Source: Minutocellus sp. GHC0000111
Taxonomy: Eukaryota
Reading direction: 5' to 3'
DNA length: 64,000 nt
Assembly: GCA_977018835.1 (NCBI GenBank)
Contig: OZ361260.1
Location: 2,604,001 to 2,668,000, forward strand
Positions 1-64,000 of the stretch are shown here, piece after piece. The notes under the pieces are model-generated. The model did no database searches. It saw only the letters and a list, made by a program, of their open reading frames with translations, and was not told the origin of the DNA. Numbering within the stretch: the first letter of the stretch is position 1; every line of letters starts with the position of its first letter. The position numbers were made by a program, and so were the translations under genes.

Positions 1-221
1 GTCTTGTTACACTTTTCTTTTTGGTGATGGGTGGGTGGGTGGGCGGGTGTGACAGGCCCACCCTTTACCCATCCTCCAAACGAGTGCGGATAAATTTTAG
101 GGTAAAAAGACCTGGTCAGAAATTTGAGGCCGGTGTCAACGCCTCTTCAGCTGACGTTCGGCCGACCCTTGATCTTCATCGCCACAATTGCTACCGCTCT
201 ACCAACAAACTCTTAGGAACC

Positions 222-955
222 ATGCCCACCAAGTACGGAGACATCGCCAAGGCCCCCAAGGGTACGTCGCTTGATATGCCAGCGGTCTGGCTGTGCCGCG
301 ATGGGTTTCCCCTTCCGCCAAAATATTTTTACCGCCGACCTGAAAGTTTGTGTGGTTGAAAATGAGCGATGCCAATGCTGCTTGGAGGGATGACAGCTTC
401 AACGAACAAATGACGATTGAGAAGAAGGAAAGGCGCTGCAAAGCCGGCCAGGTGATCGCGGACAATGTTGTATTGGAGCACCATCGCTGGGACCAGTGTC
501 CAGTATCTTTGGAGGAGACCGAGACGCATGCATGTGTTGCAGTACCGCAGCAGCACAAATGCAATTGCAGGCCAGCAACTGTGGATTGACGCCGCGCCCA
601 CCAGCATTTGTTCTGACAATTGATTCTCACAATGCATGCATGCATAACACCTCACCCCAATATACCATTTCCATAATCACAACTCAAACACAACAGACAT
701 CCTGTCCGAGGACTACACCGACAAGGTCACCCTCAAGGCTAAGAAGAATGCCGGCCCCGTCGCCGTTACCCTCGAGACCGCCCGTGGCTCCGGCGGTGCT
801 CTCTCCTCCAAGGTTGGCACCAAGTTCGCCTACGCCGGACTCTCCTTCGACAAGGTCCAGCTGACCGCCGACGGCGGACAGGTCCTCGAGACCAGCCTCG
901 TCCCCTGCGAGGGCGTCAAGCTCTCCTTCAAGGGCAACAAGGGAGCCGACCTCGG
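222..955 (+). pseudogene. VDAC: Mitochondrial porin (VDAC), 2 exons (222-261, 697-~955), truncated after ~100 codons
   Basis: Spliced across GT..AG intron 262-696 it reads MPTKYGDIAKAPKDILSEDYTDKVTLKAKKNAGPVAVTLET...LSSKVGTKFAYAGLSFDKVQL...KLSFKGNKGADLG, a typical VDAC N-terminus with strong C-ending codon bias. It then runs abruptly into GT-rich UTR-like sequence. Confidence 0.75.
355..467 (+). ncRNA. Candidate intronic box H/ACA snoRNA in the VDAC intron
   Basis: Hairpin GTTGAA(355)..TTCAAC(403), ANANNA-type box AAATGA (408-413), hairpin CGATTG..TGATCG (414-458), ACA at 462-464. Confidence 0.35.
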
Positions 956-1416
956 GAGAAGTGTTTACTTTGGTTGGTTGGCTGTTTGTATGGTATGGTA
1001 TGGTGGGTTGGTTTCTTTTGTCCGAAACGTTTGCATTCGAATATACATGAACGCAGCAAAGGCTAAATGAATAGGAGGGAGGAAGGTGTCAGGTGTCGGG
1101 ACAGCCATGCATTGACTGTTCTCTGGAGTTATTATGTGACCAGGGAAGGTCAAGAAAGCCGTTTGGTTTGTTTGGCCGATTATATCGCATATTTGATCTG
1201 CAGGGGAGGATCACTTGATACCGTCTTCGCCTCCTTTCTCCATTTGGCCGCGATGTGTTCAGTATAGGTACATAAAGAGTAATGTGTAAGTGTGTAGTAC
1301 TTTCTATTGTGTGCCTAGCCTGTACTAGATCTACTTAGTACAGGCGAGCTCGGTGAGAGCCCGCAATGCAGTCAAAGAGATCATCTCTTCATAGGTTCCT
1401 AGCTTATATTGGGGCC

Positions 1417-2724
1417 TTATGCTAGCGTGCCTCGGTCCGTGCATTGAAAGAGATCATTTACAGATGGGAACGCGATATTGATCGCCCTATTGAGCCAGAC
1501 GGCATACGATAAAGTTCCAACGATGGAAAGAGACAGGATGGAAAGGCAAATTTTTTGAAGCGACGTGGTTTGGCGAATCACAACATCCTGAATCACATTC
1601 AGATTGATTTCACCCTTTTCTGTGTAGCTTTCCAACACCAGCGAATCAATAAAAGTGCAGACCTTGGCCTCATTGTTCGCCTGGTTCTCGTAGTTGCCAT
1701 CCTCTCGGTCGGTCTGCATAAAGCCGGCAGAAATTCCGTGCTTTGTCTCGCATTTGCCTGCGGCATTGTAGAGTTCCTCGCACATCTCATTGACCTCGTT
1801 GGCATCATTTTTATCATTATCCTTTCCATCACCATCCTCATTATCTTCTGCGCAGCTAATACACCCCGATGACATGCTGCTGGAATGATCGTACGTGGCA
1901 GAAAGGGTTCCATACCACAGCTTGAATCCGATGAAATCTTTCATGGTCTTGTGTTCAGGCAGCTCGTATTTTACGCTGCAATCCTCGTCAGTGAAAAGGC
2001 CAATGTAAATCCTCCTCCCATTGGCACTGCATTTCGGTCCAATGTACAGTTGCTCTTTTGCTTCATTGTTGCCCTCACCGCCAGCATTGTCATCATCGCC
2101 ATTGACTACGTCCATCTGCTTACACTCCATATATTCACTGGCATCGACGTAGCCATTGTCACCAAGGTTCTCGTACGTTTGGCAATCGGCGAGGCAGGAC
2201 TCATCGCAATATCCTCCCTCATTGCATGCCTCCTCACACTGTTGGCAGGTATTCTCGAAGGTACGACGACTTTGTTCTGTAGCCGAGGCCAGATAATCCT
2301 CAACAGGCAAGACGTACTCACCAAAGGGTACCCCGTAGTCGGAAGAGCAAGAAGTACGACAGCTATCGCTCGGGCAGAGGCGAAAGATGACGAAGTGCTC
2401 CAACCCAAGGACGGTGGTGGCGTCCTCCTCTTCGGCTAGGTCGTCATTCCATGAAATGACGTTTTGGCATTTCTCAAACCTAATCGAATACGTCGATAAG
2501 TCGTAAGGGCCATTGTCATTGTTGTGGTAGTTGTCTTGCTCTTCATCTTGTTGTTGTTGATAATCCACATCTTCTAACCTGCGGCCCAACAAGCGGGCAA
2601 TATTTGTGTCGGCGGATGCCGACCAATTCTGAGCCTGCACCTGGGCTGCTTGTTGTGACGCAAGAGCGACCGTCGCCGCCAGAGCGACCGATGCCGGACC
2701 AGCAAGCCTCCTCTTATGCATCAT
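1417..2724 (-). CDS. Silicanin-1-like (Sin family) Cys-rich, acidic type-I membrane protein
   Basis: 435 aa with signal peptide, RRL propeptide motif, N/Q/D/E-rich luminal part with YSIRFEKCQ, FRLCPSDSC, GEYVL..EDYL, YIGPKC and IGLFTDEDC blocks, then one C-terminal TM helix and a short tail. Confidence 0.7.
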   Translation of the reverse strand: MMHKRRLAGPASVALAATVALASQQAAQVQAQNWSASADTNIARLLGRRLEDVDYQQQQDEEQDNYHNNDNGPYDLSTYSIRFEKCQNVISWNDDLAEEEDATTVLGLEHFVIFRLCPSDSCRTSCSSDYGVPFGEYVLPVEDYLASATEQSRRTFENTCQQCEEACNEGGYCDESCLADCQTYENLGDNGYVDASEYMECKQMDVVNGDDDNAGGEGNNEAKEQLYIGPKCSANGRRIYIGLFTDEDCSVKYELPEHKTMKDFIGFKLWYGTLSATYDHSSSMSSGCISCAEDNEDGDGKDNDKNDANEVNEMCEELYNAAGKCETKHGISAGFMQTDREDGNYENQANNEAKVCTFIDSLVLESYTEKGEINLNVIQDVVIRQTTSLQKICLSILSLSIVGTLSYAVWLNRAINIAFPSVNDLFQCTDRGTLA

Positions 2725-3221
2725 TGAGTAAACGGGGCAGCTGAAACGGGGACAAATAAATGCTGTCGCCGCTCAATCAAGAACATCATACATGTAGCAA
2801 ACATAGCATACTGTAGCATGGCGCTCGCTGATTCCACTCCCCGCTCATCCTTTTCACCTTCTCTTTTTCCTTTTCCTTTTTCCAAACCTCCCTTCCATGC
2901 ATGACTTTCGATGATGACGTCGATAGCGATGAGGCGGACACAGCCGTGTTCTCTGCCCGGCCACCGCACCTGCTCCAACTTTTCACTTCGGCATCTCCTT
3001 CAAGTGGATACGAGAGACCAAATACACCAAAGGAGAACCGACTGACAAAGCCCAGACTGGTCCAAGATTGTTATTGGTGTCGTCTTACGTTTGCGCTGGT
3101 GGATCGTTCAAAGTTTTCTACATATTTTCCCGTCCGTCCATCGGGCCCTTCCCTTGTTGCCTTGTTGAAGAAGAGAAGCCATCAATCGATTCTTCGTACG
3201 TGTTGAATCCTTCATTCGACC

Positions 3222-5563
3222 ATGATGGGCAAGGATTCGTTATCGCAATGCCTGCGACTGGCGGCCTTTACATATGCCATCGGCGGGAGGAGATGTGGGG
3301 CGAGTTGGGTGGATCCCGATACTCCCAAGGAGGCACACGCCACCGAGGCCTACACGCACGGTGACGATCGCGAATACGAGCTGGTGTTCTCCGACGAGTT
3401 CGAGGTGGCCGGACGAAGTCTGGCCGATGGGGACGATCCCCGATGGACTGCTCTGAACAAGAACGATTGTGAGTGATGCACTCGAAGTAGAATTTTCTAG
3501 TCTTATTCGCAACCCCTTTGTTCGTTTCAATCACTTGCTTTTCATGCTTGCGTGTACATGCGCATGTTCCATGTTCCATGTTCCATCTCACCTCTCCCCT
3601 TCACTCGCCTCATTTCTTTGCAGACACCAACGAGGCGTTGCATTTCTACAGTCCCGAGAATGTCAAGACGGAGAATGGAGTGCTGAACATAACCACCATC
3701 CACAAGACCAACAAATACAAGGCCTTTAACGAAAAGACAAAGAAGTTTTACGTCGATGCCAAGCACATACAATCTGGGATGGTCCAGGGTTGGAATATGT
3801 TTTGCATAACTGGTGGTATCGTTGAATTCTCGGCCAAGCTTCCCGGTGATCCGACGGTCGGTGGTCTTTGGCCTGCCTGTGAGTATTGATTCTCTAAAGA
3901 ATGATGAAAGGAGTGCACCATTGTTTGTAATATTTCGTCAGATTGAGGGAGCACTGACCAACACATATGTATTAATATCTCTTCTAAATTTCACAGTGTG
4001 GATGCTTGGCAACCTCGCGAGAGGTACATATGTCGGGTCGTCGGATTACGTCTGGCCATTCAGCTACAACGAGTGCAGTGAAGATACGCGGAATAGCCAA
4101 AAGATCAATGCGTGCGATAGGGTCGCTCACTACAGCATGGAGCCGGGAAGAGGACGCGGTTCGCCAGAGATTGATCTTTTGGAAGCAATGATGGGCGAGC
4201 CAGGTCCCTTGCCCAATACACCGATTCAACGGCCGTATTTTTCGACGTCGTTACAGGTCGCGCCGGGGATCAAACAGAATCGCCCTCAGCTGGGACACCA
4301 GCCCAAGGCCGGCACTTGGTACGAAGGGCTGGAATACGGCAAACACGTCAATTCCAGTCTGAATCCATTCTTTTATGGGGTGACACTGATCCATGAGCCC
4401 AAGAGCTACACATACCAATCAGATGCGATATCGGCCAATACCCATATTGGGCAAACATATTTCGACGATTTCCATGACTATCGAGTGGAGTGGGAACCGC
4501 CCGAAAGAAATGGGACCGGTGGATATCTTCGGTGGTATCTGGACAAACAATTTGTTTTCGGTATTCAGGGGGAGAGCCTATCCTTGACGGGAACCGAAAT
4601 TCCGAGCGAGCCCATGTACCTTCTGATGAATACAGCAGTCGCTACTACGTGGGGATTTCCTCTGCCCTGTCCAGATGGCTGCGATTGCGATTGCTACGAA
4701 TGCGGCAACCCGGACTGTTCCTGTGGCTTCCCTCAGGGGTTCTGTTCCAATGTTCCCGCACACTTCGAGATCGAACATGTTCGAGTTTGGCAGGCCAAGA
4801 ATGAATCGAAGCATGTGCTAGGTTGTTCGACAGAAGATCGTCCTACTGCACATTTTATTGAGGGGAATAAGAAGAACTTTATGGAGAGTGGAGACAAAGA
4901 GCCATTGAAACTACTTAAAAATGGTGGCGGACTCTGTCACAAGGATAGCCAATGTGGCGGGACTGAACGGGGAAAGTGCACCCCCTCCGGCCATTCCACT
5001 TCCAAATGTGTCTGCAACGAAGAATTCACTGGGCCGATGTGTTTGGCTCATAAAGGTTTTTATGACCACCCCTACATTCCTAAACAGCAGAGCTTGAAGT
5101 GTGAGTATACGATGCTTGTTTGGAATGTAGCTCATTCTGCATTCTGAGGTCTCCATAATTTTGAATTGCACCTAGGTATGTCCTCATTCTGTCATTTTCA
5201 ATACTATCATCATCTACAGTGCAACCTCTTTCGGTCCCCTTGAGCATGGCAATCTTAGCTGCACTCATCGCTATTGGATTCGGCGCAACTCTTTTTGCGA
5301 TGGTTCGGCAAAAGAGGAAGGAAGACCGTGATTGTCAATACCGAAAGGTACAAGCATCGCCCAGTACTCGACAGGCAATGGGATCGGGAGGTGGATATCC
5401 TCCACAGGGCATCAGCGCTAATGCAGGCCGATCCGCTCAGCAAAGCTCGTACCAAAATCAGAACCAACAAACGGGCAACTCACAGACATCGCCATCGCAG
5501 ACGGCTAAGGGGAAAAACGTTAGGACATATTGCATGATTGATGGCCGGCTAATTGATGAATGA
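3222..5563 (+). CDS. KRE6/SKN1-like GH16 beta-1,6-transglycosylase (diatom TGS type); exons 3222-3468, 3624-3878, 3997-5100, 5220-5563
   Basis: WVDPDTP, LVFSDEF, SGMVQGWN.FC.TGG, GLWPA-LWMLGNLAR, catalytic PEIDLLE, an EGF-like Cys segment and a C-terminal TM. All three introns are GT-AG and phase-consistent. Start codon uncertain. Confidence 0.88.
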
Positions 5564-5669
5564 ATGCAAAGTCCTCTTTTAAAACAACTATGCTAGTCCA
5601 TATTTATATGTACTTCGAATCGGCAGCAAAACTGTGTTTTGCTTTCTACTGTACTACGCAAAACTTTCA

Positions 5670-6947
5670 CTATTTCAGCTTGAGTCGAAACATCTTTTTC
5701 CAGAGCGTTCCAGTAACATATAACACTCCGTCTTCTCCCGACACCGACACACCATTGAGAACATCGGCGCCATCGTGTTTCCTTTCGCTCTTTGGCCACA
5801 AGTCCTTGAATTCGTACTCATCTTCGCATTCGCCTGTTTCTGGGTTAATTACCAAGAGAATATCCTTATACCAGACATTTGCTATGATTCTCCCGTTGAC
5901 GAATTCAAGTTCGTTGAGCTCCTTCGCATCATCCTTGGGATTTTGTCGAATCACCTTGACACGCTCCTTCTTGTCTATTCCAGGATTATCTGGATCCCAA
6001 AAGTGCAAATATTCCGACCCATCGCTCACAATGAGAGTCCGATCTCGTGGATCATAAGTTATTCCCCATCCTTCGTCGACGGTTGTTGTGAAGGAGTATG
6101 ACGATATTGTTTCCAAAGTTGTAGCATTGTATACAAATCCCGTCTTGGCCTTCCAGGTTATTTGCACAAGTTTGTCTTCCCCATTTATGTACGCCATACC
6201 CTCTGCAAAGAACTTGGGGTCCATGTCCACCGATTTGAGAACCTCTCCAGTTGTGGCATCCAGCTGTCGGATTTTGCTTTTCTTGTATAAGCCAACGGAC
6301 TCATAGAGCATGCCATTATCGGTGTTGTAGGTGAGCCCCTGTGTAAAAGATTTTTTATCGTGCTGCATCTCCTCCAAAATTTCATACCGAACTCCATCCG
6401 CCAATGTCACCTCCTCGTGCTCTCGTGGTTCGACCCACCAAAAGTTGTTGGGCGATGGCGGGTGTGCATCAGCAGGCGGGTCCGTACTAGGATTCGGTCG
6501 CCCACCCTTGCTTGGTTTACCCCCGAGCGGACCATTCCGATGCTTATTCCAGGGTGCCCACGGGTGATGATTCCCTCCCTTGACCCGTTCGCCATTCTTC
6601 CACTTGATTTGGCCCGACGTCTTGCCCGCATCGTTCTCTCCGGCCACGTCATTGTCGGAGCTCTCGACCGCTACGATTCCCTGCTCCTTTCCACCGCCGG
6701 TGAAGTAAACCACCGCCACCAGAGCCAAGAAAACAACACTAATTCCAAAGAAGAGTCGATTTTGCCTTTGCACCGCCGGGCGGTAGCTGAATCCCACCTC
6801 CTCATCGTCATCGTTGGAGAAGGCATCGGCACTTGAAGGATCATCCCTGTAGTGACCAGCGGTTGAGGCGGAGTGTCCGTCATGCACTTCGGTAAGTTCC
6901 AGGCCATCATCTGGGCCACCACGTTGAGGCATTACTGCCGATCTCAT
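5670..6947 (-). CDS. Glutaminyl-peptide cyclotransferase (plant/bacterial type) with N-terminal membrane anchor
   Basis: HD..SFTQGL, LYESVGLY, FAEG, EGWGIT, SDGS, LNELE, ANVW and DVLNG..LYVTG.LW motifs. Confidence 0.92.
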   Translation of the reverse strand: MRSAVMPQRGGPDDGLELTEVHDGHSASTAGHYRDDPSSADAFSNDDDEEVGFSYRPAVQRQNRLFFGISVVFLALVAVVYFTGGGKEQGIVAVESSDNDVAGENDAGKTSGQIKWKNGERVKGGNHHPWAPWNKHRNGPLGGKPSKGGRPNPSTDPPADAHPPSPNNFWWVEPREHEEVTLADGVRYEILEEMQHDKKSFTQGLTYNTDNGMLYESVGLYKKSKIRQLDATTGEVLKSVDMDPKFFAEGMAYINGEDKLVQITWKAKTGFVYNATTLETISSYSFTTTVDEGWGITYDPRDRTLIVSDGSEYLHFWDPDNPGIDKKERVKVIRQNPKDDAKELNELEFVNGRIIANVWYKDILLVINPETGECEDEYEFKDLWPKSERKHDGADVLNGVSVSGEDGVLYVTGTLWKKMFRLKLK

Positions 6948-8006
6948 TGGCTTGTGGGAGAGCGGCGGCTATCGGCAAATAGCGTACCAGTAGCGTAGCA
7001 GAGTGGCGGTACCTAGGTACGGCCGCTCGTACGCAGTCGGCGCGGGAAACCGCCGTGGCATCATTATGACGAAGCAGAAACAGTCCGACTACCAGCTGTG
7101 GTCATCGTCATCTGCCCTCAGAGACTGCTCAGAGAAGAACTTTCTTGTTTGCGAAAAAAGTTATTTGAACCGACAGAGATCTACTACGCGCTCCTAAGGC
7201 CTAAGAAGTCGTACATGTACTAGCTCTAGCTAGTAGGAGCCCAGTAGTACTTCCCAGTAAAACAAGGCAACAGCCAATTGATTGATCCTGACTGGAATGC
7301 TTTATGGTACCGGTACATCGGCGGCTGGCTCTAGATCTACTACATGTAGAAAGATTCCTCCCCTTCACTGATCTTTCACTGCTTCTTCTACCAGCTAGAT
7401 CTATCGGTACCAGTGCATGTGTTTCGTCTACATCTCTCTCACACTGGGGAAGAAATGAAAATCCAATTGATACTGCAAAAGCTCTGGGATCATGCAATTC
7501 ATCTTCTTGGTGGTATCGTTGTAAGTGTTGCCATTCTCATGTATGTTCGTAGATGTCTCAAGGACCGCAAGAATGGGGCGAATAAGGGCCAACAACAGCA
7601 ACAAGGATGATCCCACGGAAGGCGCGGTGAGAGGAAGAGAAAAAGAAAACAGAACGACAAAAGAAAGAACAACCGTAGCCAAACACCAAAGCCCAAAAGG
7701 AAGGAAAAGAAGCCCAAAAGAATACCATCTTCCAGTGAAACTGATATCGATGATGCACAGAAGTACCAGGCCCTAGAGGAGGGCGGCGGGGAGAATGAAT
7801 TAAAAATGCTCGAAATGGAAGATCAAGGAACACAAGTCTAGGTCGGTCTACTCGCTAGCTACGTATGTAAAAGGGGTAAGAATTTAGAGAGACCATGGAA
7901 AGAAACATAGATCTGCATTTCGATAAACGTGTACGTGGTTTTTTTCACATAGGGCATCATTTTGTCTACATATAATTGCACTGATTTGACAACCGGTCTG
8001 TATATA

Positions 8007-8563
8007 TGTTAGTCCCAAAATGCGCACTTTCCCAGTTCGCGAACTGGGATCCCAGTTTGCGGACTGGGATTTATTTATCCCAGTTTGGAAACTGGGATCA
8101 CAGGCACAATCTCAGTTTGCAAACTGGGATCGATCGAGAAATAAATGAAGGATGATATCGCCTTTGCTTCTCCTCGCTGTTAGGGTTAGGGTACTAACCC
8201 TAACCCTAACCCTAACCCTGTGATGCACAGTGCATTTTGTATTGTAGATAGATCTACCAGTACATGTACAAAATAGTCGTTGTGCATGAGCCAACACCGG
8301 CGCGGCAGTTACCATTCTGGCACTTGCCGAGAACACCAGTTTCCAAACTGGTATTTATTATTGTTCCTGTTCGCGAACTCGTCTGGTTCCCATATTCGGA
8401 TTAGCTTATTTATCTCAGTTTACATTCTGGTAGTATCAGTGCGCAAACTGGGATCCTAGTTTGGGAACTGGGGCCCAGTGCGCAAACTGGGATAAATGAA
8501 TCTCAGTTCGCAAACTGGGATCCCAGTTCGCGAACTGGGACAGTGCGCATTTTGGGACTAACA
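8007..8563. mobile_element. Non-autonomous foldback/MITE element, ~90-bp TIRs, flanked by TATA
   Basis: TGTTAGTCCCAAAATGCGCACT at 8007 and its exact reverse complement ending at 8563, (TA)n on both sides, and about 12 internal CCCAGTT....AACTGGG palindromes. Confidence 0.9.
8180..8219. repeat. Head-to-head telomere-like repeats (TTAGGG)2-TA-C(TAACCC)4 inside the MITE
   Basis: Read directly from the sequence. Confidence 0.9.
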
Positions 8564-8656
8564 TATATATGCATATGAAATCACTCTATAATCAATTCAA
8601 GATACATCTATTTGTGCTATTAATAATACATAATGTACATGTCCATAGCCTTCACT

Positions 8657-11600
8657 TTAGACATTTTCATCAGCGGAATCTACCGAAATAGATCCAATCG
8701 CAACGATGTCTTCAAGCATGACTTCCTCTCCTTCTCCAGAGGGTTCAGGCAATATAATTTCGCTTTCTGCCTTGGACCTTGAGGTAAACAAATTGGAAAG
8801 CTTGGACTTGATGTTGGATGATTCTTCCTCATTGACCAACGAAAGATCACTGACGGTAGATCTGCTTTTGTTATGACGAGTTTCAATAACACCAGCAAGT
8901 TGGAAAGTGTTCCGGTCATCCATATCATTATCATCAGCATCGATCCAGCGCTTCTTGGCATACATTGCGCCAATGACACTAAGCCCGATGACCAAAAGAA
9001 TGACAAATCCCACCATCACACCATTTCCCTTCTTCTCGTTTGTCTTGGGACCAATCTGCGATCCAGACGTCGCTGCGGTGGCACCGGCCACGATGAAATC
9101 TCCCTTTCCAACATCGTTAGAATCAGACGCTTTCGTAGAGCTCTTCTTTGACTTTTTGTGAGCAGAGTTCTTATTACTCTTCTTTCCTTTTCCCTTTCCA
9201 TCAGTTTCATCTACTCCTTCGACGCTATCTCCAGCAATGTCATCTCCAGCAATGTCATCGACGCTAATTTCTGTTTGTGTCTGCGCTGATGTTGGACTGA
9301 CAGTTGTTGGAGGCAAAGAGGGCATGCTCGTTGGACGGATGGTACTTGGAGCAACCGTTGGCATGCTGGTAATCGGTGCGGAGCTCGGTGTTCCACTAGG
9401 CTCGCCGCTGGGCTCTCCACTAGGCTCGGCGCTGGGCTCTCCACTTAGCTCGGCGCTGGGCTTGGTGGTACTGGGCATGACATTGTCTACAACCACCGCA
9501 ATAGAGGTAGGTTGTTGAGAAGTGCTGGAACTTTGTGTTGGGCTACTGGTACCGGTAGGAGTAACACTCGGTGAACTTGAGGGAACGCTCGTAGGCGGCG
9601 TGCTGGGTTCTCCGCTGGGGCGTTCACTTGGCTCGGAAGTAGGAGCAAGACCGGTAGTTTCATCAAAAGTAGGTCGAAGTGTGCTGGGCTTGGATGTGGG
9701 AATACGATCGTTGAGGGATTGTTCTTCATTTTCGGTACCTGTAGCAACGCCAAACACCGCGAATCTAGTATCTCAAGGAAACTCCAATCGAGAGGAACGC
9801 AAAGCAGTCGACTTCTCGAAAGTTTTCGCAAGCTGCGTTGGGGATGATAGTACTAACGTAGGAGGGGTCATCTTGGCAAGAATCTTCCCATCCTCCAAGC
9901 TGAGTATCGGCAGTATCCTGAGCAACGGCGTCTCCAATTGATGGCTTCGACGATGGCGCAGATGTTTCTTTGACCGGCGAATGAGAAGGCTGCATGCTGG
10001 GTACAGAAGCGACGGGCGAGGCAGCAGTGTCCTCAGCGGCGTCCGTCGGCCTGTTGGTTTGGGTGGCTGATGGACTTGCCGTTGTAGGGTGCATCGATGG
10101 ATGTGAGCTACGGGTGACCGTTGGACTTGCCGATGTCGGAGACTCGGTCGGTGCATCAGTCGGGGGAAGTTGAAACCCGCAAGAGAAATTTGTTTCAATC
10201 GTCTGTACTGACTGGACCCGGTCTGACGAAGTCTTGTCACAACAAGTCGCATACTACCACCATCAAGTACGGACGATAGGGCATCATCGAGCATATTCTT
10301 CTCGGGACGTACAAAGGACCTCTCATCGACTGATGAATCAACGTAGAAATGAGCCACCATTTGCATCCGCACTATGAGATATCCAGGACTCTCTTCTTCA
10401 ACGCCGTCCGATCCAATGCGGTTATCTGCTTCGATCATGTCGTTGTCCATGCTGATGCTCGTACTCTTTGACTTCTTTGTTCGTAGATTTCTAGCTCTCT
10501 TCACCGGACTTTCCACCAAGTTGTGGATCTGTTTGCCTCCAAGAATTTGATAGAAGAAAGTGAAGGAGATCTCGAATCTCTCAACCTCCGCTGGCACATA
10601 CATCTTTGTCTGCAACTGCTTGAGAACAACATCATTCATGGCCTCATTGAACGCATCGAATGAAGCTTGATCAAGATACGACGAGACTCCATCAAAGTGG
10701 AAATCAAAGGAAGTACCAAAGGCGAGGATCTCCTTTGGAGGCACGGACGGAGAGTGGCTTGGCATATCAGAAGATGTCTCTGTAGGTTGTTGGGAAGCAG
10801 TGACCGATGGCGACGAACTGGGACTGTTCGACGGGGAAGATGAGGCAGCCAAAGTCGGAGATGAAGTGGGAGATACAGATGGTCGCGATGAAGGTTTGTT
10901 TGTGGTTGGCGAAGCAGTTGGAACCTCAGATACGGTTGCCGTTGGACTTGCGCTTGGTGGTGTCGAACTCGTTACTGACGGCAAGGCGCTGGGCAAAGCT
11001 GAATCAGTGAGGGTCGGATACGAGCTGGGACCAAACGTTGGGAACGAGGAGGGAGTCAGAGAAGGCGCGGCCGTAGGCGACGAACTTGGCTGGGAGGAAG
11101 GTTGCGGGGTGGGACTTTCCGTCGGCGCTGTGCTTGGTTGCTCCGAGGGCCTTGCCGATGGGCTCGCGGTCGGTGCCAGTGTTTGGAAGCCATGGAATTC
11201 GATCTCGTTGACCTTGCTAAGCATTGGATTTCGGCTCACCCGAAGACGAAGCTTGAGGGCCAGTTGCTGGAATTGATCCAAAAACAAATGCTCAATGGCA
11301 ACATCGATGGCCTGAGAATCGGGAACGAGCGACGCATCGCACTCCAAACCATCAGCGCGAGGAACGTCCAATACAGGCAGGGGCACGTGAATCGTCTTTT
11401 GGATGGACATGATCAGCTCAAACGATTTGAGCCTCCTGCTCCCCTCTCCCTCGGCACCATCTTCCTCTCCGAGAAGGACTCGGTAGCTGGCCAAGTTTTG
11501 ATATCTGAGAATGGTAGACATTTCTATCTTGGATCTGCTTTGGCTTCCCAGATTATCAGGCAGAATGATATTCCCCATAATCATGTCATTGACCTCTTCG

Positions 11601-12592
11601 TTGAACTTGGCGTACGCAACTGTATCGAGATAGGAGGAAACCGGCGACAGGCTCATCTCAAAGACTCGACTCGATACCGGGACGATGATTGGACTGCGGC
11701 TCGGGGCGGTCGAAGGGCTCACACTGGGCATAGTTGTTGGGAGTGCCGAGGGTTGCTGCGAGATTGTTGGCATTGCCGATGGAGATTCGCTGGCCGTGAC
11801 TGTCGGTGGCGACGACGGAGCGAATGTCGGAACGTCCGAAGGGGATGAGCTGGGTCTCCCCGTTGGACTTGTACTGGGACGGGATGTAGGAGTACTAGAC
11901 GGTGATGAGCTAGGACTGCTCGTCGGTCGGACTGTTGGAGCTGCTGATGGTGAAAAAGAGGGCGTTGCCGAGGGCTCCTGGCTCGGCCTGTCTGTCGGTA
12001 CGTCGCTGGGCTGACTCGTAGGTCCAGCCGATGGAGAATTGCTCGGTTGGCTCGTCGGCGATGCGCTGGGACTCGATGTGGGCATATGCGAAGGTGCAAA
12101 GGATGGCGCCAGAGACGGTTGAGTCGTCGGGCTCTGGGAAGGAGAGCTCGAAGGTTCGGCCGTTGGTGACGAACTCGGGCTGCTCGTCGGATACGAGGAG
12201 GGTGTCGACGATGGGGCGTCGGAATGTGTCACCGTCGGAGAGCTCGTTGGGATTGGCGTCGGACTTCGGGTCCAGGTTCCGCAGGGAACGTTGCACGATC
12301 TTGGGCAGTGCGTGATGAGATCGTACACCTCGTCGTCAGTGTAACCGACCTTGGTAAAGCCCTTGCAGTCCACGACCTTGTGAAAGACACACGACGCAGC
12401 GAAATGAGGGGAGAGGTAGTTGGGATCGTCCTGGCAGCTGTCGTCCCACCCGATGAGGGCGCGGCCGTTGGCCGGTATGACGAGATCGGCGGCTACCATT
12501 GCGTCGACCAGTTGGTTGGTGCTATGATTGGCACCGGCGGAGGCAAAGAGCCCCAGGCAGAGGAAGGCGGTGGCTCGGCTTCGTTTGCTCAT
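8657..12592 (-). CDS. Large mucin-like Pro/Thr/Ser-rich surface protein with Cys domains and C-terminal TM; frame broken at ~10164 and ~9770 (pseudogene or assembly error)
   Basis: Signal peptide, SCQDDP.Y...C...DC..F...G...CP.SC domain twice (second truncated), PSxxPT tracts, two globular repeat domains, and a TM followed by KKR. Spread over ORFs 9773-12592, 9765-10094 and 8657-9757. Confidence 0.8.
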
Positions 12593-13156
12593 GGTTGTTA
12601 TTGTTGTTGGAAGAATTGTAGAAAGTTATGTTGTGATGATGGCACAGCACAAGCAAGACGTTTCGGAAAGTGGTATGATGGCCTACTGATCTACGTAAGC
12701 TAAGCTACTAGTAGCCGGTAGACGTGGTGGTGGTGGTCTCTTCGCGATGAATATGTGACTGCAGGATGATCCAAGACGGATCCACATGCAGCTGTACTCG
12801 GTTGCATGGCGACGTTTGAGCGATGCAAAAGGCCGAGATGCAGTGCCGGCGTCGTGGAAGATAAAAAATATTCGTGTCCCAATATTTTGAATACCGTCGT
12901 TTCGAGACTTACTCGACTGAGATGACCCTCAAAGTCCTCGAACTGCTCGAACCTACGAGGTCCGGGACAGCAATTTCGGGGACCCGGTTTTTTGGGGTCT
13001 TTGGACTTTCCGACACGGCGGTTTGCGCGCACCTTGAAAAACACGCGGCAAAGCAAGCAAATCAAAACACATCCGTCAACAACCGACCTCCAAGCAATTA
13101 CCACAAATAGACTGGGCAACTTCTGCCGACTGGCGCTTCAAGAAGCTTCCATACTC

Positions 13157-14293
13157 ATGGATACTCCAAAGGGACACATCTTCAGTCCACCGCGTCCACC
13201 GAAACGCGCCGAGGCGACTGCATTCAGCCCCTCGCGCCATGAGAAGGAAACTTCCAACGAAACGCCGGAACATCCGCGGTATCGAGAGAACAAGGACAAC
13301 GATGACGAGGAGGACAACCAAGGGGTCCCACCGGCATCGTCAGACCTCACATCTCCTCGTGTGTTGAAACATCGACGCGAGTACAACGAAGAGGATGGCT
13401 TCGCCGCCGAACAAGCCCAAGCAAGGAAGTACTTGCATCATGACATATTGCGTGCCGACTTTCGCGGTGCCGCTACCGTTTCATCTCATTCTGATGAAGA
13501 TGATTCATTCTCAGAGATGAGCATAGCAACCGCCGACGCAAAGCCAAGCGGCGAGAGGAGAAAGCCCGTGAGCTCATTCGACCTTCCCTCCGCCACGCCC
13601 ATGGTAACAAGTCCAATGTCAGTTCATACTCAGTATGCTCTTACCCCAAGCCGCTCATGCCCGTCGTTCAGCAACCTTCAATTGTCATCCCCTACCATCT
13701 TGGAGCCCTTGCCTCCAACCGAACCAACCGAACGACAGATTGAACGAGAGGTTGAGGAACATCGGAGGCTTGCGTGCTTTTTGACGTACGGAGAAGCACC
13801 ACTACCACAAGATATAAAGAACTACAAGTCACCCACATGTAGTCAGAGGCCCGAACCAAGAAGAAAAGAGAAAGGGGTCTACCTCCCCTTCAAACAAGTT
13901 CCTGGTTGGGGTAGCGAGGTCGCGGTCACCACAGTGCTAGGCATGATCGAAGTCGATCGCCAAGTAAGAGAGGGTCGTGGTGCCTACCCAAAAGGGTGGA
14001 GAAGCAGAGAACTCGGATTGTATGATAACAAGACAATAGAATTCTCTATTGCATTATCTACTGACAAGATTGCATTAGATGCATATAAGTTGGGATATGA
14101 GGATGGGAGTAAACAACCAACTGCTCACCCTGCCCTCACTGACAATAAACTTGCCGATGCATATGGTGTGAAGCGCGGAAAGATTCGTCAGTCCCTCCAC
14201 GCTGTGTGGCTTTCTAATGATCATAAGAAGGCCAAGGAGGCAAAAAAGAATACCGGTAGAAATAGAAGAACAAAGAAGCCCACCGTGATGTAA
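13157..14293 (+). CDS. Transposon cargo ORF of unknown function (378 aa)
   Basis: Uninterrupted ORF from the first ATG, inside the TIRs and convergent with the transposase. Disordered N-half, ordered-looking C-half, basic tail. Confidence 0.65.
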   Translation: MDTPKGHIFSPPRPPKRAEATAFSPSRHEKETSNETPEHPRYRENKDNDDEEDNQGVPPASSDLTSPRVLKHRREYNEEDGFAAEQAQARKYLHHDILRADFRGAATVSSHSDEDDSFSEMSIATADAKPSGERRKPVSSFDLPSATPMVTSPMSVHTQYALTPSRSCPSFSNLQLSSPTILEPLPPTEPTERQIEREVEEHRRLACFLTYGEAPLPQDIKNYKSPTCSQRPEPRRKEKGVYLPFKQVPGWGSEVAVTTVLGMIEVDRQVREGRGAYPKGWRSRELGLYDNKTIEFSIALSTDKIALDAYKLGYEDGSKQPTAHPALTDNKLADAYGVKRGKIRQSLHAVWLSNDHKKAKEAKKNTGRNRRTKKPTVM

Positions 14294-14388
14294 ACAAACC
14301 AATGCTGCTGCATCTTACATGTAGATCTATACATAATTTGTAGACGTGTAACATTTATTTAATACATGTGTAAAGATATTAATACTAT

Positions 14389-17319
14389 CTATTTATTAGA
14401 AGGATGACGAGCTGAGGGCTCCATCCCCTTGGCCGTTTCGTTGAAGTCGATCCTAATTCCAGTGTGCAAGTTTTCGTCACCCAACCTTCCAACAAACTCA
14501 TTGCTACCACCGGCCTTAATCACCAGGCCCATTATCCTCCAGTACTGAATGAAGGCCGAAGCAATTTTGCAGTTAGGCATGCTATCGTAAACGTCCTCGG
14601 CAGTGTCCCAGATCTGGTCGGTGGAAATGACGGAGGTGCCTACCATTTTTCGTGCCCATTCCGAGTGCCGCCGGCTCATCGCGGGGAACACGCTCAAGTC
14701 AAGGACGTTGGCGTGAGGCATCTGCGGTGCCTGTGGCTGCCACGTCCAGCCTTGCTCAGCACAGAAGTTAGTAACAAATTGCGTGAAGGTTCCGTCCTCG
14801 TGAGGCCCGGCCTGGTCGCCCTGGATAATAACATGGCAATCTTCGTATTGCTTGCCCGGACCGACAAGGTTGAGAATCGCTGGGAAAATAGTCTCCTTGA
14901 ATACGAGGAGCAAAGAGCATTTCGGATCCTTTTTGGTGCCTTCGTTCGATCCAGTAACGCAACAATCAACAAGAAACGACTCTCCTTTCCGGCGAAGAGG
15001 TTCCTTTGGTGTCCCATCGGGGTTGGTATTTGGGTACCGTATTGAACCATCAGGCTGTGATACTGCTTCGTACTGAGCTCGCTCCGCTATTTTAGGAGCT
15101 TGAGCTCGTACCAGTGGCAGTTTTACAACCTCGCACCCACTCTCAAGAGAACCGTCAAAGACAGCGGCAACAAATGCAATGGCCATGACCTTGTTGATGT
15201 GGCTCCTGTGAAAGGCCGCGTAATCTCGCTTTTTCACGCCGATTTCCTCGCAAGCCTTCGCAAAAGCTCGGAGGACGAGACCCCAGAACCATTTCTCATC
15301 GTAATGCACGAGGAGAACTCGCTTCTTTCCATTCGGTAAATTGCCGTTCTCATCCCGAATGTTCCAGAAATTCCGCACGAGCTGAGCAAAGGCCAGATGC
15401 TTAGCTTTTTGAGCCTCCGACAGGCGCGGCACCAGCCGCTCCTTGTAGAAAGTGAAGGTGTCGAATGGCTTGAGCCACCGCTCAATCGTCTTGTGCGAGC
15501 ACCACAGACCAATGTCCTGCTCCAAACCACGGAACGATCGCTGAGGATTGCTGGAAAGGGCCGCAACAATGTCGTTCTGTATGTACGGCTGCCTTGCCAA
15601 GTGCTCCCGCCTCTTCAGCTCCCACAGCTGCTTGTCATCGTCGCTGATGGTGTCATACTCGGTCAGGTACGTTTTGAGCAACTCATTGTCAGCCTCCTTC
15701 GATACAGAATCATAGCAGTCTTCCTTTGCCTCTCTGCACTTATTGATTGCATACAGGCGCTTAGCAGTAAAGTACTGCTCAGCCGTCTTGTAATTGTCAA
15801 TGGTAGACTTTGGCCGAACCGACGAATCCTTGGGAGCGGGGGTGACAAATGCAAGCTCGGCCTGATCTGCTGGTATGCCCCGGGCAATGGCATTCTTCCG
15901 AGACTCGTTCTGGATGTCTCGCAGCCCATTCTTACCCTTCCCCCACGCTCTGCAGAGCTCATGAATAGTGACCCTCCCATCCGACTGAAACTTCTGCGAT
16001 GAACTGTTCCTACTTGAGTGCTGCGTCCTTCCGGTGCTCTTCAAATGCACTTCCAGAAGCAATCCCTGGGCAAAAAGCATGCTCTTGTCCTCGTCGTTCA
16101 ATCCCTTCTTGCCTTTGGTTGCTCGATTCGCCTCCTTTCGAAGATAACCATCCTTCTTCCTGTATTGCATGCCATGCAAAAGCTTTCCGACAAGAGTCTC
16201 CATCGGACTGCCATCGCTCTTTGCACGCTTATTGGCACCGGTGCTGTCAACACTATCCATCCCCGCCTGAGCAGCTACTGTCCGTTTGCGCCTGTCCTTG
16301 GCAATTGAATCGGTATTGAGGCCGAGTGGGATCGGGGTGATGGCCTTGAGAGGCACATTCTTATGCATCATGCCACCAAAAGGCTTCTCATACTGGACAT
16401 CGCAAAGAGTACCTCCACCGATACCTCTACTGCCCATAACAAATCCCTTACCCTCAGGCCGATTCATGTTGGGACTGAAGTCGGCAGACACAAGGACATA
16501 TTCCCCAGTACTGATGGCAGGTCGCATGTTATCTTCCATTCTCATTGCTTTCTTGCGTTCGGGTGGTGCATCCGTCGGCATCCTGTGCGACCGAAGATGT
16601 TCACGCATTTGTACCCTCTGCTCCAAATGACGCATCGCCTCCTTCATTTTGTTCCTTTTCTTCTCGGCATCGGCCATGGCCTTTTCATCCTTCCGCTTTT
16701 CTCGTTTCAAGGTATCCCTTAGCCCTTTCAAAGCCTCCTCTGCAGCTTTGTATTGCGCTTCGGCCTCAACCAGCAGCACATCCAAATTCTCCTCGGTCGA
16801 TCCACCAGAATTGGCGGTGCCGGTAGCAGAAACACCGACACTGGCAGGATTGCCAGATTCTTCACTGTTGCCGCTTCCATCCACCACCATGGACTCGGCG
16901 ATGCCCCCAGCTTCGATATTATCATCACCAGGACGAGCAGCGATACCAGCATTGTCCTCGACCGTCGGCTCAGGGCTGGCATCGGCGTTATTGGATGACG
17001 AATTGCGCCGAGCAATTTGAATTTGAGAAATCGGCACATCTTGTGCCGGATCAGGACCGGTCTGGCTCGGACAGCACAGCTCCTCCTCTCGGGCTTGCTC
17101 CATGATATCCTGCTGTTTCTGAAGTGAGAGGCCCGCCCATGCCCGGTTCGCTATGGTCTGGATCATCCCAGGAGACTTGCCACGAATCGCAGAGGCATCG
17201 ATGGTGCCGCTCCGATGGACAAAATAATCAAAGCATGGGATGGAGCTGCCGGACCGACGGGAGCGGCGACATGCTGGCGCATCAGCTGCGGTGGCAGCAG
17301 TAGTAACAGCCATTTGCAT
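14389..17319 (-). CDS. DD38D transposase (IS630/Tc1/mariner superfamily) with long N-terminal extension, 976 aa
   Basis: HYDEKWF, IIQGDQAGPH and QAPQMPHANVLDL.VF (38 residues between 2nd and 3rd Asp), resembling the DEKWF / QQDNA.PH / QPPNSPD.NVLDL motifs of plant and oomycete mariner-like transposases. Confidence 0.93.
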   Translation of the reverse strand: MQMAVTTAATAADAPACRRSRRSGSSIPCFDYFVHRSGTIDASAIRGKSPGMIQTIANRAWAGLSLQKQQDIMEQAREEELCCPSQTGPDPAQDVPISQIQIARRNSSSNNADASPEPTVEDNAGIAARPGDDNIEAGGIAESMVVDGSGNSEESGNPASVGVSATGTANSGGSTEENLDVLLVEAEAQYKAAEEALKGLRDTLKREKRKDEKAMADAEKKRNKMKEAMRHLEQRVQMREHLRSHRMPTDAPPERKKAMRMEDNMRPAISTGEYVLVSADFSPNMNRPEGKGFVMGSRGIGGGTLCDVQYEKPFGGMMHKNVPLKAITPIPLGLNTDSIAKDRRKRTVAAQAGMDSVDSTGANKRAKSDGSPMETLVGKLLHGMQYRKKDGYLRKEANRATKGKKGLNDEDKSMLFAQGLLLEVHLKSTGRTQHSSRNSSSQKFQSDGRVTIHELCRAWGKGKNGLRDIQNESRKNAIARGIPADQAELAFVTPAPKDSSVRPKSTIDNYKTAEQYFTAKRLYAINKCREAKEDCYDSVSKEADNELLKTYLTEYDTISDDDKQLWELKRREHLARQPYIQNDIVAALSSNPQRSFRGLEQDIGLWCSHKTIERWLKPFDTFTFYKERLVPRLSEAQKAKHLAFAQLVRNFWNIRDENGNLPNGKKRVLLVHYDEKWFWGLVLRAFAKACEEIGVKKRDYAAFHRSHINKVMAIAFVAAVFDGSLESGCEVVKLPLVRAQAPKIAERAQYEAVSQPDGSIRYPNTNPDGTPKEPLRRKGESFLVDCCVTGSNEGTKKDPKCSLLLVFKETIFPAILNLVGPGKQYEDCHVIIQGDQAGPHEDGTFTQFVTNFCAEQGWTWQPQAPQMPHANVLDLSVFPAMSRRHSEWARKMVGTSVISTDQIWDTAEDVYDSMPNCKIASAFIQYWRIMGLVIKAGGSNEFVGRLGDENLHTGIRIDFNETAKGMEPSARHPSNK

Positions 17320-17903
17320 TAATATGGTGTGTTGGATGCAGTGTTTTGTGGCAGTAGAGCAACAGTTTGCATGTCGGGTGGGTTGGAAATGAGGAAGGTT
17401 TCATTGAGTGGCGGGCGCGCCGGGCAGGTGATGATTTTTTTGGCCCGCTCGATTTTGGCGCGGGGTCACCCGGACCGCATAAGATGCGCCATTATGGGGA
17501 CCATGGAGACCGATATCGGAGCTCAAACCATATGGCTGCTTGAATCAATGCATTTGGGAGGTGGTGGTGGGGTTGGGAGGTGGAGGAGGTGACCGGTTGT
17601 CATCGGAAAAACTGGCAGAAGTCGGGAGGGGCGATGGATGGGGTGAATCGGCCAGACGCTGGCATGGGAAGATGAAATCGATATCTCCGAGTCGGTCCAA
17701 GGTCAAGGACGAACCCGTTCTGGAGACACCACGCTCATCCCTTGCGTGAAGCGGATGCCGTCGGCACTGCCGTCACCGCCATCTTGAAGACAGGACGACA
17801 GCAAATAAATGCTGCTTGCTGCAAGCGTTTGTGCTGATTTATATGAGATTTTGCCCAAAGACCCGAAAACCGGGTCCCTGAAACTGCTGTCCGCGACCTC
17901 GTA

Positions 17904-18172
17904 CTAGGACCCGGACGCACGAACAACTCGGGGAAAATCCCGGCAAAACGACTTTTCAAAGAAATGGACCTCTGAAGCTGAAATTTGGACACAGCATAGC
18001 ACATGATGCGAGAAACCTTAGAATGGCATCGCGAAATCTCAATTCCTGATATTTCTTGAGTTATCGGCACATCTTTTTTTGCCTCAATGCGTGGAAGTTA
18101 GTCCTACCAACGGAAACGCTTTGCCGAGACGACCCCCAAAAAACCCGGGTTTTTCGTGCCGGAGGGTCCTAG
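17904..18172. mobile_element. MITE (~270 bp) directly abutting the mariner
   Basis: Left TA|CTAGGACCCggacGCACGAAcAActCGGG versus right reverse complement tg|CTAGGACCCtccgGCACGAAaAAccCGGG. The right TSD reads CA instead of TA. Confidence 0.7.
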
Positions 18173-18178
18173 CAGCTA

Positions 18179-18807
18179 CGCTGGAACGAGAATGAAACTG
18201 ACGAGGTGGGATACCCTCTTTGCCCCCCGAACGGTTAGAGATACGGCACAAGTCGAACAGAGTTACCCCATGTAAATTTATGCGTTCTTTCGATTGGTCG
18301 TTGCGACAAAGTCTGGCCTGGATGGAAACGGCCGGAAAGCGGTCTTTTTGGGGAGGGTGTTTTTTCGAAATCGGCAAAGAAACGATTTTTTTCTTTTGTC
18401 GCAACGACAGGACTGTTCCTCAAGAAAACAATTCATAGAAAAGTTTTTCCAGAATTGCTCTATCTGCCTTGGTTGTTGGGGCAATTAACCTTTTCTGTTT
18501 TACTAGGCGGTTGTTAGCATCTTTTTTTCTCGCCAAGTTTCTGAAACATAAAATTTTCTCCAACCTGATAAATTTTATGTTCGCTTTCTCCGTGACGTGG
18601 CCATTTTTCACGCAGGCGAAGTTAGCGAAAAAGGGTCATGTTCAAGGCAACAAATTGCTATCACCAACTCGATTGCATCGGCTCAATATACATCAGGAGA
18701 ACCCTCTCAGAGTGCTCTATCGGTTGGTATGTCGGTGGTTTTCTGAGGTTGAGTGTGCGTGATTTTATTACTAGCACAAGACAGTGAGTTTTATTCTGTT
18801 TCCAGCG
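18179..18807. mobile_element. MITE (629 bp), TA TSD
   Basis: Left TA|CGCTGGAAcgAGAATgAAACTgAC versus right reverse complement TA|CGCTGGAAacAGAATaAAACTcAC. AT-rich non-coding interior. Confidence 0.85.
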
Positions 18808-18900
18808 TAGCTAGAGTAGGAACCAGCATTAAATTTCTCTTGCCGAATGAGCATTCTCCTCATTCTTCTCGCCACCGCCGGGAGATCTGACTTTGAAACA

Positions 18901-20004
18901 ATGTCCACCATGTCTGATCCATCGGCCACGGCAGCAGAAGTAGCAGCAGTACCTGTGCCGGTAGCCCGTCTTCGACGAGCGATTGCATCATCGAGGTCAG
19001 CAACACATGCCCCACGTTCATCTCTCTGGGACATTGTCTTATCACGAAAAATATCGTCAGAAGCCAGCGAGGAGGGAATCTGGATGGCATCGCCGCCCTT
19101 GGCGTCGGATGCTGCCGAGCCACGATGCGTTGCTCAAATAATTCCCGATGCGTCGGCACCTACCGATACCAGGAAGATCCGGAAAGCACGAATCAATCTC
19201 TTTCATTGCATGTCCAGCGGTGTCGACTCTGATGCATGCACTGGTGATGATCATGTACGAAGTGATGTCTGCTGCACACTCAATTGTGCGATGGAAAGCT
19301 TAATAGGTCCTTCTCTTGACAATAAATCGCAAAGGATTGCTCTGACATTTGGTTCTCTCGATCGATATCTCGTCCCACATGTTCGTGATGCACTCCAAGC
19401 CAATCCTAGGCTTTCCCAACACAATTTTTTCAGTACCTTTACCAGTCATTGTGGCATGTGGATACACGAAACTGACGATGAGGATAAGGAACAGGGGCAA
19501 AACCCACCAACACTTGCGGACCAAAGCCTTGCTCTTTCAGAGGGAGTTTCGATTAGACCCCTAACGCAAACCGATGCCGAGCTGGTGAACTCGAAATGGG
19601 AATATAAGAGCGATGGGTCTTTGGAAATGATACAGAAAATGATTGCGACGTCAGTGGCTAAAGGAGGTTGCATTGGACTTGCCGTCAATGGCACGCTTGT
19701 TTCGTGGATGCTTCGGTACATTGACGGAAGCATTGGCATGCTTTATACTGACGAGAACCACCGGAGAAAAGGCTATGCCGGTGTTGTTGTAAACGGTGCT
19801 GTCTCAGATATTCGCTCGAAATCTCAGCAACACAGTGAGGATAATGATTGTGTCGATACAGACAGAGATCGAATGATTTCCTACATTGTGGATTCGAACG
19901 AAGCCAGCAAGAAGTTGTACATCAAACTTGGATGGAAACAAGTAGCCGACGCAGATTGGATTGGATTCGCTTCGCGGAAACCGAAATACGATAATAACAC
20001 GTAG
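18901..20004 (+). CDS. GNAT acetyltransferase (FR47/glycine N-acyltransferase-like C-terminal domain)
   Basis: DAELVNSKWEY, LVSW...DGSIGMLYT..NHRRKGYA, N.AS.KLY.KLGW. Start uncertain (18847, 18901 or 18910). Confidence 0.85.
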   Translation: MSTMSDPSATAAEVAAVPVPVARLRRAIASSRSATHAPRSSLWDIVLSRKISSEASEEGIWMASPPLASDAAEPRCVAQIIPDASAPTDTRKIRKARINLFHCMSSGVDSDACTGDDHVRSDVCCTLNCAMESLIGPSLDNKSQRIALTFGSLDRYLVPHVRDALQANPRLSQHNFFSTFTSHCGMWIHETDDEDKEQGQNPPTLADQSLALSEGVSIRPLTQTDAELVNSKWEYKSDGSLEMIQKMIATSVAKGGCIGLAVNGTLVSWMLRYIDGSIGMLYTDENHRRKGYAGVVVNGAVSDIRSKSQQHSEDNDCVDTDRDRMISYIVDSNEASKKLYIKLGWKQVADADWIGFASRKPKYDNNT

Positions 20005-20143
20005 AAATTTAGGCAGACAAATTTCTCAACTATAGTTACGTACATGCATACGATACCCTACAGATATGTACAAATGTTATGCCTTCTATCGTACTATAAA
20101 GTCCTTCGATCGATCAATAGCAAGGCAATGAGGAAATCGTAAT

Positions 20144-21379
20144 CTAAATGAATACGATCTGAGTTATCAACGATGACATGAGCACGAAGCACAGAGAAAG
20201 GAACGCAGCTGTTTGCTTCGCCGATGCATTCGATACCATAGGATTGGCTAACGGCAATGCTGTGGGCGGCATGGTTGGATTAGTTGATGGTGCTGGGCTC
20301 ACCGGTGATCGAGACGGAGCATTCGAATGTGATGTCGTAGGAATCCAGCTTGGTGACATACTTGGCAATGACGATTCAGGCACGCTAGGAGACGAAGAAG
20401 GTATCGCGCTGGGCGCTGCTGACGGCGATGCAGATGGGTGCGATGTAGGATGAGCAGACGGCCCTGCCGACGGAGGGAGTGATGGTATCCCGCTGGGTGC
20501 GTCAGATAGTACGCATTCGATGTTGCATGCGCAGGGGCATTTTGCAATGAGCTCTGCAACTTCGTCATCATCCTGAGGATTCATTGGAAGATAAAGCCAA
20601 AAAGAAAAAGGAAACACAACAAGTATTAGTGAAAATGCTTCAACGATACGGACTTTACAAAATCTGATAGGAAGTGAATATGTCATGTTTCGAGCTGGAC
20701 GTTGGACGGAATACGTGAATCTCATGCGTTCACTCTCGATGGCCGTACAGGTTTACAAACTTACGTAACTCATCACTCCAAACTTCGTGCAGTCAAATGA
20801 GCCAGAGCTTATTGTTTCACAACGGATGTTGAATTTTCCAATATACAAAGGATCATCGGCACAACTGTCATTAAAGCACATCTCTATACTCGAGTCCTTT
20901 TGCGTTGATGTGGTAGGAGCTACTGTCGGCGAGTTGGTTGAGATTGTGACGGGATCAGGTTCTGCTGCCGTGTCAGTACAAATTCCGCAAGCTATTGGAC
21001 ATGCCATTTTGAGTTGGTCTGTCTCGTCTGGTGTAAATCCAAGGTCAGTAAATCCATCACAATTGAGACCTGCCAGTTGAATAGTTTCGCATGTTGAACC
21101 GATCTTGGATCTGTACGAAGAATCATCAAGGCATTGTCCTCTCCTCGGTATCCCAGTACCGGTACTCAATGAATTTGGTAATCTAGCCGAGGGATCTTTG
21201 GCCGACTGCACATAGATATGATCGAGTTTCCTCTGGTCTCGATTCAATCTTTTGCGGATAAGGGATCGAGGACGACTATGATTCGTTGTCTGTTCCACGG
21301 TGATTTCTGCTGCCGCTGAGAGACGGAAGGATGCCGAGACGTACACTGCCGTCGCAATTGATACTTTTTCTGGTTTCAT
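20144..21379 (-). CDS. Secreted Cys-domain, PTS-rich protein, possibly GPI-anchored; exons 21379-20765 and 20572-20144
   Basis: Signal peptide, two C.DD..Y....G..C......C..F...G....E...L...CP.AC domains (the second split by a GT-AG intron), PS tract and hydrophobic C-terminus. Confidence 0.82.
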
Positions 21380-21546
21380 CGTTGACGCCAGAGAAATCCC
21401 AACCAACACTTCTCAAATCCTTGACCCGAGCGATGGTTGAGAGTTGCATGCGTAGTCTGAGCGGCGAATAATAGTCAGTGGTATGTACATGCGTATGCGT
21501 TCCCCTAGCTACGTAGCTAGATCTACTCATACGAGGGTCCCACGCA

Positions 21547-24255
21547 CGCAAAATTCCCAAGTTTACCCGCAGGGCAGACTTTACCCGCGGAAAGAAAAAG
21601 AGGAGAAAGAAGGAAAAAGAAGGAAAAGGGAGCGAAATGATAAAAGCATCTCTGCTCGGCGAGTCTACATGTCACTACCGGTAACTTCATGTTTACTACA
21701 TGTGTTGGTAATGAATGATTACTTATTTACGAAACATCCCAAAAGACCCCCATTGGACCTCGGCCATGCATTGTCTGGTAATTTCTGGGCATTCGCTCCC
21801 ACTCCTAGCACCTGCGCTGTCAACCTGCTTTTGGTGAGATTCATATTCATCTTGCTTGCCAACCACCGACGGACTTCAAGATCTAAAGCCTTTCCTTTTG
21901 CCACTAGTTCGGCCTCATCGATCTCGGCTGCTCTAAACACATCATCCTGATCTTTTGTGACAGCTGCATCAACCACACGCATTGCCAACTTATGTTTTGT
22001 CTTTTCATTGCGATCAAAAGCCCTGGGAAGTATTGCCAGCGGCGGAGGCATGGATTCATACGACGACCCTGACTTCAGCTTTCCAGATCGAGCCAATTCT
22101 ATTACTATTTCGCTCATGAGCGGCCATTTATTCTTCTTTTTGCCCCCAGCGCTGCTGACAGTTGACAACTGCTCCGTCGTTGGTAGCGGTGGAGGCCGAA
22201 GAGCCGTCGGTAGCGGTGGCGCTCCTCCAACCATTCTCCTTGCTATGGCAACCGGCGATACTGCAATGGCAGATATTGCGGTGCCGATAATGCCAGAACC
22301 TCCAGCGGTGCGCTGCCGCACGTTTCGGCCAGGGGATCGCGGTGGGGATGGCTCTCTTCGTCGGATGGTGCCACCGGCAGGTCTACTGGTACCAGCAACC
22401 GCCGAATCAACACCACCAGAAGCAATCAATGGCACCGATGTTCCATTTAGCGCCCTTGCATCCGATTTTTGTAGCTGAGTCTCAAGGTGACATGTTGTTC
22501 TTGCGTTGGTTGCTGCCAAAGCCTTCAAATCGGCAATCTCCTTCCGCAAATCTGACACTAAACGATTGTTTTCAGCTACCACAGTAGCAAGCTCCTCCTC
22601 AGCGGATGAATACGGTGAATTGATGGCCTTGAAATCATCTGCCACCTTCCTTGACCACCCCTTCAATTGAGACAGATCAATACCGAGCTCGTCCCCCACA
22701 TTCATCATCCGACGAACGGCAGGGCCTGCAACTCCAAGAAAAGACAGCTTCGTCGAAAAATTCATAATGTTGGTGGCCAGCACCTCCCGTACCAGCTGCC
22801 GTAGCCTCCCTCCAGCCTTGAAATCAGGCATTGTCATTGGATATAATTTGTCTGCAAACCGATCCAAAAGAGCCATGTCGTCAGGCAAAGTGCTGATGGC
22901 AATGAGCCGAGGAGGACGGTGGGACTTCCGAGGAGAGGGATGGCCAGCAAGAGACCTCATTGGCACATATTGCATCGCCCGCCGAGATAGCACGTAGTGC
23001 CTGGTGTTATCAGCAGGAGCGTGGCCTGATCGTGCCGTGAGCTCTGGATGATTCACCGACGGATCTTCGTGAAGGTGGGTAGTGCCGCCGTATCGTATGC
23101 TTCGACCAGATATGCTGTCCCGTATTGAATCCGGCAGATCATCTCGCAAGGTTTCGGTGAGGGTCTTGGAAGTCCAGGAATCGCTTCGAGCCTGGCACAT
23201 CGGTACAACAAAGGCCTGGAGAAAACCTATATTGCCAGAGGAGTTGCAGGTACGAGAGAGGCCACCATCGACGCTCCAGTGGTCACCAAGGGCATCAAAT
23301 ACACAAGTCTCCCACCGGTCATAATCTGTACAGAAGGTAGTCGGCCTGGTCGTGCCATTCTTCAAGTCCTTCCAGTCAGCAGCAGCACAATTACCGACAG
23401 GATCATATGTCATGCCCTGGTAGTTGAGATATTTCACCTCCCCGGACCGGCCATCGGCGGCATATGTCAAGTTGAGAGCAAGGCGTCGCTGGTGCTTGTC
23501 GCCGAGCTTGCTGGTTTTCAGTAGCTTGCGATTGATGGTGACCATGTCGGGAACATCGACGGCAAATGGACTGGTGCTGACACCGTCGTGTCCTTCAATA
23601 ATACCAGCATCGGGGTTGAGGCGAACGATGCCGATCTTGCCGGGTACTTCGTCGACACCAGATGTGCCACGGACGCTGTCTCTCTCCAGCTTCTTGACGA
23701 GCGCGCCCTTGGAGAGGGTGAACCAGGTCTCGTCGGTCCAGTCGACGTGGCGGCCGAACCGGTCCTTCAGGTACTCCTTGATGAGGCCGAAGCCGTTGCC
23801 GACGCCGTCAGCCTTGAGGAGCTTGTCCCGGTTGTTCATGTACCTCGGAGGGTTCGTCGACATGTACTCGGCCCAAGAGCACATAATTGATTCGATGTCG
23901 CCGGGCGATGCGACGTCTTCGGGCGTCAAGTCGTCGACAAAGGGAAGACCGATATGCTGAAGATATGCATTGAATCGGGTCTTGTACGATGATAACTCGG
24001 GTGGTGCCCTTGGGACTGCCGTGCGGCGAAGGCCGGCGGTGGCGTTCGTGGCGGCGGTAGCAGCAGTAGTAGCGGCGGCCATGGTGTCAAAAGACTTATG
24101 TTATTTATTTTGGCTCGCAGCCAAGATGCGCTTTCAGTTGGTGCTTGGCATCGCGGGGAAAATCTTGAAGTCTTCTCGCAGCAAACATGCGAGCCAAACT
24201 TTACCCAGGAATCCCCCCGAAACACCCGGGTAAAGTTCGGAAGCAAGGCGCAAAA
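21547..24255 (-). mobile_element. Crypton-like tyrosine-recombinase element bounded by CGCAAAA direct repeats
   Basis: Direct repeats at 21547-21553 and 24249-24255, subterminal 16-bp inverted repeat at 21554-21569 / 24227-24242, and a single recombinase ORF. Confidence 0.85.
21719..24082 (-). CDS. Tyrosine recombinase (Crypton/CryptonS-like), 787 aa
   Basis: Catalytic motifs in the expected order: GRSGE (R), WKDLK (K), SGRSIR.G (HxxR position), RSGH (H/W), TRHY (Y). Followed by a coiled coil and a C-terminal domain. Confidence 0.88.
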   Translation of the reverse strand: MAAATTAATAATNATAGLRRTAVPRAPPELSSYKTRFNAYLQHIGLPFVDDLTPEDVASPGDIESIMCSWAEYMSTNPPRYMNNRDKLLKADGVGNGFGLIKEYLKDRFGRHVDWTDETWFTLSKGALVKKLERDSVRGTSGVDEVPGKIGIVRLNPDAGIIEGHDGVSTSPFAVDVPDMVTINRKLLKTSKLGDKHQRRLALNLTYAADGRSGEVKYLNYQGMTYDPVGNCAAADWKDLKNGTTRPTTFCTDYDRWETCVFDALGDHWSVDGGLSRTCNSSGNIGFLQAFVVPMCQARSDSWTSKTLTETLRDDLPDSIRDSISGRSIRYGGTTHLHEDPSVNHPELTARSGHAPADNTRHYVLSRRAMQYVPMRSLAGHPSPRKSHRPPRLIAISTLPDDMALLDRFADKLYPMTMPDFKAGGRLRQLVREVLATNIMNFSTKLSFLGVAGPAVRRMMNVGDELGIDLSQLKGWSRKVADDFKAINSPYSSAEEELATVVAENNRLVSDLRKEIADLKALAATNARTTCHLETQLQKSDARALNGTSVPLIASGGVDSAVAGTSRPAGGTIRRREPSPPRSPGRNVRQRTAGGSGIIGTAISAIAVSPVAIARRMVGGAPPLPTALRPPPLPTTEQLSTVSSAGGKKKNKWPLMSEIVIELARSGKLKSGSSYESMPPPLAILPRAFDRNEKTKHKLAMRVVDAAVTKDQDDVFRAAEIDEAELVAKGKALDLEVRRWLASKMNMNLTKSRLTAQVLGVGANAQKLPDNAWPRSNGGLLGCFVNK

Positions 24256-24395
24256 AGAACGGACGGTGCGGGACCAAAAAATCAATCCTCGAGGGACCGA
24301 GAAAGCGGACCCAACCCATCAAAACAAGGCAAATCACCACAAAACAATCAATTGTACTAAATATAACCTAATTCTAAGTATCGTGTCCATCTAAA

Positions 24396-25250
24396 CTATA
24401 TTGCGACCATGTCAGGGGGATTTACGGTCCCAGGAGCAGGAATTCGCTGCCCATCACGCCGAGCCAGACCCTTTTTCGTTGGATAAAAATCCTTCCGAAT
24501 GCCCACATGAGGGGATCCACCAACACCAAGGAATTCATTACCGCCCCCAGCATCAATCACCCTCTTTGCAATCCTGTGGGCCTGAATGTATGCTGAAGCA
24601 ATCTTGGCCGACTCCAAACCATCCCAAACCTCCACAGCTGTGTCCCAAATCTCGTTCTCCTTCAGCACCCTCAATCCCTTTCTCTTCCGAGCCAAAGAGC
24701 AATGACGCCGAGACATGCAGGGGAAGACCGACAAGTCAAGTGCATTCATGTGCGGCATTTGCGGTGCCTGAGGCTTCCAATGCCATCCCTTTGCCAAACA
24801 CTATCCCTTGACGAAATCCAAGTACTTGGTCTCCTCATGAGGACCGGCATTGTCGCCTTGGAAGACCGGAGTGTACCCCTCGTATGCTGCCCCCTCACCG
24901 ACGAGCTCAACAACTGTAGGAAAAACATATTGTTCAAATAAATTCTTCAGCGGAAACTTGGGATCGTCAGGGGTACCAATATCAGTACCGGTAACAGCAC
25001 AATCGACAAGGTAGGGATCATCACGATTCCGAACGTTGGTTGTGACCTCGGTGCCATCAGCCAGAGTCTCCGTCCGATTCACAGCCTTATCGGCGATCTT
25101 GTACTGCTGGGCCCGAAAGAATCCAAGCTTGAGAGCATCACCACCGTTTTCAATCGAATCCTCGAAAGCAAAAGCAGTTACAGCGACACCCATTACCTTG
25201 TTCACATGGTTTCTGTGATAGGCTTTGAACGAAACGGGGTCAAGCTCCTT
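24396..25250 (-). pseudogene. Transposase relic (C-terminal half of a DD38D enzyme), in-frame TAG at 24801-24803, N-terminus lost
   Basis: AYHRNHVNKVM, LVDC.VTG, FQGDNAGPH and QAPQMPHMNALDLSVFP align colinearly with the 14389-17319 transposase. Confidence 0.9.
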
Positions 25251-27029
25251 ATCTGACCTCTCCTCGTCGTTCGTCATTGACGATTCTCTCTCGTCGAACT
25301 TTATTGTTCCGAACGAGGATGAAATCGCCGATCACCAACAGTGCCACGAAATTCCAATGGCACTCATCCGCCTTGAAATATTGTTTCTGAATCCCCCGCC
25401 CATTGTAAGCAGCAATACTTTCATCAAAAACAAACTCACCTGCATCTTTGCCACGTTCCTCGCTACGACTTTGCCGATGAATATAGTTTGACGACGCAAA
25501 GGGAGATGGAAAATTGCATCACGTACATGTTTGTGGCCAGCACCCTCTACGATGGCTGGAGGGCCGGCCTCCTCTTCCAATATGTCAATGACAATGACGA
25601 GGATGAACTCCGAGGTGAGATCATCGATGTTACGAAGACGCTAACCAAGGCTGTCTTGAACCAGCCAGGCATCGACAATCGGCCCTTCATCAGCAAACTC
25701 TCTCGCGCGATGAAAGCGATGAAGGTCGATGAAAAGTATCTCCCGGACGACTTGATCCGTTGGTATCAGGAAGATGATACCCGCGGCGGCATTGGCCGCA
25801 TCGACTACCGGCTTGGTAGGGTGCTGACCTACGCCGCCCGTCTCATCGTCACTGCCAATCTTTACTAATGGCCGATGATGATGGTGGCGATGATGAGCTT
25901 GGCAAGATCGCCAAACCATGATAAAGTGTTATTGAACCTATTATTTTTACCCGAAATGTCTCAGGTAAAAAAGTGATATGATAAGTTAGGAATTTTTTCG
26001 ATTTAATTTTATTAATTTCATTATACCTTTTTGTCCTCGATCCCTGAAAAACAAGCGAAAAAACCGTCCGTTCTTTTTTCGTGCGCGGCACCTCGTACAT
26101 TGATTGCGTGCGCGGCTCCGATAACGACGAGACATTGCATGCGACATATTTGGTTGTCAAGACTTACAAAAAAATGCATGTTTGAGCTGGCTGGCTCGTG
26201 TGCGTCACTTGGGGCTTGTTTCTTGGCGAAATCGCGTCACTGAAATCGCGTCACTGACCCGGTGGCTGCTTGGCTGTTTGTTTCTCTCATAACGAGAATT
26301 CGATCGATTGCTCGCCATTCGGAACTGCTGCCGCCTGCATGTGCTGACTGACTGACGGTGATGCTACAATTAATTGTAATTAATCTCCGTAGATCTAATT
26401 AGATCCCTACATGCACATGTAATCGCCGCTTCATTGACGCTGCCTCAGAGATCCTACAAATGTACATGTACACCGGTACCGGTAGATGTACCCGCGCGTC
26501 TTTGAGCCTTTTTTACATACTACATGTAGTATGTGTGTGCACATGCGCCTATAAATAGAATCTACGTAAATGTTTATCAAATTGTCATCTTGATGGCAAG
26601 ATCAATAGAGTCAAGGCAAATCCACGCATGTAGAAGATGTACATGTAGTACCGTAGATCTACGGTGGTAGTCTATATAGATCTAACATGAGGGCATCGCA
26701 TACATGTGCTAAGAGTGTCTAATGTTAGCAGAACTTGATTCTAGTAGATCCAGGTCCAGTAGATCTAGATCTGCCGGTTTGACATGTTCATCAATCTGAT
26801 AGATCTAGACGTCCACACATGCATGTGAAGTAGTGATCTACACATTGTTTTTTCCCTCATGTAGCAAGCTCATGTGCGGTGTCTAGATCTACTAGATCTA
26901 GTTCTAATTTCAGCAAGCAAATTACACATATTCTGTAGATCCTACATGTGTGTCTAATGAAAACAGCATCCCAGATGTCACCATCACCACAGCTCAGATG
27001 TAACCGATGATATCGCGTGAAGCAGTACT

Positions 27030-28596
27030 AAAGAAAATGCAACACTTGCGCCAATGGTGCTGGCTGATCCACTCGTTTGGTTTGGTTCTTCATCCATTTG
27101 CTCCTCCCCTCAACCACATTGCTTCTTGCCGAAATATCAATGACTTCGTAATTCAGATCGGTCCTCATATCGAAATTGGTTGTTCCTTCATCACTCATCA
27201 GTGCACCTTGAGTGTTGGAAGAAATCTCATCTTTCTGCGACGCCCCCCCTAACTGGGCTCAAAGTGGGATTCGATGACGGATTGCCCGATTCGAAAACAT
27301 GTCGTGATGGCAGAGCTGATGGAATATCACTGTCTCTGAGGGTGGGGGCCACAGATGGTAAAGGCGTCGATGGCGTTCTCAACTGCGCTGTTGTGGGTGA
27401 AGCACTTGGATTAGTAGATGGTGCCGGGCTCACCGGTGATCGAGATGGAGCATTAGAGTGTGATGTCGTAGGATTCAAGCTGGGCGATGTGCTTGGCGAT
27501 GTGCTGGGCGATGTGCTTGGCGATGCCGATTCATTTATGCTTGGAGACTACGAGAAAGTCACCGTTAGGTGACATGGTTGGCGAAGTCACCGCAGGTGAC
27601 ATGGTTGGTGAAGCCGATTCAGGCGCGCTAGGAGACGACGAAGGTGCGAAACTTGGCTCTGCTGACGGGGATGCCGAAGGTGATGCAGATGGGTGCGATG
27701 TAGGATGAGCAGACGGTGCTGCAGACGTTGGTTTGTGGGTTGGAGGGAGCGTTGGCATCCCGCTGGGTGCATCAGATGCTATGCAATCAATATTGCATGC
27801 ACAAGGACATTTTGCAATGAGCTCAGCAACTTCGTCGTCATCCTGAGGATTGTTCGGGTTAGGAAAACATGCTTCAAAGAGAGATTAGGCTCAAGAACAA
27901 CTACATCAACAATAATACTCCGCTCTGCCGGCACAATTTTTGAGACGTCGATCCTCTTTGAATACTTTCTGAACTCACATAATTCATTACTCCAAACTTT
28001 GTGCAGCCAAATGTTCCCGATCTCACAACCTCGCAATCAATATTGTATTTTCCAACATACAAAGGATCATCGGTGCAACTGTCATCAAAGCATGTTCCCA
28101 CACCCGAGTTCGTAAGTGTTGGTCTTGATGTTGTACTTGTAGGAGCCATCGACGGGATGTTCGTTGGTGTGGAGGTTGGGGCGACAGTCGATATTGAAAG
28201 CGATTGATTTATTTCATCGGTGCAGCGCCCGCAGGCGTTTGGACATGACATTTTGAGTTGGTCCGTCTCTTCTTGTGTGAATCCAAGGTCAGCAAACCCA
28301 TCGCAATTGAGACCTGCCTGCCGAATAGCCTTGCAAGTAAATCCAATTTTGGATCGGAACGATGCATCGTCGAGGCAAAGTTCTCTTCTTGACGCTCTGC
28401 CGGGACTAGTAGGGGAGTTTTGTACGTTGTTATGCAGTAAATTCCTTCGCTTTGCATTGGTTCGTTTGCGAAGAAGGGGCTGTGTATTCGCCGATGTAGC
28501 AGATGAGGCCGAAGCCGCGGCCAAGACAGAGGCCGAGGCAGTCGATGAATTAAAAGATATTGCAAACGCAAACGCACATGCTGCCGTGGTGGCCAT
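27030..28596 (-). pseudogene. Paralog of the 20144-21379 Cys-domain PTS protein; exon 1 28596-27979, exon 2 from 27842; frameshift and stop at ~27560 plus further shifts downstream
   Basis: Near-identical blocks (RSKIG.TC, ETDQLKM.CP, KFGVM.Y|DDDEVAELIAKCPCAC, SHSNAPSRSPVSPAPSTNP) and the same intron position. 3' boundary approximate. Confidence 0.75.
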
Positions 28597-29000
28597 TATG
28601 CATATAGTTGTGCTGTCAGTGCAAAATGCACTTGTAAGATATCAATTTATCGAAGAGTGAGCATCTCCTTGTAAGTCATGACAAAAAGTTGCTTGGTCCA
28701 ATCACATCTTTGGACGCGAGCGAAATAAATCGCAATTTTCGCACGGAAAAGACATGCCGGCGTGATTTCAATTGCAAAACGCAAGATGTTGGTCGCCGGC
28801 CGGGTCATCTGCGATGTTGCGATCCCATCTCACTCCGAGCTGAAATGACATTTCCTCTCCCTCACGTGACATTACCACCTCTTTCCTAGCACAAACAAAC
28901 TCATCGCATTCGTTTCTATCCTACGACTCCGACCGCAGTGTTGATCGAACCCAAGTTGCACATCACCACTCCTTCTCCTCTAGCTTGAGTAATTTACACC

Positions 29001-29665
29001 ATGTCCTCCCATTCGCCTTCGTTCCTTCGCTGTAGCTGTTCTGCTGTCCTGTTCTTGGCATCCGCGTCCGGTGTCACCGCCGCAGTCGACAATCCCGCCT
29101 TCAAAACCCGACTCGGAATTCCATGCATGACCATTGCGGCCGGCGGTCTTAACTGCCGCCAGTTTGGTTTGCTAGGAATGGCGGACCGTGAGGTTCAGGA
29201 GCTATTGTCCATGCGCATGCGAAGATAGCCAGTGCAATGCCACCGAAGAAAATATGATCAAGACCAAGCCTTTATCGGTCGATATGATCAAGGAGACCGC
29301 CACTCCTGGCTATACCATTCAGCAAGAGGCAGAAAGTCCCGGCCAGACCGAGGATGAAGTCCTATCAGAGAATATAGAATTGTCAACAACACCAGGCGCA
29401 CCAGTCCCTATCAAAACCAATGCACCCACTGCTAGTCCGACGGCAGCCCCTACGTCCTCGCCAACCCGTGCACCCACAGCAAAGACCACCAAGAGCCCAA
29501 GTCTCCGCTCAAATCCATCATTGATAGAAGACGAGGAAGGATCCGTTGAACAAGAAGTGGTAGCAGTAGTTCAAGAAGCTGTACAAGAAGAGGAGGAAGA
29601 AGAAGTTGACATGCTCAAGAAGGAAGCGTCAAAAGAAGAGCAATCCGGTACTTCTACTACTACTG

Positions 29666-29700
<35 letters not shown>

Positions 29701-30045
29701 GCCACTACCAGTCTTTCCTCTCCCAAGCAAGAAGCAAACGATGATATGATGCCCGTCACGCCAAATGATAATGACAGTTACTTCGTTCCCCCCGAGACCA
29801 GCGGTAGAGTGTCCAAGACAGCGGTGAAATTCATCGTTTCTGTTTCCATGCTCGTGGCTGCTTTCATAGCCTTTCATCTCTATCGAAAGTGTGCGAACTC
29901 ATTGTCTAGTGATGGAGGCAAAGGCGACGATAGCGACGGAACTATGTCGCGCGACGAGACCATGTCAGATTGTGAGGTAACTACTGCTGCCAATTCTGCC
30001 ACTCCCGGCACTGCTGACGACGGTGTTGAAGTGCTTGATCCGTAA
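29001..30045 (+). CDS. Cys-domain PTS-rich type-I membrane protein with frameshift at ~29200
   Basis: Signal peptide and DNP.F....G.PC......LNC..F...G....EVQELL in one frame, continued by YCPCAC, a PT tract, poly-Thr and a TM in the next frame. Confidence 0.75.
29655..29709 (+). repeat. (ACT)n microsatellite encoding poly-Thr
   Basis: Read directly from the sequence. Confidence 0.9.
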
Positions 30046-30256
30046 TACACGCATCTAAATGCCAGTAAAATGTCTAGCTAGACTACTCTAGCTACGTAGC
30101 TTGTATGATTAATCGCTTATATAAAGCGAGACACTACGTAGAGCCTGATCGTTACTGAATATGTAGTAAGATTTGTTTGTAAGGTCGATTAGGAATTCCT
30201 ACCGGTACATGTACTGGCTACAAAAGAGCCGGCGTACTCTACATCTAACGCTGATC

Positions 30257-33200
30257 TCAAAACTCAAAGACAAAAGACCAGTCAGATAGTGCCGAAACAC
30301 CCGGCCTCTTGACAATGAGAATCTTGGTTGTTGCATCGAACTCAAACTCAACCGGATTCGATGCATTGTTGTCCTTAATTTTCTTCGGAGGACGAGACAG
30401 CCCCATGATAATAATGCGCTCGATGTTTCTGCCTTCGACAAGAGCTTCTCTTGTGCTATCGTCCTTCCATCCTTCCCCCAGAGTTACGTCATTCTGCATC
30501 TTCCCAGAGCCAGAGCTGCTCTGCAAATCAACAGAAAAGGTAGCGAGGCCATACTCTCCACTCCTTTCGTGCGCAAAGGTCTCTTCGTCGTCCATGTACA
30601 GATTTCCTTTTGCTTTCCCCGATCCGTCGAGAGCGATGTACAGGGTGTACGGATCAGTCTTCATTAGACGAGCTGATCTGCGCAAACGAAGCTTCCTTGG
30701 GATGATGGAACCTCCACGTTGGTAGACTGGAATTTTATCGATGTCACTAGCAACAGTGATGGATTGCACACCGTCCTTCTGCCCCTCAGCGGCAACGCGC
30801 TCCATTGTGTCGACATCGTACCAAGTATCAGCAGTTGGGAAAAGAACAGTTGTCTCCGTCACACCAGCTCCGGTTACTGGCTTTATAAGTAAATCAGATC
30901 CAACCAAATACTGGTCGTCGGTGGAATAGAGAGCTTCGGTCCTCGGATACTCCATCCACATGGTTCGCATGACGGGCATACCAGTCACGGACGCCTCTTG
31001 GAAGATGGTGTACCAAAACGGGAGTAGGGCGTAACGAGCCATGGCCGCCTTTCGAAGGCGAATCATGGTCTCATCGCCGAACATCCATGGTTCCCGGCGC
31101 TTACTGTCGTGGTGCGCATGACCACGAAAGAAAGGAGTGTAAGCCCCAGCTTGCATCCACCTCGTCATGAGCTCGGCATCAGGATCACCGAAGAAGCCGC
31201 CCACGTCTGCCCCGACGAAGGAAAGGGCACCTACGTTGAGACTGAGAAGCATCGGCGCAGCTGCTTCGAGGTGAGACCATTCGGCAGCATTATCACCAGT
31301 CCAAATCGCACCATAGCGCTGCGATCCTGCAAAGAAGGAACGGCTAAGGACAAAGGGGCGGATGTTCTTCTCGGGATTTCGTCGAATAAGCCCAGAGGCT
31401 GTCGCGCGCTGAAAGAGCAATCCGTAAAGATTGTGCCATTCTCTGTGCTCAACTCCAGCGAGGTTACGCAGATCCTTTTGCATGCTAACTTCTGGACCGT
31501 TGAAGACAGAGGGTTCGTTCATGTCATTCCAAGTAAAGAGGGCTGGGGTCGATCCCTTGTAGCGATCGTATGCAAACTGTTCTGCCCACCAGGATCGGAC
31601 CTTATCAGCGGTGAAGTCCAGATAGGAGGACGAGCCTGGCCAACACCAGCCGTCAAAGTCTTTGGAACCGGACCTATCCTTGATATACAGTCCCTTGGCT
31701 GTCGCCTCCTTGTGGATATAATAATTATTGTCGCGCTTAATGTGAGGATCGATAATGGTCACCATCCGCCTCCCCTGGCTGTCAAGCTTCTTCTGCATGT
31801 CCACTGGATTGGGAAAGGTGTTGTGATCCCAAGTGAAGTAGCGCTTGCCATCAGTGTGCTCAATATCGAGCCATAGAACATCGTATGGATAGTCCAGCTC
31901 TTCGAACTTGGCATGAACGGCGTACACATCAGGCTCATCTCGGTAGTTCCATCGACACTGATGACACCCAAGAGAAAACATGGGAGGGAGAGAAACCCTG
32001 CCCGTGAGACGTCCATACTGCTCATAGAGGGAATGAGGATCGGGTCCAGGAAGGAGGAACAGGTCCATGATTCCCGATTCGGACATGAAGTGAGTTGTCG
32101 TTCCATGTCCTGCGGCATCACTGACGCCACCATCATCGTTGGGACCGTACACATCGACAAATGTTTCGGTAGGGTTGAACCAGAAGATTGCCGCACCACC
32201 TCCGGAAAGACTTTGGCTGATGATGACGGGAATTTCACCATACAATGCCATCGTCTCATCCAATTCGTACTCAAATACGTCGAGATTGTAAAGACGGTAA
32301 GGATCGTGGTATTTGGCCTCTGGCCCATGCGTCGTCTGGAGTTTGGTGCTTGAAGCATGCTCCGGAAGTCCAAAGATATGAGACGACCCGGGAAACTTAA
32401 TGTCCATACCCACGGACATGGGCCCGTACGGTTTGGAATCGGCGTGGCCACCAAAGCTCTCCTCCCAGAGTCCCTCCCGATCCAGATCAGGAGATTGCTC
32501 TTCGAGCAGCTTCCGATGTTCGGCCTCTGCCTCATCTTCCACGGGTCGTTCCTCGCGAGTTCCGTCGGCATAGATGGCGAGACCATCCTCCCAATATCCC
32601 ACGATTTCTTTTCCTCCGTGCTTGTCCTCTGGCTCATCGACAGGCGCTTTGTCTTCCTCGCCATCCTCTTCATCATCCTCGGGGGTATGTAATCGTCGTC
32701 ATCCATCAGAACCGCGTCGGAATTGCCCCCATCATCGCCGGCTGCCGCGCCGGCCTCATCGCCCTCCTTGGCTCGGCGGATCTCAAAGTGCGCCAGTCCT
32801 CTCTCACCCACGGTCACGATGGGCATGCCATACGATGATTCGTCGCCAGAGCGGCGAAAGAGGTAGAAACTGAAGGGTTCCATCCGAAGAAGAAGGACGT
32901 GGTCGTCACCGCCATACCGAAGACCAACGTAGTTGGTCATGTCGGCCTGGGATTGGTCGGGCGTTGGTGTGAAGACCTTGCCAACCACCTCGGACAGAAC
33001 ATCGCCATTGGTAGATGCAGTCAAGATCTGGGCATCAGTCGCGCCGACCATCTCCTTCTCGTTGAGGATGAGCTCATCGCTGGTCCAGCGAGCCGTTTCG
33101 TACTTGGTACCCGCCGTCCCGTACTTTTCCATCACACGGACCCGTGCAACTCCATCGGAGTGCAACCGAACCTCAAGGTTGAGTGATTCACCAACTCCCG

Positions 33201-33663
33201 TGCTGGTAGTGGGAGAGGTATTGACAAGAGTCGCCGTGAGGGAGGCCGTCGGACCGCGAACATACGGGTCAAGAGGTCCGTCCGACTTCTTGCCCCCACT
33301 ACCGCCAAGGACGCGAGAGACGACGGAGTTCCATATACCTCCGCCAGAGGCCGCGGCGGCACTGCCATCTCCTGCATCCGCGGCGACCGCTGCTGTTTCG
33401 GACCCATCGGCTCCCACCACCTCCTCCCCCCTTCCGTCGCTGGTTGCTCCACCCTCCTGCTGATATTCGTGGAACTTCCACTCCGTCAGCTTGTATTTGT
33501 AGAGACTCTCCGAATGTCCATTGCGGTGGCGACGACAGAAACTTGTCTGGGCGCAGGTCCTGAACTTGGACCGATCAACGGCGAAGGAGAGGGTAGGGCC
33601 ATGGCTGAGCAGGCCCAGGAGACCAAGAAGGAGGACGTAACGCGCGCTTGGGCGGGCGGTCAT
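30257..33663 (-). CDS. GANAB: ER glucosidase II alpha subunit (GH31), single frameshift at G-run 32681-32685
   Basis: Signal peptide, AVDRSKFRTCAQTSFCRR, WEESFGGHADSKPYGP, YRLYNLDVFEY, WLDIEH, WNDMNEPSVF and WTGDN. Adding one base in the run joins the two ORFs. Confidence 0.93.
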
Positions 33664-33869
33664 CGTTCTCAAGTGCGCAAGGCAAAGGCCCGAAATGAGG
33701 GTATCTTGCACGTGATGTACGAAGTAAGTAATGTGATGTGCCGCGTGCGCGTGGAATGAATCTGTCTGTCCTTCAACCCGTCAAAATCGAGTTCGCGTTG
33801 CCGGAGCGAGTTGAGTTGCGCCAAGGCGAAGGGTGAATTGAAGACTTCATACCTTACGGCTAAGCAACG

Positions 33870-34139
33870 ATGGAGGAACCTCTCGACCTTATCCGCCTCT
33901 CCATAGACGAGCGGGTGTACGTCAAGTGTCGCAACGACCGGGAGTTGCGCGGCAAGCTCCACGCTTTCGACCAGCACCTCAACATGGTCCTGGGGGAGGT
34001 GGAGGAGACCGTAACGTCGTACGAGATCGACGAGGAGACCGACGAGGAGATCGTGAAGAAGGCCACCCGGCAGGTTGGGATGCTCTTTGTGAGGGGCGAT
34101 ATCGTCGTTTTAGTCAGTCCGCCGCTTCGGACGGCGTAG
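33870..34139 (+). CDS. LSM3: U6 snRNA-associated Sm-like protein LSm3
   Basis: [40 protein letters not shown]...MLFVRGD.VVLVSPP. Confidence 0.97.
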
Positions 34140-34742
34140 TGCGTGTGGCCAGCCTGGGGTTTGTGGTGCTGGAGAAGTGTCTGTCGGACAAATAATTGTT
34201 ATTGAGGCATGTCGGTCGGTCGGTAGCTGTCGGTCGGTGAGTCGAGTCGGACAAATTGAACTCGATTCATCCGCTCCCTGTCAAGGGCGATCAATTGGAT
34301 CTAGTTGTCCGATCATCAACATATTTGGGGCATTGGATATCGGTTCATAATCAAGGTTGTTGTGGGATGACAAATTCTATTTATGCATATGATCGTCATG
34401 ATCGGACTGCTGGCTGGCTGGATTGGTGCCACTTCCTTTTTTCCGACTCTTTTTCAGTGGCGTTATTCCTATCTGCAAAACAATTGGGCGGGCCACTATG
34501 CTGTGCTCCCTCAAATATCCCGGCCGAGTATTGTATGTATCTTTTAGCAACTGACATTAAATTCTAAGCACTACATTTATGTGAAATTTTGATCGTTGAA
34601 AGGTACAGGTAGTCTCTATCTCTAGGCTGCATCGTGGTGTATGTCCTGTGTACTAACCAAGTACATTTGATGAGACCTCGAAACTTAAACTTTGTTCAAG
34701 GCTCATCTAGCTAGCGTTGGTTGGTCACCGCATACTGTAGAT

Positions 34743-36426
34743 TCATTTCTTCTCGTTTGATGATGGCGATAGGCTGGCTCTATCGTGAGGTTCTTCCAGC
34801 TTCTTCACGAAGCCTTTGCTGCGGGGAATGATGGAATATTTGTTCAGTTCGGGGTGGGAACAATAATAGTGCGCCTGGGCCTGTTCCATGTCGATTGTAT
34901 CGCGGATGTTGCCAGTCTGGTAAATATCGCGGCAGTAATCCATCAAGATCTGTGACGCCATCACTGACCTGGTGGTGCACTTGAAGTAGATCGAATAGAT
35001 CTCATCAAAGCGAATCAAGGTGACAAACAGTCTCACATCAGCCTCTGTCATTTGATCGCCGCACATGTATCTCTGGCTGCTCAGGATTGTTTCGATCTTA
35101 TCGAACGCCATTTCGACTGCATCCAACGATTCTTCATAGTCCTTCTGTGTTTTGGCAAAGCCGACTCGATACACACCGTTCGACAGATGGAAAATCAAGT
35201 CTCCCATTGCATCAATCTTGGCCCGTTCGACAAGGGGGTATAAGTCCAGCGACGTGTTCTTGGCAAAGTCGTTGAAGCAATCATTCAACATTTTCGTAAT
35301 CTGGAGCGATTCCTTGGAAACAATTGTACCGGTCTTCTTATCCCATAGAATTGGGACGGTGTCCTTTCCGTCCGCATCACCGGCCTGCTCGCAGAGGTCC
35401 CGAATGCTTTTGCAACCGAGGATGGGATCCGCTTCGTTTCGATCGAATGCAGAGGGAAAGGGTCCGCCAACCCCATCCGTGTTGGTAAGCGGTGCTTCGC
35501 TGTCAATGGCGTTTGAAAATACCCACCCCTTGTGTGGATCCGATGGGTCATCTGGTCTCGTTCTTTGCCATATAGGATAAACCACAGTTATGGGTACGAC
35601 GTCCTCCAAACCTTTCAATGCTCGCACCATGAGTACCCGATGCGACCATGGACAAGCAAGAGACACGTACAGATGGTAGCGATCGGTCTCAGGCGCATAC
35701 TTTGATCCAGGATCTGGAGGAGGAGTTGAAAATTGACACAAATTATCAATTAGCAAAATCAAATCGTTACGTCCCCGCCCCGGCCTCTGCCAAGTAGGCT
35801 ACCCGGTAGTAGAGAGTGTACCAAAACTTACCATTGTTGATGAGCCTCCACTCGGCTTCCTTTTTCTTCATGTAATCTATCTCACTCTTCTTTTCCTCTT
35901 CCGAACTGCCTCCCTGTTTGCGCCATTTCTTGCCATAGTTGCTCGCATTGCTTTGTCGTTCCAGGGATTGGAACATACCGCGAGCATCGCTAATGTCAGG
36001 GCCAGCATCTGGACCGGACGGCGGGAGTGATCCCGACGATCCACCACCGCCGCCGCCGCTCTTGCTCCCATCCCAAGCACCGCGGTATCCTCTGAGAATG
36101 GCCTCGGCCTCCTCCCGCTTCCGTCGTGCCTCGGCCTGCTTCGCCTTCTGCTGCGAGTACCACGAATCCAATTCGCCGGACGACAGGCCCGACGGAGGAG
36201 TGGGCTGGACGGTCCCCTTCTTGCTCGCATTCTTCTGCTCGGCAAGGAAGGCCTTGGCTTGCTCCGGCGTCATGAAGGAAGCGCTGGACCCAGCATCCTT
36301 GAATTTTCCCTTGGCATTTCCAACCTTTCCCGATTTGGAGAGTAGAGCGAGCTCGTCCTTGATGCTCAATTTGGCAACTTGAGAGGACTCGGCAGTAGGT
36401 ACCGATCCTTCACCTTCCGATGCCAT
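34743..36426 (-). CDS. Xi-class GST / glutathionyl-hydroquinone reductase (ECM4/YqjG-like) with ~190-aa N-extension; exons 36426-35832 and 35713-34743
   Basis: RYHLYVSLACPWSHR, TVPILWDKK, NGVYRVGFA, EADVRLFVTLIRFD..Y..YFKC and HYY.SH motifs. Phase-1 GT-AG intron. Confidence 0.9.
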
Positions 36427-36738
36427 TGTTGATCCAAGACAAAGATACAAGTCTGGCAGCGGCGGCAGCAGTGGCGACAGCGGTAGAGGTGCAGTGCTTG
36501 CCGAGCAAACAACAGTAAGTCAAGCTTGTGCCGTTTTTCGTTTTTCCCAGCCAGCGATCGCAAGAGAGCGCGAGCGAGCAAGGCCTTTTTGGATTTCTGT
36601 ACGACATAGAAATGACGACACCGAAAGAGAACATGTAGCGAGTAATAAAAAATATCCGGACATGAAGATCGTAATTGATCCCCGCAGAAAGTCGTTGATC
36701 TGAGCCCTTGCGCAGTTCCCCCAAACTGTGCCAAAGGC

Positions 36739-39700
36739 ATGCATGGCAAGAAAGCTTCCCCGGTGCACGTGCTGGTACGAGGAATAGCCATTGTACGGCG
36801 CAAGAGCCCTCCAAATAATGACCAGGAAGCGCTCAAGAGTGAAGGCATTCGGCGTACAAACATACCATCCTCATTCATGGTGGAGACGGACAGAACATGC
36901 GCCACGTACTCGCGGGCATGGACGAAGCGGTGCAACAGCGAGGGGTCGTGGTGGGGTAAGGACGGCGAATTGGAATATTGTCAGTACTCCTGCTGGAAGA
37001 ATGGATCCCCCTACCGCAGCACCTCGCCTTGCTGCCCAAGAGAGGATAGGGATGATATTGTAGCACCAAGCATTGGAAGCGGGACCGCTACATCTCTTTT
37101 GGTCGACGAATTGATATTCAACTGCCCGAAGAGTTGTGGCGTCGACGAGTGCGAGGAGAAGAGCTATGTGTATTGGGATAAGATTTTCCAAGATATCCCA
37201 GAGGACGAGAGTTTAAATGGCCTTGGCCTACCTGCAACAACTTTATCATCGTCGGCACCACTGATGTCATCAGATAAGACAAAGGGAGGAATACTGCGTG
37301 AAAGACTGAATGGCGGCGAGGCCAGTGCATCGTCCTACACTACTCAGCACCATATCCCCACCGCATGTCATGCGGGATGGAGCACAACTTGTCAAGATGA
37401 TGGTGACTATAGATGCGTCAATGGTTTGAGATGCGATGCCTACCAAGGATATGATTGCACTCAGTTCATAGTAGTTGGATACTCTCCTATGCAGGTGGCA
37501 GATCTTCTCGCTCACTGCCCGTGCTCTTGCGGTATCCCCTGTGGAGCGCATGTACCAGTGCAGCACACTGTGAGTGAATCATTCACTCAAGCGTTCATTC
37601 CCAACCTGACCCCATCAGCAGCTCCCCCAAAACTGGGAGCAAAGGATCCTGGAATCGATCCGAAAAAAGAGAACAAGTGCGTACAATGCACAAACATTCC
37701 TTCTGCATTCATGATAGAGACGGGCAGAACGTGTGCCACGTACTCGCGGGCATGGACGAATCGGTGCAACAATGACGTATCATGGTGGGGTAAGGAAGGG
37801 GGAAAGGAGTACTGCCAATATTCTTGCTGGAAGAATGGGTCACCTTATCCAAGTGCGTCGCCATGCTGTCCTAGGAGAGACGAAGATGATCTTCCTGAGA
37901 CTTCTTATGTTCTTAGTGGTGGCGGTACAAATGGAATTCAGCTGAATAATGATGATCCTCAACCTTTTCAGGCCAAACCAAGAACGATTGGTCTTCCTGG
38001 CGAAGTCGAAGCTTCTGGCGGCAGTCCTTCTCCCGACAGTATTACCATTACACTCGAGAGTCAGTTATTTGAATTGCACTTATATCCAATGTCATCGTCG
38101 TTGGACTTTCAGTCGATCAATGATCTCAGTACAGTCCTGGACAACCAAATCGTTGCAAATCTCGACGATATAATGGGCCCAAGCGAGGACAGAAAAGTCG
38201 AACTCAACACATTTTTTTTGTTTCAGATTCTGGAGGGAGGAAAGTTGAGACATCGGAGGATATTATCAGAGAGCGTAATAACTGGCGATGGAGGAATTTC
38301 TGTTGCAAATGCAGTCGATGATGCAATGTTGGATTTATTGCACGATGGTGATATCGGTGAGACAAAAAGGACTTTATATTCAAAACATGGAGCTGCGTCC
38401 GGTGAGCAATCGCTTCATATTGGCATAATGAAAATTGTCCACGTTACTGTCCCATCCATCGGAAGCGGAGTGAAGCGGTCATATGATGCGTCGTTATTAC
38501 CTGATCCAGATACCTTGGACTTGGCGGTGCTGATGATTTTTACAGCAATCCAAGAGCCTCACAACGACGCTCCAAGAGGCCAACCCTCACCATTTCTCGT
38601 CACTCCAACGAGTGGAATTTATTGGATTTATAGCCGAGCCGACAGGTGAGTGCCAGAATCAAGTTTTTTGTTGCTTATCTTATCTTACTTTACTATATAT
38701 ATATTTATATATCATGGTCGCGTGTGCTTCTTGAATAACGACTAACTCCCTCCTCCCTACCTTCCTCTACCTATTTCTCGTTTCTGCTTTTATCTTTATA
38801 TGCCAGATTCGCCTACAAGGTCGCCAACACCGATGCCCTCAGTCTCTCCAAGTGCCAGTCCCTCGGCTAGTCCAAGTTCATCACCGACACAAACGGCCAG
38901 CGAAGCACCTTCGGCTCGTCCGACATTGGCACCGACTGGTCGTCCGACGACGAGCCCAACGTTGTCGCCAACAAATAGTCCATCCGCAAGCCCTTCAAAT
39001 CAACACTCGGACTCTCCATCGATGTCGCCATCTACTCCCTTACCAACCAATACTCCGACAGAAGAACCGGAGGCTGCCATGGTCTATGGTAATGAGTACG
39101 AGCTTCGAATAAGTCCAGTAACCGGGTTCCTGGATTTTTGGGCCATTACCCAGCTCATTGCCGTTCTCAATGGTGCCGCAAGTTCTAACATCATCCTACC
39201 AAGCAACCAATACGGTACAGCCAGAGTCAAGTTCTCCACGGCACTATTATGGCAGACAGTGGACAACGAAGGTGTCGCACCAGCAGGTTGGGGCGCGAAC
39301 GATGTTCGGAGCGCACTCATTGTCCGGGTCCAAACCACGGCATTCGTGACCATTCCTCATTCAGTAGTTGCCTTGGCCGAGGAATCGTCTACAGTGAGCA
39401 GCAATCAATATCGTCAGAATTTGATTCCATCCATCGAAACTATTGATGAGGCTATATACGCATCGTACACAGAGGGAGAGAAAAATCAGATTGGATTTAT
39501 GCTCCGTTCGAGTCCAGCGGCGCAGTTTCAGTATGTTGAAGCGGTTGAATTTCAACGATTCATCTATCCTCCAACCCCGGCCCCGACGCAAAGTCCCACA
39601 GAGGCCCCGACCTTTATGCCCACAGTCAGCCCTACCACTGCGCCTCCCACGGTGGAACCTAGTTCAAGACCCAGTGCATCGCCATCAGTGGCACCTACCT

Positions 39701-41915
39701 CGTCTCCGAGTAGTAGCCCCACAACATCTTCACCAACAATCTCACCTAGCAAATCTCCTACATCCAGTCCAAGCCATCCCCCGTCAGCAAGGTAAAAGGA
39801 GGCTGCTTAGTTTTTAATCTCATCATTTTTCACTGTGATATATACGTGTAACTCACCCCAAACCTGCTACTCCTATATCTCTCCTTTTTGACCCGTCCTT
39901 CTCTGCATTAAATTGTGTCTCAGCCCAACAATAGCACCGACGCCGATTCCTACTCCCGGACCGACGAACAATCCGACGGCACCGCCAACACCAGGACCGA
40001 CGAACAATCCTACAACAAGTCCATCCTCAAAACCTTCGTCATCGCCGACTTCTTCTCCGACGGATATTCCTAGCTCTATGCCATCGGCCTCTCCGAGCTA
40101 CCATCCGGCATTGGTCGCAGTAGATGGAAATGCATTTGAGCTCAGAATGACCCCAGTCAACACATATTTGTACGTTGATGCATTCAACGAATTGAATTCT
40201 GTATTTGATGAATTGATCAAAAGCAACCTTGACTTGATCCTCCCAGATTCTTCTGCAGTTATTGATTTGCAATTGTCAACGGTTATGTCGTCTCAGGGTC
40301 TCAAGAGGAGAGATTTACGAGAGGAGAATGGAATTGAAGTTGAGGAAAATGATGACGATCTCGAAACAGTTGATGAGGAGATCTTTGACATATTGAGAAG
40401 TGAAGACCGTCTGGAGGACACTCGTAGATTCAATCTCGCACCGAAAAATTATGAGATGGGCAATGATGGTGGTACCGATAACTCCCTAGACGAACAGCCA
40501 TCGGAACTAGGTCAATACTGTATGTGAGGCTTCGAAAGACTCTCCATATCAGTGTGCCGTCGATTGGCGAAGGAGGACGATACGATCCAAGCTTGATACC
40601 TGATGCCAAGACCATCGATTCAGCAACCTCGCGTGTGTTTGAAGACATCAATCAACGAAATTACTTCCTTCAGAGATTGCGCAGATCCAACATTAGAGCA
40701 TTTGCTTTGATGGACGAAGTTGAGTTCACTGGATTCATTTACCCACCCACCGAAGCACCGAGTTCGGCTCCGTCCTCGGAACCGACCCCAGCACCGACGG
40801 TATCGCGTCATCCGTCGGCAAGTCCAACGTCGGAACCTTCACCAAGCCCCTCGGCTATGCCATCGGCGAGTCCTACGGCTTCACCTTCGGATCATCCCAG
40901 CCCAAGTCCCTCTGCTCAACCCAGTGCATCACCTCCGCAGAATCCGACCTCCTCGCCGACGACAAGCCCTACCAACGTACCTACGCCGATGCATTCGGAC
41001 TCTCCCTCCATGGTCCCATCAGCTTCACCAACTCCCGAGCCAGTTTCTGTCAACGTTTACAGTCATCTCTTAGAGATTCGTTTTAGTTCTACGAGCACAT
41101 ACTTGGACTACGAAGTATTTACTTCCATCAACTATGCCATGGGCGAAATGATCCTGGAGAATCTTGTGCTTCCGAAAATGGAGCAGCGACATATCGAAGC
41201 TACCTTGACTCTGTTCTCTCAGTTCAAGTCATCTGGAGATCTCATTGTGACTTTGCAGCTAACGGCGGTTGTTACCGTACCGGCCGATGGCAGCAGCGGT
41301 ATATACGACGAGGAGGCGGTCCCAACGTCCAAGCAATTAGACCTGGCCATACAGTCTCTCTTGAGTGACGTGGAGCAGCATGACACTCTTATCCAGCGAC
41401 TTCGTCATTTCGGGCCTATGCACTTCCGGTCGCTATCTCATGTCACCTTGATCCGCTTCAATCTTCAGCCAACAACGTCTCCTACGATTCCGCCCAAGAC
41501 CATTGAGGTTAGAAGTAGCATCTTTGATATTTCCCTTGCTCCCATGCAGGCCTATCTGGACGTAGCTGGTGTTGCACCAATCAACTCAATACTGGACGAA
41601 ATCATCACTGCTAATCTTGCTAGGACTTTGCCAAGCAATATTGAGCACGAGGTGGTGACGATTTTCTTATCGCAGGGATTGCATTGGACCTCAAAGGCCC
41701 TGACTGTTCGGCTGCCGACCGCGGTTTCTGTGACAATACCTGGTGGGATGGAGGATCTAATGCCTGAAATCGACGACGTAAACAATGCAGTCATTTCAGT
41801 TTTCCTCAACGAAAGGCAAAATTCCAAGTTTATTGATGAGCTCGGAGATTCCGGTGTCGCTGCCTTTGCTACTTTGACTCATGCCGTCTTTCTTGGATTT
41901 TTCGGCGAACGGTAA
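36739..41915 (+). CDS. Very large mucin-like protein (2 Cys/Trp repeats, 1 Cys domain, 5 globular repeats separated by PTS tracts); introns 38646-38806 and 39792-39923; frameshifts at ~38545 and ~40510
   Basis: Duplicated TNIPS.FM.ET.RTCATYSRAWT.RCN...WWGK...EYCQYSCWKNGSPY...CCPR, a CQDD.DY...CPCSC domain, and a repeated FEL...P....L.......VEF.GF module. Start uncertain and the gene may be a pseudogene. Confidence 0.75.
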
Positions 41916-42290
41916 ACAAGTTGACACTCTCCCTGTTCTTTTTATGTAGTAAATGTTGCTAAATTAATGTTTCATCTCTTTAATACCGGCCAGGCACTAT
42001 ATTACTACGTTTACAGAGCTCTAGCTACAAGATATGTCCCCTTTCGACTCTCTGTATGGGAATGCATCGAATTATTTCGAGCTCCTTCTCTTCCTGCTAC
42101 GCACGTAGCTAGACTAGTTCTCGGGCTACATGTACTGACTGCTCCTCTTCTGTATCGCATGAATGGCCAAAGATATAATTCTGGATAAATTATATATGTG
42201 TAGATCCCTCACCGGCCATCTGTGCGGGCATTAGGTCGTAGATATGCAGCGGCTAACTACTACGTAGATACATGTAGTACGTGTAAACAA

Positions 42291-43007
42291 CTAAACGGAA
42301 TAAGAGCAAGAATCATCGTCGTCGCTCAGTAGATCTTCGCCAATCAGCGTGTCGGCCTTGTCATCACCATCTTCTTCAATATTTTCATTGTCTTTCGATA
42401 ATAGATGGAATGAATCAAAGTTACGCAGGAGAGTCTGCACAGCCTTTGTTGTAATGTCATCCCCACTTGATGAAGCATCATCGGTTGAAATATTGAAGTC
42501 CAGAATGTTCTTGACATCGTCGACACTCACACAGCCCAAGTCTTCAGTGTCTTGAAGAGTGGAGGTTGGAGAGCTTGGGAGGAACACGCGTCTATTTGGT
42601 TTTGGGTCTTGCCCTCCCTGGTGAAGGATGGCATCGAGCTGGTTGGTTTTCAGCTCCAACTCGGCTCGAAGACGTTCGTTCTCGTTTTCAAGGGCCGCGA
42701 CGAGACCAGCAAGTTTATGATTTTCATGAGTAGAGTGGAGATCGCGAGGCGTCGAGATAAAGGATGACGTTGTTGGCCGAAAGGGCAGCAGTTTGTGCTG
42801 GTGATTAGTGACTGATCTGCCGGAAGCATCGTCGGCGTCAATGGCGTCGGACGGCGCTAGTGTCCTTGGCAAGAGACACGAGGGCGCCATGTACGGGGGA
42901 GTGCAATCTTTCTCTGCCAGCTGAGGGGGGGAGGAGGACTGGGAGGGCTCGTCATCGACGATATCACCTGAAGGTTCGCCGACGGATGGATCTTTTGACA
43001 TGTTCAT
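42291..43007 (-). CDS. Hypothetical protein with short coiled coil and acidic tail
   Basis: Open ORF from MNMSKDP with an LVAALENENERLRAELELK heptad. No family recognised. Confidence 0.55.
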   Translation of the reverse strand: MNMSKDPSVGEPSGDIVDDEPSQSSSPPQLAEKDCTPPYMAPSCLLPRTLAPSDAIDADDASGRSVTNHQHKLLPFRPTTSSFISTPRDLHSTHENHKLAGLVAALENENERLRAELELKTNQLDAILHQGGQDPKPNRRVFLPSSPTSTLQDTEDLGCVSVDDVKNILDFNISTDDASSSGDDITTKAVQTLLRNFDSFHLLSKDNENIEEDGDDKADTLIGEDLLSDDDDSCSYSV

Positions 43008-43218
43008 ATTGTTGATATGCGGGGAACACGGAACACGCCGCGCTCCGCATCCGCGCTTCTTTTTTTTTGGCGCCAAGATACATGCACTCTCGTATTTTTT
43101 CGTCTTTCCTTCACCTGAGTGCCGCACGTAAAATATCCTGCAGTCAGGTAACACCGTAACCGCCAAGAAAACATGCTCATTGACTTGTAGCCCGCCCGCT
43201 TCATCATCCACCACCGAG

Positions 43219-45576
43219 ATGCCGCAACAACCCACCCAAGACCATGACGGGTCAGCGGACTGCGTTTGCAAATATTTTCGGCGTCGTCGACGACGTAATT
43301 CCATCGGTAGATGCATCTTGCTCGTTGGATTTCAAGTATCGCAACAGTTTCTTGGTGCCCACTGCTTCCAGTTGTCGTCTGCTCATCACGTGCGTACGCC
43401 TATGCGCAGCGGCAGCTTGCGGCATCAACAATATCGCTTGATAACGAGCAAACAACGGAGATGCTCATTTCCATTGCCATCAGCTGCCACAATCGCTTCT
43501 GAAGAAGAGAAATACGATGATTGGCAGGTTGGTGATGCCAAAAGGGACCTGGAAGTACTCAAAACGGCATATGCCAAATCCCGAGCCGAGGACGAAACAA
43601 ATGAAATTGCTCGGATGGACTTGTTGGACGAATACGCCAGACAACGCAAACCAGTTCAGACGGCCTTTCAAAGATATTTCGCCGGTCCACTACTAGTGGC
43701 AGCCATTATCACAAATCTCTTTCTGAAGTCCTCGCCGATGTCATCGTTTCGATCAATCATTGTTGGCTTGTTGGCAGTAAACACAGCTCACTTTTGGACC
43801 GCAATTGTCCTTTCACCAATCTTCATGCTGGCATCGAAAAACCGCTCCGATGCTGAGTTGTGGGAAGAATTTCCGGTGGTGGAGAGAACTTATCCAAAGT
43901 GGCATCCAGATTATGAGGATCCAAAGAGCACATGCAAGGACCACATTCTATGCCTATTGGAAAACTGGGTGTCCGCAGTCTGTGGTTCTGCCATTTCTGG
44001 GATGTTGGCTCTTTCCGTTGGCATTTACTCCTTCATCGTTCGAAATAGATGGCTCAATTATCACCTCGTTACCGAAAATGTCAAGAAGGGATTTTCTCTT
44101 CGAACGATGTTGGCAATGACGGCGATAACGCAGTTGTTGACAAGGCTAGGGGCAGCGGCAGCCGTGAAACAATTCCCAAAGCTTCGCTATCAATTACAGA
44201 AAGATCAAGACATTCAACCAATGGGGCGGTTTCAGTGTATGCTCTGGCCAAGAGCTGAAAATATTCGCAATGCACTACCAATGGGAATCGCCTTGGATGT
44301 TGCAGCTCTGCTGTTGGCAGTTTCGATTCGGCACAGTTCCTTGGCCTTTCCGATATCATTTCTACGAAGCAACTCAAGAGGTTTTGCGACATTTCTTTTT
44401 GGTCTTTCGATATTTGGCCCTTTACTCCACTTATTGTTCCTCGGGCGTATCATCAAAATAGAAAAGACCGATGCTGTATCTCTTGCAGGCATGTTGGAGA
44501 CGTTATCACCAAAGGCATGGCGGAACGGCTACGTTGACAGAGCAAAGAGATGGAGATATCGACCTTTGTGGAGGGAACCTGTGCGTGTACGAGAGGCGGT
44601 CGAATCGGCAATCCGTGACGATTTCATACTGAGAGGACACGGAAAGAAGGATTATGATACGCGGCAATTTCGACGCATAGGACCTAGTAGAAGACAACGC
44701 AGAAGGCAACAGAAGCTATTTGCGCGAAAAGATGATGACGGCAAATCGGCGTACAAATCCTTGGTGAAAGAAGTACCAATACTCCAGTTTTATGATACGG
44801 ACGTGGCCCTTGGCCACATTAATACCTCTGATGTGAGCTTGAGAGATGCGTGGGCCGAAGAGGCCAATGATTATAAGATCATGATTCACAATGAAGATTA
44901 CCAAAATGTTACCAAACTTGGATTGGATCTTGACGAAACTAAAGATACTCTCGGAGTTGCACTTCAGCAAGATTTAGACGTCGGCTTGTCGTTCGACTTT
45001 GACTGGGACCGACGCCCCAAGAAAGGGGAAAAGATTACCATGCATCGCCTACGTGCTCGTTTGGCACAAAGTACTCTCCGACGATATAAGCAAATTCTAT
45101 CGAATACCACGGAGTATCTCGATACCATCGAGGACCCAGAGGAACGCCTACGTAGAGGCATGGTCATAGCCGAGGCAGCAGAAGAGAAATTTGACGACGA
45201 ATTTGGCGAGCTGGTCGTTGCGCTCAAAACTTTAGTCCCCACCAATGAGCCATCGCCTTGACAATTCCAAAAACTCAGTGCAATGTCGGCGTCTGACGCT
45301 TTGAGTTTGGCTGGTATTAAGAAGAGCACATTTTTAGCTGACGCGTTGCCCGATAGAGAATCCATGGTGGCTATCAAGGGTGAAGTACCATCGTACGACA
45401 CCGACCAACCACCAATCGATCCACTTTCGTCTGGCACTGTTCGCAAAGCCTTTCCGAGTAAAGATGACAATTCAACTTCGTGGGCATCGAATACCTCAAA
45501 GAGTGGCTTCAGAATAAGGACTCGTCTGACGACGATGTCTACCTTGCGTAGCTTCACTACACGCCTGCTGCAATAG
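43219..45576 (+). CDS. Hypothetical multi-pass membrane protein (possibly plastid-targeted); in-frame TGA at 45259-45261 then 104 further open codons
   Basis: ~680-codon ORF with several hydrophobic segments and an AHCF signal-like junction. The ORF at 45283-45576 is in the same frame. Confidence 0.65.
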
Positions 45577-45688
45577 AGCTAAAGGTAATTACTCGGAGAA
45601 CTTCTTTACATGCAAACATTGCATTAGGATGAGGTTTTTGCACAGGGTAAAGTTCTACATACTAAGAATAATGCTGCGATATTAACGA

Positions 45689-47674
45689 TTAGAAATCTCG
45701 AAGTACCATCAATGTCTCATCCAGCTGGAGAGTAGCATTGTCAAGCCTCTCCAGGCCTTGACAGAACTTGTTGTAGTTTTCTCGGTCCAGTTTGTGCTCG
45801 TTCTCATCCACCATAGTCTGCTCCTTGGCTCTCTCAACCCAGTCCTTACCGAGTTCCATCTCATGCCGTCGGCGTAATCGCAGATGCAAATATGCCTTAC
45901 AAACATTGTCTGTGACCTTTTGAAATAGCCGATCATTTTCTACGTGCCACAAGTAGTAGGCATTCGAAGGATTATACTGCTTGCTTTGCTGAAGAACGAG
46001 CAGGTTGATGTAGTTGGCCTTGTAGAGACGATGCAAAATTTCTCGCACGTCTTTTGCTGGCACCATGGCCGCATCAGCAATGGCATCGGCATCCAAGTGC
46101 CCCTTTGATTGGAGAATCGAAACAATCCTCGCGGCTACCTCGCCATGATGATCCAAGATCATCTGATGAAGAACGCGTTGTCTTAGATAGCCAAGAATAT
46201 CATTGATGTGGATCTCAAAGCGCCCATGTCTGGGATGCCCCCTTGCATCTTCTACCTCCATGACTGACCGTGGCCAATCAAGCTCTGTCAGAGCAACTAA
46301 AGCATGAGACAGATTGAGCGCTGCTCCACCTCGTTTCGCTTCCAGACTGGCTCGAATGGGACCGGGGAGGAACTCCAGGATTTCATCGGGACAGAAGGTG
46401 GTACGCTCATCCAAGTATCGGTCGTCATCTCTTGCCGCTCCATCGAATCCATGATCTCTCCTCGCCAGCAGCTTGAGCGATGCACTAATGATAGACCCGG
46501 CCGATTGGACTCGATCTCCATACCGTTCGGCCATGAGCCGACCAAGGCAGAATGCTCGAAGACTGTCGTGAAACATGTGCGTGTTGGCCCTCCAAACGGC
46601 GCCCTGCGTGAAGAAGGCGCGATTTTGCTTGGTTCGTAGCAGGGCGACAATGTCGGCACCATCTGGTTCAGCTCCCGAGGGTGTCTCCTCCTCGATTTCT
46701 GCCTTCTTCCGCCCGACGCTCGAAGTAGATCCCGATCGCTTCCTCTTCTTGGAAATACTAGCTGTTGCGCCGTCATCATTTTCAGCGCCAAACTCTGCCT
46801 CCTCTTCGTCATCTACTGCGGCGGCGTGACTCTCGTCGATGGGCATTACCATCTCGAGATATCCAGCCTCGATCAAGTTCTTCAGAGCCTCGACGACCCC
46901 CTCCCTTAGCTTGGTGAGCTGCGCCTCATCCAATCCACTGTTGTTGTTGTTGTCGTCGTCGTCATCCTCGTCATCATTGTGATTCGAGCTCTCCAATCGG
47001 TGGCGCATGACGTTCATGGCATTCTGGACCAAAGCCTCGGTTCTCATCCGGCCGTTGAGCAAAACCTCCTCCACGACGGAGGCGGCATGATCTCCCATCG
47101 CCTTCTGATCGGCACCGGACCCGTTGGTGAAGGCCTTTCGTGCGTGCTCAACGTAGCGCGGATACCGCGGCAGCAGACGGGCTCGTTCGGGTAGAAAGGA
47201 GTAGACGTAGTGAGTGACTTCACCGTGATGCTTCGAGGTTGCGGGTGGCGGTGCGACGGTGATCAGCGAGTGCTGCAGCAGAATGATCAGGGCGGCGCGG
47301 ACGGGTGCCGCGTCGACGATGTATCCCGCCGTCTCTGGTCCTGCCGCCTTGTTGATGCGTGGCTTGCACGCGGCGGCAGCGGTGGCCGGCTCGGCGCTCG
47401 CACTGGCACTCCCACCCATGGTCGCTGCAGCGGGAAGGCGTTCGACCAACCGCTCTCGCTCCTCGTTTACCACCCGGCGGCACTGCGATCGGATGCGAGA
47501 CACCAGCTGGGGCAGAGTCGATGGTCCTCGAGAGCGCAGACAGTCGGCCACCGTCTGGCAGCTGGGGCCAAAGTAATCGCGGATGCAGTCGCTTGCAAGG
47601 TCGAGGGGTGGGTCAGAGGGACATGGCGACAGTGGCGAGCGGTGGTTGAAACCACCGTACGGGTTGAGCGCCAT
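45689..47674 (-). CDS. POLR3C: RNA polymerase III subunit RPC3 (C82/C62)
   Basis: I.DYFG.....VA..L...G..TL, AL..LLQH.L, RYPRY, L.NGR, VWRAN...F, G..AARI..IL..KG.L....I...AMVP.KD.RE.L..L, and a terminal LDE.L pattern. Confidence 0.85.
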   Translation of the reverse strand: MALNPYGGFNHRSPLSPCPSDPPLDLASDCIRDYFGPSCQTVADCLRSRGPSTLPQLVSRIRSQCRRVVNEERERLVERLPAAATMGGSASASAEPATAAAACKPRINKAAGPETAGYIVDAAPVRAALIILLQHSLITVAPPPATSKHHGEVTHYVYSFLPERARLLPRYPRYVEHARKAFTNGSGADQKAMGDHAASVVEEVLLNGRMRTEALVQNAMNVMRHRLESSNHNDDEDDDDDNNNNSGLDEAQLTKLREGVVEALKNLIEAGYLEMVMPIDESHAAAVDDEEEAEFGAENDDGATASISKKRKRSGSTSSVGRKKAEIEEETPSGAEPDGADIVALLRTKQNRAFFTQGAVWRANTHMFHDSLRAFCLGRLMAERYGDRVQSAGSIISASLKLLARRDHGFDGAARDDDRYLDERTTFCPDEILEFLPGPIRASLEAKRGGAALNLSHALVALTELDWPRSVMEVEDARGHPRHGRFEIHINDILGYLRQRVLHQMILDHHGEVAARIVSILQSKGHLDADAIADAAMVPAKDVREILHRLYKANYINLLVLQQSKQYNPSNAYYLWHVENDRLFQKVTDNVCKAYLHLRLRRRHEMELGKDWVERAKEQTMVDENEHKLDRENYNKFCQGLERLDNATLQLDETLMVLRDF

Positions 47675-47877
47675 GGTGAGATGCTAGCTAGATGTTGCGC
47701 AATTGCTGCCCCCTTGGGAAAAATCTCTGCTAATGCTGCTGCCGTGGGCGAAGATCTGATGTGCGGTCATCCTTCATTTTCTGCCGGTTTAGGTTATGAG
47801 CCACATCGGCAAATGCCATGCATGCGTATCGTTGGCACAGCCCTCGCACCCACAAGCTACGGTAGTATATAAACAAG

Positions 47878-50470
47878 ATGCCACCCAAGAAGAAGGGAGG
47901 CAAGGATAAGGGCGGTGGCGATGAGGACCACCTGACCCGTATCGCCATTGTCAAGACGGACAAGTGCAAGCCCAAGAAGTGCCGTCAGGAATGTAAGAAG
48001 TCTTGCCCCGTCGTCAAGATGGGAAAGCTCTGCATTGAAGTTGTCCCCAAGAGCAAGCTTGCCTTCATCTCCGAGCCGCTTTGCATTGGTGAGTGTGGTT
48101 GGATGAAGTTTGTTAATTTGATTTATTGCTGTACTACTGCTGTTCATGTGCTTTTGCATGTGCTGATCGATGATAAGTGCCGTTGTACGAGGTAGCAAAT
48201 TTGTTCTTTGGCGAGACCATGCACAACACCCACCACTGGCCGCATATTATCCTCACCTCTCCGTTCCCCATTCAACTTGCTCCTTTTGACCAACCAGGAT
48301 GTGGTATCTGCGTCAAGAAGTGCCCCTTCGAGGCCATTTCCATCATCAACCTTCCCAAGGATCTGGAGCGCAACACCACCCACCGATACGGCCCCAACTC
48401 CTTCAAGCTCCATCGTCTTCCCATGCCCCGTCCCGGTCAGGTCCTTGGCCTCGTCGGTACCAACGGTATCGGCAAGAGTACCGCCCTCAAGATCCTCGCT
48501 GGCAAGATGAAGCCCAACCTCGGAAAGTACGACTCTCCCCCCGACTGGGAGGAGATCCTTGTCCACTTCCGCGGATCCGACCTTCAGAATTACTTCACCA
48601 AGATTCTCGAGGACACCATGAAGGCCACCATCAAGCCCCAATACGTCGATCACATCCCCCGTGCCGTACGAGGTTTGGTCGGTGACATCCTCAAGCAGAA
48701 GGATGAGGTACGTGCCTTATCAATATCGATGCACATTTTGGCTTTTGTGTGAATATGTCTGATCTGATCATGACTCTTTTTGCTATCGATCCACTTGAAT
48801 GAATCAACTCTGCTTAAACCAAATCTCAAATTCCAACAGAGAAGTGAGGCTGAGGACTGGGACTGCCTTGACTGGGCCACGACGGAGGCCGAGCTCAAGC
48901 ACGTCATGGACCGTGAGGTCGGCGTCCTCTCCGGTGGTGAGCTCCAGCGTTTCGCCATTGCCGCAGTCGCCGTCCAAATGTCGGACGTTTACATGTTCGA
49001 CGAACCCTCGTCGTACCTCGATGTCAAGCAAAGGTTGACTGCGGCTCACATGATCCGTGAGCTCATTGAAAGCGAGAATGGTAGCCGTCGCTACGTCCTC
49101 GTCGTGGAGCATGACCTTGCCGTTCTTGACTATCTCAGTGATTACGTCTGTGTCCTTTACGGTGCCGCCGGTGGGTACGGTGTCGTTACCATGCCCTTCA
49201 GTGTCCGCGTTGGTATCAATGCCTTCCTGGCTGGTTTCATCCCCACCGAGAATCTTCGATTCCGCGACGATTCGCTCTCGTTCAAGGTGTCCGAGCGTGC
49301 CGAGGATGACAGCGCCAAGAAGGATGTGAAGCGCGATTACAACTACCCCAGCATGACCAAGACAATGAAGCGCGGTACTTCCCAGTTCATTCTGCACGTG
49401 CTGAAGGGAGAGTTTACCGATTCGGAGATTATTGTCCTTCTCGGAGAGAATGGAACCGGCAAGACGACATTCGTCCGTATGTTGGCCGGTCTACTGAAGA
49501 GTGATGAACAGGCCAAGCTTGAGGAGGAGGGAATGACTTATGAGGCCTCGTTGGCGGGTGTTCCGGAGATGAACGTTAGTTACAAGCCGCAGAAGATCTC
49601 GCCCAAATTCCAGGGCACCGTCCGACAGCTGCTCCACAAGCGTGTTCGTGATTCCTATGTGCATCCCCAGTTCATTTCCGATGTAATGAAGCCCCTCATC
49701 ATTGACAATATCATCGATAACGGTGTTCAGACTCTTTCGGGTGGTGAGCTTCAGCGTCTTGCCATCGTTCTGGCTCTCGGTACTCCCGCCGATGTATACC
49801 TCATTGACGAGCCCAGTGCATACCTCGACTCCGAGCAGCGTATTAATTGTGCCAAGGTTATCAAGCGATTCATCATGCACAGTAAGAAGACTGCCTTTGT
49901 GGTCGAGCATGACTTCATTATGGCAACATACCTCGCCGATCGCTTTGTGGTGTACACCGGCCGGCCCGGTGTCGAAGCCACGGCCACCTCGCCGCAGAGC
50001 TTGCTTTCGGGCATGAATCAGTTCCTGAAGAGTCTTGAGGTTACCTTCCGAAGAGATCCTGTCAACTTCCGACCGAGGTAAGAATATTTTTTATGTATCT
50101 ACTTGTTCTTCCATCACACTTTGATTCTGCTGGGATGACGAGAAACTCCTCTCTATGCCTTTTTTCACATTGAAATGTGGGCACCGTCTTGGTGCTTTGG
50201 GTGCTGCGAGTGACAAAGTCTTAAGTTTTAATTTCTAACCAGTTGTGAAGGAGTTTGGGGGTGTGGACTGCCCCCGAGTGGATTGATTTTTCGGGAAGCT
50301 ACCGAGAATCTTTGATATTCATTTAAAACTCACCCGTCTCTTATCCTTTCTCCACTTTTCTCAGAATCAACAAGAAGGGCTCGCAAAAGGACATGGAACA
50401 GAAGAAGGCGGGCGCATACTTCTTCTACGATGAAGATGCTGTCGATGACATTGATGATGACGATCTTTAG
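47878..50470 (+). CDS. ABCE1: ABCE1/RLI1 ribosome recycling ATPase; exons 47878-48088, 48298-48707, 48840-50077, 50365-50470
   Basis: Fe-S motif [15 protein letters not shown]...[13 protein letters not shown], two Walker A motifs, LSGGELQR twice, and RPRINK reconstructed across intron 3. Confidence 0.98.
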
Positions 50471-50955
50471 GCAATCGATTCTGCCCTCGCCGCTATATAA
50501 TCGTGACCTGTCAGGTATCGAAAAACATTTGCTGTGAGCATCAATCCTCAAGGTCGTAGAGAAGGAACAGCTGCAATACTAAATAAATTATTTAAAAGAA
50601 ATATTACGTGCAATTGTTTTTGTGAGAGGCGAGAGGGCTTTGATTTAGGAATTCCCACCAGTCAGATCTTCATCATTTGCGCTTGTGACGCCTCACTTTT
50701 TTCTTCTGTTCGTCTCACGGATCCAGATGGGGTCGTTCTGCCTCTTCTGTTTCTGTGATGTTGTAATGACGTAATACCGTAATGTCTGACGCGCCGTGAA
50801 TTTCGTACGTCGCATGCGTCGTACGTACCTAGGCCTAGGTAGCCCATCGTGGATGGAGGCCGTGGAGTGATGCTGAGTAGTCAACCGTCATTTTCGCAGG
50901 CTGGCTACTATTGCACGAGCTGCAGAGGATCGCCCAGATAGTAGATAGGAATCCT

Positions 50956-51648
50956 ATGGCGCTGCCTACTGTTGAGCGGCGCCGGCGGAAAAATTGTTCT
51001 TCGTTTGAAAGTAGTCGTCGGCATTCCCAATGTCTTCGTCGAGCTACATCCAAGGGACCAATTGCTACATCATGTGCGAACAATCGGCGTTTCGAAAGAA
51101 CAGCTCTCCTCCTTATGGTATCAGCTGGTGCCATACCTTGCGCGAAGTCAGAGATTTGTGTCGAAACTGACGTCAATGTCTTTCTGTGCACGAAAGACAT
51201 GGCGAGGGCGAGACGGGAGGCAATGAAGCGGAATGGTGAACCAGTGCGCTTCGCCAGTAATCTTAATTTGGGCGTCGAACAAAGTAATGACGGAGAAGCT
51301 CATCAGCAGCGGAAAGTTAGCCAACACATGAAGAAAGTGGAAGAGTATTTTGAGACAATTGTATTGGCCGATCGAAAGTATGATGGTGTGCGGGACAAAT
51401 GGTGAGTGGTGAAATCCAAGACTAGCTCGCTAGCTACGTAGCTACGTATCAAGCAAATACTTATTTGCTGCATGTTCGATCATCCTCTCGTACATATTCA
51501 TCTACAATCCTCTATCCAACATGAAAGCCTGAATAAGCATGAACTATGTACCTTTTGGGCCGCAACGGCGGACGAGTGCGCCAAGAATCCAGGATACATG
51601 TTAGTGGATTGTGCAGCAGCCTGTATGTCATGTGATAAGCTTCTATGA
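50956..51648 (+). CDS. Small ShK-domain protein; exons 50956-51401 and 51528-51648
   Basis: Spliced C-terminus CLNKHELCTFWAATADECAKNPGYMLVDCAAACMSC, the six-Cys ShKT pattern. Start uncertain. Confidence 0.8.
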
Positions 51649-51669
51649 TTCATTTTTTATGGAACTATT

Positions 51670-52400
51670 TTAATGAAGGAGATCGGTTCCTGCCAACCAA
51701 CACAGCTGGCATGCAGCGGGACAAGTATCGACCATATACTGCCGGTTGGTGTCGCAATCTCCCAGGCTGGCCCAGTATGCGCATAGAGAATCCCGGTTTA
51801 TACTAAAGAGTGCAAAATACATGTATTAGGTAGGAGGAATAAGGCATAATTTGTGATGTGAATAAGTGAAGACAATGGGGAGGAGCACATAGAGCTGTAG
51901 CCCCGTGCGAATCACATAGAGTATCACACTCACCAATTCTCTTGAACATCCTTGGGCATCAGGGGAACCTCCTCGTCGTAGTATCTCTCCGTCTTGACCA
52001 TTGTCATTATGATCATCCTTTTTTCTGCCTCCGACCCTTCCACTCTTTGTCGAACGCCCAAATTGCGCGGAATTGCACCTGAAGTCCAACCAGACTCCGC
52101 ACATCCAAACTTTCCCGGATTTTCCTTGTCTCCTATGCAGTGCGCCGTGTCTGGTTTAGGTAACTCGCCGGCCGCTGCAGCCGAGATGGGAGGGATGAGT
52201 AATTGTAAGAAGGTGACGATGCAGAGTGCCAACAGGCCGTTCAAGGTCCGGCATCGGCAGCAGTGCATCGACGAACGTCGTGGTGGTCTTTGGGCTGCTG
52301 CTCGTACCGGCCGGCGAATCCCCGGCAATTGACAACCAGCAGCCGTGCCCATGCAGATGGGCCTTCTACGCTTTTGATAAGGCCGATTATGCATTAGCAT
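51670..52400 (-). CDS. Small ShK-domain protein; exons 52400-51934 and 51802-51670
   Basis: Hydrophobic signal and spliced C-terminus CINRDSLCAYWASLGDCDTNRQYMVDTCPAACQLC. Confidence 0.8.
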
Positions 52401-52861
52401 TGCTCTCGTGACGAATGTTCCAGTTGCGTTGTGGCACGTTCTCTATGCCCCAGCGCTACATGTACGTGTAGTAGTAGCGTAGCGGGCGTTACCTACCTTC
52501 GCTTCGTAATGCGAGCTGTGCCAAGAAAAAATCTGTATCTGAATGACATCAGAAAGGAATCGAATCTCTCGTTTTCCGCTCCAGAGTCCCTCGCTCGCTC
52601 CGCTCCACCATCAACACTGTAGACTGACTTATTGACCGCCTCTCTGTTTCCTCCGCCAGTAGGCTAGTATTGAGAGACCATGGGTGTAATGGGACGCTTC
52701 TCGGTGGGAGGAGGCCAAGTAGTAGCGCGAATAGCAGCGTGAGTGCCGCCGGTGCTAGTGCCGGTGGTGCAGATACGACCGGCAGCAACAGCAACAGCGA
52801 ACGGCAGCCGCCCTCGCCAGAATCGGACAGCAGTTCTTCGGCTCCCAACGCCGCCGCTGCG

Positions 52862-55800
52862 ATGGCGGCGGTCAGTCTCGGTGGTGAGGCTGATCGGCCG
52901 ATTGCCACGGCGCCTGGGTCGTCTGAATATTCCGATAGACTCATTGGGTTCAGTGGGGCTGCACATCATCAACAGGAGGCAGCAACCGCATCGACCAGCC
53001 CGAATCGACCGATCCGACCGCAACCCGATCGATTCCATCATCATCACCATCGATCGTATCGAAGTCGAGTATCAAGGCAGCAACAACTACAGCAGCAAGG
53101 GGCATTGGACAGGGATGAGATGATGGTTGGAGAGCCAGTATTGTGCGGAGAAGATGATTCTCGACCAGCACCACAGTCGACACCAACAAGGCAAGGGTTG
53201 CCAGCGGTGGCTCCAGTTGCACCGGTAATGGCGAGGAATGGCATTGGCTCGGCGGCGGCGGTATCTCCTCATCAATCATCACAACAAAGCCAGCACACGC
53301 AAACACAAACGTCTCATATATCACCAGCAGCGCAGAATGACATCAGTGCCGACAGCGCGGACGGTCGAGCGTATTCCTCTGCATCGCCGTCGGCCCAGGC
53401 GTCAGGTACTAGTATCAACACCGCTGCGACTAGCGCAGCGGCCGCCCTAGCAGCTTTGCCTCCGCCAGGTCTTTCTGGTCCAGCATCATTTCGCTTTAGC
53501 CCAGCGTGCCCGGCCTTGGATGGCCCATCTTATGCACCATTTGACCCGGAATCAAAAGAGGGGAGCCTGGGGGGGCGATACCTGTCCTTTCTGAGCGCTT
53601 CCGGTGGTGGTGGAACGAGTAGCAGCATCAGCAGCAGCAGCAGCGATATGATGGCTAAAATGATTGCAAGTCAGCCACGGAACGTTAATCCGCCACTTAA
53701 GTCGGCAATGGCATCGAGCAATAAAGCGCAGCAGCAGCAGCAGGCAACGTCAGGAGCGGGCTCCGCCGCAACAGCAACTGAACGAAAGCTCTGTGTAATT
53801 GACTTGGAACCCTTCACTCGACAGCTACGGAGAGAAGAGGAAGAGTATTATGCATCGCGATTTGGTTTTAAAATTGACAAAGGAAGAGATGAAAAGCAAT
53901 TACTTGTCGAAACTTCAAAGGCGACGAATCACGACTACTACGATGAAGATGACGATCACATGGAAGAGGATAACGAAGATGCAGAACGAGCGGCGCGACA
54001 AGGAGAGGTGGTGGTGGACTTTGCGAAACAAGGAGAGGTCGTTGTAGACTTTGCCAAGCAGCGTCCAATAGAGAGTAGTAGTGGTTCGGAGGCAGGCTGC
54101 GCATCAGCACCCACACCATTTCTGCCCATATCAGATCCGCGAATCATATCACAGCAATTCGCCGAACCTTTGTTGAATCTAACCTTTTCAGTCCCAGTCA
54201 TGCCACCCTGCCGCCCTTTGTCGCCCGAAAAGCTGGGAATGCGAAATGGTTCTGATAAGTCGGGTCAAAGAAACAGCATCTCCAGCAATAAGACCATGCA
54301 CGAGCGTCCCACCTTGGCCACGGAACATGCGCATAGACATAAACGGCGAGAGCATTCAGCATCCCGATCTGCGGCAGCAATGTCACTGCAAGAGGGAGGA
54401 TCAGATCACAGTCTGAGTCTAGCGGAACGACTTCGCAGAGAGCGGCAACGATTACACTCTTCTGGAGTTACACAATTCGGTTGGTCTCGGCGAGTGGATA
54501 ATAATGATGAGGAAACAGTACGAATCATTGTTCCTCACAGAGGCAATATCTACGTTCAAGACGGAATCGGGCCAGATGCAGAGGGTGGTCTCCGCATCCT
54601 TTACGACAAATCAACATTGCAGAAAGCTGCAGAGCAAAAAACTTCTCGACGAAGACGAAGAGATTCTGAGGAGTATTCTGCAGCCGCCGCTGCTCATGCT
54701 AAGGACTTTGGAGCCATCGACCCACAGCTTAGTCCTGATGGAACTATGGTAGCTTTTGTTGTTGCAGGTGAAATCTATGTGTTGGGATGCGAAGCAGACC
54801 AGACACCTTCCAACTATTGCAGCCGAAGCGAAGGTGAGGGAGGCACAAGCAAGATGGATATTGAAACCTCAATTACCTCGGCCAGCAATGGTGATGAAGT
54901 ATTTTCCCCGATGATACCTCTCCGGATCACTTTTGGCGCAGTCGTTGGAGATGACGACGAAGAGGAGGGAGATGACGATGGATTCTCTTCTGGTGAGTTC
55001 GAAGAGGAAGCTTATATTTCTGACACCGGAACAGATGAACTTTCAGATACCGAAATTTATGATGTTGGTGTGGGAGAATCTCTAGGCCAAGCTAGTCGGA
55101 TGCAGCGTCATACAAAAGGCCGCCGGCGGCGAAAGGTACCTCACGGCAAGGAAAAACGGAGATATCCTCGTTCCATCACACACGGCCTTGCAGATTTCGT
55201 CGCCCAAGAAGAAATGGATAGATATCGTGGTTTTTGGTGGGACCCATCTTCATCGGGAATCGTCTTTGCGAGAGTTGATGAGAGCGATATTCCACCGTTT
55301 CGAATCACACTTCAAGGCAAAGAGGGAGGCGCATCGAGCGACGCACCATATGAAGATCATAGGTACCCCTTTGCTGGGGAGGCCAATCCAGTTGTTCGTC
55401 TTGGATATGTAAAGGTTGATCCGAGCTATGTTCCAGGAAGCGTATCAAGACCAGTGCTCCACGATGGCCTATTCATGGACGATGGCAATGATATGAGTGG
55501 CGACGAAAGCAGCGAAATGTTTTCTCGCCAAGTGCTGGCAAAAGCCCGGGCAAATTGGAACGCAACGAAATGGTTTGATCCCCCCAGTCTGGCATCTGAA
55601 TATCTTGCTAGGGTTAATTGGCTTCCTGATGGGACAGTTTGTGCCCAGTGGCAGGACCGGAACCAAGCGCTGCTACTTTTGGTGCGGTTGGACTTGATCA
55701 CGGGCAAATCAAGCGTCCTGCACAAGGAATACAGCGACGTATGGATCAATCTACACCACATGATGAGGGTTTTGCCTCGAGCAATCCACCCAGATGAAGT

Positions 55801-57582
55801 TGGAGGTGAAATTGCCGAATCTAAAAAGTCAAACATTCCCAAGCAGTTACCCGAAGGCTCCTTCTCCTTCCTCTTTGCATCGGAGAGGACTGGTTACTCG
55901 CACCTTCACCTTTACACTCATGTGGCAGGGACAGAGAAATACATATCGACAACAGATGGTGATAATTCTGACGATGAGAATGGCGCATTCGAGCCAGAGA
56001 TCGACACGTCGGCCATTCTTTTGCGTGCTATCTCTGCGGGCCCGTGGATAGTTGAGTCGATCGTTGGCGTTGACGTGATAAACGATGTTGTCTACATTAC
56101 AGGCACATACGAAAGCCCTTTGCAGCGACACCTTATGCCCTGCCACTCTTGGGTACAGTTGCGAGACGACAAGACAAAGGATCGGAGACCGAGCCATCGG
56201 GCGTTGGGCGTTGGCGAAAGCATGTGCCTTTTCGAAGAAGTCGTTCTGATGATGTGGTACTTTCAACAGAAGAGATTATGAGCCCTGCAGAGGAAAAGGC
56301 TGATGCTGCCTTCAAACTCGCTGGAATCCCTGGTCCAAAGCCACCCGATCCAATCAAGCTCACCAGTGGGTCAGGAATGCACAGTGTTGTGATGGACAAG
56401 GCCTGTCGTCTTGTCGTCGATACCTGCTCCGACCTGGATACACCAACTCGAACTTGTGTCTATGCCCTACCAGTAGGTGGGCCATTTGCCTCATCTTCCG
56501 AGACAGAAATTGAATCTGGAAAGAAGAGGAAGGATGATTCTGTAACGCAGTCTTCCAACCACCCATCGCAACTGCAAGCAATGAGGCTCCTCTTTGTATG
56601 CTACGAAGCAAAGGCAGATGATAAGATGCAGCTCATCCCAACTAAACTCGCCAGCATCGTGAACCGAGGTGGTCTGGGCATGTCTGGTCTTTATCCTAGT
56701 TTGTCTGCTCCAGAGATATTGTCGTTTCCAACGCCCGATGGCACAGAAACTCTCTATGCTGCCCTCTACAAGCCCGACCCGATGTTGTTCGGACCTGGTC
56801 CATATCCTTTGGTATGCGCAGTGTACGGAGGACCCCATGTTCAACGAGTAAATTGATCATGGAGCCAAAGCGTTGATATGCGCGCTCAGCACCTTCGATC
56901 TCTTGGCTTTGCTGTCGTCAAATGCGACAATCGTGGCTCTTCTCGTCGGGGAGTTGCCTTTGAGGGTGCGATACGAAAGCGATTGGGCCGTCTCGAAGTC
57001 CTTGATCAGGTAGCCGCACTGCGTCATCTCGTCCAGCTAGGCATTGCCGATGCAACTCGTGTCGGTATATATGGCTGGAGCTACGGTGGCTATCTTTCGA
57101 CCATGTGTCTAGTCCGAGCCCCCGATGTCTTTCACGTTGCCGTTGCAGGTGCCCCTGTAACTTCCTGGGACGGCTACGACACGCATTACACTGAGCGCTA
57201 CATGGGCCTTCCGTCTGAAAACGAATCTGGATACAACGAATCTGCAATTTTTGACCATGTACCCAATATGAGGGGTAAGCTCATGATCGTCCATGGGTTG
57301 ATTGATGAAAATGTCCACTTTCGGCACACGGCTCGTCTGATCAATCGACTCATCGCAGCAGGTAAGGAGTACGAGTTGTTGATCTTCCCCGATGAGCGAC
57401 ATTCCCCGCGACGTCTTCGCGATCGGGTCTATATGGAGAAGCGTATCAGTGATTATCTTGTCAAAAACTTGCTAAGACTTGCTACTGGTGGTGGTGGCGG
57501 TGGCGGTGGTGTGACGAGTGTCGGTGGTGTTGGCGGTCTTGCTGGATTAGGAGCAAGTGGAGGGGTGGCACCGAAGTTGTGA
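52862..57582 (+). CDS. Dipeptidyl peptidase IV/8/9-like S9B peptidase with long disordered N-terminus; frameshift at ~56133 and TGA at 56854-56856 (possible pseudogene)
   Basis: [53 protein letters not shown] and FP.ERH catalytic triad motifs, spread over three ORFs. Confidence 0.9.
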
Positions 57583-57861
57583 TGAGAGCTTACCGGCGGC
57601 GGTACACGTACCGGTACCATAAATTCTAAAAAACTCCACCTATGGTACGGTAGCTATTCATCTAATTCCTTTGTTCTTTGAATTGAAACAATAGATTTAG
57701 CGGCAGGCTACCGCTAGCTAGCTAGGAAATCCTACCGAAGCGACGAAGCAGCGCAACGCAACATCGGCACAGAAGACCCGGAGGTGCATGTTGTCGGATT
57801 GGGAAGAACAAGATCACGAGCATCGGTCAAAAGATACCATCGAGAGAATAGATCAAGGAGC

Positions 57862-59064
57862 ATGCCCACCGTCATCGTTTCGTTTGCAAGAACCCCAATC
57901 GGCAAATTCCTGGGGAAGCTGAGCTCAGTAAAAGCCCCGGAGCTTGGAGCAACGGCGATCAAGGGAGCGCTTTCCAAGGCGTCCGGTTCAGCCGACCAGC
58001 TGCCCTTCACGATTGCCGAAGCTTACATGGGCAACGTCGTCTCGTCTGGCATCGGGCAAGCCCCTTGTCGTCAAGCTATCCTCGGTGCTGGCCTGCCAGC
58101 GTCGACGGTCTGCACCACCATCAACAAGGTGTGCGCTTCGGGTATGAAATCGGTAATGTTGGGTTCTCAAGCGGTTGCGGCAGGATCGATCGGTAAGAAC
58201 CAGGCAATCATCGCAGGTGGTATGGAGTCAATGTCGAACATCCCTCATTATCTACGCAATTCTAGAACCGGGACAAGCCTCGGAAACACACAATTGATCG
58301 ACGGTCTCGTTTGCGATGGCTTGTGGGATCCTTATAATGATCAGCACATGGGATTATGTGCCGAAAAATGCGCACGTGATTATTCCATCTCAAGAGAGGA
58401 GCAGGACGCCTACTGTGTTGAAAGCTACAACCGTGCAAAGGAGGCCATTGAGTTTGGATATTTCAAGGATGAGATCGTTCCGGTTGAAATTGCTCAGCGA
58501 AGGGGTGATCCAGTGGTTGTGTCTGACGACGAGGAACCTGGTGCCCTGAAGATTGAGAAGGTTCCGTCGTTAAGACCTGCCTTTCAAAAGGATGGTGGCA
58601 CAGTCACAGCCGCAAATGCATCCAGCATCAATGATGGAGCAGCGACGATGGTTCTGATGGAGGAGGCGAGTGCGAAGGAGCTTGGACTTGAGCCATTGGC
58701 ACGTATACTTGGCTATGGAGATGCAGAACAGGCGCCCGTTGACTTCACTACCGCGCCAGCGAAGGCAGTTCCTGTAGCTCTCAAGAATGCAGGCTTGCAG
58801 GAAACAGACGTGGAGTATCATGAGATTAATGAAGCATTCTCTGTTGTTGCTCTGGCCAACATGAAGATCTTAAATCTGGACCCGGGCAAAGTGAATGTTT
58901 TTGGTGGGGCTGTGGCATTGGGCCACCCGATCGGTTGCTCTGGCAGCCGTATCATTGGTACCCTCTGCAGTGTTCTGAAGCATTCCGATGCCTCGATTGG
59001 CTGTGCTTCTATCTGCAATGGTGGCGGTGGTGCATCGGCAATAATTATTGAACGTTTGAAGTGA
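57862..59064 (+). CDS. Acetyl-CoA acetyltransferase (thiolase II)
   Basis: RTPIG, TTINKVCASGMK, GGMESMS, NASSINDGAA, EINEAF, GHPIGCSG and CNGGGGASA motifs. Confidence 0.97.
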   Translation: MPTVIVSFARTPIGKFLGKLSSVKAPELGATAIKGALSKASGSADQLPFTIAEAYMGNVVSSGIGQAPCRQAILGAGLPASTVCTTINKVCASGMKSVMLGSQAVAAGSIGKNQAIIAGGMESMSNIPHYLRNSRTGTSLGNTQLIDGLVCDGLWDPYNDQHMGLCAEKCARDYSISREEQDAYCVESYNRAKEAIEFGYFKDEIVPVEIAQRRGDPVVVSDDEEPGALKIEKVPSLRPAFQKDGGTVTAANASSINDGAATMVLMEEASAKELGLEPLARILGYGDAEQAPVDFTTAPAKAVPVALKNAGLQETDVEYHEINEAFSVVALANMKILNLDPGKVNVFGGAVALGHPIGCSGSRIIGTLCSVLKHSDASIGCASICNGGGGASAIIIERLK

Positions 59065-59129
59065 ATATATCCACGAAAACATTGGAGCGGAGAGCGAATT
59101 TTACTAATGACATAAAAATACGGCTGACC

Positions 59130-59193
59130 TAGGGTTAGGACCCTGACCCTGACCCTGACCCTAACCCTAACCCTGACCCTAACCCTAACCCTG
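59130..59193. repeat. Interstitial telomere-like block TAGGGTTAGG-A-(CCCTRA)8-CCCTG
   Basis: Read directly; a mixture of CCCTAA and CCCTGA units. Confidence 0.9.
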
Positions 59194-59968
59194 TATGGCC
59201 GTCCAACAAAGTTGTGTCAACAAACTCGTTATCTGCTCCACGGTACATGGTCACCCAACTAGAGTGTGTCATGCTTGGAGTTGAGACAATAGGTTTGGCA
59301 GGTTTGGAATCAACTATTGCCGCGTCTCTTGTCCAAGACCAGAACGGCAATTTTTACTACGTCTCTCGTCAGGCCATCATGGTTGAAGCCAAGCGTCAGA
59401 AAACTCTCCAACCCACTTCTACCCCTTCTTTGCTTCATGCTAAGAAGCTATCTGCTCAACCACTTCCTGTGCCTCTTCCCTTGTTGGGGGAGAGGTCGTT
59501 GACACAACAATTCCGGTCCACTCGTGAATCGTGATGATGAGGAGGCAGAGCAGAATGTGGGCGAGCCCATCGAGGCCAACGGCGCTGGCGTCACAGAAGC
59601 TGAGACCGCCGAGGAGGTCGCTTCTCCAGACCCTCGCTTCGTCAGAGGTGTCTTGGAACTACCTGATGATCCAACCAATCGGATTAGGCTTCCCCACCGA
59701 TAGGGCATTGAATGGGATGTACGAGAACTCCAATCCCTAACACGGATATGTTCGCTCGCCCAGCATTTCCTGCCCGCGAATTTCCTGCTCGGGAGCCTAT
59801 GTTTGATCCAAAGCATCACATCCTCCTCCCCCCATCTCTGTGTGTGTTGGAGACACTCCCCTTAATTCTCTTTTTTCTTCCCCCCCTCTGACTTTTATTC
59901 TCACTTTCACCTCATAACCCGTTGTCAACTCAGCACCTCAAACCTGCGCATCAACACACCCCCTCACC

Positions 59969-62882
59969 ATGGCGAGCCGCGCTGCGTTGACGGCGGCCCA
60001 GTTGGCCTCTCGCCGGGCCACTGCTCGTGTCGGCGGCGTCACATCTATTCCCGTGGCAACAGCTTCGCCGTCGTCCGCTTTGGTACATGTATCTTCGGCA
60101 CATGTCGGACCTTTCGACGGCACATCTGCTTCTTCCAACGGTGCTGCTTGCAGCAGTAGCAGCGTCAGAGGCACCACCAGCGTTCGGTACTTTTCCACTT
60201 CGGACGACGATGGCCATAAATCCAGCAAGCTGCACCCCCCTAAAAACCTCAAGGACTTTGTCCCGAAGCGAGGCGGCGGAGACGTCTTCAACCGTCCCAA
60301 CAAGTTGTCCGGCGAGGACGTGTCGGACGACACCGTGACGGCCAAGGGATCCGCCAAGCCGCATGCCGGCCAGGCCCACCGGCAGCGCGACCTCAAGAAG
60401 AAGCAGAAGAATGCCGGCAATAGCGACGCAAATTCCAACGCAAACGCCAATTCCAACACGCATGGTCGGGTCAATCCGAAGCTGGCCCATCGCAAGTCCA
60501 AGAGCTCGGCGGTTCACGACGCGTTTCCCGGCCGCGAGGCCAACGAGGTGATTGACAGCACCGTCGCCGCTAATTCTAGTAGAGACAATAACAACAACTC
60601 GGACAGACGATTCGGACAGGCCGGCCGCGGCGGTGCCGCTGGTCGTGGCGGCAGAGGAGCTGGACGAGGTGCGCACGGAAGAGGCGGCCGATACGGAGGC
60701 CGAGGAGGACGCGGAGCTGGTAGTAATTATGGCCTGAACAACCGAACCAAGCTCAGCGATATCATCCGAGGCGGTGCCGGTGCATCTGACGGCGATAACA
60801 GCAATTTCCAAGCTACTGCATCTCCCATTAAAATTTCGTTGGAGCCAGAATCCAACGGTCTCACGGGTGCGTTCCAAAACTTTGTCGACGAGGGGATGGA
60901 CGTGCCCAAGCCCAAGCCGCCCAAGATTCCCACCACTGCTCCTCCTTCTTCCATGGGCATGGAGGACCAGCGGATGCAGAGAATGGGTGGACGTGGCGGT
61001 AGAGGTGGTCGGTATGGAGGACGCGGTGGTGGACGTGGAGGTGGCCGAGGTGGACGTGGCGGAAGAGGCGGTGGATTTCAGCAGTCCGACATGTCGGATT
61101 TCGAGAGGGTGAGTGATGTGCAAAATATTTTATTTTTATGTATCGACACCTATCTATGTATCTCTGCTGCATCGTATATTGTTGGCCAATTGATTGATTT
61201 GCTCACAGTCTTTTTATTTACGTCCACAAACACAAATACAACAGAAATACCTCGGAGATCCGACGTACATCGATCCGACCGCAGCCGCCGTTCCCAAGGC
61301 CGTGGCCAATACCCTCGTCCCTCTTGCCGAGCATGGTCCGTCGTTCCAAAACTTTATGGATGCCATGAACGATCATCCGACCAAGTTTGCTTCCGTCGAA
61401 CGTCTCAATCTGCATCCCGAGAGCAACCGTGAGCCTTTGCCTACCATCGTCCCCAATTCCAGAATTACCGATCCCACGAAGGAATTCCTCGATCACTACG
61501 GACAATACGCTGGATATCTCTACGTGGCCAACGTCCCCCACCCCACCCTCGACGACAAGCTTGGCGAGTACGACGATGTGTTGGCCCGTCAATCCCTCGT
61601 CGAATCCATCGCCGATATTATGAATGTCAATGCTCTTGACGTGTTCCCCGCCAGCATGACCAGTGGATATGTCAGATACAAGAGCTTTGAGGATGCCCAG
61701 CAGGCCGTCAAGAGCAGCCAGAAGAAGCGATTGACGGACATTGTCCTGGAAATGTCGGCCAATTCCGATGACGACGCTGCTGATAATACCGCCGTGAAGC
61801 TCACCAACATTATCCCCGGAACGACCAAACATACCATTGCCAAGGTATTTTTGCCTGAGGGTTCCAAGCTATCGGCCAAATTCGACAATCTCGTCATCAG
61901 AGCCGATTCGGTCGACTTTGTCAACCCCACAACCGCCCTCGTCCGTCTCCCATCTGCCGACATTGCCAAATCACTGATGGAATCACAGGACATGCACCAC
62001 CATCTCAAGGCCGAGCTCAAGCACAAGTGGCACGTCAAGGTTTTCCCTGCCAAACGATCGAAAGATCGCGATGGATATGCCGGCCCCAACCGCTATCTGC
62101 CAGTCTACAAGCACTCCGACACCCAAATGTTGGTATCAGGCGAGGTTCCCACCAATGAATTCTTCCGTAGCCATTCCGATGTGATTCATCTCCGCAATCT
62201 CAGCCCCGCCATTACCAAGAAGGATCTGTCAGCCTTCTTCCAGCCCTACAGCACCGACTATCGTGATGAGTTTGGTAGCATTGAGTTTGTCCATGATGCC
62301 GATGGTCTGCGCACGGACCGGGCCTATGTCGGATTCGATCTGCCCGGTGAGGTCGACGCCGTTTTTGAGGCATTCGCTCATGGTCGAGCTCAGATATCGG
62401 CCGGGCAAGATGGCGCCGTATCGACCGTATCCATGTCAAAAGTGAAGGAAAGAGCCGTTCGTCGTGGATCCAAGGCCGACCGCCCTCAGCCCCGCAGTGA
62501 GGAGGACTTGCTCGACGATTTGCACAACTGGGAGCGCCATGTCGATCCGGAAGACCTCGAGACTCTCAATGAGCTGGGCATCACTCACGATATTCTCGAC
62601 GAGATCTTCGTCACTCTCCGATACCAGAACAAGACCTTTGCGGCAGCTGATCAAGCGCGCAAGGGCGAGCGATCGCATCCCGAGTATGCCCGAGGAGATC
62701 ATTACCGTCGCATGGTGCGGCTGTACATCAAGACGCTGTTGGAGGTATCGGTCACTCCGGACGAGCCCGGCATGCTGTACGAGGGTATGTTCCCCGATGA
62801 CATGGAGATCGATACGTCGATCTTCGACGAAGAGAGGGAAAGGATCAATAGGTTGCGAATGAAGACCACCGGGCATTCTTAA
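59969..62882 (+). CDS. RGG-rich, RRM-like RNA-binding protein with probable mitochondrial presequence; exons 59969-61108 and 61245-62882
   Basis: Arg/Ala/Ser-rich N-terminus ending VRYFS, two RGG boxes, LYVANVP, IHLRNLS.AITKKDL..FF and G.RTDRAYVGF RRM-like motifs. Phase-0 GT-AG intron. Confidence 0.75.
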
Positions 62883-63052
62883 ATTGCTTATAAGGCTGCA
62901 TTGAAATGATATCATTGAAATGTAAATGTGTATTACAAATCAGCAAAGAATTCCGCAAGTATGAGTTATTAATTGGTGATCGTTGCCAAGAAATTACATC
63001 AAAATTGCTTTATTTCGCCATGAAATGGCGATTTTAGTTCAATCAAGTACAT

Positions 63053-64000
63053 CTACAAATGATATCTCACTGAATTTGTCAAAGATCCAGCAATTCTTCT
63101 GCCGTCTTTCCTCAAAACAGAAAAACACGCTCCGGCCCGCTGCCAGCAAACATACATGTACTTTCCACTTGGGCTAAATGCAAGGCCGGTCGTTAGTCGA
63201 TCCATTTGATACCCGTCTTCGTTCAGCGTACTTTCGAGAATGGTAGAATACCGTCCCTCGGCATCGCGCGTGTAAATTCCTCCGGCTTTCGCTTTCCAAC
63301 CATGGTTGGTCATGTAAATGATTCCAGAATTATCACCCGACAATCGAATTAGCTGGTCCGCAGATAGATTCATTCCATCCTCCTGTGGACTGATTCGGGT
63401 GTAATTGGCATTATCTAGATCCAAGATAAAAATATCGGTGCTTCTTCTAGCGGTGAAGTGCATGATTCCATCTCTGATCTCGATTCCCTCTGAATTGCTG
63501 TACAGATGGGCAGATTGATCAGCCTCTTGCTTATCGGCAGTCCAATAGAAGGTGCCCTTTTGATTTTTATCATCGGTGGGTTCCAACACTAGGTAATCTA
63601 TCGTTCCGTTTCCAAACAGCAATGTTCGATACCGTGATTCAGCATCGTAGGTAGCCGCCGGCCGATATCGTCTAAGAGGGCCTACTTTTCTATCTTCGGT
63701 GATAAAATAGGATGGATTCTTGCTATCTCGCTCATCGTACGCAAACGATTCGAAATTTCCACCCTCTGCGCCTCCCAACGCCGTGCGAGTCTCCTCTTTA
63801 TTGGCCAAGCCACCACCGACAAAAGGATCCAATTCGTAACAATGTGTGTTGCCAGACTCTTCGCACGATATGAAGGAATTCCAACTCGTCACTCCACCCC
63901 CGCAATTCCGTGAGGTGTTTTTGAGCAACATATCGTAGAATATGGCCTCACCGTTGGCATTAAATAAGATAACACCGACTCCGCCTCCACCGTTCTTGAC
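63053..64000 (-). CDS. PhoX/DUF839-like alkaline phosphatase beta-propeller (5' end outside window)
   Basis: RNCGGG.T.W..F.SCEE, FESFAYD, TED, EGI and TTGLAFSP.G..MY motifs. Frame is open to the window edge. Confidence 0.75.
   Translation of the reverse strand, partial: VKNGGGGVGVILFNANGEAIFYDMLLKNTSRNCGGGVTSWNSFISCEESGNTHCYELDPFVGGGLANKEETRTALGGAEGGNFESFAYDERDSKNPSYFITEDRKVGPLRRYRPAATYDAESRYRTLLFGNGTIDYLVLEPTDDKNQKGTFYWTADKQEADQSAHLYSNSEGIEIRDGIMHFTARRSTDIFILDLDNANYTRISPQEDGMNLSADQLIRLSGDNSGIIYMTNHGWKAKAGGIYTRDAEGRYSTILESTLNEDGYQMDRLTTGLAFSPSGKYMYVCWQRAGACFSVLRKDGRRIAGSLTNSVRYHL

What the first reader, a model, noticed from the sequence alone, without database searches (positions are those of the whole stretch)
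21547..24255. Intact tyrosine-recombinase element integrated inside a mariner terminal inverted repeat: a transposon parasitising a transposon end
Seen: a 787-aa ORF with tyrosine-recombinase motifs lies between 7-bp direct repeats CGCAAAA (21547-21553, 24249-24255). Deleting the segment plus one repeat gives TA|CGAGG-GTCCCA-CGCACGCAAAAAGAACGGACGGT. This matches the reverse complement of the right mariner end (TA|CGAGG-TGCCG-CGCACGAAAAAAGAACGGACGGT, 26063-26097) at 22 of 23 inner bases. Known: Cryptons are eukaryotic tyrosine-recombinase elements with short terminal direct repeats, and in bacteria IS4321/IS5075 target Tn21-family TIRs. Inference: this may be a eukaryotic site-specific element that uses mariner TIRs as attachment sites, disabling the host end on integration and restoring it on precise excision. 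I am not aware of such a system being described, but one insertion cannot prove specificity.
Basis: partly seen in the sequence, partly recalled or inferred. Interest (0 to 1): 0.92.

Follow-up and report, generated by a model that had tools for sequence, protein, structure and literature searches.

The report
Multicopy Crypton landed in mariner end
A 2.7-kb piece of DNA encoding a protein with a predicted Cre/Flp-like recombinase fold interrupts the end of a broken mariner transposon, but only about 1 in 35 of its copies sits there, so it is likely an ordinary Crypton-type jumping gene that targets a short CGCAAAA motif rather than a parasite of transposon ends.

Summary

TIR specificity is not supported. 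Contig depth puts the element at 34-44 times single-locus level, against about 3 left TIRs of this mariner. At the right junction nearly all depth runs through CGCAAAA, half adds an A, and only 2.8-2.9% continues into this TIR. Six other right flanks leave the TIR path within 7 bases. A relative from another metagenome has the same GCAAAA core in repeats but non-TIR flanks.

Best reading: a young, dispersed Crypton-like element, probably of a diatom, that integrates at a 7-8-bp core; one copy hit a TIR that contains the core. No circle or excision was seen. A mild, longer target preference is not excluded. New member of a known kind; interest 0.3.

The parts
21530..21531 (.). TA target-site duplication, left of the mariner-like element
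   Evidence: sequence; partner TA at 26096-26097
21532..21546 (+). outer 15 bp of the mariner's left TIR, cut off from the rest by the insertion
   Evidence: matches the right end; the same 15 bp lead into an uninterrupted TIR at another locus in X2, X4, X10, X8
21547..21553 (+). left direct repeat CGCAAAA, the inferred crossover core (most copies probably carry a fifth A here)
   Evidence: fifth A inferred from the X5 loose end and the unaligned end of X1 record 2 and from L001
21554..21586 (+). left subterminal region: a 16-bp arm (21554-21569) and two TTTACCC boxes (21559-21568, 21577-21586); likely recombinase binding sites
   Evidence: arm is 14 of 16 identical to the inverted right arm; boxes at similar places in L001; binding inferred
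21719..24082 (-). 787-aa ORF: tyrosine-recombinase-fold region (about aa 25-485), coiled coil (493-546), disordered linker, helical C-terminal domain (about 650-780)
   Evidence: R212, K241, R330 and Y363 kept in 93-94 of 96 aligned relatives
24197..24242 (.). right subterminal region: direct box 24197-24206, inverted box 24228-24237 within the inverted 16-bp arm 24227-24242
24249..24255 (+). right direct repeat CGCAAAA; the element's shared right end
   Evidence: the common element contig ends exactly at 24255 in X1, X2, X4, X10
24256..26095 (.). rest of the 1,862-bp non-autonomous mariner-like element (inner left TIR, body, right TIR about 26063-26095)
   Evidence: body depth about twice the unique flank
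24396..25277 (-). C-terminal remnant of a DD38D transposase with an in-frame TAG at 24801-24803 in the window copy
   Evidence: 46% identical over 267 aa to aa 700-966 of the 976-aa transposase at 14389-17319; spacing and stop; runs X1, X3, X7 read another letter at 24801
26096..26097 (.). TA target-site duplication, right of the mariner-like element
   Evidence: sequence

Best explanation
The 2.7-kb unit between the two CGCAAAA repeats is present at about 35-44 times single-locus depth, encodes a protein with a predicted tyrosine-recombinase fold, and is likely a Crypton-type DNA transposon that would integrate by recombining a short core at its joined ends with any matching CGCAAAA(A) in the genome; one copy lies in a mariner TIR, likely only because that TIR contains the core. 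Shown: boundaries, repeats, multicopy state, unrelated flanks at other copies, an exact empty TIR elsewhere. Predicted: the fold. Inferred: the recombinase binds the subterminal TTTACCC boxes, excises or copies the element as a circle with one core, and crosses over within the core, which leaves one core at each end (microhomology, not a true target duplication). The insertion likely immobilised this one, already non-autonomous, mariner copy as a side effect.
Against: No whole genome was available, so flanks were not tabulated copy by copy; most are known only as depth. Depth of short contigs is a rough copy measure (34-54 depending on the single-locus yardstick). A hit in one of about 3 given TIR cores has only a 1-6% prior chance for assumed genome sizes of 30-100 Mb (sizes assumed, test post hoc). 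Two other flanks partly resemble the TIR (one shares AGAAC and then shows GGAC two bases later; one in X8 appears to match 6 of the next 7 bases). No circle junction was listed. The His of the H-x-x-R motif is Arg here and Lys or Arg in 87 of 96 relatives. No sequence-level match to any Pfam recombinase family.
Confidence: 0.85

Rival explanations
1. The element has a longer, degenerate target (core plus an AGAAC-like extension), so ends of several related mariner or MITE families are favoured sites and hold a real minority of the copies.
For: One other flank in X2 and X4 shares AGAAC where 0.10-0.14 are expected, and then shows GGAC as the TIR does, shifted by two bases; its contig ends after 19 letters, as it would at a repeat or an empty allele. 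The single right flank in X8 appears to match 6 of the 7 bases after the core. Related TIR motifs occur in neighbouring elements at 12956-17901 and 17904-18172.
Against: Steps of the cascade after the first A are close to the window's background (G 39% vs 28%, A about 43% vs 40%). Listed flanks are biased toward those that match the window's path. The unbiased flanks in X5 and L001 match 1 and 2 of 7. The AGAAC-GGAC motif has no close match in the window (5 hits at 2 mismatches, 4.9 expected).
Confidence: 0.1
2. One reading: a site-specific element that uses mariner TIRs as attachment sites, switching the host end off on entry and on again on excision.
For: The insertion is exactly in a TIR, and an exact empty TIR exists. 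A bacterial precedent exists in IS4321 and IS5075 (PMC5001619, passages).
Against: About 97% of junction depth leaves this TIR; half leaves at the first base. Copies outnumber left TIRs of this family about tenfold while about 2 of 3 of those TIRs are empty (depth 413 and 493 for the shared inner TIR vs 160 and 190 for the filled junction). L001 is not in a TIR as far as its 268-bp and 2.6-kb flanks show. No empty allele at this locus in X1 or X3.
Confidence: 0.03
3. The high depth comes mainly from free circles or tandem arrays, and true insertions are few.
For: Depth alone cannot tell genomic from episomal copies (tool note).
Against: No joint from the right end back to the left end in 4 runs; depth fans out stepwise into many flanks; many cluster members lie on different Mb contigs.
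Confidence: 0.02

Closest known systems
CryptonS of oomycetes and the diatom Phaeodactylum (Kojima & Jurka 2011, PMC3212892; passages and supplement 1 read)
   Same: Single tyrosine-recombinase ORF, 2.5-5.9 kb size class, short terminal direct repeats (7 bp, CTGTAAG, in CryptonS-1_PTri), no GCR1_C domain, an extra C-terminal region. The nearest Atlas clusters are unnamed diatom and oomycete proteins at 0.97.
   Different: Core is CGCAAAA(A), not TATGG or CTGTAAG. Copy number (about 35-44) is at or above the top of the listed autonomous CryptonS range (1-30). Subterminal 16-bp inverted arms and repeated boxes are not mentioned in the passages I read.
CryptonF-1_cRei of Chlamydomonas (PMC9977147, passages) and the CryptonF-derived Ndc10/Cbf2
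   Same: Short donor motif recombining with a near-identical dispersed target, clean empty sites, rise in copy number. Ndc10 is the best structural match.
   Different: No GCR1_C hit in 57 family members at E 0.01; only a weak Atlas lead of 0.86 for the C-terminal domain. Activity here is inferred, not observed.
IS4321 / IS5075 (IS110 family) targeting Tn21-like transposon ends (PMC5001619, passages)
   Same: An element found inside another transposon's terminal repeat, with a circle-type model.
   Different: Those are site-specific, bacterial and use another enzyme family; here about 1 copy in 35 is in the TIR.
MarCry-1_FO of Fusarium (PMC3212892, passage)
   Same: A Crypton physically joined with a mariner.
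   Different: MarCry is a multicopy composite moved by the mariner transposase with intact 16-bp TIRs; here the join is single-copy and breaks the TIR.

Membership tests
Crypton (eukaryotic YR DNA transposon, broad sense) | encodes a tyrosine recombinase and no reverse transcriptase or DDE transposase | tested here: met
   one long ORF fills 2,364 of 2,709 bp; YR folds take the top 23 ranks of the wide search and the top ranks of Foldseek
Crypton (eukaryotic YR DNA transposon, broad sense) | R-H-R-Y catalytic set | tested here: inconclusive
   R212, K241, R330, Y363 kept in 93-94 of 96; H or W at 354 in 88 of 96; the H of H-x-x-R is K or R in 87 of 96. Roles assigned by motif spacing. That basic residues replace this H in some active enzymes of the fold is recalled, not tested
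Crypton (eukaryotic YR DNA transposon, broad sense) | short direct repeats at both ends that equal a motif in the empty target | tested here: met
   same arrangement in L001
Crypton (eukaryotic YR DNA transposon, broad sense) | no terminal inverted repeats and no long direct repeats | tested here: met
   ends are direct 7-mers; only a subterminal, asymmetrically placed 16-bp imperfect inverted arm
Crypton (eukaryotic YR DNA transposon, broad sense) | dispersed multicopy family | tested here: met
Crypton (eukaryotic YR DNA transposon, broad sense) | excision as a circle (proposed model) | tested here: inconclusive
   no circle joint in 4 runs kept as contigs, which drop rare forms
CryptonS | groups with CryptonS in a YR tree | not testable with these tools
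   no Repbase CryptonS protein was available; Atlas neighbours from diatoms and oomycetes are a lead only
CryptonS | stramenopile host | tested here: inconclusive
   a distant family member is from the diatom Seminavis robusta; the window's host was not placed directly
CryptonS | no GCR1_C domain but a conserved C-terminal region | tested here: inconclusive
   no GCR1_C hit; aa 600-780 occupied in about 70-80% of relatives and well folded in the model; homology to the CryptonS C-terminus not tested
CryptonS | TATGG termini (majority trait, not universal) | tested here: not met
   core is CGCAAAA; the listed diatom member also lacks TATGG
CryptonF | C-terminal GCR1_C domain | tested here: not met
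   0 of 57 members hit GCR1_C at E 0.01; Atlas 0.86 is below the tool's 0.9 bar
TIR-targeting element (IS4321/IS5075 behaviour) | most or all copies lie at one position of a host transposon's TIR | tested here: not met
   2.8% and 2.9% of junction depth continues into this TIR

The most novel reading that the evidence does not exclude
This Crypton-like family reads a longer target than its 7-bp core, one that recurs in the ends of several related mariner and MITE families, so a real, enriched share of its copies knocks out cut-and-paste transposon ends: a eukaryotic, looser analogue of IS4321 and IS5075.
Probability: 0.08. Interest if true: 0.7.

Novelty: new member of a known kind. Interest (0 to 1): 0.3.

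Why it matters
As found, it is a well-bounded, young, high-copy Crypton-like family, likely from a diatom, with a verified empty site, a conserved GCAAAA core in two related elements and candidate binding boxes. That makes it a tidy substrate for testing the Crypton circle model, which has little direct support, and a possible compact recombinase with a short target. It heads a family of 485 representative proteins (E up to 0.001); none of 57 members scanned hit a Pfam recombinase family. The striking claim, a transposon that preys on transposon ends, is not supported.

Tried and rejected
No own genome was held, so copies were counted from public contigs. Pfam and PDB sequence searches found no recombinase match; one search gave only coiled-coil hits. 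The viral collection held no relative (0 of 15 pattern hits). The metagenome scan gave 1 relative from 109 pattern hits. A prokaryote-genome scan could not be run with the deep alignment and was not repeated. A single-sequence model of the C-terminal domain was too poor to search with (pLDDT 43.5), so that domain's fold is untested. Word-index searches with alignments A1 and A3 gave only close relatives and no source names. I first read the 'other letters' at 21030-21053 as a second haplotype; they match the paralogue about 7.2 kb downstream, so the flank depth is single-locus. Expression: nine RNA runs hold the stretch, but in X5 the element-to-flank depth ratio is like that of DNA runs, so transcription is not shown. 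No circle joint was listed; contigs cannot show absence. One flank (A-rich, then TGC) first looked like an AGAA match but carries a mismatch (X4 record 17), so I did not count it as one. Assembly artefact was rejected because both junctions recur in other runs. PMC12130899 (passages) added nothing. Searches showed no paper title or abstract start on a eukaryotic YR element that targets TIRs; subscription papers and Repbase reports are not covered.

Full report
Observation. The two CGCAAAA repeats are at 21547-21553 and 24249-24255, and a 787-aa ORF runs from 24082 to 21719 on the minus strand. With the segment and one repeat removed, the left end matches the right mariner end at 22 of 23 inner bases (24 of 27 in a wider window). 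The host is a mariner-like element from 21532 to 26095 between TA dinucleotides, 1,862 bp without the insert. It keeps only the C-terminal part of a DD38D transposase, 46% identical over 267 aa to the full 976-aa transposase of a second element at 12956-17901, and the window copy has a stop in it. It was therefore non-autonomous whether or not its TIR was broken.

The junctions are real. No genome was held, so I used public runs: 20 were listed and 8 were laid, 4 per call. In X1 and X3 a contig runs from the unique left flank to 21576 with no differences. In X2 and X4 a 48-letter contig crosses the right junction. Both have 23-30 letters on the short side, just under the tool's 31-letter bar. 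Two further empty variants appear: one with a changed base just before the core (X5) and one with AA in place of GC, which lacks the core (X3, X7).

Copy number. Element depth is 3,460-3,708 against 84.6 for the unique flank in X1, and 4,714-4,997 against 123 in X3; the mariner body is at about twice the flank. X2 and X4 give 34-38 copies, or up to 54 with the lowest single-locus yardstick. The protein cluster has 72 members, many on Mb-sized contigs, and one 786-aa sequence is identical on 10 contigs, which points to recent spread. The window copy is a slightly diverged one: 9 amino-acid differences and a frameshift in the last codons against that sequence, some shared with other members.

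Target test. The common element contig ends exactly at the end of CGCAAAA (24255). In X2 depth then falls from 5,621 to 2,800 (next base A), 1,100 (AG), 290 (AGAAC) and 160 (on along the TIR). In X4 the listed steps are 6,478, 3,200, 550 (AGA), 315 and 190. So 2.8-2.9% of copies, one locus, continue into this TIR. The inner left TIR shared by filled and empty copies has depth 413 and 493, about three copies, of which one is filled. An element with 35 or more copies cannot be specific for about three sites, two of them empty. Six distinct other right flanks were listed, and none follows the TIR beyond 7 bases; the listing favours flanks that resemble the window. The A after the core is enriched (49-50% against about 25% background, p 0.002 or less), so the target is best written CGCAAAA(A). 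Later steps are near background, with two exceptions given under rivals: one flank shares AGAAC and then GGAC shifted by two bases, and the X8 flank appears to match 6 of 7.

A relative. L001, from another metagenome, is 80% identical over 1,859 coding bases. It is bounded by an 11-bp direct repeat that contains GCAAAAA and spans 2,730 bp. Its flanks show no inverted repeat, no transposase and no match to the window's TIRs, and it sits shortly upstream of a 745-codon ORF. Both elements carry related boxes near both ends in similar positions and orientations: 4 matches in the window element and 4 in L001, all within 60 bp of an end, against 10 matches in the whole 64-kb window (the pattern was drawn from these two elements, so this is descriptive).

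Mechanism. Most likely (0.85) the recombinase binds the subterminal boxes, joins the two ends into a circle with one core, and recombines that core with a genomic CGCAAAA(A), leaving one core on each side. The core occurs 10 times in this window, so thousands of sites are expected genome-wide. This is the Crypton model as stated in PMC3212892 and PMC13465315 (passages) and as observed for CryptonF-1_cRei (PMC9977147, passages). Binding, circle and activity are inferred. No circle joint and no empty allele of this locus were listed. A hit in one of about three given TIR cores has a prior chance of 1-6% for assumed genome sizes. That is low, but the window was chosen because of the hit, and genomes hold many repeat ends.

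Comparison and verdict. It works like a Crypton and meets the broad definition; the altered His position is left open. It resembles CryptonS in size, likely host and 7-bp repeat (CryptonS-1_PTri, supplement 1 of PMC3212892), but I could not test membership by a tree. [quoted passage not shown] Searches listed no paper on this family or on a eukaryotic YR element specific for TIRs, judged from titles and abstract starts; the library lacks most subscription papers and Repbase reports, and I read only 1 of the 6 supplements of PMC3212892. Verdict: observation confirmed, interpretation partly supported, new member of a known kind, interest 0.3. The novel case, a longer target enriched in transposon ends, keeps about 8%.

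Noticed in passing
window 12956-17901: A second, apparently complete mariner-like element between TA dinucleotides, with CGAGGTC ends, a 976-aa DD38D transposase (14389-17319, minus; weak HTH_Tnp_Tc3_2 hit) and a second 378-aa ORF (13157-14293, plus) without a Pfam hit. Its TIRs lack the CGCAAAA core.
   Followed up: partly
window 17904-18172 and 18174-18812: Two MITE-like elements with 29-bp imperfect TIRs stacked directly against the right end of the second mariner; the first has TIR motifs like those of the mariner in this finding.
   Followed up: no
window 8001-8569: Element with 96-bp inverted repeats at 93% identity and internal palindromes.
   Followed up: no
window 24284-25643, 24512-25338, 24284-24360: Public contigs join across these stretches, which suggests shorter deletion derivatives of the same mariner family.
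   Followed up: no
window 25506-25868: A 120-aa plus-strand ORF inside the mariner body with no significant Pfam hit.
   Followed up: no
window 20250-21145 and 27381-28389: Diverged duplicate host gene (69-86% identity) on either side of the mariner, about 7.2 kb apart.
   Followed up: partly
window 24711-24860: This part of the transposase remnant is matched by a much deeper contig in all four runs (1,140 in X1), probably a more abundant related mariner family.
   Followed up: no
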